Of a stretch of DNA of 64,000 nt, positions 1-64,000 are shown piece by piece (the first letter of the stretch is position 1; each line of letters opens with the position of its first letter). The DNA lies in assembly GCA_037447605.1 (NCBI GenBank), contig CM074815.1:2542001-2606000 (forward strand), given 5' to 3'. The stretch comes from Zygnema circumcarinatum SAG 698-1b (lineage: Eukaryota > Plantae > Zygnematophyceae). The position numbers were made by a program, and so were the translations under genes. Below the pieces are notes generated by a model. The model did not search any database. It saw nothing but the letters and a program-made list of their open reading frames with translations, and had not been told where the DNA came from.

Positions 1-828
1 GTTGCGATCCTTGCCAACCAACGGTCGGCCGGCCAACCACTTGGTAACCAATGGTTGGGCTGATGGTTCCCCACCCAGCGGACCTGTGCCATTCCGTACC
101 GCTACACAAACCGTGACGGACGGCGCGAATCGCCTTCCAAATCCGTGCGATCGAAAAATCTACAACCATACCGTATAGTAGATCTAAACCCCAGTCGCGA
201 AGCGTAACTTCCCGGATACGCAATCCTGTTGGCCGCGTTATCATTGGTTAAAAAGATCCCAACGCGATCTGTCAGTCAAAGGGTGCATACGTGGCCAGAA
301 TATAGTGCCCATTTGCGTTGATAAGATACTACGAGATCCTGCAAATTAGATTCGATGAGATTTCTTCAGATCCTAAATATCTTCGGTTACCAGATTGACG
401 TCGACCTTGACAGAAGTCAACTCCGCTCGGTTGGCCTGAAGTCAAGATTCGTATGATCCAATGAAAAGGACACTGTACAGCACCAATAAGCGACTGCCAC
501 GGCTACAAATCTTGTCGGAATGCGGACGTCATCACCTGCTCAGATAAAACCTCCCCCAAGAGGACCCTCTCACGACGCATCGCATTCTAGGGTCCCGTTT
601 GACGGCGGGCCGCGTGTCGCCGCAAAACGACAAATTTGAGCAGCTCGCGCCGCCGGCCAACGGCGCCGCCGCCGCCGCCACGCGACGGCTTTTAAAAGGT
701 GCGTCCGCGCACTCACAAGCAGCGGCCTCTCTTGTGAGGCGAAAGGCGAGGCGGAGAGGAAGGGAGAGAGAGTGAGAGAGAGAGAGAGAGAGGGACAGAA
801 AGATAATACGGATTTCTTCTTCTAAGCC

Positions 829-2945
829 ATGGCTTCTGCAAAGTTTTGTGTTCTCGTTCTGAGCCTCAATCTTTTCAGAGCTGCAATTGTTGCAGCACGC
901 GAGGGCTACCTAGGACCTTTGGACAAATCAACGGAGAGATGGCGGCTAAGTGGGCGGCGGCTCTCTGACGGCGGGGCTGGAGAGAAGGACTATTTGAGCT
1001 TCCGCGAGTTCCTGCAGTCCCCGGAGGCGGCGCGGCGGCTCCAGGATGCGCCCGCCTCGTCGCTGTACCACGCGTACGACATCACCGCGGCGAAGGGCGC
1101 CGTCGACTGGCGGGCGACGGGCGTCATCACGCGCGTCATGGACGCCAAGGACGTACGTGGCCGCGCGCCGCCGTGCGGACTGCATGCATGCATACACATG
1201 CATGCATAGTTCAAAGGAAGACTGAGAAATGAATGCTATGGAGGAAAGATGAGAGAAAGTTCACGGTGCGCGCATGCTGGTTCTTCCTGAAAAGTTTAAA
1301 CAGGCGTGAGCTTAACACTGTCCCTTTACGTGCGTGGTGCGCAGTGCAACAGCTGTTGGGCGCTGACGGTGGCTGACGTGATCGCGCTGCACTACGCCAA
1401 GGAACAGGGGTGGGGCAACCTCCCCCAGCAGCTGGGCAAGCAGTGGTACTTTTCCCCGCAAGGGTCCGCACAGCAGATCGCGGACTGCATGGGAGTGAAC
1501 ATCTGCGCGCAGGGCTACCCCGAGTGGGCCCTCTTCTACGCCACCGTCAATGGGGGGCTCACGATCGAGGACCGCTATCCGTACAATCCGGAACCAGGGG
1601 CAGAAAATCAGGAGTGCAAGAGAGACATCGCGGAAAAACCAACGCTCAAGGTAATCCGTCATCCGGATATCCACAAGCTAAGAGAGTGAGTCAGTTGTGA
1701 TGGATAAATTGACAACTTTACGAACCATTGGAAGGTTGAGGTCTAAGGGGAGTTCGCGATGGCATGCATGCAGGTGACGAGGTGGGAGCAAGTCCCCGCA
1801 TTCGACGAAGAAGCCCTCCGGAAGGCGGTGTCGATGAAGCCGGTCCTTGCATTCATTTCTGCATCCGGGGACTTTGAGGTGCGCCCCAACACACACGCTC
1901 CTCTCTCATGACATAGTTTTCTATCCACCTTCATTGAAAGGGAAAAAATTGTATAGTCTTGGATGCTGTGGAAGGCGGCTGGCGTGTAGGTCAGTAAACT
2001 ACCACATTACCAAGGCCTAAATTTTTTTACGATCCCTTACTTGAATTCCTTACAGAACTACAGCTTCATTTCGAACACCAAGGAAGGTGAAACCAAGGTC
2101 ATCTACAACGGCACCTGTGACCCGACGAACATCAACCACATGGTGATCATTGTCGGGTACAACATGACAGAGCCGCGCCATTGGATCATCAAGAACACGC
2201 GCGGCAACGCGTGGGGCGACAATGGATATATGTATCTCGCCATGACCGGCGAACCCGGCGGAAAGTGCGGCATCAACAGGTAATAAGAATCGACCTCGCT
2301 TCATGCAACATTACTTGTTTGTATATGAGCCATATCGCGTCTCTCCCTCCTTGCTACTTCCAACATCCCACTAACGGATCCCATCTCTCTCTGTGGTCTC
2401 TCCGGCAGTCTCCCGGCGCTGTACCCTCTGTACTACTCGCAGACCGGCAGCATCTGCAAGAGCTTCTACCCCCCCCTGTGCGGCGAGGGCGGGCAGTGCG
2501 TGGACTCCTTGGACGCGTACGGCGTGCCCACCGTGTGGTGCAACTGCTCGGGGCCGTACGAGAACGCGACTCTCCGCGGGGGCCTGCCCGGCTGCGTCCG
2601 CAAGGCCTCCTGCGCGGAGCAGGAGCAACGCCCCNNNNNNNNNNNNNNNNNNNNNNNNNNNNNNNNNNNNNNNNNNNNNNNNNNNNNNNNNNNNNNNNNN
2701 NNNNNNNNNNNNNNNNNNNNNNNNNNNNNNNNNNGTGCCCGTATCCGCGGCCAGAGCCGTCGCCAAATAGGTGTTCGAAAAACTTCGCCAACTGTCAGTC
2801 CGCGTGCGCGGATGCGGCCACCACGCAGGTGGCTGAGACCCCCGTGAAGAAGAGGACTCCCATGTCATGGTCGAACAGCTACTTGGTTTGCGTTCATAAG
2901 TGCTACAACCTCCGGTTCAAAAACATCTGCCCATATTGGATGTGA
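829..2945 (+). CDS. Secreted papain-like (C1A) cysteine protease with C-terminal Cys-rich/EGF-like module; exons 829-1152, 1345-1650, 1774-1878, 2056-2279, 2409-(N gap)-2945
   Basis: Hydrophobic N-terminus (MASAKFCVLVLSL..). Mature-domain start AVDWRATGVIT. Catalytic Cys in CNSCW (TGT 1354), His in INHMVIIVGY (CAC 2137), Asn in WIIKN (2194), then WGDNGYMYL and KCGIN. GT-AG junctions keep frame. The last exon has a six-Cys EGF-like spacing and is interrupted by 100 N. Confidence 0.88.
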
Positions 2946-3816
2946 GTGCTCCTCACTCTCCTTGCGCAGCTCGTGAGTCCTATGCACTGTATAACAGTCG
3001 ATTTGTCCGTCAAATGACGGCATTGTAAGAGAGATCTTGGTGGCATGACTGAGAGGAGAAGGGAAAGTGATGATGATAAAGGTGGATGTTGAGAGAGGAA
3101 TGCAATGCGATGGAGGTGTGAGGGAGAGGGGGGAAGATGAACTCTAAAATCCCTAAAAACCCGAATGTTGATGAGAGAATTTGATGATAATGATCGATGA
3201 TGATAATTTCGTTTGGCTTTTGTGACTTATTTTCTTGCAGACCCTCATAAGGGAATTTCGCGCTGCCAACAACATCTGGTTGACAAGTCTTTCCGTGCAC
3301 AGTGCTAGCTCTTGTTGATAATATTTCCGTTTTTGGAAATGTGGCAACACAAGCTAGAACGAGTGCAGAGAACGTAACCTGATCGTTATGGTTTAAGGTT
3401 TATTAAACCCCTGAATCCTTTTGTTATCTTTTGGTTTAAAGTTGTTAAACCCGTGAAGCCTTTTGTCTTTTAAGTTTCACTGTGTGAGGTCCGCTTCTTT
3501 TTGAATTTTTGTGCTTAATTTATTTTTTATTACAGATGTTTAAGATTTTCATTACTTCTTTACCATTACCACTCTGTTAAACTGAAGAGGCCAGGCCAAT
3601 ACTGTTTAGACAACATAGAAACAGATGTCAGTGGAAGCAGGAATGCTTTTATTGGGCAACGCCTGTACTCAGTTTTAACTTAGAAACTGCTCCCTCTCCC
3701 CTTGTTTCGGAAGACCCCCTTAAAATACTTATTTCCATTTTCCTTAAACGATTCTACAAGTGGTTCATCTTTCTATGATGTTTGCAACCGATCTGCGAGT
3801 GCAAAATTTGCATCAT

Positions 3817-4193
3817 CTATGCTGCAATATTTGAGCTTGTGGCAGACATGGAAGAGCCTCTTGGTGTCACTGCATTACTGGCATTCCACAAATCGATCCA
3901 AACCTCCATGTTGGTCGCCAACTTCTTAAAGGAAGGATCCAAGGTGGATAATTCTGCTTTAACCTGCAAAGTCCCAAGTTCGTAAAACGTTAATAAAACA
4001 TGTCAATTCCGAAAAAACTGAATGAATGAATGAGAATGAATGACATACTTTCTTTACTGAAAATTAATCTGAACTACACTCTGCTATTTTCCCCTCCCTC
4101 TCCCCCTCACACTGCTCGTCCTTTCACTCTCTTGGTTCCAATTTCCCGTGGCCCCCCTCCCCCAATCCGGCCAGCTTGAGAGAGAGAGAAAGA

Positions 4194-4243
<50 letters not shown>

Positions 4244-6115
4244 GAGAAAGGGAGGGAGAAAGAGAGAGAGGGAGGGAGAGAGAGAGAGGGGAAACCTTCT
4301 GAGCAATTTCAAGGTAACATTTTTCGGCCGTATCTGCTGCATTTGACAAACGCAACGACTGGAAAAATGGAATGATTTCTTCTTGTCGGAACATCCCCGT
4401 GAACTCCTTCCTGAGTGTGGTCAAAATCACAAGCATCAAGTCATCCCATTCGTCAGAAGAGTTCAGTAAGAAAAACGACGTTTTTTCTTTTGGTGAAATG
4501 AATGCGAAAGTTTTGGGAAATGATTTCTAGGCGGATAATAAAATAATAAAATTCCATAGTTGGACTCTACTTGAGTTTCAGAAATGGGCTGGTGGTGTCC
4601 TCTCGCCGCACATATGGCAGTCCCGTTTTCGCGCCATAACCCAAATGGTCGCAAATCACCTATTGCAGCCCATAAACACAGGAACGAGTAAAAGAAAAAA
4701 AAATGCCCATAGAAATCTCTGCAGAAAGATAGCATTTAGCTGATCTTTTCAATCTTTTTCTGTCATAGATTACTACTTACTTTAACCTGTCTTTCATAAT
4801 CTGTCCAAATATGTAAAGAATTTTACCTTACAGCACCATCCCGCCCACATGTCATCGTGAATTCCCATCGTTTTGGAGTCCCCCATGGGTGGAAAGTACA
4901 TAGCAGCTCCGATGAGCTCTCGGTCGAAGGCAAGGTTCAGAGAAGACATGGGGAACAAGCAACCCTAACGGAGGACACATGCCCCAAATCAGTTACTCAG
5001 TTTCAATTTTTTTCAATTGTTACAGCTGCTGCTGGATGGCTTTTTTCTGGAAGGGTTCACATACATGAATTGGAACCTGATTTGAGAATAAGATTCTATA
5101 AAAGAAATCACTTTAGAACTCACCCTTGGAACCGTCATAACTGCGTCAACGTAACGGAGGTTTCTTTGTGAAGGGCGGACCAGTTGCGTGGCAGCGTCAT
5201 AGTCCGGAACATTGAGCCATAATCCATGTGATATTACCGTCGGTGTGCCCTCTCGGAGACTAAGGAAAAAACGCAAGGAAAGTTAACCCCCACTCGAGCC
5301 CCCATTTCACTTCCAGCCCAATTCTTCAAAAACATTCAGTATACTAAATTTTGCTTTCCTTCTAAAAAAACTATGTGAAGATTAAGGGACACGCATAAGG
5401 TCAAACGAGGTCAAACTGGTTTGTGATACCTGAAGGGATACCCTCTCACAAAGTCACATGAGCTCCGAAAGGGATCGTAAAGAGTGTTGAAAAAGAAAGG
5501 TGTTGCTGGCGAGGACAGGTTCACTGCATGCTGCTGCAGGGCGTTGACTTTCTCTCCTTTGCGCGGATGTTTTGCGGGAAAGCAATCATTATTAAGAGTT
5601 ATAATGTACCGCTTCTGTGAAAATAGCCATCCAGCACACCGACATGCGCTGCAAAACGCCAGAAAATGCCGAAAGAATGGCACACATGATCAAGAACTGC
5701 TAAAACCCTAAAAAAAGCAACTCGACAAATCAAAACTAAAGCAAAGCAATTGCAGTTTATCAACGCCTTCTTTATACGTCACTGATACGCGAGTGAATAT
5801 AACGCTTAGGAAGGTTTTTTTTCTGAACCTTGCTTGAGAGGGAATGCAGCTTGCGCGAGACCCAAGGTCCGAGATGATGTTGGCCATGGTCACCACCTCG
5901 TAGTCGAACCCTTGCGGCACGCTCACAGGGAACGCGGGCCGAGAGGGGGACTCCGCCGCGCCTGCTTGAACGATTATGAGGTGGTAGGGTTGCAGGAAGG
6001 GTCGCCAGTCTTCAAGGAAGGAGAGGTTGTCTCCCCTTGCATTCGCACTAATCACAACGTCGGTATCGGCCGGGGAAGCAACAATAGCCTCGTCGTCGTC
6101 TGGAATTGTGGCCAT
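3817..6115 (-). CDS. RGP: Reversibly glycosylated polypeptide / UDP-arabinopyranose mutase family (GT75) protein with DxD replaced by NND; 7 exons
   Basis: Spliced translation gives [123 protein letters not shown]. These are collinear with plant RGP/UAM proteins. Stop TAG at 3819-3817. Confidence 0.93.
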
Positions 6116-6379
6116 TAGGGAGTTTGAACTGTGGCAGAATGCTGGTTTCTGCCTATACTTTGAGCTGGCAGGAGGAGAGGAAGGAGATGGAGGGAGAGGG
6201 GTTACAGGAGGAGAATCCTGGAAAGATAATTTATCAAAAGTATATGGAAGGGTTTTCAATTCTTCTAAGGAATAAAGGAGAAAAGGAAGAAAGCAAGTGG
6301 GTAGACAGGACCGAGCGGCTCTGGGAGAGAGTGCGGACTGTGAAGCCGGGGAAGGGGAGGGGTTGATGTGACGGAATGT

Positions 6380-6552
6380 CGCGTGACGTGACGTAGACGG
6401 AGCCGCATGCATCAAAATATAGGACAGCTTAAAAAACGGTGTCATGAACGAATAAGGAGGTGCCACGTGGAACAATGATACACGTGGCAGCAGCTGGACG
6501 GGTTCCTTGATTCCTCCTGAAGCATCGCCCAATGGGAACTCGCCACGTTGGC
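6380..6552. promoter_or_regulatory. ACGT-core (G-box/ABRE-like) cluster upstream of RGP-like gene
   Basis: TGACGTGACGT (~6384), GCCACGTGG (~6462), ACACGTGGCAG (~6480) and GCCACGTTGGC (~6542) lie 270-430 bp upstream of the ATG at 6115. Function is inferred from motif only. Confidence 0.4.
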
Positions 6553-7258
6553 AAGGAGTGACAATAGCCCATTCGAGAATGCACTATGTCATGGCACAAT
6601 GGCGCGATGCACAAGATCAATGCCAGATCCAATCCCATTGCCTCCACTAAGCTCGAATATGGAGGGCCCAACAGGGCACATGTCAGACTTTAAAGTAGAA
6701 CTTAAGGAAACAAATCTGAAACCAAAATGAGTACTCAGACATCGCGATCTTGCTGCAGAAGTGTTCTCCGTCTAAATTACGTTTCCAGTTTTACTGCATC
6801 AACCTGTTCCGTCCAGTTTAAACTGGAATCTGGTCGAACTGGCGCATGGAACGGGTTCTTGGAGCCGTCAAATTCGGTTGGCTGTCAAAAATAGACAGCG
6901 ACGTGGACGTCATGTCCGTACGGTACGGCCAACCGTTAGCAGCACGACACGTTTCGAATACTGTGTGGCGGACTGCTGAGACTTCCAAGCCAGCCACGTG
7001 GCAGTTTCCTCACCACAAAACTCTGCCCCCTCGGGTCCAGCCGTTCCTGCGCCTGGTACAGCGAATATTTCGCTCTGTCGTGTAGCGAGATTCTCTGTCG
7101 TGTATCGCGGAGCGTGCGCATCCCAGGCCATGCGAGCGGAGATCTCCGGATCTTGCGCATGTGGAAATGAATGCGTTCCCGCGCACTGCTGGCGGCTGCC
7201 GGAGGACACGTGTTCGGAAGGGAGGGTCTCCGGCTGCAAGATCCTCTTGTCGTCTACT

Positions 7259-7614
7259 AGGGGTTGTCAGACTTAAGAAACGTCCGTAAGGCTGATCGCG
7301 AACTTTCCGCAACTTTTCGAGTCAACGTCCGTCAAAAATGAGCTCCCGAACGCAACCGTGATCGCCGCCCGTCCGCACAGACAGGCCCTTTCCGCACCTG
7401 TTTTGGCTGCAGACGATTTCGTGCGGACAAGTTGTACGGTCAGTACGTTTTTGGACGCGCCGTTCGTAAAATTGACTTGTACTTCTCGTACTGTTGACTT
7501 GCAATAGGTTCGATTTAGGTTCGGCAAAGCAGTATTATCAGTTATCAGTAGCTTTCGTTTTCGTATTGCTGACCGCGAGCTTTTAGTAACCTTTTGCTAA
7601 GTCTGACAACCTGT
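7259..7614. mobile_element. Putative non-autonomous TIR element (MITE-like), related to the 167-bp module at 45.6-47.5 kb
   Basis: Ends are AGGGGTTGTCAGACTTA (7259) and TAAGTCTGACAACCTG-TA (7598-7615). They share the core GTCAGACTTA with the GGGGGTGTCAGACTTAA termini downstream. No coding capacity. Confidence 0.55.
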
Positions 7615-10425
7615 ATTGGGACCGGAAAGATTCGGCGGCTTTTTTAACCAACAAAAATCCAAATTTCTAGATTTGGTTAGATACGGACGGAATTATCCAA
7701 GTCAGCATAGATTTGTCGCTATGTGTGACCTGATAGTACGACAAAAAAATCCATGAGGTCATTTTCAAGGGAAGGTGCAGGGAACCTGCTATGTCGGAAT
7801 TTGTCTGACGTCACCTTAAGACTTCTCCTAGTCAAACTCATGCCAGGTGACGCCATATGATGTGCTGGATTTTGTCTTGTCGTGGCACGCAATTTCGGCG
7901 GAGCTGCCTTGGCGCAACGTGGCCGCGCATGAGCGTCGGAAATTTGGGGATACGGAATTGTCAAATCGCGATCTGATGTTTGGGCACAGTGCGCCGGTGG
8001 ATATTTTTGGCGGATTAACCGAAAATGTCGGTGGCCGAAAAGGACGTTGGGATAGCATAAAGCGTTGCACCCGCGCAAAATCGTCAGACCTTCATTTTTC
8101 CCGATTATTTTTTCTTAGACATAACTTGTGTTTTCCTGCCCGGTCAGTATATACAGGCACCTGATTAGCCAAAGTCGCAAAGAGACACATTTAAGGGAAA
8201 CGTTTTGAAATTTGTTTCAAAAGAAAGAATAATGCAATTTTTTTCTTAGCCTGATAAAGTGCAGTTACTACCATCCCTAGTCAACACCTCCCCCTCAACC
8301 TCCAAAACGTTCGTACATCATTCGTACGAAATATCTTGCCATCTGCAGATGAGTACAAAATCTCTGACGTAGGTGGCGTACCAACCGACCCAATTTGTAC
8401 GAATCCAGATCTGTCCACATCGCCCCGTCCGCCATCTGACGGCCGAAAGCAGTCCGTACCGTTTTCCGCACGTGTCATGAGATTCGGTGACATTTTGTTC
8501 CGCCTTTCCCGAATCGGTAAAACGCGCGTTCAATTCTGACGATCCGCAGAATCTTATAAGATCAGATCCGCAGATCTTTCGGCTTGGCATGTACCGGGGG
8601 AGGCGCCATCTGGCCGTCTGCACCTCGCCCGGGAGAGAGAGAGAGAGAGAGCGAGAAAGGAGAAGGAACAGGGAGAGAAGGAGAGGGAGAGGGAAAGGGA
8701 GAGGGAGAGGATTGTACGGACCTAAGAAGCGCAGGGCTCGGGGATTGGTCAGATCCGGATTCCGGCAGCCGTTGGATGCTTGACGCGTGTTCCTCAGGGT
8801 TTAGGGTTTAGGGTTTTGGAGGCTCGACCAGGAACAACAGAGAACAGGGCTGCTGCCATTCGTTGCATCGAGTACGGTAGGGTTGAATTTCTCATAAGAC
8901 GAAGGGGTTGGATCAGGGTTTAGGGTTTTGGATCGTTTCTTGGCGCCTCCAGATGCCTCTGGAAGCAATATCAGTGGTTTAGGAAATGTTAGGGTTTTGG
9001 AGACATACGTTGAGGAGATTTACTGGCTTTTTTATTCATATTTAAGAGTTCGGGTTCAAGAGCGGGGAGGGACGAGAGGAAAATGATGCTGGAACCGCCG
9101 CAGAATGCTGCAAACGACGAGTTTTAGGGCTGGCGTGGCAGCGGGCGATTGGACCGCACAGCCGCTAAGAACGGCTGAGAGGGGCCATGGGGGCAGGAGA
9201 GCTCTGTGACAACTTGGTAAGGCTCTCTCTCTCTCTCTCCCTCTCTCTCTCTCTCCCTCTCTCTCTCTCCCCCTCCCACTCTGCAAAGCCAGTCCCTCTT
9301 TCTCTCTCTCAGCCTCCCTCCTTTCAAATCTAGACTCTCTCGCTTCCTTTCCCCTTCCTCCCTGCAAAGCTAGTCTCGCTCTCTTCCCCCTTCATTTTTT
9401 GCACAGCAAGTCTCTCCCTCTCTCTCTCACCCTCCCTTTCTAGAAAGCCAATCTCTCTCCCCTCCCCTTCCATTGCTTAGTTGTGCTCTACCTCTACCTC
9501 TACAGAGACGACCTCTGCTTCTCTTTTTTCTATCACTCCTTCTCACTCTCTACCGCGCTTGCGCGTCTTGACTTTCCCTCCCTGTCCCTCTCATTCTCTT
9601 TCTCTTTCCCTCTCCCTCGCGCTCGCTTTCTCTCTCTCTCCCTCTCTCCCTCTCCCATCTGTACCCGCTCACTATCCCCTCTCCTGCCATCCCTCCTCTG
9701 CCAGACAACCTGCCCCTCTACGGCCGCCACTCCCCCTTTTCTCCCTCCCTTTTAATCACTCTCTCCATAATCCTGTAGACCGTCTCTTCTTCTCTCTCAA
9801 GAAGCAGAGAAAGCTTTGCGATTAGCGTCTCTCTGCAGAATCGGATTCTGGAAAAAAATATGCGGAGCAGAAGGTTGCACCAGATTTAGGTACTACTGTG
9901 GTAAGGAGGATTGGAGATGCGTGGGAAAGCTTCTGTTCCTATGCAAAGAAAATGGAAATTAAATTATGACTGCAGGAGGTGTTACAAGCAACATTTATGC
10001 TCTGATTTCTCCCGCTCCCTCTCCCTCTCCCTCTCCCTCTCCCTCTCCCTCTCCCTCTCCCTCTCCCTCGCTTTCGAAGCCCTCTTTTTTTTCTACATTC
10101 CTTCTTTACTGCATTCCCCCCCCCTCTCTCCCTCTCACTCGCCCTCTCTCTCGGCGCCTGCTCCCGCCTTTTCATCTCTCATTTCTTCGCCTTCTCTCTA
10201 CGAGGCTGCTTCTGCTTCCTCGTCTCTTCTCGCCCTCATTCCTTCCCTCCATTTCCCTCTTTCCTTTTTCCCTTTCGTTTTCTCGTCCTCTCTCTCTCTC
10301 ACACTCTTTCTCCCTCTCTTTGACTTCCCCCTGTTTGGCTTGCTGATTCCCGTTTTTCTTTCCTTCCTTTGCAGGTTCCTGATTTGGGTCGGCGAAGCAT
10401 TGACAATTTGAGGCCGTTGTGTAGA

Positions 10426-18213
<7,788 letters not shown>

Positions 18214-19195
18214 AAAAGGCAACACTCAAAAGGGTGAAGGATGAAAGGGTGGACAGAGAGATAGAGATGGAGGAGAGAGGGAGGGAGGGAGGGGGAGAAA
18301 GAGAGAGAGAGAGAAAGAGGTGGGTCCTTCGAACTTCCTTGGTTTCAAGTGAGAGAGGAAGTGAAGGGGGGTAGGGAATGTTTTGAGTGAGTTGTTCGAA
18401 ACGCTTCAGGTTCCATGTGGAGGGGTTCGAACTCGGAAGCAGTACCTCGCAGGAAAAGTTTTTGCCTGCCCGCTTCTGTTTTCGCATTGTATTCCACGAA
18501 ATCCACTTTGTCCGAAGGGGTGTTCATATTGAGCACGGACACGGTGGCAGAAGGCACATAGAACTAGGCAGGAAGTGCAGATTTAGGGTTTCCTCGTGAG
18601 TGGAGCTTTGAAGGGCGTTCTCATATTAGGCAGTGCACATATTTGAAGATTAGAAGACCTCTGTCTAACAGAGTTTTGCATCAAGGAGGGTCCAAGTTTT
18701 GCAACAAGGGGCGTCATAGAATTAGGCTTTCGATATCTGTTTGTGTATAGTCATTAAGTCCTTCCCTCTCCCTCGCCGTGTCGTCCTCTCCTCTTCATGC
18801 CTCATTTCTCACCCTCTGTATCCCCATCATCCCTCTCTCTTTCTCGTCCTTTCTCCTCCAAGCAGAAGTAGCATCTTCAAGTTTTCCAAAGAATAGGATT
18901 CCTCTTAGGGTCTCCGTCCTATGTTCAATAAATCCTGTCGGTACCGCAAACCCGTGCTTTTCACAATGTATTATATTCCTCACTGCACCATGTCAATGCA
19001 TGGGAATGGAGCGATATGATGATCATGATGGCCTAATTCAGTCAACGTTGACTCAGCCTGTGGTGCCATATTACGGTCATGGCGTGCACAATGGCATGCA
19101 TTGTAGCACTGTGGTACAGCAGACCGTGACATGTGAAACCCCGTAATTGCATACCGGAACGACATTTGTATGGCAGGCTATTGCACGGTAAGGCC

Positions 19196-19290
19196 TGGCA
19201 TGGCGTGGCATGGCGTGGCATGGGATGGCATGGCATGGTACGGCATAGCATGGCAAGGCATGCTGTAGCGTGTTATGGTATGGCATGGCA
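19196..19290. repeat. Degenerate (TGGCA)n pentanucleotide repeat
   Basis: tggcatggcgtggcatggcgtggcatgggatggcatggcatgg.. visible directly. Confidence 0.8.
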
Positions 19291-20439
19291 GGCCCACGTG
19301 GCGCGATGCAGACAACATAAAAGTTTGATACCTAAGAAACTACAATTGATAAGCAAAGCTTATGGACGGGTTCACAGAAACACTAGCAAAACTGAAATTC
19401 GCATGGAACTCAAGATGGCTCAAATGTATGCACGCTCCCACGTGCCCATCTTTCACAACATTTGGAAATGAGGCGTAAAATATAACACAACACAGTTCTG
19501 AACAATTTGTGGCAGTTTTGTCTACTAAGGTGGGTCGTATTTGTCCGTATGGTACTACTGGCTCCACATGTAAATGAAATATTTTTCAGAACTGAAGGGG
19601 GACATTAAGAAACAAAGGACGGCAGTTTGATCCGTAACAACATATGGACAATTGTGCATACAAAAAATTTCAGTCCAAGTCCGCCCCCATGGGAGCGTAT
19701 CCCCTGCCCTCCCAGCTCGCCATCAAGCCTCCCTCGCCTCCTCCAATCCCGATCCCATCCGCATCTAACCAGCCATTGCCATCATCATCTACAAAGGAAA
19801 GAAAAAAGGGAATAAAGAAAGGGAATAAAAAAAGGGGGGATGTGGAGGAGACGATTTGGCTTTTAAGGATTGTGAGGGTTTTCAGGTATTGAGGATTTTA
19901 GGGGTCTTAAGGGACGTTAGGAATAAAGAGATTGAATGGTGGGTCGCAGAGCTGATGGCACTTTGCAACCTTAGAATTTGAGGGAGAGGAAACCACTCAC
20001 AGTGATTGAAGAGTTGAGGGTTCACATCTGTTTTCAGAGAAGGAGTACGTCGCGAATTGCGAAAACGATGGTGGGGTTTCTCAGCCAGGACAAATGGAGT
20101 ACTCCTTCTTCCTGCATGGCAAACTCTGCCCTAAATCTTCCTGAGTGTAGTTCCACACTGGAAGGGAGGGAGGGAGGGAGGGACGGAGGAGAAGAGAGAG
20201 TAAAACAATCCACTAGAACCTTTCCCCAAAAGTTTATTTTGCAGTGATTACAACCTTATTTGAAGGTTTGAGGGTTGAAAACTCGAAAGACCTCACAAAG
20301 GACCAGTATGACACTACCTGCCTTAAAAGGGTTATGACTAAGCCCCTCCCTTGCCAGAGACTGGGTTCATTTTATAACTTCATCAAGGTTTTATTTAGAC
20401 GGAATAACTTTCCTACACACATACTCCTTCCAATCATTT

Positions 20440-21752
20440 ACCTGAAAACTTTCGATTCAAGAGACCATCCTCATGTGAAGAAGCTTCGCGTTCCATGTCC
20501 GATCCTTCAACTGGCTCCCTCCCTCCCTCACTGAGAGAGCCATCCTTTGGTTCGCAGTTCCGTGACCCCCAACAAGCTTCAGTTGCAGAGAGCAGGCTTT
20601 GCCTCTCAGAGAGGGTTTGTCGACTCAAATTTCTTTTTTCAATTTTTGGGGCGTCACATTCGACATATTTCCTTCTAAAATCCAAAATTTCGGTATTTGA
20701 TTCTGAAGGAAGATTCGTTTTTTCTTCTCGATGTTTTTCTGAACTCGACCTTTTTGAAAATGGAGCATTGCCCGCCTGAAACTGTTTAATTTTCTCCGTA
20801 AAATTCTTAGCTTTATGAGGTGAAGTTTCGATTCTCTTTAGTTTGAATCTGTCTTCGAAGGCATCGTCGTTCCAAATCTCAAAATCGGTTGTAACGTGAG
20901 AATGTTCCTGCACAACCCAAGAAAAAAAAAGTTTTAAGAAAAGGTAATGAATTACCGACTTTTTGGATTTCATTTAGTCTTTACTTTAGGGTTTAGAGTT
21001 TCAGGTTTCAGATTTAGCGTTTAAGGGTTCAAGAGTTCGGGATCAGGGTTTAAGGTTTCAAAGGTTCAGGGTTTAAGGTATCGGGTTCAGAGTTTCGGGT
21101 TCGGGTTTAGGGTTTAAGGTTTAGAGTTCAGGAATTAAGATTCAGGAAGTAGGGTCTAGGGTTCAAGGTTCAGGAATCAGGGTTCAATATTTAGGGTTTA
21201 AGGTTCAAGGAATTAGGGTTCAGGAACTAGGGTTTAGGGTTCAAGAAATAAGGGTTCAGGAATTAGGGTTTAGGGTTCAAGGTTCAGGAATCAGGGTGCA
21301 GGATTTAGGGGTTTCGGGTTCAAGGAATTAGGGTTCAGAAATCAGGGTTTAGGGTTCAAAGAATTAGGGTTCAGGAATTAGGGTTTAGGGTTCAAGGTTT
21401 GCACGCAGTACCGCGAGCGGGCCGGCCACAACCCTCCGCTGAAAAAACGAATGGCTCGGCGCCGCGCTGAGCGGCTTCGGCTTTTTTTCAAACTCCGCGG
21501 CTTCTCTGCAAAGCTACCCACACAGCTCAAAACCCTGAACCCTGCAACCGTAATCTCAAGTAAAAAAAAAAAGCAGTCCCTCTAAAACCCTAAGAGAGAG
21601 AACGCCCGATTTGTGAGGGGCGACATCAGTTCAATTATTATTTTACACAGACTCAGAAAATTTCCCCGTGGGCAAAAAAATTACATTTCTGTCCCTCTTT
21701 TTCGCTTTCGCGCAATCGCGTCCTCCAAAGTCTGCTGAAGGCCTCCTCCCAT
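20440..21752 (-). CDS. Orphan multi-exon gene of unknown function (3' end unresolved)
   Basis: ATG at 21752 (MGGGLQQTLEDAIARKRKRGTE|gt). Plausible exon at ~21505-21415 (IEAAEFEKKPKP..GPLA|gt), then cag|EHSHVTTDFEIWNDDAFEDRFKLK.. open for ~155 aa. The junctions keep frame, but no domain was recognised. Confidence 0.35.
20985..21398. repeat. Degenerate interstitial telomere-like array (TTTAGGG/TTCAGGG/AATTAGGG variants)
   Basis: Repeated tttagggtt, ttcaggg and gaattagggttc units over ~410 bp. Confidence 0.75.
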
Positions 21753-22559
21753 TCGGGCGGGCAGTCCGGGCAGCAGGAGAAAAAAATTGGGGAAAAATAT
21801 TCTGGGGAGGGGAGACTGGGGTTTAGGGTTTAGAGCCTGCAGGGACGCGAGAACCAGAAGATCGTTAATACGATACGATATGCCACGATACGATACGATA
21901 CGATATGTCTCTATATATTGCGATATGACTACACGGCATACGATACGAAAACCTGCAGGTGCAGTACTGTTCATGGCACGGGGCAAGGCTGCCGTACATG
22001 TACGGTATCGCACGGATCGGCCCGTACAATCCTTCTCTCTCCCTCGTCCTCTCCCTCCCTCTCCCTCTGTCGTCTCCTCACCGCCCACCGCCGAGTCAAC
22101 GCCTCACATAATCCTTTGTGTGTTATTAGAAAAGTAAGGCACTTAGATTGTAAATAAGGAGACAGGAGGAAGGAATGGGGGGAAAGGGGGGAGAGAGAGG
22201 GACAGCGCAGAGAGAGAAAGTGGCGAAATCAGCACAACATAAAACTGTTCAATTGTTGTGCCACGAACATGGACCCATCTTTCTCCATGTTTGATTCAAT
22301 GAACAAACCAGCATTCGGTTATTATTGCTGAGGCAACATTCCCGAATAAAAAACATCATTTTTTGCTATCTTATGTCTTCCTCTTCCTCCGTTCTCCCAC
22401 TCCCACTCCCTCCCTCTTCCCACTCTCCCTTCCCTCTCCCTAAACCTCCCTCTCTCCCTCCTTCACTCCCTCCCTCGTTTCCTTTCTCCCTCCCTCCCTC
22501 CCTCTCCCTGACCCTCCCACTCTCACTCCCACTCCCTACCCCTCCCTCACCCTACCCCT

Positions 22560-23440
22560 CCCTACACCCTTCCTCTCCCTACCCATCCCACTCCCTACAT
22601 CTCCCTCTCCCTATCCCACCCTTCCTCTCCCTACCCCTCTCTTCCTCTCCCTATCCATCTCTCCCTCTCCTTACTCCACCCTTCCTCTCCCTACCCCTCT
22701 CTTCCTCTCCCTACCCCACCCTTCCTCTCCCTACCCCTCTCTTCCTCTCCCTATCCTTCTCTTCCTCTCCCTACCCCTCTCTCCCTCTCCCTACCCCACC
22801 CGTCCGCTCCCTACCCCTCTCTTCCTCTCCCTACCCCTCTCTCCCTCTCCCTACCCCTCTCTTCCTCTCCCTACCCCTCTCTTCCTCTCCCTACCCCTCT
22901 CTCCCTCTCCCTACGCCACTCTTCCTCTCCCTACCCCTCTCTTCCCTCTCTTCCTCTCCCTACCCCTCTCTCCCTCTCCCTCCCCCCCTCCCCCTCTCCC
23001 TACCCCTCTCTTCCTCTCCCTACCCCTCTCTTCCTCTCCCTACCCCTCTCTCCCTCTCCCTACCCCACCCTTCCTCTCCCTACCCCTCTCTTCCTCTCCC
23101 TACCCCACCCTTCCTCTCCCTACCCCTCTCTCCCTCTCCCTACCCCACCCTTCCTCTCCCTACCCCTCTCTTCCTCTCCCTATCCTTCTCTTCCTCTCCC
23201 TACCCCTCTCTCCCTCTCCCTACCCCACCCTTCCTCTCCCTACCCCTCTCTTCCTCTCCCTACCCCTCTCTTCCTCTCCCTACCCCTCTCTTCCTCTCCC
23301 TACCCCTCTCTCCCTCTCCCTACGCCACTCTTCCTCTCCCTACCCCTCTCTTCCTCTCCCTACCCCTCTCTCCCTCTCCCTACCACACCCTTCCTCTCCC
23401 TACCCCTCTCTTCCTCTCCCTACCCCACCATTCCTCTCCC
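22560..23440. repeat. ~20-bp minisatellite (CTTCCTCTCCCTACCCCTCT variants) abutting the IDN2/FDM-like stop codon
   Basis: Dozens of tandem 20-bp units with variants such as ..CTACCCCACC. Pure pyrimidine apart from one or two A per unit. Confidence 0.9.
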
Positions 23441-23461
23441 TCCCACTCCCTTCTTCTACCA

Positions 23462-26400
23462 TCAGCGCCTCTTCTGCGTCTTTTTTCGACGGCCGTTTTC
23501 TGCTATTTGGAAGCACTCCCCGCAGTAGTCCAGAACCTCTCCCAGAGTGGCCATCCTCTTTTTCGTAAAATTCCACGGAATTTCTATGCAGTAGTTCCCG
23601 CTCGCGTTGTATTCCTCGCGTTCAAAGACCGCTCGAACCACATCGTCATACACTTCTTCTCCGTACTCCGTCTTCAACTGAAGCAGTTCCACGTTGCCGC
23701 TATCGACAACTCTCTACAAAAAAAAAAAAAAAAAAGGGGGGGAGGGGGAGAAAAAGTAAAAAAATAAAAGTCAACAAATTTCAACACATTTTTTTCAGGA
23801 GGTTGAATCTTACGTTTATTCAAAGTCAATTTCTTTTTTGAAATAAGGATTTCAGGATTAACCTTTTCTTTGCCGTTTTCTAAAATTGTTTTCAACGGCA
23901 TAAAATGTGGGAATGCGATCTTATCCTGCCACTTGGACAGAAGCTTAGCGCACTCTTCCTCCGATTTTCCCCTCTTCTCGAACTCACTCATCCACTTTTT
24001 CGCATTCAAATCCGCGGTCAAATACAAGCCGATTTTAGTCGACGTTTCAGTCATAAGATTCTTGACACAGTTTTTTCGAAGGACCTGAAATACAAATAAA
24101 AAAAAATAATAAAAAATTAGAAATTCTTTTTCACATTAAACAACACAAGTCACATCGTTCTTTGAATTGACTTTCCCATTCTGTGCCTATCCAACTTCTC
24201 ATCCCACCTTCCTAAAAGCGCACGCACGCACACACAAAAGAGAGAGATACATATGATTGACTTAATAAGATGTGTAAGTGATGATTTAACTCATGTCGAT
24301 TGATGATATCAGACACGACAAAAGGCATTGATGACGTCTATATGATATGATGATAACATCATGTAAAAAAAGAAAATGAAAAGAGAAACAAATTTACATG
24401 ACATCATTAACATATGACCTACATCATACAAACATCATCAATGCCCTTCGTCGTGTCTGACATCATCAATCAACATGAGCTAAATCACCACTTGGCATCC
24501 TAAACCAATCACACATCTCACATCTCTCTCACTCTTTAACTCTCTATCTCTTTTAAATCACTGATAACATCAACAACATCATCACCATAAAGACTATTTC
24601 ACTCACCTTTATAGCAGATTTCCTGCCTTCAACTACCTCAATGTTGAGTTCTCGTTCTGTTTTACTCAAATAATTATTTTGCATCCTCAAGTCCTCTACC
24701 TCGTCCTCTGCTCCTTCTTGAGCCTCCCGCTCCCTCCGCTGGGACTCTTCCAAATCAGACCTCAATTTCTGAATCCTTTCTTCCATATTTCTTTTCTCTG
24801 CCTGCGTTTGGTTTCAAAAAATGAAAAAACCTACGGGATTGAGAACGGAAAAAAAAAGCATTGAAATTTGTTTTTGAATAAGACTAACCACAAAATGGAA
24901 ACTCGAGAAAAGTACCAAAAAAAAAAGCAATCACCTCATGTTTTTCTGCCAGCAGGGCCCGACTCTCCTCCAATCGCTGCCTCTTGTTCCGCTCTTCGCC
25001 CTCCTAAACGCGACGATGCGAAAACCAAATGCACACACAACTGTCCATTAGAATATCGTATTTTCGGGCCAACCCCCCCTCCTCCCCTCCCTTTCCCTCC
25101 CCCTTCGCCCTCCCCTCTTCACCTACCCCCTCACTCCTCCCCCCCCACTCTCCTCCTTTCCCCCCTGCCCATCGCTCCCCTTCCCTCCCACCTCCCTTCC
25201 TTCCCTCCCACCTCCCCACCTACCCTCTCCTTCCTCCATATAAACCTTCCTCACCCTCTCGTTTCCCCTCCTCCCCCATCCGCCCCCCCATTCCTTTACC
25301 CGTCCCTCTCCCATTCCCCCTCCCTCTCCCCCCCCCCTCCTCCCCCCTCTTCCTCTCCTTGCGCAGCCCGCGGCGCACCTCTCTCTTCGCCGCCGCTTCA
25401 ATCTTTAGAAGATCTGACCCCCGCCCTCAAAGAAATGTGTTACCACTCACATGAAAATAAATTACGTAAGACTATCTGAAAAAAATGTACAGATTCTCTC
25501 TCTCTCTCTCTCTCTCTCTCGCTCTCTCTGCACCCACCCTCTTCATGTGTCTTCTTCACCGCCTCCAGCCGTAGATTTGCGCGCTGCCTCTCGTATTCTT
25601 CAGCCTAGATGCCACACATTCTAAAGAAAAATTAAACTCACCTTCTCTCACTCTCACACTCTCTCTCTCTCATACACATACGCACACCTCCCCACGCGCG
25701 AGCGCAAAGCAAAAACAAAAAAATCTTTCACCTTTGTCTCATTATCAGTTGCTATAGCTACCCCTCTCCTCCTTCAACTCTCTCCCCGTCCAAATTCTCT
25801 CTCCCCCCCCCCTCCCCCCCGCCCTCCCCTCTCTCCACATCTCACCCGCTCTCTCATCTACTAGCAGAACTCTCACCTCAGAAAATGTTTTAGTGCACGT
25901 ATGCTTCTGAAAATAATTCTTTAAACTTGGCGGCCAACGGGATGCTTTTGGATTCCCACTCCCATCAAAAGGCAGCGTCTTTTCGCTCTGCATGTCGGCC
26001 TTTGTGACCAGCCACGCATAAAAATCCTTTCTAGTCTCGGAATAGTTTAAAAACCAATCCTGTCGTCCATGCCCGTCTTGCTTAAAGGATTTTTCCAACA
26101 TCTCAGCTTGCAATCCCATAGCCTCTTCACCGAATATTACGAGACCCACACCTGTATGGCCGTCCCGATCTGACCAAAAAAGACAAATTCTTTTTATCAA
26201 ATTTTTACACCAAAAAGTTCTCCCTTAATCCACCTCACCTGCACAACTTTTCTCTCTTCACACTCACTCGTCCTATTTAAGGCACCCTCCCTCCCTCCCT
26301 CCCTCCTTCCCCCTCCCCNNNNNNNNNNTCCCTCCCTCCCTCCCTCCCTCCCTCCCTCCGAACCAGCCTCACCATAGAAGACCCGCGCTTCGCGCACATG

Positions 26401-26561
26401 GAACTGTTTGAAGCTTTCAAAGAGTCTTTCCCGCGTCGGGCCCTCTTTGGGCCCTTTCAAGTTTGTGATCGGTGTTTGCACCATAGCCTTCCAAGGCCAA
26501 GCGTACGCTACCTCCTAAGCAAGAGAAGAGAGAGAGAGTGAGAGAGAGAGGGACAGAGAGC

Positions 26562-26615
<54 letters not shown>

Positions 26616-27587
26616 AAAGAACAGCGAGTAGAGAGGAAGCAAACCAAGCAGCGGTGAGGTGAAATGGGTCACAAAAAGAATATGAACACACTTCCAAACA
26701 AAAAAATGGATAAGAAAGACGGAACTGATTCTAAAATATGGACACTACGGACGTCACAAGGAGGAACTTTTCCCCCTCCCTCCTCCCCCGCCCCTCCCCT
26801 TCCTCCCTCCCCCCCCCCCTCCCTCCCCCTTCCCCCTTGTTACCTTCGTCACAGGCGGCACAGGCGGCAGCACTTCAATCGATTCCGCCTTCTCTTTCGA
26901 CTTCTGTTTGTCGTTTTCCGCCGCCGCCGCCTCGTAAATCGCCTTATGGACTCCGCGGGTTCGGGCGTCTCCATTGACTTGCCACGTGGCCCGGGCGTGC
27001 TCCAAGAGGTGCTGCAACTCGAATTCCTTTTTTAGTTTGCCTGCGGCAGAAAAAAATAAGTAAGGAGAATGAAAAAACCGCAGAAAAAAAGAGTAAGCAA
27101 AACAAAAATAACGAAATTGTAAATAAGAAAAAGTAAGGGGCTCATCGCTCTCTCTTTTCTCTCTATCTCTCTCTCTCTCTCTCGCTTTCTCTCTCTCTCC
27201 CTCTCTCTTTCTCTTTTCTTCATACTTCCATTAGTTCTGCTGATTCAAAAAACATAAATAGGGAGAGGGAGCGAAGAGCGAGGGAGAGAGGGAATCAGCG
27301 GAAGCATTCGAAAGGAAGTATTAAGGAGAGAGAAAAACGGTGAGAGAGACAAGCGGGAAGAAAATTGAAAACTTAAATCCTTTTAACATTCAACAACATG
27401 AAAATCTGAAAATAAAGCGAGCCATAATATTTCTATCTAGTAGCTTACCTGTACATGCTGGACATCGGTAGTTTCCGTTTGCCCACTTGATGCCTTCCGC
27501 TTTAATCTGCTCCTTCATCTTCTTGCAGGCCTCCTCCTCTTCCTCCTCCTCGAATGGAAGATCGTCAAAGTATGTAATGTCCTCCAT
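23462..27587 (-). CDS. zf-XS / XS / coiled-coil / XH protein (IDN2/FDM family, RNA-directed DNA methylation factor-like)
   Basis: zf-XS: YRCPACTG|KLKKEFELQHLLEHA..RGVHKAIYE. XS: YAWPWKAMV..GHTGVGLVIF..SFKQDGHGRQDW..FYAWLVTKAD. Glu/Arg-rich coil exons follow. XH: IGLYLTADLNAKKW..WQDKIAFPHFMPLK..LKTEYGEEVYDDVVRAVFEREEYNASGNYCIEIPWNFTKKRMATLGEV. Stop TGA at 23464-23462. Confidence 0.88.
24276..24493 (-). ncRNA. Candidate intronic hairpin RNA (pre-miRNA/hp-siRNA-like) in the IDN2/FDM-like intron 24085-24606
   Basis: Arms 24276-24348 and 24421-24493 give 63 Watson-Crick pairs plus 10 mismatches, all G:U in the minus-strand transcript. There is an inner 9-bp stem (24360-24368/24393-24401) and a U-rich loop. 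Expression is not shown. Confidence 0.5.
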
Positions 27588-28769
27588 GTAGCCTCAGTTC
27601 TGTTGCACACAACGGCTGTTTAAGGCTTGTGAAAATCACAAGGAAATACCAAAAGGAACACGGACTCTTGAAAGGGAAAACGACAAGGAAACTCTGCCAA
27701 TGAAGAAGGCTCCTTAATAGACTCCTTATGTCTCAGATAGCGAGCGCCTCCAAAAATATGGGGCTGTTTTCTCATCAGCGAAATTGTTGTTTCAGGATGT
27801 GATAGTGAATGTAAATCCTTCATTTTTTCTTGTTTGTGAAGGGACTGAGTAAAGAAAAAGTCTCTGTTGCGGGGACGCGCATGAATGCATGCGTTGCATG
27901 GTTCGATGAGATCAGAGGTGCAATGTATCTAGTCATTTTCACATTCTAGAAGATCCTGTTGCGTGCTTCGAAACAAGCCAAGATATTTTCCTGGCGATAC
28001 AAGACGATACGATACGATACGCCATGTCATCTCCCCTGAAAACGTACCGTACAATTTATCCACGTGGGCAGTGGCTGATTGCCTGTTGAGCATACAGTAC
28101 CCCATTTACTTATTCGATCCAAAAAATACCCTTAACGAATGCTGCTGCTGTACGGCAACGCAAAATTTGTGTAACAAAAAATGTTGCACTGTTGAATTCG
28201 CTGTTAAAATGAGTCAAGCTGTGGATTGAGCCTCCCTGTGCCTCTGCCCCGAAAAAGTTCTTCTTTTATTGGGAAAAAGACACACAAATTCTAAGTAAAG
28301 GCACCTAGCCAGTTAGCAAGTAGCTGCAGCACGGGGGTAGTGTGCGTAAACCATTTTTCAGACAGCCCAAAGTATTTTAGCCAATCGACTGTCGCCATTG
28401 GAGCCCACAAATGATGCTATGGCACTGGGCGGGCACATTCGTCGTTTTGGGACGTTAATATCGGGATATTCTTGTCGTATATTATTATATCGTATTGTAG
28501 GTAGAAGTGTGGAACTGTACTGGTCCGAAACTGCGACATGGAGCAGGAAAGGTGAGAGTGGGGGACGGAGGGACGAGTGGGGGATAAGGAGCGAGAGAAA
28601 GAGGAGGGAGAGTGGGCGCAAAGGAGAGAGGAGAGAGACGGGAGACAGTGAGGAGAGAGACAGGGGAGAGAGAGAGGAGAGAGGCAGGGGAGAGAGAGCG
28701 ACGAGAGAGAGATAGAGGAGAGAGAGTCGAGAGAGAGACGAGAGAGATAGAGGAGAGAGAGGGGAGAGC

Positions 28770-28821
<52 letters not shown>

Positions 28822-28825
28822 AGCT

Positions 28826-30726
28826 ATGGCTGCGCTCTCCCGCTCCCTCCTCAGCCCTTCCATGGCTTCGTCTCTCCAGACTGCCTTCGGCCGTACTGCC
28901 ACGTGGCAGTCTATTCTTCCTCCACCCCCCACGTCTGCCTCCCTCTGGAGGTCCCGCGTGGAGCTTCGGAGCCTGACACGTGGCAGCGATTTGGAGGCGC
29001 CGCGTCGCGTGCAGGGGAGTGCAATTCTCGCCGATGAGCCTTTGATGTCTGACACGTGGCGTGACGTGGAAGCGACAGCTGGCGGTGTGGGACCCGCCCC
29101 TGCTGATGCGCTTGAAGGTCAGTGGACTCATTTTGCAAAGCCCACATGTCTTATGGGATGCTGAACCCTCTCATCAGGGGTTTAGGGCCTTGTAGGCCTC
29201 CAGAGTTTTAGGGTTTCGTCCTTTTCCTATTAAAGATTCATAGCATCCCCTCCCTCTCCTTCTCCCTCTCCCTAACTCATTCCCAAGGAAAACCCGAAAT
29301 TTTGAAAATTTGACAGAATTCTCACGCCTGGTATTTGCCTGAACCCTTCAAATCCTGAAGACATTGAACCCCAGATTCCTGGAATTGCCCCCAATTGCCA
29401 AACTCTCCTAAATTTCTTAAACTCTACCCCCCTCCCTCCCCCCGTTCCCAAGAGCTGACCATGCGCCCCCTCGTCCTCCGTGCCGTGCAGCGGAACGGAA
29501 CGGAACGGCGGGCCGTGATTCCCATGCAGAGAGCCTGGCCAGTGAGCAGCTGGTGTTCACCAATATAACGCTGCCACCTGGCACGAACTCAAAAGTTAAA
29601 CGTGCGGAGTTTGTGAAGAGCAGTGCTGAGGTGTCGCAATGTCCGAACGACACGCGGCCGGAGTTCGCTGTGATTGGCCGATCCAATGTTGGAAAATCGT
29701 CACTCATAAACATGTTGGTCAATAGGAGAGACCTCGCTCAAACTTCAAAGAAGCCCGGTAAGATTTTTTTTTGGTTTTTTAAAGCCTTCAGACCTTCTGG
29801 TATTTGGCACGATTGGTGTATTTATAGGCTGTTTATTTTTTATGTTATTTTTTAATTGTGAGTGGCCTCGGACATGCGCAGGCAAGACGCAGCTCATTAA
29901 TCACTTCCTCATTAATGGCAGTTGGTACTTGGTCGACCTTCCGGGCTATGGGTACGTTCCCTCCCTCCCTCCTTCCCTCCCTCCCTCCCTCCCTCCCTCC
30001 CTCTCCCCCTCTCACCCTCCCTCCCTCCCTCCCTCCATCTCTCCCTCCCTCCCTCCCTCCCTCCCTCCCTCCCTCCCTCCCTCTCTTCCTCCCTCCCTCT
30101 TTCTCTCTGCAATTCTATGGTATGACGGTTTCATGATAGTATACATGTTTGGGAAATGTGACGGTAAACTGTAACGAGCTTTTACGGAACGGAGACATGG
30201 AACTCTATGCAGGTACGCGAAGGTTCCGCAAGTGAAGAGGACGATCTGGAACGAATTCACAAAGGAATATTTCTTACAGCGGAAAACGCTCGTGGCTGTG
30301 CTCCTATTGGTTGATGCTACGATTCCGCCACAACAAAGTGATTTCGAGTGTGCGGATTGGTTCGGACAAAACCAGGTGAAACCCATTCCCTATTCCCAGA
30401 TCAAAAAAAAAAAAAAACAACTATTGAAAACCCTTATTCTTCATCGTCTGTAAAGATTTAGAAATGTCTGAACCCACACTCATCCATTTCACATTTTCTG
30501 GCTTTTGTAGATTCCGATAACAATCGTTTTCACAAAATGTGACCGCCGGAAAAAGCCGAAGAATGGCGGCAAACCTCCGCACGAGAACGTGAAGGCGTTT
30601 ATAGAGGAGCTGAAAACTTACTATGCGGAGCTCCCTCCATGGATCATGACAAGTTCCGAAAACGGAATGGGAAAAGACGGACTGCTGACACATGTAGCGC
30701 AGCTCAGGAACTATTGGCAAACATGA
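28826..30726 (+). CDS. engB: Organelle-targeted (probably plastid) EngB/YsxC ribosome-biogenesis GTPase
   Basis: Ser/Arg/Ala-rich presequence, then [25 protein letters not shown] (G1), TSKKP|GKTQLINHF (G2), YLVDLPGYG|YAK (G3), LLLVDA, IVFTKCD (G4), WIMTSS. Stop TGA at 30724-30726. Confidence 0.93.
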
Positions 30727-31530
30727 ACACTTCATAAGTTTCATGAATTACGCAAATATTTCATGAACTCCATATCTCTCTTTCATAAGGAGCTTGGAGC
30801 AGCATATGTGGTGGATGGGTTGTGGAGAGCATTGCATGGAGGGATGGCCCATGATTATGGCTTCATCATTCACGTTATGGAACGCAAGTTGTATATGTAT
30901 GTTTGTGTGTGAGAGAGAGGAGAGACAGAGGGAGAGAGGGGGGGGAAGAATGAGAGGGAGGGAGAGTGGGAGGGAGGCAGAGAGGGAGTGAGATCGATCC
31001 AACCCCTCTAATTTGGTAGTATGTTTCATTTGCTGACTGAAAATTCACAAAGCATTTTATTATCACTCTTAAGCGAAAACCTAATTCCGGCATTCCTACA
31101 AACTGACCTACATTGTTCTCTTTACTCCCAACTGCAACTTACGGCAAATGAGCGACGGTGGCACTGCCTACAAATTTTTACATGTCGGTCCTAACCGGGC
31201 AGCCAAGGAAAAAAAAAACTACTTCTTGACCCTCCAACTGCACCCCGAGTCTCACTTTCTTCCGATCATCCACTGGTTGCTGACGTCATCGTTGAACTCG
31301 TTGAACTAAAGTGGCCCTAAAAACTAAGTAATAGATCTATCTCCGACTCCCGAGGGGTCCAAAAAAAAGAAAACCCCACAATCGAGTAGACCCTTAAACC
31401 CTAAACCCTCCTTAACCCTAAACCCTAAACCCAAGCAAACTATACAATTGACGGCGGAACGGAAAGCGAAGGCATGGAACGCGGCGTCCCCCTCCCGTGA
31501 TTCACATTCATTCGATTTTGACTAAAGTTT

Positions 31531-33066
31531 TCATGTTCGGACTCGCCTGCTGCTGCTGGTGCTGGGCCGAACTTCGAGGTCCGGAAATGGAATATTTAAT
31601 CTCTCAAAATATTTAGCTCCCGGGGCGACATCGTTCCCTTTATTCACCACCACCGCCTTTGCAGGTCCGAAAACAACTCCTCGAAAAATCAGCTCCGTAT
31701 TCGCCACTTTCAGTGTCACAAAATATCCCGCATCGAAAGTTCCGTCAAAAATTCCCTCCACTGTTTTCCCCAGCAGCGAGCCCGCCCCTCCTCCCGCCTC
31801 CTTCTTCCTCCTCCCTCTCCGCCTCCCTCCGGACGACACGTGTCCCGATCCTGGCGTCTCCAGCGCTGCCACCTGGACACCAATAGAAGTAGGAAACTTT
31901 AGGGTTTTGGCAGTCTTAGGGTTCTTAGGGTTTTGGCAGTTTAGGGGTTTTTAGGGTTTTGGCTTGAAGGGATGTAGGGTTCTGAGCGCCAGGGTATTAG
32001 AGTTGCTAGAAGGTGATGGATGCTGCATACAAGACAGTCTGCATATTGGTACAACTGTAACTCTCCCGACGGCCCAAAAACCTAAACCCCACCACCCCAA
32101 TACTCAACCCTAAACCCCACCATCCCAATACTCAAATCCATAAACCCCACCACCCCAATACTCAATCCTGAACTTTCAATCTCAAGACGCCTCATCGAAC
32201 CCTTTATCCCAAAACCCTAAAAACCCAAACCCCGACCCTCCCCCATACCCATAGCCCCTGAACCTTAAATCCTACCCTGAACCATCAGCAGTCCCTAACC
32301 CCTAAACCCTAACCCTAACCCTAACCCTTACCCCCTTCCCCCCACCCCCCCCATACCCATAGCCCCTGAACCCTACCTCCTGCGCCCCCCCCCCCATCCC
32401 CTCCGTTTCCGGCGCGGGCGCCATCTTGAGGAGCAGCGGCGCCTTCTTCTCCGTCCGGTCGGGCACGGGCAGACCCGCCTCCTCGAGCTGCTTCCGGCGG
32501 AGCTCAACCTCCTCCCGGCTAGGCCGCCCCCTCTTGCGTTTAAACTGCAGCTTAAAGAGCTTCTCCCTCTCTATCTCCTCCTTAGAGCGGCGCCTCCTTC
32601 GCTGTTTCTGTCCCGTTGGGTCCGACAGCATAGCAACCATTTGGGACTGAGCCTGCGTGTAAAACCGTTGCCGTTCCGCTTCAGTTAGAAGGGACCAGCG
32701 TTGACTGATGATGCTCTCCACCCACTGATTGTTGGCAGACGGAAATTCCGCATTGATTCCCGGGCGGGTTCGTTCTTGGTAGATAGCAAACGCCCGATTT
32801 CCGATGCTTAGTTGCAAGTTTCCGGGGCTTAATTGCAGGTTTGGGGAGTATTGGAGGGTAGCATCAGAGACGGCTTCTAAGGGGGTTCCCAGGGGAGGGG
32901 TGGAATTGGGGCTATTTTGGAAGCGAAGTAGGGCTAAGGGTCCTCCAAAGGGAAGGGGGAGAGGGCTCATGAATGGGTTCCGGGGTTCAGGGTGGGAGGG
33001 AGGGGGGGCAGGGGGGTAGTGCTGGGAGTGGGAGAGGGAGGGCTCGTGGGGAGGCCCTTGATGCGT
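31531..33066 (-). CDS. Nuclear protein with HMG-box-like domain, AT-hook and MNM1-like C-terminal domain (5' exons unresolved, possibly up to ~34560)
   Basis: Exon 33066-32377: AFAIYQERTRPGINAEFP..IISQRWSLLTEAERQRFY (HMG-like) and KRKRGRPSR (AT-hook). Exon 31872-31531: LLGKTVEGIFDGTFDAGYFVTLKV..FRGVVFGP..NDVAPG. Confidence 0.72.
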
Positions 33067-34711
33067 CTGCAAGGAGACAAAAACGAGATTCGGTTAGAAC
33101 CCATTGATCTCAACTGAACTGAACGTTTAACTAAAGCGAGTTTTAATTGCATTGGATTTTTGTACTGGGTTGGTCTGGTTTAATGGATCGAACTCATGAA
33201 TGAGCTTGAAGTTAATAAGATTCGTGAAGTTTGGACAATCTTCTTCAAAAAAAATAAAGGTCTCCCCTCCCTTCTCCCTCTCCTCCCTCTGTCTCCCTAT
33301 CTCAATCCCTCTTCCCTCCATCCCTCCCATATGTCCCTCTCCCCTTCATTCTCCCTCTCTTGCATTGAGGCCGCAGTCTCTCCCTCCCTTCCTATTTCTC
33401 TGACTACCTACCTCGCTCTTTGTCTCCCTCCCCCTCTTCTATCTCTTTACAGCTTCTCTTTCACTCGCCCCATCCCCCGTCCTCCCACCTTCCCTCCCCG
33501 CCTCTCCAACCCCACCTCCCTTCCACGCGCACCGTCTTTCTCTCCTCCCACTCTCCCCCTCACACACACACTCCCTTTCTCCACACAATCACTCCCTGTC
33601 TCCCGCTCTCTCCCTCACCCACTCCCCCACACACACACAATCTCTCTCTCCACCCTCTCTCTCTCCCTCTCTGAAGTTGAGTAGCTTTCTGAGGTAGGCC
33701 ACAGGAGTGGGCTAGAAATTCAAAATTTCAAATATGAAGGACTTTACATTGGATTATACACGAATAGAAATAATGAGAGAACAAAGAGATGAATAGCAGA
33801 CTCTCTGTCTCACTCTCTCCCCCTCTCTCGTCCTTCTCTCCTTCCCTCTGTCTCTCTCACACTCATCTCTCACCTCTTGATCCCTCCTTTTAATAAAGCT
33901 TCTTCATTTCTTCACGTGTCCTCTCCTCACCAACTCCCCTCTCACTCCCCCGCCTCTCCCCCACCCTTCCCTTTCCTCCGCTTTTCCGCTCTCCGTTTCC
34001 TTGTCTCTCTCCCTCTCCCTCTCCCTCTCCCTCTCTCTACATTGTTCCCATTCCCACCACTCTCTTTCTTCCCCTTCTCTTCCCTCGTGCTCTTCAATCC
34101 ACTTTACTTTCTCCCGTACTCTTCCCTTATCATCACCCTTCTCTCCTTACTTACGTTCCCTCTCTCTCTCTCTTCCTCCCTCCCTCCCTCCCTCTCCCTC
34201 TCTCCCCACCTCCCTCCCTCTTCTACCCCTCCTCCCTTCCCTCCCCACCCCCTTCCTCCGACTTTTCCCCTTCCTCTCGTCCTCCCCTTACATCTCCTTC
34301 CCTCTCTTCCCTCCTTTTCCTCCCTCTTCTTTCCTTCTTTACCTCACTCTCTAAGCATCCCTTCTTCCTTCATCCCATCTACATACTTCTCTCTCCTCCC
34401 TCCTCCCTCCCTCTCCTCCTGCATTTACTGCCCCTCCTTTTCTCCATCTCTCTCTCCCTCCTGCTCTTCATCCTCCCCTCCCTCCCACTTCTGTCTCTCT
34501 CTTCCTCCCTCTCTCCCTCCCTCCCTCCCTCCCTCCTTGTACCTACCATTCCGCCGCCATGGCCGCCTCCAGGTGCCGCCGCGCCGTCTCCCTCTCCCCT
34601 CCCCTCCCGCGCGTCCCCCCCCGTCCCCCCTCCCTCCATCCCCCCTCCTTCCATCCCCCCTCCTCCCTCTCTCCCTCTCCTCTCTCCTTCTTAACCCTAT
34701 CCAAAACTCCA

Positions 34712-34757
34712 ACCCTAACCCTAACCCTAACCCTAACCCTAACCCTGACCTTCACCT

Positions 34758-34788
<31 letters not shown>

Positions 34789-34912
34789 GAACCCTAACCC
34801 TAACCCTAACCTTCACCTTCACCTTCACCCTCACCTTAACAGGAACCCTGAACCCTGAACCCTGAACACTAACCCTAACCCTAACTCTAACCCTAACCCT
34901 AACCTGAGCCCT
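34712..34912. repeat. (CCCTAA)n / (CCTTCA,CCCTCA,CCCTGA) telomere-like hexamer array
   Basis: Perfect aaccct repeats interleaved with variant hexamers. Similar arrays at ~13027-13060, ~32298-32330 and ~41385-41535. Confidence 0.8.
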
Positions 34913-35879
34913 AAGCGGACCCTATGGCCCTGCCCTGCCTCTCCGCGCGGAACGAAACCACGAGCGGTTCGAAAAGCGTATGAACGAAAGGGGAAAAGGA
35001 GGTAAGAAAAAAGGGAAGCGGGAGCGAACCCACAAAAAGGGGAAAACCCAAACCGCGGAGGCAAGTAAAACTTTGGCGAGAAACGAGAGAAAAATGAAAA
35101 ATGGGGATGCAAAAATAGCAAATAGAAATGCGCCTCCTTTTGTACTTGCAAATATTCGCAGCAGCCGGCACGGAGGGAAGGGTTCAGCACCAAAAATAAA
35201 AGGGCCAAACGGGGAGGGCGGAGGCGGGGTTTAGGGCCGGATGTCAGAGGAAATGACCGGGCGTGATCTGAGACGTCCACGTGGTGAATCGGACGGTGAA
35301 AAAAGATTTGGTGGATGCGCTGGCGGCAGTTCCGACGGCCGAGAAATTTTGTGGCTGCGATTTATTCCCCGTTTATCCCCGAATAAAAATCAAAAAAAGT
35401 GTACGAAAATATGGCGTACGGAAATTTGGACGGCGGGGAAGGTGTTGAGGGCGGGCTCTGATTAGCGGGAAATCAAAATTTGGCCAGCGGTGGTAAATTC
35501 AAAAAAGGATTGAAAATTTGAAATCGATTTTTTAGGGTTTGAAATATCGGTAGGTTTTGCATTGAGATTTTGAACTTCGATTTGCAGTACAGGCACAGAA
35601 TAAGCGTGAAATGTTTTGGCTGCCCGAAATCACAAAACTATTTACACTTTTATATCGTTTTCATCACTTTTTTATATTCCTTTTTGAGGTTTGATGTGAA
35701 CTTGTCATGAGTTGAACTCCCGCCACGCCGTACACGGAACTGCGTTACATGGAACCCCAAATATATCGCCCATTTCGTCTTAGCTGCAAGTAAAGGTATC
35801 GAGATATTTCTCCACGATTGTACATCCACAAATTTTTCTATGCCAACCCCAACTCTCACGTCTTTTAGCCAATCACAAG

Positions 35880-36050
35880 GACGATATCAAAAATATATCA
35901 AGATGCATACGATATATCTTCAATATGCTGAAGGCACGCCTTCCATTACCAGCAGCCCTATGATCGAACTTCTTGAGCTCCGATACAAGTCAATACAAGC
36001 CGATACAAGCCGATACTTTACGATACAAGAAGATACTATCCGATACATTC
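35880..36050. promoter_or_regulatory. CGATA(C)-rich array in the divergent HMG/cpSRP54 intergenic region
   Basis: Repeated cgatac/cgatat (cgatacaagt caatacaagc cgatacaagc cgatacttta cgatacaaga..) ending ~95 bp before the cpSRP54 ATG. Regulatory role is inferred only. Confidence 0.3.
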
Positions 36051-36144
36051 CTAAACCCTGGCCTTAAACCCCGAACGCCCCCACGACGGCGCCTTTTCTT
36101 CTCCGAGCGCCACGTGCCAGCCCGAGGGCCATCCTCCCACCGCT

Positions 36145-39100
36145 ATGGCCACGCTGGCAGCGCCAGCTGCTGCCACGTGTCCCTCCGGGCCGTGCAGTGC
36201 CACGTATGCAAGCGGGGGCCGCCCGGGCTTTCAGGGAATAGCGACAGCTGGCAGGATTCAGGGTATTGGCCGCCCTGCTGCCACGTGGCAGTGTTTGAGT
36301 GGCGGAGGGCAGGGTGGGAAGGCGGTGGAGGGCGCCACGTCACGGGAAAATTCGTTTTGCTCGCCAGCTGGCCGCGTCGGATTCGTCGGGAGCTCGTTCT
36401 TGGCGGTACGAAAGTTCGCAGTTTGTGGGGTTCAGGGTTCAGGGTTTAAGTAAGTTGAAAGGCTTAGGGTTAGGGTTCAGGGTTTAAATTATAAGCTGTT
36501 AGGGGTAAGAGTATAGGGCGTGGTGCGAATTTCGGAATGGAGTCGCGTTGTGTACATAAAGGGGAATTTGCGGAGAATTTGAAGCTGAATTTTTCCGATA
36601 TTTTCATTAAACTTACAGGGATTATTAGGGTTTTGCAGCCTTAGGGTTGGAGTCAAATGCAAAAATTATTATTCTGAATTAAGATTCTGAATAGTGACAA
36701 ATTCTTTCTTCTTCGACCTCGCCCCTCCCACTCCCTCACCCTCTCCCTCGCCCTCTCCTCCTCCCCCCCTCTTCCTCACCCTCGTCCTCGCCCTCGCCCT
36801 CCCCACCTCCCCCCCTCTCCCACTTCCTCACCGTCTCGCCCTCTCCCTCGCCCTCTCCCTCTCCCTCTCCCTGTCCCTCTCCCTCTCCCTCTCCCTCCCC
36901 CTCTCCCTCTCCCTCTCCCTCTCTCTCTCCCTCTCCCTCCCTCACCCTCCCTCTCCCTCCCTCTCCCTCTCCCTCTCCTCTCTCCCTCTCCCTCTCCCTC
37001 TCCCTCTCCCTCTCCCTCTCCCTCCCTCTCCCTCTCCCTCTCCCTCTCTCTCCCTCTCCCTCTCCCTCTCCTTCTCCCTCTCCCTCTTCCCTCTCCCTCT
37101 TCCCTCTCCCTCTCCCTCTCCCTCTCCCTCTCCCTCCCTCTCCCTCTCCCTCTCCCTCTCCCTCCCTCTCTCTCTCTCCCTCTCCCTCTCCCTCTCCCTC
37201 TCCCTCTCCCTCTCCCTCTCCCTCTCCCTCTCCCTCTCCCTCTCCTTCTCCCTCGCCCTCTCCTCATCCCCTCCCCCTCCCTCAACTTCTCCCTCTCCTT
37301 CGCCCTCTCCCCCTTCCCCCCCGCTCCCTCACCCTCTCCCTCGCCCTCTCCCCCTCCCCCCCTTCTCTCTCGCCCTCTCCCTCGCCCTCTTCCTCTCTCT
37401 CTCCCCCCCTCCTCCCCCTCTCCCTCACCCTTTCCCTCTCCCTTGCCCTCTCCCCCCACCCTCTCCCTCATCCCCTCTCTCTCCCTTGCCCTCTTCCCCC
37501 CCCTCTCTCCCTCATCCTCTCCCTCGCCCTCTCCCCTTCCCCCCCCCACTTCCTCACCCTCTCCCTCGCTCGCTCCCCCTCTCCCCACCTCTTCCTCACC
37601 CCCTCCCTCGCCCTCTCCCCCTCTCCCCCTCTCCCCCCTCTCCCTCTTAATCTCCCTCGCCCTCTCCCCCTCTCCCCCCTCTCCCTCTTAATCTCCCTCG
37701 CCCTCTCCCTTCCTGTCCTGGCCCTCCTAATCTCCACACCCTTTCCCTCTCCTTCTCCATTTTCCCCTCTTATGTCCCGCCATCCCTCACGTTATATTTT
37801 CATTTCTTACCTTTGTTTCCGCAGAACGAGGCAGGCGGCATCTCTGCGTTTGTCAGACCGGGTTTCCCAAGGAAGCTGCCAGGCAAAAGTTTTGTCATCC
37901 GGGCAGCCATTTTTGACCAATTGTCGGACAACTTGGAAAAAATTTGGCAGAAATTGGGAAAAGAAAGTACGCTTCACTTTTCTCCATCCCAACCCGTTAT
38001 TTTTATTGGTTCTTTAAAAACCGAAAAAAAAAGGTAATCACTATCTCAAAGCGTCTTGGTTTTCTTTAATGAACTTAAAGGTATTTTTTCATTTCTTGTC
38101 TCAACCCCTCTGGTTCAAAGAAGAATAGGTACCATACCAAACATCACATATGACAAGAGAAGAAATGTGTTCACTAATCTTTCTTCTGTAATCCTCCTGA
38201 CTTAGTTTCCTTTTCTTCATTTGTGGTTGCAGCGATTCTGACTAAAGAAAACATCAAAGAACCGATGCAAGACATCCGAAGGGCTCTTTTGGAGGCAGAC
38301 GTGAGTGAAACATTATTCTTAATTCTTAACCTTTTTCCTTACGATCCTTTCTACTTCCATTTCCGTGACCGCTTTATCATTTCCCTTCACATTCTTACAC
38401 ACCTCCTCTCTCTCTCCGCATCCCTCCCTTTCTCTCTCTGGTGCTCCATCTCGCCCACCTCTCTTTTGCCTCCCCTATCACCTCCCACTGTCCTGTTCTC
38501 CCCTCCCCCCCCGTGTTTCCCCCTACTCCTCCCCATCCCCCTCCCCCTCCCCCTCCCCCTCCCCTCTCCCCCCCTCTCCCCCCTCTCCCCCCCTCTCCCC
38601 CCCTCTCCCCCCCTCTCCCCCCCTCTCCCCCTCCCCCTCCTCCTCCTCCTCATAGTGCAGGTGAGCCTGCCAGTCGTTCGGCGCTTTGTGAAGTCCGTCA
38701 GTGAGCGCGCGGTGGGGACGGAGATCACTCGAGGAGTGCGGGCAGACCAGCAGCTCGTTAAAGTAAGCACACCTCGTTAAAGTAAACTCAGCTCGTTCAA
38801 TAACTGCAGCTCTTTGGAGTAAGCACAACTCGTTAAAGTAAACCATCTCGTTAAAGTAAAAACACAGATCGTTAAAAGTAAGCACATCTCGCTAACAGAA
38901 AACACGGCTCCTTAATGTAAACACATCTCACTAATATACACACACTTGTGAGTGTAAAGACAGCTCGTTAAGTCGCTAGTGAGAAAAAAGTAAAAGCAGC
39001 CCCTTAGTGGAAAGGGGATAGTGAGCGGGGAGAAATGGCAGGCGAGAGGGAGAGGGAGAGGGGAGCCACCTTCTATAGGCCATCGCATTCTTTCTCAACC

Positions 39101-42100
39101 AAAATTGCTTAAAAAGCCGAAATCAGAATGCTGAGGAAAAAAGGACTCGAATCAATTCTTCAAGTTTTCAAATTTTCGAGTTTTTGGGGTTTTATAGTGC
39201 TTTTAGGGTTTGAAATTCTTACGCAGCTGCGGACATTTTTGTCTTGGGTGGGAACAGGTGGTGAACGATGAGCTAGTGCTGCTGATGGGGGGTCAGGTAG
39301 CACTCCACTCCACTCCCCTCCACTCTCTCTCTCTCTCTCGTTCTCTCCTATTCCAACCCCTCCCCCACCCCTCCCCCACCCCTCCCCCACCCCTCCCCTT
39401 TCGCCGCCGCCTTTTCCAACCCTCTCTCCCCTTTTCTGCTTCCCCTCACCCCCTCTCTCCCTCCCATTTCCACTGTTCCCCTCGCTCTCCTCCTCCCCGT
39501 CTCCCTCTCCCTCCCCCTTTCCCTCCATTTTCCCTTTTTCTTCTCGTCCCCTCGCTGTCCCTCCTCCCTTCCGCCTCCCTCTCGCGCTTTCGCTTTCCCT
39601 CCTCCTCCTCCCCTTCCTCTCTTTCCCATTCACTCACGTTGAGAGTCTATATATATATATATATATTTATATTCCAGGTGGCGGAGCTCCAATACGCCCC
39701 GGTGGGCCCCACCGTCATCCTCATGGCGGGGCTTCAGGGTGTGGGGAAAACCACTGCCTGTGGAAAATTGGCGCTCTATGCCAAAAAGAAGGTGTGGCTA
39801 TAACCCATTTGTACCCCATTGTTATTCCGTGTAAGCTCAAAGCATAACAATTTTTTGCCCACTTTACGGGGCGATACCTCTTCGTTTTGGGGGTGTGGGG
39901 TTTAGTCTGTGTTGAGCGTAAAGTGGGGGGAAGAGGGGGGTGGGCGGTGGGGATGGGAGAAAAGGGGACGAGAGAGAGAGAGGGAGAGAGAGAGAGTGTG
40001 TAATAATGGAGGGAAGGGATAGGGAGAGAGAGTGGTAGGTGTGTTAGGAGGAGAAGGGGAGGAGTGGGTGATGGAGAGAGGGAAAGGGAGCGACGACGGG
40101 GGATGAGAAAATTAGGGAAAGGGAGAGGCCTAAAAAAAAATACAAAAGTGAGAGGTATGAAGTCTTAAATAGCAATTGGGGTTACTTTCTATTTTGGGGT
40201 GGGGTGGTTATAATAGGGAAAAACTGTCTTAATGGTGGCAACGGATATTTACCGGCCGGCTGCTATCGACCAGCTTATCACTCTCGGAAATCAGGTGAGA
40301 CAAAATTTTCGTTTTTTTTTTTTCTTTTCACAAGTTTTCCACATTCATCACGAGGTTTTACTTTTTAGGACCATCTTTCTTTGGGAACGGCAGGTGTCAC
40401 TTTTCCTGGAGTCCCTCTTCCCTCACCTTCTTCCCCCCCCCTCTCTCTCCCTCTCTTCCCCTCTCCCCCTCTCTCTCGACCTTAAATGCTTGCCAAGCTG
40501 ACACGTACTCCATTGCTCTCAGTGTAATGGTTGCCACATCATTAGATGCAACTCCCTCCCTCCCTCCCTCTCTCTCGCTCTCTCTCACTGTCTCTCTCCC
40601 ACTTTCTCACCCTTGGTCGTGGGAGTGTGGGATGAACCACCTTGCAGGTAGACGTTCCCGTGTTTTCTCTCGGCCAAGATGTCGCTCCGCCAGAAATTGC
40701 CCGACAGGGCCTTGAGGAGGCGAAGAGGAGAAAAGTGGATGTGGTCATAGTGGACACAGCCGGCCGTCTTCAGGTGATCTCTCTCTCCCTCTCCTCTCTC
40801 TCTCTCTCCCTCTCTCCCTCTCGTTCTCTTCTGTCTCCCCTCCATTCATCCCCCTTTTCTTCCTTCTCCCGGTTTTTCCCTTTCGTCCTCTCTCGACTCC
40901 TCTCACCCCCCCCCCTCCTCCTCTCCTCTTCCCCACTCTCTCTTCCTCTTTCCCTTTCGATGTCCTACGCTCCCCATCGCCGTCTCCCCCACTTTCCCAC
41001 TCTCTCGTTTTCCTCTTCTCAATCTTTCTCTACCCCTCTCTCCTTCCATCCCTCTTCCATCCCCTCTCTCCCTCTCTCTCCCTCCCTCATCCCCTCCCTC
41101 CCCTCCCCCCCCAACCCTCTCCCACCCCTCCCCTCCTCCCCCCCACTTCAACCCTCTCCCCACCCCCCCCCCCTTCCGCCCCCACTCCCCCACAAACTTT
41201 ATCCTCCTCAAACGCTTGACTGTAATCCCAACCCCAACTGAAACTGTACCCCCCCCTCTCGCCCCTCATCTCCCCTCCCTCACCCCCCCCCCCAAAACCC
41301 CAACCCTCTCAAACTTCACCCTCCTCAAACCATTACCGAAACCCCAACCCCAACTGTACCCCCAACTGTAACCCCAACCCCAACCCCAACCCTAACCCTA
41401 ACCCTAACTGTACCCCCACCCCCAACCCCAACCCTAACCCTAACCCTAACTGTACCCCCACCCCCAACCCCAACCCTAACCCTAACCCTAACTGTACCCC
41501 CACCCCCAACCCCAACCCTAACCCTAACCCTAACTGTACCCCCACCTCACCCCCAACCCGAACCATAACCCCAACTGTACCCACAACCCCAACTGTACTT
41601 CCAACCCCAACCCCAACTGTACTCCCAACCCCAACCCCAACTGTAACTGAAACTGAAAGTGGACCCTGAACGGAAGTGCAGGTGGACACGGAGATGATGG
41701 CGGAGCTGCGTGCCATAAAGGCCGTCCTCCGCCCGTCCGAGGTACTCCTCGTGGTGGACGCGATGACGGGGCAGGAGGCGGCGGGGCTGGTAGCGGCCTT
41801 CAATGCTGACGTGGGCATCACAGGGGCCGTCCTCACAAAGGTCGACGGAGACTCCCGCGGAGGGGCAGCTCTCAGCGTGAAGGAGGTGAGAGGGGGAAAG
41901 TGGGGGTGGTGGTGGTGCTCGCAGTTCTCGGTTTTTTGGTTATTTGGGTTGTCGGTTTTTTGGTTATTTGGGTTGTCGGTTTTTTGGTTATTTGGGTTGT
42001 CGGGTTTTTGGTTATTTGGGTTCTCGGTTTGTTGGGCTTATGGTTATTGTTGAGTTTATGTTTTTTTGGTTACAGGTTTTGGGATGCTAGATAGTGGGAT

Positions 42101-44781
42101 TATCGAGTTTTTTGCTGTTTTTGGGCAGTCGTTAGGTTGGGAACGGGACTGGAAGCAGAAGCTAGAGCCGGAGTCTCCCCGCCTCCTCTCCCACTCTTGC
42201 TCTCCCCTCTCTCCCTCTCTCCCACTCCCCACCCACTCCGTTCTCTCTCTTCCCGGAAATCGATCAGGAATGGAAAATATCCAAAGCCGTAGGAATGTTG
42301 GAAAATTGCAATTACGGACTTGGTTCAAAATTCGATCCAAATGGGGTATATGGGTGTGTGCAGGTTTCTGGGAAGCCGATAAAGTTTGTGGGAGAGGGTG
42401 AGGGTATGAGCGCTCTTGAGCCCTTTTATCCCGACCGAATGGCTCAGCGCATTTTGGGGATGGGAGATGTTCTCACACTCGTCGAAAAAGCACAAGAAGC
42501 GGTGAACTTCGCCTCTCTAATTCTCAACCCCTCGTCCTCACTCCCCTTCCCTTTCCCCCTTCCCCCCCTTCTCTCTCGCTCTTTCTTTCACTCTTTCACT
42601 CCTTCCCTCCCCCCTCCCCCCCACCCCCTTTTCTCTCTCGCTCTCTTTCTTTCTCCCTCCCTCCCGCCCTCCCTCTCTCCCTCGTCTTCCCTCTCTCACC
42701 CTCCCTCTTTATCACTCCCTCCCTCCCGCCCGCCCCCTCCCCTCCCTCGCTCTCCCTCACTCTCCCTCCCTCTCACTCACTCCTTCCCTCCCTCACCTCC
42801 CTCTCCTCCCTCGTCCTCCCTCCTCCTCCCTCCCTTCCTCCTCCCTCCCTCCTCCCTCCCTCCTCCCTCCTCCCTCCCTCCTCCCTCCTTCCCTCCCTTC
42901 CCTTCCTCACTCCCTTCCCCTCCCCTGTTTGCTTCTCCCTGAGCAGATGGCTCAAGAGGACGCCCTCGCCCTCCAGAAGAAGATAATGGACTCAAAACTC
43001 GACTTTGATGACCTTTTGAAGCAGACTCAAATGATGTCCCGAATGGGCTCGCTCAGCGGAATTGCTAAACTTATGCCGGGATTGAACAAAGTAATTGATT
43101 TTTACTCTCTTCAGGGAATTTGTGTTTTTCGGAACCTTTTCATTAGAATTGGAATTAGAATTAGCTGGTTTTGAGCGGGTTTTTAGTTTGTTTGTTTTTT
43201 TTTTTTTTTTTTTTTGGTTTGTTTTTTTCTTGGTTTGTTTTTTAGAGCTTTCGGGTTCTTATTGTTTAGATGGTCCTTGGGGTCTTCAACAGTTTTTTGT
43301 TTTTTAGTTTTCTCCCCCTCATCCCCTTACCTCCCCCTTTGCTTTTTTCACCTCATTTTCACCTCCGGCAGTTGAGTCCGAAAGAGATTAAGGATGCAGA
43401 GAACAGCATGAGAGTGATGAAGTCAATGATCAACTCCATGAGACCAAGTACGTAAATTCTCTCCGTAACATAGTATAAAGTTTCCGTATAAAGTGAAGTT
43501 AAAAGCTGAAATGTACTGATTAGCCCTGATTAGTTTTTCCCTTCTCTTTAAATCTCATTTCATTTATCTTTTCATTATTTTTGCTCCAAATTTAACTTTG
43601 AAATTTGCGAAATGCGAAGTGCTCAAATTTTTTTTTTTTTTTTGTGTGGGCGTAGTCGAGAGACGGAATCCGGAATTGCTCGCGGAATCGCCGAAAAGGA
43701 GACGGAGAATTGCAAATGGATCGGGAAGAACACAAGAGGAGGTGAGAGAGCAGCTCTGACACTCCCTCCCTCCCTCCCTCCCTCCCTCCCTTCCTTCACC
43801 CTCTCCACCTCCTCCAACTTCCTCGCCCCCCCCTCCCTCCCCTCGTCCTCCTTCACCCTCTCTCTCTTCTTCGTCCTCCCTCTTCCCTCCCTGCCACGGT
43901 TCGTCCCGTACGCACTCCATCCCACCCAGCCTCCCTCCCTCTCTCTCCCCTCCCACTCTTTCTCTCCTCCCGCTCTCCCTTCCCTCCCTCTCTCCTACCC
44001 TCCCCTTATCTTTTGTGCCTCTCTCCCTCCCTATCGCCCTCCCTCCTCCCACTCTCTCGTCTCCCTCCGGCCATCCTTCCCTTCTGGCCTCTCTCCGTCC
44101 CTCTCCTCTCCTTGTCACTCCCTCCCCCCCTCCCTTCCTCCCTCCCTCCTTTCCTCCCTCNNNNNNNNNNTCCCCCCCTCCCTTCCTCCCTCCCTCCTTT
44201 CCTCCCTCCCTCCCTCCCTCCCTCCCTCCCTCCCTCCCTCCTTCCCTCCCTCAAATCGATTCCGCAAATTTGAAAGAAAGAGAGAAAGTCCAGCGAGAGG
44301 GGGGGGGAGACGACCCATTGGTTCGAACATTTTTTTTTTTTTTTTTTCCTCTCTCTCCCCCCCCTACCACTATCCGGGCAGGTCTCAGCTTTGGTCTCCC
44401 AACTTTTTTCTGCCCGCGCGCGCATCAAAAGCATGACTTCGGGCGGAGGCTTCCCCGGACTGGAGGGCGCAAAGCAGGTCCGGCTCCCCCAATTTTTTTT
44501 TTTTTTTAACTTTATTTTTTTCCTTCTTCCTTTTCTTTTTTAAACTTTCTTTCCAGAAGATGTTCTTTTCTTTAGCTCGTTTTTTTTTCTCTCCTTTTCT
44601 CCTTCTCGCCTTTTCGTTTTTCGGAAAAGCTGTCTGACATATTTTATATTATTTGATATTATTTTTTAAAAATTCTTACAGGCGTTTTTCAATGCCATTT
44701 TTTTTTTTTGGGCAGGCGTCTCCCGGAAAGGCGAAGAGAAAGAAGTCTCGCGGATTTGGAGAGCTGTTGGCTTCTAAGTAG
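36145..44781 (+). CDS. cpSRP54: Chloroplast signal recognition particle 54-kDa subunit (cpSRP54/Ffh); ~14 exons
   Basis: Transit peptide exon 36145-~36405, then [121 protein letters not shown]-domain, [12 protein letters not shown]. Stop TAG at 44779-44781. Confidence 0.96.
38751..38970 (+). repeat. Degenerate ~19-bp tandem repeat whose unit spans an exon/intron donor of cpSRP54
   Basis: Unit CAGCTCGTTAAA|GTAAGCA. The first copy includes the real exon end (38762). About 10 progressively decayed copies follow. Confidence 0.85.
41935..42030. repeat. 24-bp intronic tandem repeat (TTTTTTGGTTATTTGGGTTGTCGG) x~4
   Basis: Directly visible in a cpSRP54 intron. Confidence 0.85.
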
Positions 44782-45595
44782 GAATTTTTTTTTCTTTTTT
44801 AATTTGTAAAGGTCCATCTGAGAAATATCTTTCCATCCACCCTCGCGCCTTCCTTTCATTTTGTTCAATGATCAAATTCGCATTTTTATATTCACTGAGT
44901 TTTGAGGGAGAAGGAGAAGGCGACACGTGTCCAACCCGAGTCCATGGTCGACAGTTCCACAGTTCTACAGTTAAACTGAACAGCACAATTAGTAAGCCAT
45001 CTTTACTTCAGTATACAAACACATGTGCCAGTTTAACGGGAGCGTTAACGGAACAAACCCGCCTTTCTATTTGAGCCCGTATCTGATACAAATACGAAAA
45101 TATCTAACAACCCTAATCCCTTAAATCCTAATTTATAATCCTAGAAGGCCTACGACCGTTAAAGGAACCGCCAAACACTACCAATTGGCACGGCAGCCAA
45201 CCGTTGGCACCTCTGGGACCGTCGAGACCGTTAGGACCGGCGGTTCTCGGTGGACCCTGCCAAAACCCGTTCACACGTGTAGCGATTGGCTTATTGGCTA
45301 AGGTCAAGCCCGCCGGCCCAAGGCCGCTAGGTGTACGGTCGATCGGATCTTCCAGATCTGTCTTTTGGACTTTTGGGACTCCTGATTGGCGGAAGGAATT
45401 AAGGGCTGACAATGCGACGCTACATGAGGGGCTTATTTTTTGTCCGATTGTGATATCCGTTTCATTTTGACGTTTATGCTTGACAGCATCTGCGCAAAAT
45501 CTGCGCCGTACAGATGCTATTTCAGTTTTCCTAAACTAATGTAGATATCAAATTTAGATATTATATTTGGAATTATTTTACGAAAGTACTATTTA

Positions 45596-46511
45596 CAGTA
45601 GGGGGTGTCAGACTTAACAAAATCTTACGAAAAGCGTTACGAAAAAAAAGGTTACGAAAGTACTCCGCCTCAGCAGGATCGCGATTATACTGGAGTACTC
45701 GTTCTGATGTCAAACTTACGAACACGCGTACTGAAATTTTTTAAGTCTGACACCCCCTAGTGTCCTTTTTCTGAAAAGAGTCACGTTTTCGCCGGGCAGC
45801 TTGTACAAAGGATGTTTTAGCGAAATATGCTGTTTCATACTTTTCAGAATAGATACAGACCGTTTTTCGTCGGGTGTACGGATGGTGATTTGAATGTACG
45901 AAGCGCGCGCGTCTACAAGGTATAAGGGCGCAACACGTGGAGTGACATGATTGGTCGCGGCAACAAATGACGTGACAAGTATGTTTGGGACCGTGACGTG
46001 ACGAAACGAGCCGCGAAAAAAAGGGTCCGCGGAATCAGTTTCTCAGTTTTAATTCCCGCCATTTCCGACTGCCGTCCGTGGACCCCTTTTTTCGCGTCTC
46101 GTTTCGTCACGTCACGGACCCAAACATACTTGTCACGTCATATGTTGCCGCGACCAATCATATCACTCCACGTGTTGCGCCCTTATACCTTGTAGACGCG
46201 CGCGCTTTGTACATTCAAATCACCATCCGTACACCCGACGAAAAACGTCTGTATCTATTCTGAAAAGTATGAAACAGCATATTTCGCTAAAACATCCTTT
46301 GTACAAGCTGCCCGGCGAAAACGTGACTGTTTTCAGAAAAAGGACACTAGGGGGTGTCAGACTTAAAAAATTTCAGTACGCGTGTTCGTAAGTTTGACAT
46401 CAGAACGAATACTCCAGTATGATCGCGATCCTCCTGCGGCGGAGTACTTTCGTAACCTTTTTTTTCGTAACGCTTTTCGTAAGATTTTGTTAAGTCTGAC
46501 ACCCCCTACTG
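45596..46511. mobile_element. 916-bp foldback (palindromic) element, arms ~438 bp, 41-bp spacer, each arm starting with a 167-bp self-inverted module
   Basis: 45596-46033 is the reverse complement of 46075-46511 with few mismatches. Ends are TA|CAGTAGGGGGTGTCAGACTTAA..TTAAGTCTGACACCCCCTACTG|TG. Noncoding. Confidence 0.85.
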
Positions 46512-47294
46512 TGAATAGAACTTTCCTTATTTTATCGCAAGATGGAGGAACCACGAGGAACCGGTCGTAAAAACGATAGTCTAGAACGAGTAACTCTAAA
46601 ATCTGAAAACTAGGGCGAGATATTTCAATAGCACCGTACGCGTTTCGTTTGCACATTTGTCGACGTTTTCCGTATACCGCTCAATTCAATTTCTTTTTCG
46701 GAAAGACCAGACATCAAATTATTTTGGTCGATCACAGATCCCGTGGCGTTTGAGAAACTTTATCATGTGTTCACTTCGCGACAGTATAAAGCTGTATGAA
46801 CGATAGAAAAGACAAATTACCGTACAACTTGACAATTGTCCAGAACTGAAACATCTTATATTTCGTACAAATCATTGAATGAGTTGAAACCCACTGAGGC
46901 CATCGGTCAATCGTTCAATCAGGGCGCACCTCAAACGATCTCAGCCAATCAAAGCAGCCCTAAAATTACTATTAAAAAATAAAATCAGTTCAAAATTGCT
47001 CTGTCGATTGGATGTACGGCAGACCAGATACAGGTGCTCGGGCGGCAACACCTGTCCCGCCATTTTCGGCGTCATCTGCTGCCGTACCATACGGAGACGC
47101 ACGTACTGTACAAATCTTTCGCTTGGATTTATTCGCTTTGTCATAAACCGCCAGTCCGTCGAGCTTCCACCAATCGTACGGTTTTGTCCATTTGTAACCG
47201 CTTCAGCAGCTGATCCAACCGTCATCAACTGCCATGCCGACGTCATTCTCGTACAAAGTGCCGCCTCGGATCCCGAAGAGCTGCAGCGTTCGTA

Positions 47295-47461
47295 CAGTAG
47301 GGGGTGTCAGACTTAACAAAATCTTACGAAAAGCGTTACGAAAAAAAAGGTTACGAAAGTACTCCGCCGCAGAAGGATCGCTATTATACTGGAGTACTCG
47401 TTCTGATGTCAAACTTACGAACACGCGTACTGAAATTTTTTAAGTCTGACACCCCCTAGTG
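47295..47461 (+). mobile_element. Solo 167-bp MITE-like module (third copy)
   Basis: Near-identical to 45596-45762. It has a 19-bp perfect internal inverted repeat, TAGGGGGTGTCAGACTTAA. Confidence 0.85.
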
Positions 47462-48325
47462 GCCATGTCTTGTACATTTCCTGACGTAAGCTGTTTCAGA
47501 TGCCGTCATCACCATACCTCGCGCATCCAGCGTGCTTTTGAACGCTGGATAGAACAGTCCATCACATGTAGCGGCCCAAAATCCGGCAGTTTTATTGGCT
47601 TGACGACGTCATGTCGTACCTGCTCTATGTCATTCTTTGCTATATGACGTCATCATTGCCGTAGTTGCCCGCGCCAAACTTGGGAAATATTTGGATAGGA
47701 TATTTGATCGACCAATCAGCAGTCGCCAATCGTCCATGTTGACTCAAATTTGTCGTCTAGTTCAATTCTGTCGGTTCATGCGCGGCCGCCGCCGTCGCCC
47801 ATCTCTCAAAAAAGTTTCAAAAAAATGACAAAAAAAAGAATTATGACCATAGATAATGTTTTCAGAAAATTTCAATTTGACATGGTCGACCAAGAATGGA
47901 ATATTTTCAGTACAAACTTTTTTTCTCGGTCCCTCAGATGACATTCCAAATAAAAGTACGGTGATTTTTTAACATTGAATTGCTTTTTGCGTATATTCGT
48001 TCCGTAGATCCGCTTCTGAACATCAAAATAAAAGACATTTCTGGTCCCTCAGGCGGCATTGAAACTTTCAACACCTCCAGGAAAAAAATTGAAATTTTTG
48101 GATCCGACTTCGAAAGAAAGAATTTTTTTCTTGACAATTTCTCTTTTCGCTTTGCAGACGTTTCCAGTTCCAGTATCAGTAAAATGGTCCAGCTGGCAGA
48201 TTTTGTCGCAAGTGCACTTCACATGGCGACAAAGCCCCGACAGCACAACCGACAAAAACTCCCGCTTGGCCGCACCGATTGGCATCAAAATTGAAGTCCA
48301 CGCCTCCGCAACGTGCCAAACAGGA

Positions 48326-51300
48326 AATGATCGCCGCGCCTCGTCCGTACATTCCGGGCGAGAAAGACGGCTCACCGCTTGACCTGCACGCCTTTTTGTC
48401 GGTTCGAATACGTGTCAATGTACGGATTGGGAGTGAACCGCAAGTTCTCTCCCTCCCCCCCTTCCTCCCTCCCTCCCTCACTCCCTCCCTCCCTCCCTCT
48501 CTCCCTCTCTCTCTCTCTCCCTCCCTCTCTTCCACTCTCTTTATCCGGCACAAAATATCCGATCTGCCTCTATCACCATCTCTCCTACAGCCCCTTTTGT
48601 TTCTCCTCCTTCCATATCAGCCTCTATCAACCTCCCTCCCTCTGTCTGTCTCTCTCTCTCCCTCTCCTCCCTCTATTTCCCCTTCACTCGTCTTCCCTCG
48701 ATCTCTCTCTATTCCTTCCTCTCTCACACTCTCCCCCTTATTCCACTCAACCGACCCACTCTCCTTCTCCTCTCGTTTTCCTTCCCCCTCTTCCCTCCCT
48801 CCCTCTGCGATGTGTCCAAATCCCACTCCTTCCACCGGCCGCCCTCCCCCATCTCCGTGCTGCCCCGCCCCCTCCATGGCCCCATCCTCCGCCATTTCCA
48901 TCCCCCTCACCGTCTCCATTCCCCCCACTGCCCCTCCCTCTCCCTCCCCCTCTCCCTCCCCCTCCTCCTCCCCCCCTATCTCAAAATCTTGGCGAATCCA
49001 CCCTCTCTGGAGCCCCATCTTCTCCTCCACCTCCGCCTCCTCCACCTCCTCCTCCTCCTCCTCTACCCTATTTAGTTCGATCTCCGCAGCGGGTGTCGAG
49101 ATACCGAGCTCGGAGGTGCGCGTAGGGGAGCAGTTCGCTACGGGCACCTTCGGGCGCCTCCTCCGCGGCGAGTACAGGGGGGAGATGGTGGCGGTGAAGG
49201 TGCTGACGGAGATAGAGGCGGGAGGGGGCAGCTCAAGAGGGAGGGAGGGCACAATGAGCGCTGCGGAGAAGCATTTCGCGCATGAAGTGGCGATGCTGGC
49301 GCAGCTCTCACATCCAAACGTGCTCAAGGTAGGAAAAATTGACTTCACTTCACTTTATGTCTCTCATTCTCTCTCTCTCTCTCTCGCCCCTCCCTCTCTT
49401 CTCTCTCTTAAGCCTCACTGCTTGCACTTTTTCTCCCTCTCTCTCTCTGCCTCTCTCTCTCGCCCTCTCTCTTTCCCCCCCTCTCCCCCCTCTCTCTTTC
49501 CCCCTCTCGCTCCCCCCCCTCTCTCTCTCTCTCTCGCGCGCTCTCTTCATCCTCCCTTTCTGCTTTCGCCTCCTCCCTTTTCCTTCAGAACCTTCATGCG
49601 AAACATCATGTATGTCTGTCACGTCCGCCGTATGGCCCTCACCGCGATCACATCCATGCATCCATCCATCCATGCATCCATCCATCCATCCATCCATCCT
49701 TCCATCCATCCATCCATCCATCCACCCATCCATCCATCCATCCATCCATCCATCCATCCATCCACCCATCCATCCATGCATCCATGCATGCATGGCCATG
49801 TCATACCCATGCCTCAACGAGTCCACGCTGTTCCATGTGCGCGCAGTTCGTGGGCGTGTGCCAGCACCTCTCCCGCACGTGCGTCGTGACGGAGTTTCTG
49901 GCGGGCGGCGACCTCCGCGCCTTTCTCCAAAAGCGCTCGCGGCTCCCCGCGGCGACAGCTGTCGGCATCGCATTGGACGTCGCGCGGGGGATGGAGTACC
50001 TCCACTCAAAGGTCGAGGGACCTCCCCCATTCAACCACCATTCAACCACCATTCAACCAATCACCTCACGCCCCCTTACAAAATAGCTTCTTGGCTTCGG
50101 AGTCTGTTTGAAAATTTGATTATTGAGCAAATATGTTTCGTTAAGAAAGACCCCAAAGAGGTAAGAACAAAACAAGAAAAAATTAGTCATCCAATAGAGA
50201 TTGCAAGCTCTGACAGGCCGTCTATATTCTGTTGGGACACGTGGCATGCAGGGAGTGGTCCATCGCGACTTGAAGCCTGACAATGTCATATGCTCCGACT
50301 CGGGCGTTTGGAAAATTGCGGATTTTGGCATCGCTCGGTTGGAAGGGCAGCCGCAGGACATGACCGCGGAGATGGGCACCTTCCGATGGATGGCGCCCGA
50401 GGTACAGAAAACGACAAAACGGGTTCTGTGCAAGGAACAGCGTTGCTGTGAAAGGTTCCGTTTGTTGTCTGATGTAACACGGAAAGGGTTATTGAGGACA
50501 TTTGGAGTTACTTGTGATCAAATGAACTGACATGTTCTATGTTGTGACGGAAACAGGTCATCATGTGCAAGCCGTACAACCGAAAAGTGGACGTGTACAG
50601 TTTTGGAATGCTATTGTGGGAGCTCCTCTCCGGAGAAGTTCCGTTCCGGGAGATGAGCACCGTTCAGGTCGCCTTCGCCGTGGCCAACAAGGTGAGGCTA
50701 GAAGAGCATCAGATAGATATCTTTCTCTCCTCCCCCTCCCCCCTCCCCTCCCCTCCCCTCCCCTCCCCTCCCCTCCCCTCCCCTCCCCCCTCCCCCTCCC
50801 CTCCCCTCCCCTCCCCCCCTCCCTCCACTCCTCCCCCTCCCCCTCCCCTCCCCTCCCCTCCCCTCCCCTCCCCCTCCCCTCCCCTCCCCTCCCCCTCCCC
50901 TCCCCTCCCCTCCCCTCCCCCTCCCCCTCCCCTCCCCTCCCCTCCCCCCTCCCCCTCCCCTCACCTCCCCTCCCTCCCCCTCCATTCCCCTCCCTTCCCC
51001 TCCCTCCCCCTCCCTCCCCCTCCCTCCCCTCACCTCCCCTCCCCCCTCCCCTCCCCTCCCCCCTCCCCTCCCCCCTCCCCTCCCCCTCCCCTCCCCCTCC
51101 CCTCCCCCCTCCCCTCCCCTCCCCTCCCCCTCCCCCCTCCCCTCCCCTCCCCCCTCCCCTCCCCTCCCCCTCCCCTCCCCTCCTCCCCCTCCCCTCCCCC
51201 TCCCCTCCCCTCCCCTCCTCCTCCCCCTCCCCTCCCCTCCCCCCTCCCCTCCCTCCACTATCCCAACCCTTCCCAGCTCCTCCCTGACCTCTGTCCGCCT

Positions 51301-51525
51301 CGTTCCATGCAGCAAATCCGTCCCCCGATCCCCGACACGTGTCCTCCCGATTTGGCGAATTTGATAAAGCAGTGTTGGCACGCGACGCCCTCTCGCCGTC
51401 CCGAGTTCAGCGCCGCGGTGGCCGCCCTGGAGGGAATGGCGGGCGGCCCGGCCGCGGCCAATGGGGGACTCAAAAAGTTGGGTCGGTTCTATAGTCTATT
51501 TTTGCGTTCCCAAAAGGCCACGTAG
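48326..51525 (+). CDS. Group-C Raf-like MAPKKK (STY/HT1/RAF36-like) protein kinase; start codon uncertain (48326 or ~48810)
   Basis: [43 protein letters not shown]|[17 protein letters not shown]|[51 protein letters not shown]|[19 protein letters not shown]. Stop TAG at 51523-51525. Confidence 0.9.
49653..49790. repeat. (CATC)n tetranucleotide microsatellite in kinase intron
   Basis: catccatccatcc.. visible directly. Confidence 0.92.
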
Positions 51526-52228
51526 GGTGGATTTTGACTCCACAAATTTTGACATCGATTTCGATTTGGAGATCGAGTTACTTATTTTTCGAGTGTATAG
51601 TTCGATTGCAGGATTTGCCCTGATTCGATTCGGGGAGAGAGAGGGGCCTGGAAAGGAGGGAGGCCGATTTTTATGTACGGAGAAAGGTCGTAGTTTTTGG
51701 ATTTTTTGTGAGGAAGAATGTAACACGGAAAATGCAAATAGAGAGAAGAGACGACGGCGATACGAGAGAGCAGACGAGTGAGAGAATGCGAGAGAGAGAG
51801 AGAAAGAGGGAGAAGGAGAGGAAGAAGAAAAAATGAAAGTAAAAAAGAAAGAGATAGAAAAAGAAGTAGAAATTCAAAATTTCGGTTGTGACGAAGATAG
51901 TCCTCGAATGGACAGGTCAGAATTCATTTTTGTAATCAATTTTTTTCCATTCGAAAGGACAAATTTTGTTGTTCGCTCCTGCTTAAAATTTCTTCGGATT
52001 TGTTTGTGCACATTAATTTTCGTCCTTCTTACACGAAAAGACCAATATGAAAGGACCAATCAGCATTCTCACATTTCCTTTTAAAATTTTACAAAAAAAT
52101 CGAGTTCCCTCTCCCCCACTTCTCCGTCATCCCAACCCCCTTCAACATCTAAAACCCCATTTACACCCCATTCCCTCCCTGCCTTCAATTTCTCCCCTCC
52201 CTATCCCCCCTATTTCCTTATACCCCAT

Positions 52229-54313
52229 TTAACCGTAGCACCTAATTGGATCCTTGCAGCCCTTTACCGCCGACTGCCCGGTCCCAAACCTCCCTCCCTT
52301 TGAGAGGTACTGCTGGTGGTAACTTTCCGCCGGGTAAAACTTTTCCGCCGGCTTCAATTCCGTCACAATTTTTCGCTGCCCGAGCTTCTCTTGCAGCTTT
52401 GCAAAAGACTCCTGCGCGATTCTTTCCTGTTCCGGGGAATAAAAATATACTCCTGACCGGTACTGCGTGCCCCAATCGTTGCCCTGCAACCCTCGTGACC
52501 ACTTGAAAACCTGTCAAAAAAAAATTCTACTTCTGGGAGGGTGGGGAGCGGAGGGGGGAGGGGGGCAAAGGGAAGGGGAAGAGGGAAGGTGGGAGGGAGG
52601 AAGGTGGAGGGGGAAGGAGGGAGGGGGGTAGGGGGGTGGGAGGATGAGGGAGGGGGAAGGGGGAGAGACAGCAGCCGCAGAGGGAGAGAGGGAAAGGCAG
52701 AGAGAGAAAGCGAGGAAGACGGAGAGGGAGAAAGGTAGAGAGAAAGGGAAAGAGAGAGAGGGAGAGGCAGAGAGAGAGGAAGAGGGAGAGGGAGGGAGGA
52801 AGCGAGAGGGAAAGACAGAGGGAGAGGCAGAGAGGGAGACCGAGAGAGTGAGAAGAGGGAAAGGACGAGAAGGGGGGTAGGAAGAGAGGTCGAGAAACCG
52901 TGACCTTCAATCACCCCCAACCTCCCATGTCCCTCTCACTCTGATAGAGATTACCAAAAGCATACCTATGCGGACGCTTAATCCCTCACACAGAGCCAAA
53001 CCCCAATTTCTAACCCTAATCCGTCCAGGACCTTGAAGTGTGGTTCGAACCACCCTCCAGCCACATAAGGCTGCGGTAAGTTCTAAAGACTGAAACCCTA
53101 ACCCTAATTCCAAATCCAACCCAAACCCTATTCCTGACACTAGAAAAAACCCAATATTACCCTCCCTAATCCCCCGCCTCACTCCCCCACTCGCACCCCT
53201 CTACCTCTTCGCCCTTCCCCCTCCCCTCCCCCCTCCCCACCCTCTCGTCCCCNNNNNNNNNNACCCGTACGGCCTCCGTGTGGCCGGTCGCGCCCGAGCA
53301 GACGGCGTCGTACGACGGGTCGGGCACGCGGCCCTGCGTGTACCCGACCTCCGTCCTGTACCCCATTTGCACCCCATATACTTAATAAACGGAAAACCTT
53401 TAGAGAGAGAGAGGGGGGGGGAGAGAGGGAGAGAGAGGGAGAGAGGGAGAGGGAGGGGGAGGGGGAGGGGGAGGGTAAGCGCACTCACTTGACGACACCT
53501 GGCACGCGCTGATAGGCCAGCTCGACCCCCCAGAAGCAGCCGGCGGCGAAAGTGGCGAATTCGAGGCCGGGTCCGGGCACGTCGTCATCGGGGCCGAGCG
53601 TGACGCTTGTCACGTCCGCCTCCGCCTGAGCCTTCGGGGAGCCGCCGAAGGAGGGAAACCACGAGGGCTTCTTCATGCCGACGCTCTGAGGGAGGGGGAG
53701 GGAAAGGAGGGAGGGAGAGAAGGAGGGAGGAAGGGAAGGAGGGAGCGAGGGGAATGAGGGAGAGAGGGGAATGAGGGAGAGGGAGGGAGAGGGAGAGGGA
53801 GAGGGAGAGGGAAAAGGAGATGGAGAAAGAGGGAGAAAGTGGAGGCGGAGTGAGGGAGGAGGAGTGGGAGTAAACAGCAGGCAGGATCATAGGGAGGGAG
53901 AGGGGGAGGGAGAGGGAGGGGAGAAATCACGCACACCGTCAGTACAGTCACATAAACTGAAGGAAATAAAAAAAGACAATGAAAGGTCTAAAAATACGAA
54001 TTGAAACAAGAGGCCAAATCTCATTAAAAAAAATTGAATGAAAAATAAAAAAATTCCTCAATGAAGAGAAAGACAAGCCAAAAAAACATAAAATATAAAA
54101 GCTCACCTGGAAAAAACTGGCGTACTGAATTTCAGATTTCCGGCGGGGGAAAATCTCCCCCCGGCTGCCCGTCACACGAGGTAACGATCGCCCAAAGAAC
54201 GACGCAGTTCCGTTGATAACTGTAACGGATTTCCGTGACAGAGAACCTCCCAACCCGACCAGAGAGGCCGCGGAAGCGCTCACTGACGAGGCCGCCACTG
54301 CTGACGTGGCCAT
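52229..54313 (-). CDS. msrA: Plastid-targeted peptide methionine-S-sulfoxide reductase A (one exon segment hidden by N gap)
   Basis: Ser/Ala-rich transit peptide ([12 protein letters not shown]..), [87 protein letters not shown]. Confidence 0.95.
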
Positions 54314-56282
54314 CTGCCTGAACTCAAAACTCTGAGCCCTCTCTCCCTCCCCCTTTCTCTCTCCCTCTCTCTCTCCGTCCCCCTCTCTCCCTCGACCCTG
54401 TACGTGCGCAGTCTCCGCAGAGCCACACCCTCCATGGAAGGTCCTCGAAGGTCTCTGAGTGCGACGTGGCCCAATCGGCGACAAGTTTTGGTGACACGTG
54501 GCACAAAGTAAGTGGTCGATTCTCAAAGGGAAAGTCTGACGTGGCTTTACAAACGCGAGGCGACACATGTGCAGAATCACCCGAATTGCTCCCGTTGCGT
54601 GAACAGGCAACTGTAGTTTCGTGTCGTTCGTATGTGATAGTTGAGAGCCTGTCCAGTTCTACGCGATCCCAGCAGTTTTGTAGTTTATTGCAATTCGGTC
54701 TACTGTATGCTCGGCTACATGTTGAGTTACAGCTATTTGAAACTGTAACAATTTCTATGAAGGGATCGGCCGACAACTCGTGGGCCAATCTTCGCCGTCG
54801 GTTTAGATCGGTTGAGATCTGTCACGATCGGTCTGGATCAGTCCAGACCGGTCTAGATCGGTTCAGATCAACAGAATTGTTCAATAAAGCCGCGACGTGC
54901 TGTCCATCCCCACACATGCACTCAACAACAACCTAGCGATCTATGTGGACAGAGTCCCTCGTAGATCCAAAATTTCGCCACTGTCAACGGATTTCTGGGC
55001 AGCATGGATCCGCCTTGGAAGGTCGTCATCGAGGGATCCTGCCGTCCAGAATTCAACCAAGGAGGTGATCCCACGTGGTAAATGACAGCTGACACTGCTC
55101 GCTACAGTCCACAATTTGTACAATCTACCGTACGGAATAGATGCGATTTGAATTCCAGAAGAATCGCTACAGACAAAAACGAGTCGGTTTCATTTTGTCG
55201 TTTTTTGCTTCAAAAGACTTCGACTGTAGTCGTCCGGAACCTAAATGAACGTTCCTTTATGAGTGCAAGGAAGATGGGACAAAATGGTACAAAAGTCCAA
55301 CTCCAGTAAAATATTTCCACGTGATAACAATTGTCCATGTGTCAATCATTTATTGGTTGTGCACTGCACCAAATATCTAACCCAAATACATAGGCCAGGG
55401 AGACTCAGACTCCTAAAAAAAGCGACGGTCAAAAAAAAATTATTTCTCAAATTCTGGCTGACGTGACGAAACCGCATTGGTTCTAAGCAAAAGGAAGTAT
55501 TTCATCTTGATAAGGCCAAAATCATGCAAATGAATCAAATCCAAAAATATGTTGGACGAAAAGGACCGAGATTCTCCCCCGCGGCCGCAAATCTGCCGTC
55601 CGTATGGAACACGTGGCAACCTAAGTTCGTCATCGGCCGTACGCTCTGCACTTGTTCGTACGCCCAAAACAGTACTCATCCAGCCGACAATCATAACCAT
55701 ATTTGTCGTCTAGTGCATAGCTTGGACACGTCCGTACATTTTCGGTTTCCGGCAGCGTATCTTAACCTCCTCCACCAGCCGCCCGCGGCCGACCGATGTC
55801 CGTGCGCTCTTGGCTTGCTAGTTCTTTTGTCGTTTGTGGTATCCACCCCCTAATTTTGACTGCATGCCGTCAGAAATGTCATCCGTCGTTTGTCGGGACT
55901 TGGCGACAGTGAGCCAGCGCGTCGCTGCAATGTCGGTGTAATGTCGGTCTCCCGATGTCGGTCTCCCTCTCCCTCTCTCGCTCCGCACGGGACCGTGAAA
56001 GGGCCCGAAGGGGGGCGAGCCCGTACGCGCTCCTTCAAGCTCCGATTTAGGGGAAACAAAAAAAAATAGCAAAAATCCTTTCCTTCTTAAAAAAGAGAAA
56101 AAAAAATTATGCATACAACATGTATATATTAATGTGAGTGAGGCCGATTTTAGAGTGTGCGGAATTTCCCGAATTTGTGAGTCATTTCTTTTTGCAATTT
56201 CCCCTTCTACCTTGCCCTTGAGAGGATGTGGGAGGCGCGGGCCGGGCGGAGGCCGACCTCGTGGTCCAAAAAGAGGCCCAAA

Positions 56283-59404
<3,122 letters not shown>

Positions 59405-61380
59405 GGTTTTGTCGAAGGAGACTCGAGTTTTGAAGTTTTTTGCAGAAAACTGAGGCAGTAGGATTGTTAAAGGATAACTGGAATGCGGAGTTTGTTGTAG
59501 AAAACTAAGTGCGGCGATCGGGCTGTGTCGGCAGTGGAGGTTGGAGCACAGAGGGTTATGTGGGCGAAGAGTTTGGAAAAAAATAGGGTTTAATTTTTTT
59601 TTCCAATATCATCTATGCAAGTGGAGGTAGTGAAAACATGGCTCTGTAGAAGACCAGAAAAACCCCTAAACCCCTAAAACCCTAGATACCCTAGGACCCC
59701 TGGAAGTAGCATAGACCTATCCAGGGCTTCTTTGTACAAATATGGAAAGAGTGTTTTTTGCATTGCATGTGTAGATGCATCGCCGGCAAAAGGTGGAACT
59801 CGGCTGTAGACGCTCTAGTTCCAGGTTTTGCCGCGAAAACTGCCAATTGTAATTTTTTTTTGTAAATATTGTACCTCTATCGTAGCATATAAACACACTG
59901 CGCCTATTTTTTTTTTTATTGCGGGTGTTTCAGTCTTCGTTTCTAGAAAAGGCATTTTTTTTTTTGTCAAAATTAAGAGTTTGGGGGCCGTGAGACTTCC
60001 TCTTTATTTCCTCCTATCACTTTGCAGTTTGCCTTGATCACAAGCAGTCTGGACTTATTGCTGCAATACATCCAGACTATTATTATTATTATTGTTTTTA
60101 TTTACAATTATTGTTATTATTATTTTGTTATTAGATTATTGCTCTAATGCATCCAACAGGCATCTAATCCTGTAGCTGCATCAACATCTCTCTCACCTCT
60201 CCGTCTCTCTATCCTCCTCCCCCATTCGAGCCATCCATGGAACTCCAAAATGCTGGCCTTGATCTGCAGTGATCTTCTCATACTTTAATAGATTGATAAC
60301 CACAACTGTAGACCCTCAACAGTGGGATCCACTGGATCCACTTCCCTACTAAGATAAACAATGTGGTGGATCCGGATCCAAAACCTAAAACCCTCGACTT
60401 GTTGTTGGATATCTTGATCCTGTCGGCTGCACAGCTCCAAGTGGATTCGAACTCCTCGAAGAAAATGGAGTACAGCCCCGGAGTCTAAGGGTAGCTGACT
60501 GGCTAAATTTTGAGCAAAGGATAAAGTAATAGGGCAAAAGTTTAGCTCTGCCCCCCTGCTCCTTTCTAACGCTATAAATCGTAATAGCCCAATATTCCGA
60601 TCATTCTATGCGTACTTCTTCCTTATTGTTTCAGATTCGGGTTTTTAGGGTTTTTAGGGTTCTAGTCCCTCTATCTGTACACTATATATAGAATGGCCAA
60701 TCAGACCTGCCGTGTTCCCACTGAGAACAGCGCCATAGCGCCCTGTTTAGACTCTGACCAAATCTTCTAAGGACCGGGGACAACTGTTGGAAACTAGAGC
60801 CTGGTCTCTCTCACTTGCTGCACTCTCAGACATCCTTGCACTTCAGCGAACACACCCTCCCAATGCACACACCGGAAAGAGAATGAAAGCTGAAAAGAAA
60901 AGAACACCGAGAAGTGAAGTAAGAGGAGAAAGCCCCACCGGCTCAAAACTCCTTAAAATAGATAAGAAGGGTTACACACAGAAACTCAGCCCTCAGGCGA
61001 TTCCTACTGCTCTGCCCTACACTCCTATCTACTGCTGCCCATACAGCAGGCCTCTACACTCAGCACCACAAGCCGAGATGCAAGGTTCTAAGGGTAACTA
61101 GCACTATGCACTAAGCAAACTAAATACTAGCCGCTGAAGCACCTCCACGTTCCACCGCGTGCCACCGCGTGCCACCTCCATGTCGTCGAGGTCGCTCCGC
61201 GCCTTCTGGAGTTCGCTCCGCGCCGCGCGGGAGCTCAGCTCGGGAGGCCGCCATGGGGAGGGGAGCGTCCGTACCGAAACCCTCCTCCGAAAGCTCCTCC
61301 GTCGCTCCGAAACTTCCGCGCTCCTTCGCGTCTCCAATAATCCGTACTAAGCTAACTCATAGCCGCGCGACTATCGTTGC

Positions 61381-61600
61381 GCGCCACGTGTCAACACAAC
61401 ACTTAGGGCCAGTTTCCATCAGCCCGTTATTCCGACGTGGCGTCGTAATGGACGACGACCCATGGGTTCCATGAGGCCGTTTCCACCAACGTGGCGCCGA
61501 CGTGGCTGCCACGTGGTAACGAGGCACCGTTCCACAGGACGACCATTCGCGTGCCACCACGTGGCTACCAAAGATACGCCAGCGTGCGACTGCCACGTTG
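61381..61600. promoter_or_regulatory. Dense ABRE/G-box (ACGTGGC/GCCACGT) cluster
   Basis: Seven ACGTGGC or GCCACGT cores within ~215 bp. The associated gene was not identified. Confidence 0.45.
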
Positions 61601-62429
61601 GCTGGAAGCCGTCAACGCTCGGTGACCGCCGGTCGTGGTCGCAGGTCGCTTCAGCGCCGAGGAAACTTCCGAAGGTGCAGCCATGGCTGCCAACTTATCT
61701 GGAAAACCACGAGAAGAAGCCCGAGTGCCTGCGAACGGACAACGGGCGTTTCATGAGTCAGTCAGCCAAAGGGCGTAGAAGCTCGTTGCAGGAGGGAGGG
61801 CTGCAGAGTTAAGCTCTGGCACTTAACCCTAGAATAGGGGATGAGCACGGGGGGGGCTCTCTTCCCATTCTCGCCTTAGGATTAGGGTTTGGAGACGGCT
61901 CTGGAGCATGCCGGAAGGGGGGGGGGGTGTGTCCCTTTACTTCTCGTGCCGATGGAGATTTTTTGTTAGAGGGAGGAGGGAGATCGCACTCTATGAAGGT
62001 CTAATGGTTGTGTCGCTGCTACTCCGCGCTTTAGAAGCAATTGATTAGGGTTGTAATTATTATTATTCTTTTTGTTTAATTAATTTGAGTACGTGATTGG
62101 CAATTTTTCACTTTCAGATTTTTGCTTCCATTCTCTTGGATGGCTTTTTCTAATGATGCTTGTGTTTTGGAGAGGAAAAAAACGAAATTGGAGTGGCTTT
62201 GCGGCACCAAAGCCAATGGCTAAAAAATGAGGGAAAAATAAAGGGAAAGAAGAAAGATTGAGGAAGGTGTAGAGAAATAGAGGTGTGCATAGAAACCATT
62301 GCCTCTTTGTTTTTGTTTTTCGAAAATGATTTTTTTTCGCTTTATCTTTGCCATTTTTTGTCTCTTTGTGTGCCTTTGTAGTCTGTAGTTGTTTATGTAA
62401 TAATTTTTCCGTAGGGTTGTATGTAATTC

Positions 62430-63214
62430 GCAAGAAGCAAGAAGCAAGCAGCAAGAAGCAAGAAGCAAGAAGCAAGAAGCAAGAAGCAAGGAGCAAGAAG
62501 CAAGAAGCCAGAAGCCAGAAGCCAGAAGCCAGAAGCCAGAAGCCAGAAGCCAGAAGCCAGAAGCCAGAAGCCAGAAGCCAGAAGCCAGAAGCCAGAAGCC
62601 AGAAGCCAGAAGCCAGAAGCCAGAAGCCAGAAGCCAGAAGCCAGAAGCCAGAAGCCAGAAGCCAGAAGCCAGAAGCCAGAAGCCAGAAGCCAGAAGCCAG
62701 AAGCCAGAAGCCAGAAGCCAGAAGCCAGAAGCCAGAAGCCAGAAACCAGAAGCCAGAAGCCAGAAGCCAGAAGCCAGAAGCCAGAAGCCAGAAGCCAGAA
62801 GCCAGAAGCCAGAAGCCAGAAGCCAGAAGCCAGAAGCCAGAAGCCAGAAGCCAGAAGCCAGAAGCCAGAAGCCAGAAGCCAGAAGCCAGAAGCCAGAAGC
62901 CAGAAGCCAGAAGCCAGAAGCCAGAAGCCAGAAGCCAGAAGCCAGAAGCCAGAAGCCAGAAGCCAGAAGCCAGAAGCCAGAAGCCAGAAGCCAGAAGCCA
63001 GAAGCCAGAAGCCAGAAGCCAGAAGCCAGAAGCCAGAAGCCAGAAGCCAGAAGCCAGAAGCCAGAAGCCAGAAGCCAGAAGCCAGAAGCCAGAAGCCAGA
63101 AGCCAGAAGCCAGAAGCCAGAAGCCAGAAGCCAGAAGCCAGAAGCCAGAAGCCAGAAGCCAGAAGCCAGAAGCCAGAAGCCAGAAGCCAGAAGCCAGAAG
63201 CCAGAAGCCAGAAG
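62430..63214. repeat. Heptamer satellite: ~11 x GCAAGAA followed by ~100 x GCCAGAA
   Basis: 785-bp nearly perfect array with a sharp switch of unit type and a single AGAAACC variant near 62741. Confidence 0.96.
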
Positions 63215-64000
63215 TCTATGGCGGAAACACGACCAATCAGACAAAGCTGAGCTTTGAAACATTCCTGACAGCAGCTAGACTCTTTCTGGCTCTAGCTCTA
63301 CTTTTCAAGATTAATGTATCAACTGTGCAGTAATGTGCCTTGATGCGGAATTAGCAAAAAATGGAGCTCAGTGTCTGCAAGCACGTAATTACTTTCGAAT
63401 GCAGCCCCTGAACGTTCTCAAGGTGCAGGTGCAGGAATGGATTGAGCACTTAGTGGCGTCGGGGGACAAAACAGACTTCCCTCGAAATGTATATTTTCTC
63501 TCACAGTCGCGAATGGGGGGCCATACACAATTGTGATTTGTAATGCTTTAGCTCACCCGTTCAACATACATATCCTCTCAATTTCTCAGTAATGGATTCA
63601 GCTGAACTTAATCTTCATGCTCTTTGTTGGAAACAATTCAGAAGTTGTTCCATGTGTACCTGCTGTTGAGAAAGTACATCACCGAGTACAAGATGGCTTA
63701 CGAACGAGAGTGGCCAATTGCTGGTGTGCAGATTATGAAGGCACCAGCATTAGTGGAGCATTAGTGGAGCACCAGCAACAAGAGGGCTCTTCGATCCATA
63801 CTGTTGCCGGAGAGTGTTGCTAGTACTACCAAACCTGGGAGAAGACGACGCAGAAAGGGAACGGAAGCCTCCGGCCGTGGAATTGCGAGGCAAACGCCGC
63901 GAATGACGTTGCCGCGAAAGGTAGGGAAAGGAGGGGACGAGAAGGGAGGGGGGAGGTGGCGGCTGCAGTGGCGGCGTCCGTCGCCTCCTGCAAACCCTAA

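What the first reader, a model, noticed from the sequence alone, without database searches (positions are those of the whole stretch)
24276..24493. Intronic hairpin in an IDN2/FDM-like gene: 73-bp stem with 10/10 mismatches G:U in the sense RNA
Seen: 24276-24348 pairs with 24421-24493. All 10 non-WC positions (24281, 24289, 24297, 24308, 24320, 24323, 24335, 24338, 24340, 24347) are C/A or A/C on the + strand, so they are G:U on the minus (transcribed) strand. The stem is therefore gapless only in the pre-mRNA orientation. If direction were random, 10/10 is about 1 in 500 (2 x 0.5^10). Known: XS domains bind dsRNA, and silencing genes can carry autoregulatory intronic hairpins (MIR838 in Arabidopsis DCL1). 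Inference: a pre-miRNA/hp-siRNA or feedback element in an RNA-silencing gene. The alternative is strand-biased C->T deamination of an old MITE on the non-template strand.
Basis: partly seen in the sequence, partly recalled or inferred. Interest (0 to 1): 0.78.

Follow-up and report, generated by a model that had tools for sequence, protein, structure and literature searches.

The report
Wobble-only RNA hairpin in IDN2-like intron
An intron of an alga's RNA-silencing gene holds a long inverted repeat whose two halves differ only by changes that keep the gene's own RNA paired, so it is a credible but unproven source of small regulatory RNAs.

Summary
Arms 24276-24348 and 24421-24493 form a gapless 73-bp inverted repeat. 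All 10 differences are A/C on the + strand, which is G:U in the minus-strand RNA. There are no transversions and no indels.

The repeat lies in a canonical GT..AG intron (24085-24606, minus strand) of an intact XS+XH (IDN2/FDM-like) gene. An angiosperm homologue has an intron at the same position, without a hairpin. In sense RNA the duplex extends to about 125 bp. The intron folds at -206 kcal/mol in sense and -128 in antisense.

A 470-bp fold-back 20 kb away has mixed mismatches and many transversions. The host gene's four-fold codon sites show no sense-strand C->T excess. The window's large GC skew disappears once low-complexity DNA is masked. These controls weaken, but do not exclude, a purely mutational origin.

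No other copy occurs in the window, there is no target-site duplication, and no Rfam family is reached. I could not reach small-RNA data, transcripts or close relatives, so function is inferred.

Best reading (0.45): a locally born hairpin kept paired at the RNA level, probably a Dicer substrate. The scan noted two similar one-strand-wobble hairpins on other DNA of this genome.

The parts
24085..24606 (-). Intron holding the hairpin (522 nt). It lies between the last coiled-coil exon and the first XH exon.
   Evidence: GTGAGT at 24606 and TTTCAG ending at 24085, read on the minus strand. Both flanking exons are in phase 0. The position matches an exon boundary of an angiosperm homologue, at P0001 residue ~367.
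24421..24493 (-). 5' arm of the core stem in the sense RNA. It is G-rich and C-poor (G22, C7), like the surrounding intron.
24276..24348 (-). 3' arm of the core stem in the sense RNA. It is the C-richer arm (G10, C15) and carries 7 of the 10 wobble U.
24349..24420 (-). Apical part. An inner 18-bp helix (24349-24367 with 24393-24419) has 4 G:U and one 9-nt bulge. The terminal loop is 25 nt and U-rich (24368-24392).
   Evidence: MFE pair list. The duplex beats shuffles, 2 of 2000 reaching it. A neutral DNA alignment here also shows one opposite-polarity transition and one transversion.
24496..24535 (-). 5' strand of the outer helix extension. It pairs with 24236-24272.
   Evidence: 34 pairs, 8 of them G:U, with three bulges or internal loops. 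Sense duplex -30.4 kcal/mol, reached by 1 of 2000 shuffles; antisense -20.6. A DNA alignment that penalises transitions does not recover it.
24236..24272 (-). 3' strand of the outer helix extension.
24607..24801 (-). Upstream exon (coiled-coil part, 65 codons).
   Evidence: Open frame, acceptor ...AAACGCAG, donor AAG|GTGAGT.
23863..24084 (-). Downstream exon, first half of the XH domain (74 codons).
   Evidence: Pfam XH profile positions 6-57. tblastn to P0001 residues 360-439.
23465..23713 (-). Last coding exon, second half of the XH domain, followed by the stop codon.
   Evidence: Pfam XH profile positions 66-123, E 5.2e-16.
25877..26169 (-). Exon with the C-terminal part of the XS domain.
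   Evidence: Pfam XS profile positions 45-112, E 1.4e-11. Splice sites were read.

Best explanation
A segment of an ancient intron of an IDN2/FDM-like gene was duplicated in inverted orientation in this algal lineage. The G-rich 5' arm looks like the original and the C-richer 3' arm like the inverted copy.

Because the repeat lies inside the transcription unit, every pre-mRNA (or the excised intron) carries a dsRNA of 73 uninterrupted base pairs, about 125 bp with its outer and inner helices. Since the duplication, the arms have changed only at positions where the change leaves a G:U pair in the sense RNA. This is what purifying selection on RNA pairing would leave.

The most likely use of such a duplex in a Dicer-containing streptophyte is as a Dicer-like substrate giving hairpin siRNAs or a proto-miRNA. 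Dicing of the unspliced transcript would compete with splicing, and so would tie the output of this silencing gene to Dicer activity.

Shown here: the structure, the strand polarity, the intron setting, the intact host gene, single copy in the window, and the lack of a comparable bias in controls. Inferred: selection, dicing and feedback.
For: - All 10 differences are sense-strand wobbles, with no transversion and no indel in 73 bp. Binomial p = 0.002; the joint probability with the transition requirement is 2e-6 to 2e-4.
- The control fold-back in the same window (45567-46540) has about 4 G/T-type, about 4 A/C-type and at least 8 transversion-type mismatches. Fisher test against the hairpin: p = 2e-4.
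- Four-fold sites of the host exons are strand-symmetric: C33/T30 against G52/A44, p = 0.87. There is therefore no gene-wide sense C->T pressure.
- After masking low complexity the window's GC skew is about 0. The two + strand genes have sense G+T of 0.51-0.52.
- The sense fold is 78 kcal/mol better than the antisense fold. The outer helix is significant in sense.
- It is the only multi-wobble gapless stem in 64 kb.
- The host intron position is shared with an angiosperm homologue whose intron has no hairpin, so the hairpin is a lineage-specific addition.
- G:U-containing hairpin RNAs are still diced and active in plants, and they escape the self-silencing of perfect inverted-repeat DNA (PMC9263138).
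- Streptophyte algae encode DCL and AGO proteins (PMC7994812).
- Precedents exist: MIR838 in AtDCL1 and miR1047 in PpDCL1 (PMC4429486).
Against: - No small-RNA, RNA-seq, degradome or methylation data could be examined.
- No orthologue or second strain was available, so there is no compensatory change and no test of conservation.
- Constraint over a whole 73-bp stem is stronger than is usual for young hairpin-siRNA or MIRNA loci, which normally collect bulges.
- All six introns of the host gene are G+T-rich on the sense strand (0.55-0.68). The hairpin's own flanks are very C-poor, with 14 C against 60 G in 222 nt. Some local process or constraint therefore pushes in the same direction as the wobbles. 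With asymmetries estimated from those flanks (my arithmetic), 10 of 10 would have a probability of about 0.03-0.15, before counting the missing transversions.
- The inner helix does hold one opposite-polarity transition and one transversion.
- The finding was picked because of its bias, so multiple testing across the genome applies.
Confidence: 0.45

Rival explanations
1. The inverted repeat is neutral and shaped by strand-asymmetric mutation. It has no RNA function. Cytosines of the non-template (sense) DNA strand deaminate faster, for example while displaced in transcription bubbles or R-loops, which the very G-rich sense strand of this gene's introns would favour. G:C pairs therefore decay to G:U-type differences only.
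For: - The sense strand of all six host introns is G+T-rich (0.55-0.68). Four of them have GC skew of +0.36 to +0.82.
- The hairpin flanks hold 14 C against 60 G.
- The fraction of presumed ancestral C converted is the same in both arms: 7 of 22 and 3 of 10.
- The contexts are not CpG-specific: 3 CG, 2 CHG, 5 CHH. This fits unspecific deamination.
- Two other hairpins with one-strand wobble bias were noted in transcribed DNA of this genome (unchecked notes).
Against: - Four-fold degenerate sites of the same gene show no C/T against G/A asymmetry (p = 0.87).
- Introns I_d and I_f of the same gene have C >= G on the sense strand.
- Introns of the + strand histidine-kinase gene include C-rich ones.
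- After masking there is no strand skew in the window.
- This reading needs sense C->T to outrun all other substitutions and indels by roughly 45-fold per site. That figure is my arithmetic: 10 of 32 C changed against 0 of 146 other changes.
- A displaced sense strand would itself fold into the hairpin and shield the stem cytosines.
Confidence: 0.28
2. The hairpin is a selected RNA structure that is not a small-RNA precursor. It could be a splicing modulator that shortens the effective intron from 522 to about 220 nt. It could also be a binding site for a dsRNA-binding protein, possibly the XS-domain product of the gene itself.
For: - The same wobble-only pattern and sense-strand stability apply.
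- Uniform constraint over the whole stem fits a structural role better than a 21-nt duplex does.
- From established knowledge, not tested here: XS domains are reported to bind dsRNA.
Against: - Other introns of the gene of 133-534 nt need no such helper.
- A 73-125-bp near-perfect duplex is expected to be diced in any cell with Dicer-like enzymes (PMC7994812).
- No conserved counterpart exists in the homologous angiosperm intron.
Confidence: 0.1
3. The hairpin is a relic of a miniature inverted-repeat transposon (MITE) that landed in the intron, and the bias is incidental.
For: - It is a compact fold-back with long terminal inverted repeats and a short A/T-rich centre.
- A sub-threshold Rfam match to MIR4371, a long-hairpin plant miRNA family: 63.9 bits, E 1.9e-14.
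Against: - There is no second copy of either arm in 64 kb.
- No direct repeat flanks either the core (24275/24494) or the extended stem (24235/24536).
- The arm sequence shares its ATCATC/TGATGA-type motifs with the adjoining intron and the loop, which suggests a local duplication.
- The Rfam score is far below the gathering score of 110. The unrelated control fold-back gets an equal score (64 bits) against another long-hairpin family, MIR8643. The match is therefore generic.
Confidence: 0.05

Closest known systems
MIR838 in intron 14 of Arabidopsis DCL1 and miR1047 in intron 7 of Physcomitrium DCL1 (PMC4429486)
   Same: A hairpin sits in an intron of an RNA-silencing gene, on the sense strand. 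Its excision competes with production of functional mRNA. Such hairpins arose independently in different lineages.
   Different: Those are short, imperfect miRNA stem-loops with sequenced small RNAs, and the host is the enzyme that cuts them. Here the stem is 73-125 bp and near-perfect, the host is an XS/XH (IDN2-like) protein, and no small RNA has been seen.
Hairpin-siRNA and proto-MIRNA loci born by inverted duplication (the inverted-duplication model of MIRNA origin and Arabidopsis IR71-type loci; recalled from established knowledge, not retrieved here)
   Same: A single-copy long inverted repeat is transcribed by Pol II into a near-perfect dsRNA. It is the expected substrate of several Dicer-like enzymes.
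   Different: No donor or target gene for the arms was found in the window. Known young loci drift and collect mismatches and bulges, whereas this core stem carries wobbles only.
Engineered G:U hairpin RNA transgenes (PMC9263138)
   Same: C-to-T changes on the sense strand break the DNA palindrome but keep a fully paired RNA. About 14% of core pairs are G:U here, against 18-26% in the constructs.
   Different: The constructs convert every C of one arm by design. Here the changes are scattered over both arms and arose naturally. Whether they protect the locus from self-silencing is unknown.
MITE-derived long-hairpin miRNA families (e.g. Rfam MIR4371, RF04276)
   Same: Long, almost perfect stem-loop of about 160-190 nt.
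   Different: The score of 63.9 is below the gathering score of 110. There is no dispersed copy and no target-site duplication. An unrelated fold-back scores the same against another such family.

Membership tests
Hairpin small-RNA locus (hp-siRNA / MIRNA) | A stem-loop formed by a single transcript strand | tested here: met
   73 bp gapless, about 125 bp with extensions. Sense MFE -206.2 kcal/mol, z -16.
Hairpin small-RNA locus (hp-siRNA / MIRNA) | The hairpin strand is transcribed | tested here: inconclusive
   It lies inside a canonical intron of an intact gene on the same strand. No transcript of this gene could be retrieved.
Hairpin small-RNA locus (hp-siRNA / MIRNA) | 20-24-nt small RNAs map to the stem (for a MIRNA, one precise miRNA/miRNA* duplex with 2-nt overhangs) | not testable with these tools
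Hairpin small-RNA locus (hp-siRNA / MIRNA) | Dependence on a Dicer-like enzyme | not testable with these tools
   There is only literature that streptophyte algae encode DCLs (PMC7994812). The species of this window was not identified.
Rfam MIR4371 (RF04276) | Score at or above the family's gathering score (110 bits) | tested here: not met
   63.9 bits. No hit at gathering thresholds in the whole window. The control fold-back scores 64 bits against MIR8643.
MITE | Terminal inverted repeats | tested here: met
MITE | Target-site duplication flanking the element | tested here: not met
   The flanks are ...GATGTGT|AAGTG and CACTT|GGCATCC at the core, and ...CACAAA|AGAGAG and CACTC|TTTAAC at the extended stem. 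No direct repeat is present.
MITE | Many dispersed copies in the genome | tested here: inconclusive
   No other copy in the 64-kb window. The rest of the genome could not be searched. A metagenome pattern scan found 0 matches.
IDN2/FDM (XS-XH) protein family (host gene) | XS domain | tested here: met
   PF03468, E 1.4e-11, 45.1 bits against a cut-off of 25.
IDN2/FDM (XS-XH) protein family (host gene) | XH domain at the C-terminus | tested here: met
   PF03469, E 5.2e-16 on the last exon and E 1.6e-4 on the preceding exon. Best database relatives are land-plant IDN2/FDM proteins at 38-55% identity.
IDN2/FDM (XS-XH) protein family (host gene) | N-terminal zf-XS zinc finger | tested here: inconclusive
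   The ORF 27390-27587 contains ...YRCPACTGK... but gave no Pfam hit at E <= 0.01.
IDN2/FDM (XS-XH) protein family (host gene) | Central coiled coil | tested here: inconclusive
   Exons 25539-25604, 24935-25003 and 24607-24801 translate to Glu/Arg/Lys-rich heptad-like sequence. No coiled-coil predictor was run.

The most novel reading that the evidence does not exclude
The wobble-only pattern may be a mutational footprint of strand-specific RNA-directed DNA methylation. Every siRNA cut from a hairpin has the sequence of the sense strand. In plant RdDM the methyltransferase is proposed to act on the 'siRNA-like' DNA strand (PMC5204349). Hairpin siRNAs would therefore methylate only sense-strand cytosines of both arms, in all sequence contexts, and deamination of 5-methylcytosine would then convert G:C to G:U-type pairs on that strand alone.

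This would explain four things: the polarity, the mixed CG/CHG/CHH contexts, the equal hit rate per cytosine in both arms, and the recurrence of such hairpins in this genome. It would mean that a streptophyte alga has siRNA-guided, strand-specific cytosine methylation, with the evolutionary record of it written in an intron of an RdDM-type gene.
Probability: 0.1. Interest if true: 0.85.

Novelty: new member of a known kind. Interest (0 to 1): 0.5.

Why it matters

A long hairpin kept paired in the sense RNA, inside an intron of an IDN2/FDM-like gene, is a concrete and cheap-to-test candidate for two things. One is an endogenous Dicer substrate. The other is a feedback loop on a silencing gene that arose independently of the DCL1 cases known in land plants.

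The same one-strand wobble signature was noted at two other transcribed hairpins of this genome. Together they point to one of two explanations. Either there is a class of selected hairpin RNAs, or there is a strong strand-specific cytosine-to-thymine process acting on transcribed or siRNA-targeted DNA. Either would be worth knowing, and a single small-RNA plus methylome data set would separate them.

Tried and rejected
1. Orthologous-intron comparison could not be done.
- The word search with the XH exon found nothing.
- The full HMMER search gave land-plant proteins at 46-55% identity at best.
- A profile made of one full-length homologue plus the exons as separate rows returned only angiosperm IDN2/FDM proteins.
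- Exact look-ups of two window ORFs were not on record, and P0005 was not on record.
Searches were made exon by exon by reference, so the full-length product of this gene was never used as a query.

2. A metagenome scan with a degenerate 35-nt arm pattern found 0 matches.

3. The Rfam match to MIR4371 looked exciting (E 1e-14). I rejected it as generic after the control fold-back gave an equal score against MIR8643.

4. The window-wide GC skew as evidence of a regional mutational bias was rejected. It comes from CT/GA and GGGA-type low complexity and vanishes after masking.

5. My first attempt to get intron composition by removing all ORFs of at least 50 aa left too little sequence. It was replaced by hand-read splice sites.

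6. A scan for GGT[AG]AGT donor sites gave only 7 sites, too few for a general statement.

7. A neutral DNA alignment does not recover the outer helix. Its extra 6-8 wobbles are therefore not counted as independent evidence.

8. The species was not identified. I ran no further search on that.
Full report
**Observation**

The + strand stretch 24276-24348 is the reverse complement of 24421-24493 over 73 positions, without gaps. Exactly ten positions do not form Watson-Crick pairs. The repeat finder finds the same pair.

Every difference is therefore a transition, and every one gives G:U when the minus strand is read as RNA and an A-C clash when the + strand is. If one also asks that all ten be transitions, the joint probability is between 2e-6 and 2e-4 for transition fractions of 0.5-0.8.

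The finding was selected for its bias, so these numbers must be discounted for the number of inverted repeats in the genome. They remain small.

**Setting**

The minus strand carries an intact gene. Its exons give Pfam XS (E 1.4e-11) and XH (E 5.2e-16 and 1.6e-4). Its best relatives in a 1.8-billion-protein library are land-plant IDN2/FDM proteins at 38-55% identity over the XH exon.

I read the splice sites directly. The hairpin intron runs from GTGAGT at 24606 to TTTCAG at 24085. Both neighbouring exons are in phase 0 and translate cleanly.

The downstream exon (23863-24084, 74 codons) corresponds to residues about 367-439 of a Macadamia homologue. Those residues are one exon there too. The intron position is therefore ancient. 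The angiosperm intron has no comparable repeat, so the hairpin is a lineage-specific addition.

All searches were made exon by exon by reference.

**Anatomy in RNA**

Folding the 522-nt intron gives -206.2 kcal/mol (z -16.2) for the sense strand and -128.4 (z -11.0) for the antisense strand. In the sense fold the duplex is longer than the core. It has four parts:
- an outer helix of 34 pairs (24496-24535 with 24236-24272), with 8 G:U and three bulges;
- the 73-bp core, with 10 G:U and no interruption;
- an inner helix of 18 pairs, with 4 G:U and one bulge;
- a 25-nt U-rich terminal loop.

The outer duplex beats 1999 of 2000 shuffles in sense. A DNA alignment blind to transition type does not recover it, so I do not count its wobbles as independent evidence. 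The inner part contains one opposite-polarity transition and one transversion.

**Origin**

No other copy of the arms exists in the 64-kb window. No direct repeat flanks the core or the extended stem.

The arms share ATCATC/TGATGA-type motifs with the loop and the adjoining intron. The 5' arm has the G-rich, C-poor composition of the surrounding intron, and the 3' arm has the complementary composition.

This fits a local inverted duplication better than a MITE insertion. The genome-wide copy number could not be checked.

**Is the polarity mutational?**

The window shows large negative GC skews. They come from CT/GA and GGGA-type low complexity: after masking, the skew is -0.02 for the window, and the sense G+T of two + strand genes is 0.51-0.52.

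A second, larger fold-back 20 kb away (45567-46540, about 470-bp arms) serves as an internal control. Its mismatches are about four G/T-type, about four A/C-type and at least eight transversion-type. This is significantly different from the hairpin (Fisher p = 2e-4). A regional or replication-linked bias is therefore unlikely.

For a transcription-linked bias I counted four-fold degenerate sites in 456 codons of the host gene. C/T is 33/30 and G/A is 52/44, which is symmetric.

On the other side, all six introns of the gene have a sense G+T of 0.55-0.68, and the hairpin's flanks hold 14 C against 60 G. Two short introns of the same gene have C >= G, and a + strand gene has C-rich introns.

Asymmetries estimated from the flanks alone would make 10 of 10 not very improbable, at about 0.03-0.15 by my arithmetic. 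Even then, the absence of any transversion or indel in 146 nt requires sense C->T to dominate all other change by more than an order of magnitude.

I conclude that a mutational explanation is weakened but alive. It is most plausible in the form of deamination of the displaced G-rich sense strand.

**Database matches**

No Rfam family reaches its gathering score anywhere in the window. In permissive mode the hairpin matches MIR4371 at 63.9 bits (gathering score 110). The unrelated control fold-back matches MIR8643 at 64 bits. These are generic long-hairpin scores, not homology.

**Relatives and expression**

The word search, the HMMER search, a profile search, exact-ORF look-ups and a metagenome pattern scan produced no sequence close enough for an intron comparison, and no transcript of this gene. 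No small-RNA data are reachable with these tools. The species was not identified. Earlier notes of the scan call it a streptophyte alga.

**Context from the scan and the literature**

Two other notes on other DNA of this genome describe hairpins with a one-strand G:U bias. One is a Ran-derived fold-back in a spliced non-coding transcript, which was followed up. The other is a 56-bp intronic hairpin. I could not check them. If they are right, the signature is recurrent.

The literature adds the following:
- Streptophyte algae encode DCL and AGO proteins, and their small RNAs are barely studied (PMC7994812).
- Hairpin RNAs in which all sense cytosines are replaced by thymines are still processed and active in plants, and they avoid the self-silencing that perfect inverted-repeat DNA attracts (PMC9263138).
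- Intronic hairpins that feed back on DCL1 arose independently in Arabidopsis (MIR838) and Physcomitrium (miR1047) (PMC4429486).
- In RdDM the methyltransferase is proposed to act on the siRNA-like DNA strand (PMC5204349). This suggests a hybrid reading in which hairpin siRNAs themselves cause sense-only cytosine loss. The mixed CG/CHG/CHH contexts of the presumed C->T changes are compatible with it.

**Verdict**

The hairpin is real, sense-specific, intronic and in an IDN2-like gene, and the pattern is best explained by maintenance of RNA pairing. A role as a small-RNA precursor or feedback element remains an inference (0.45).
- The main rival is neutral decay under strand-asymmetric C->T mutation (0.28).
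- The remaining readings are a non-Dicer structural role (0.10), a MITE relic (0.05) and the methylation-footprint reading (about 0.10, overlapping the first).
- This is a new member of a known kind, an intronic hairpin-RNA locus, of moderate interest until small-RNA data are examined.

Noticed in passing
window 45567-46540 and 47294-47464: A large fold-back with about 470-bp arms at 95-96% complementarity and a 41-nt centre. A third, partial copy of 171 nt lies 0.8 kb downstream in inverted orientation. It has no convincing ORF and its mismatch types are mixed. It is probably a fold-back or transposon-like element between the cpSRP54 gene and the next gene. I used it here only as a control.
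   Followed up: partly
window 25004-25537, 25606-25876, 26170-26371 (minus strand): Introns of the IDN2-like gene are filled with G-rich purine tracts (GGGA/GGAGG type) on the sense strand, with GC skew of +0.72 to +0.82. This composition is expected to favour R-loops or G-quadruplexes. A 10-N assembly gap (26319-26328) lies inside one of them.
   Followed up: partly
whole window: The strong strand skews in the raw composition profile (down to -0.66) come entirely from CT/GA microsatellites and other two-letter low complexity, about a quarter of the window. They are mostly oriented with the pyrimidine strand on +. After masking, GC skew is -0.02.
   Followed up: yes
L001 (Macadamia contig JAAEEG010000616.1) 3001-8266, protein P0001: The best-scoring XH relative is an angiosperm protein with two XH domains (residues about 441-502 and 655-723). 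They are encoded by a tandem duplication of the coiled-coil and XH exons. Several other top hits also show two matched stretches.
   Followed up: no
window 11374-15988 (+ strand): A multi-exon hybrid histidine-kinase gene with PAS, HisKA and HATPase_c Pfam hits, plus an unconfirmed receiver-like ORF at 15671-15988. It includes a 701-codon open frame with a long Ser/Pro/Leu-rich low-complexity start.
   Followed up: no
window 5711-6583 (- strand): An ORF with the N-terminal part of a reversibly glycosylated polypeptide (RGP / UDP-arabinopyranose mutase-like) domain, E 3.9e-11.
   Followed up: no
window 24566-24590 (minus strand), inside the hairpin intron: A small second stem-loop (UGAUGAUGUU...GAUGUUAUCA) is built from the same TGATGA-type motif as the main arms and is held together largely by G:U pairs. 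It may be a degenerate third copy of the arm motif.
   Followed up: no
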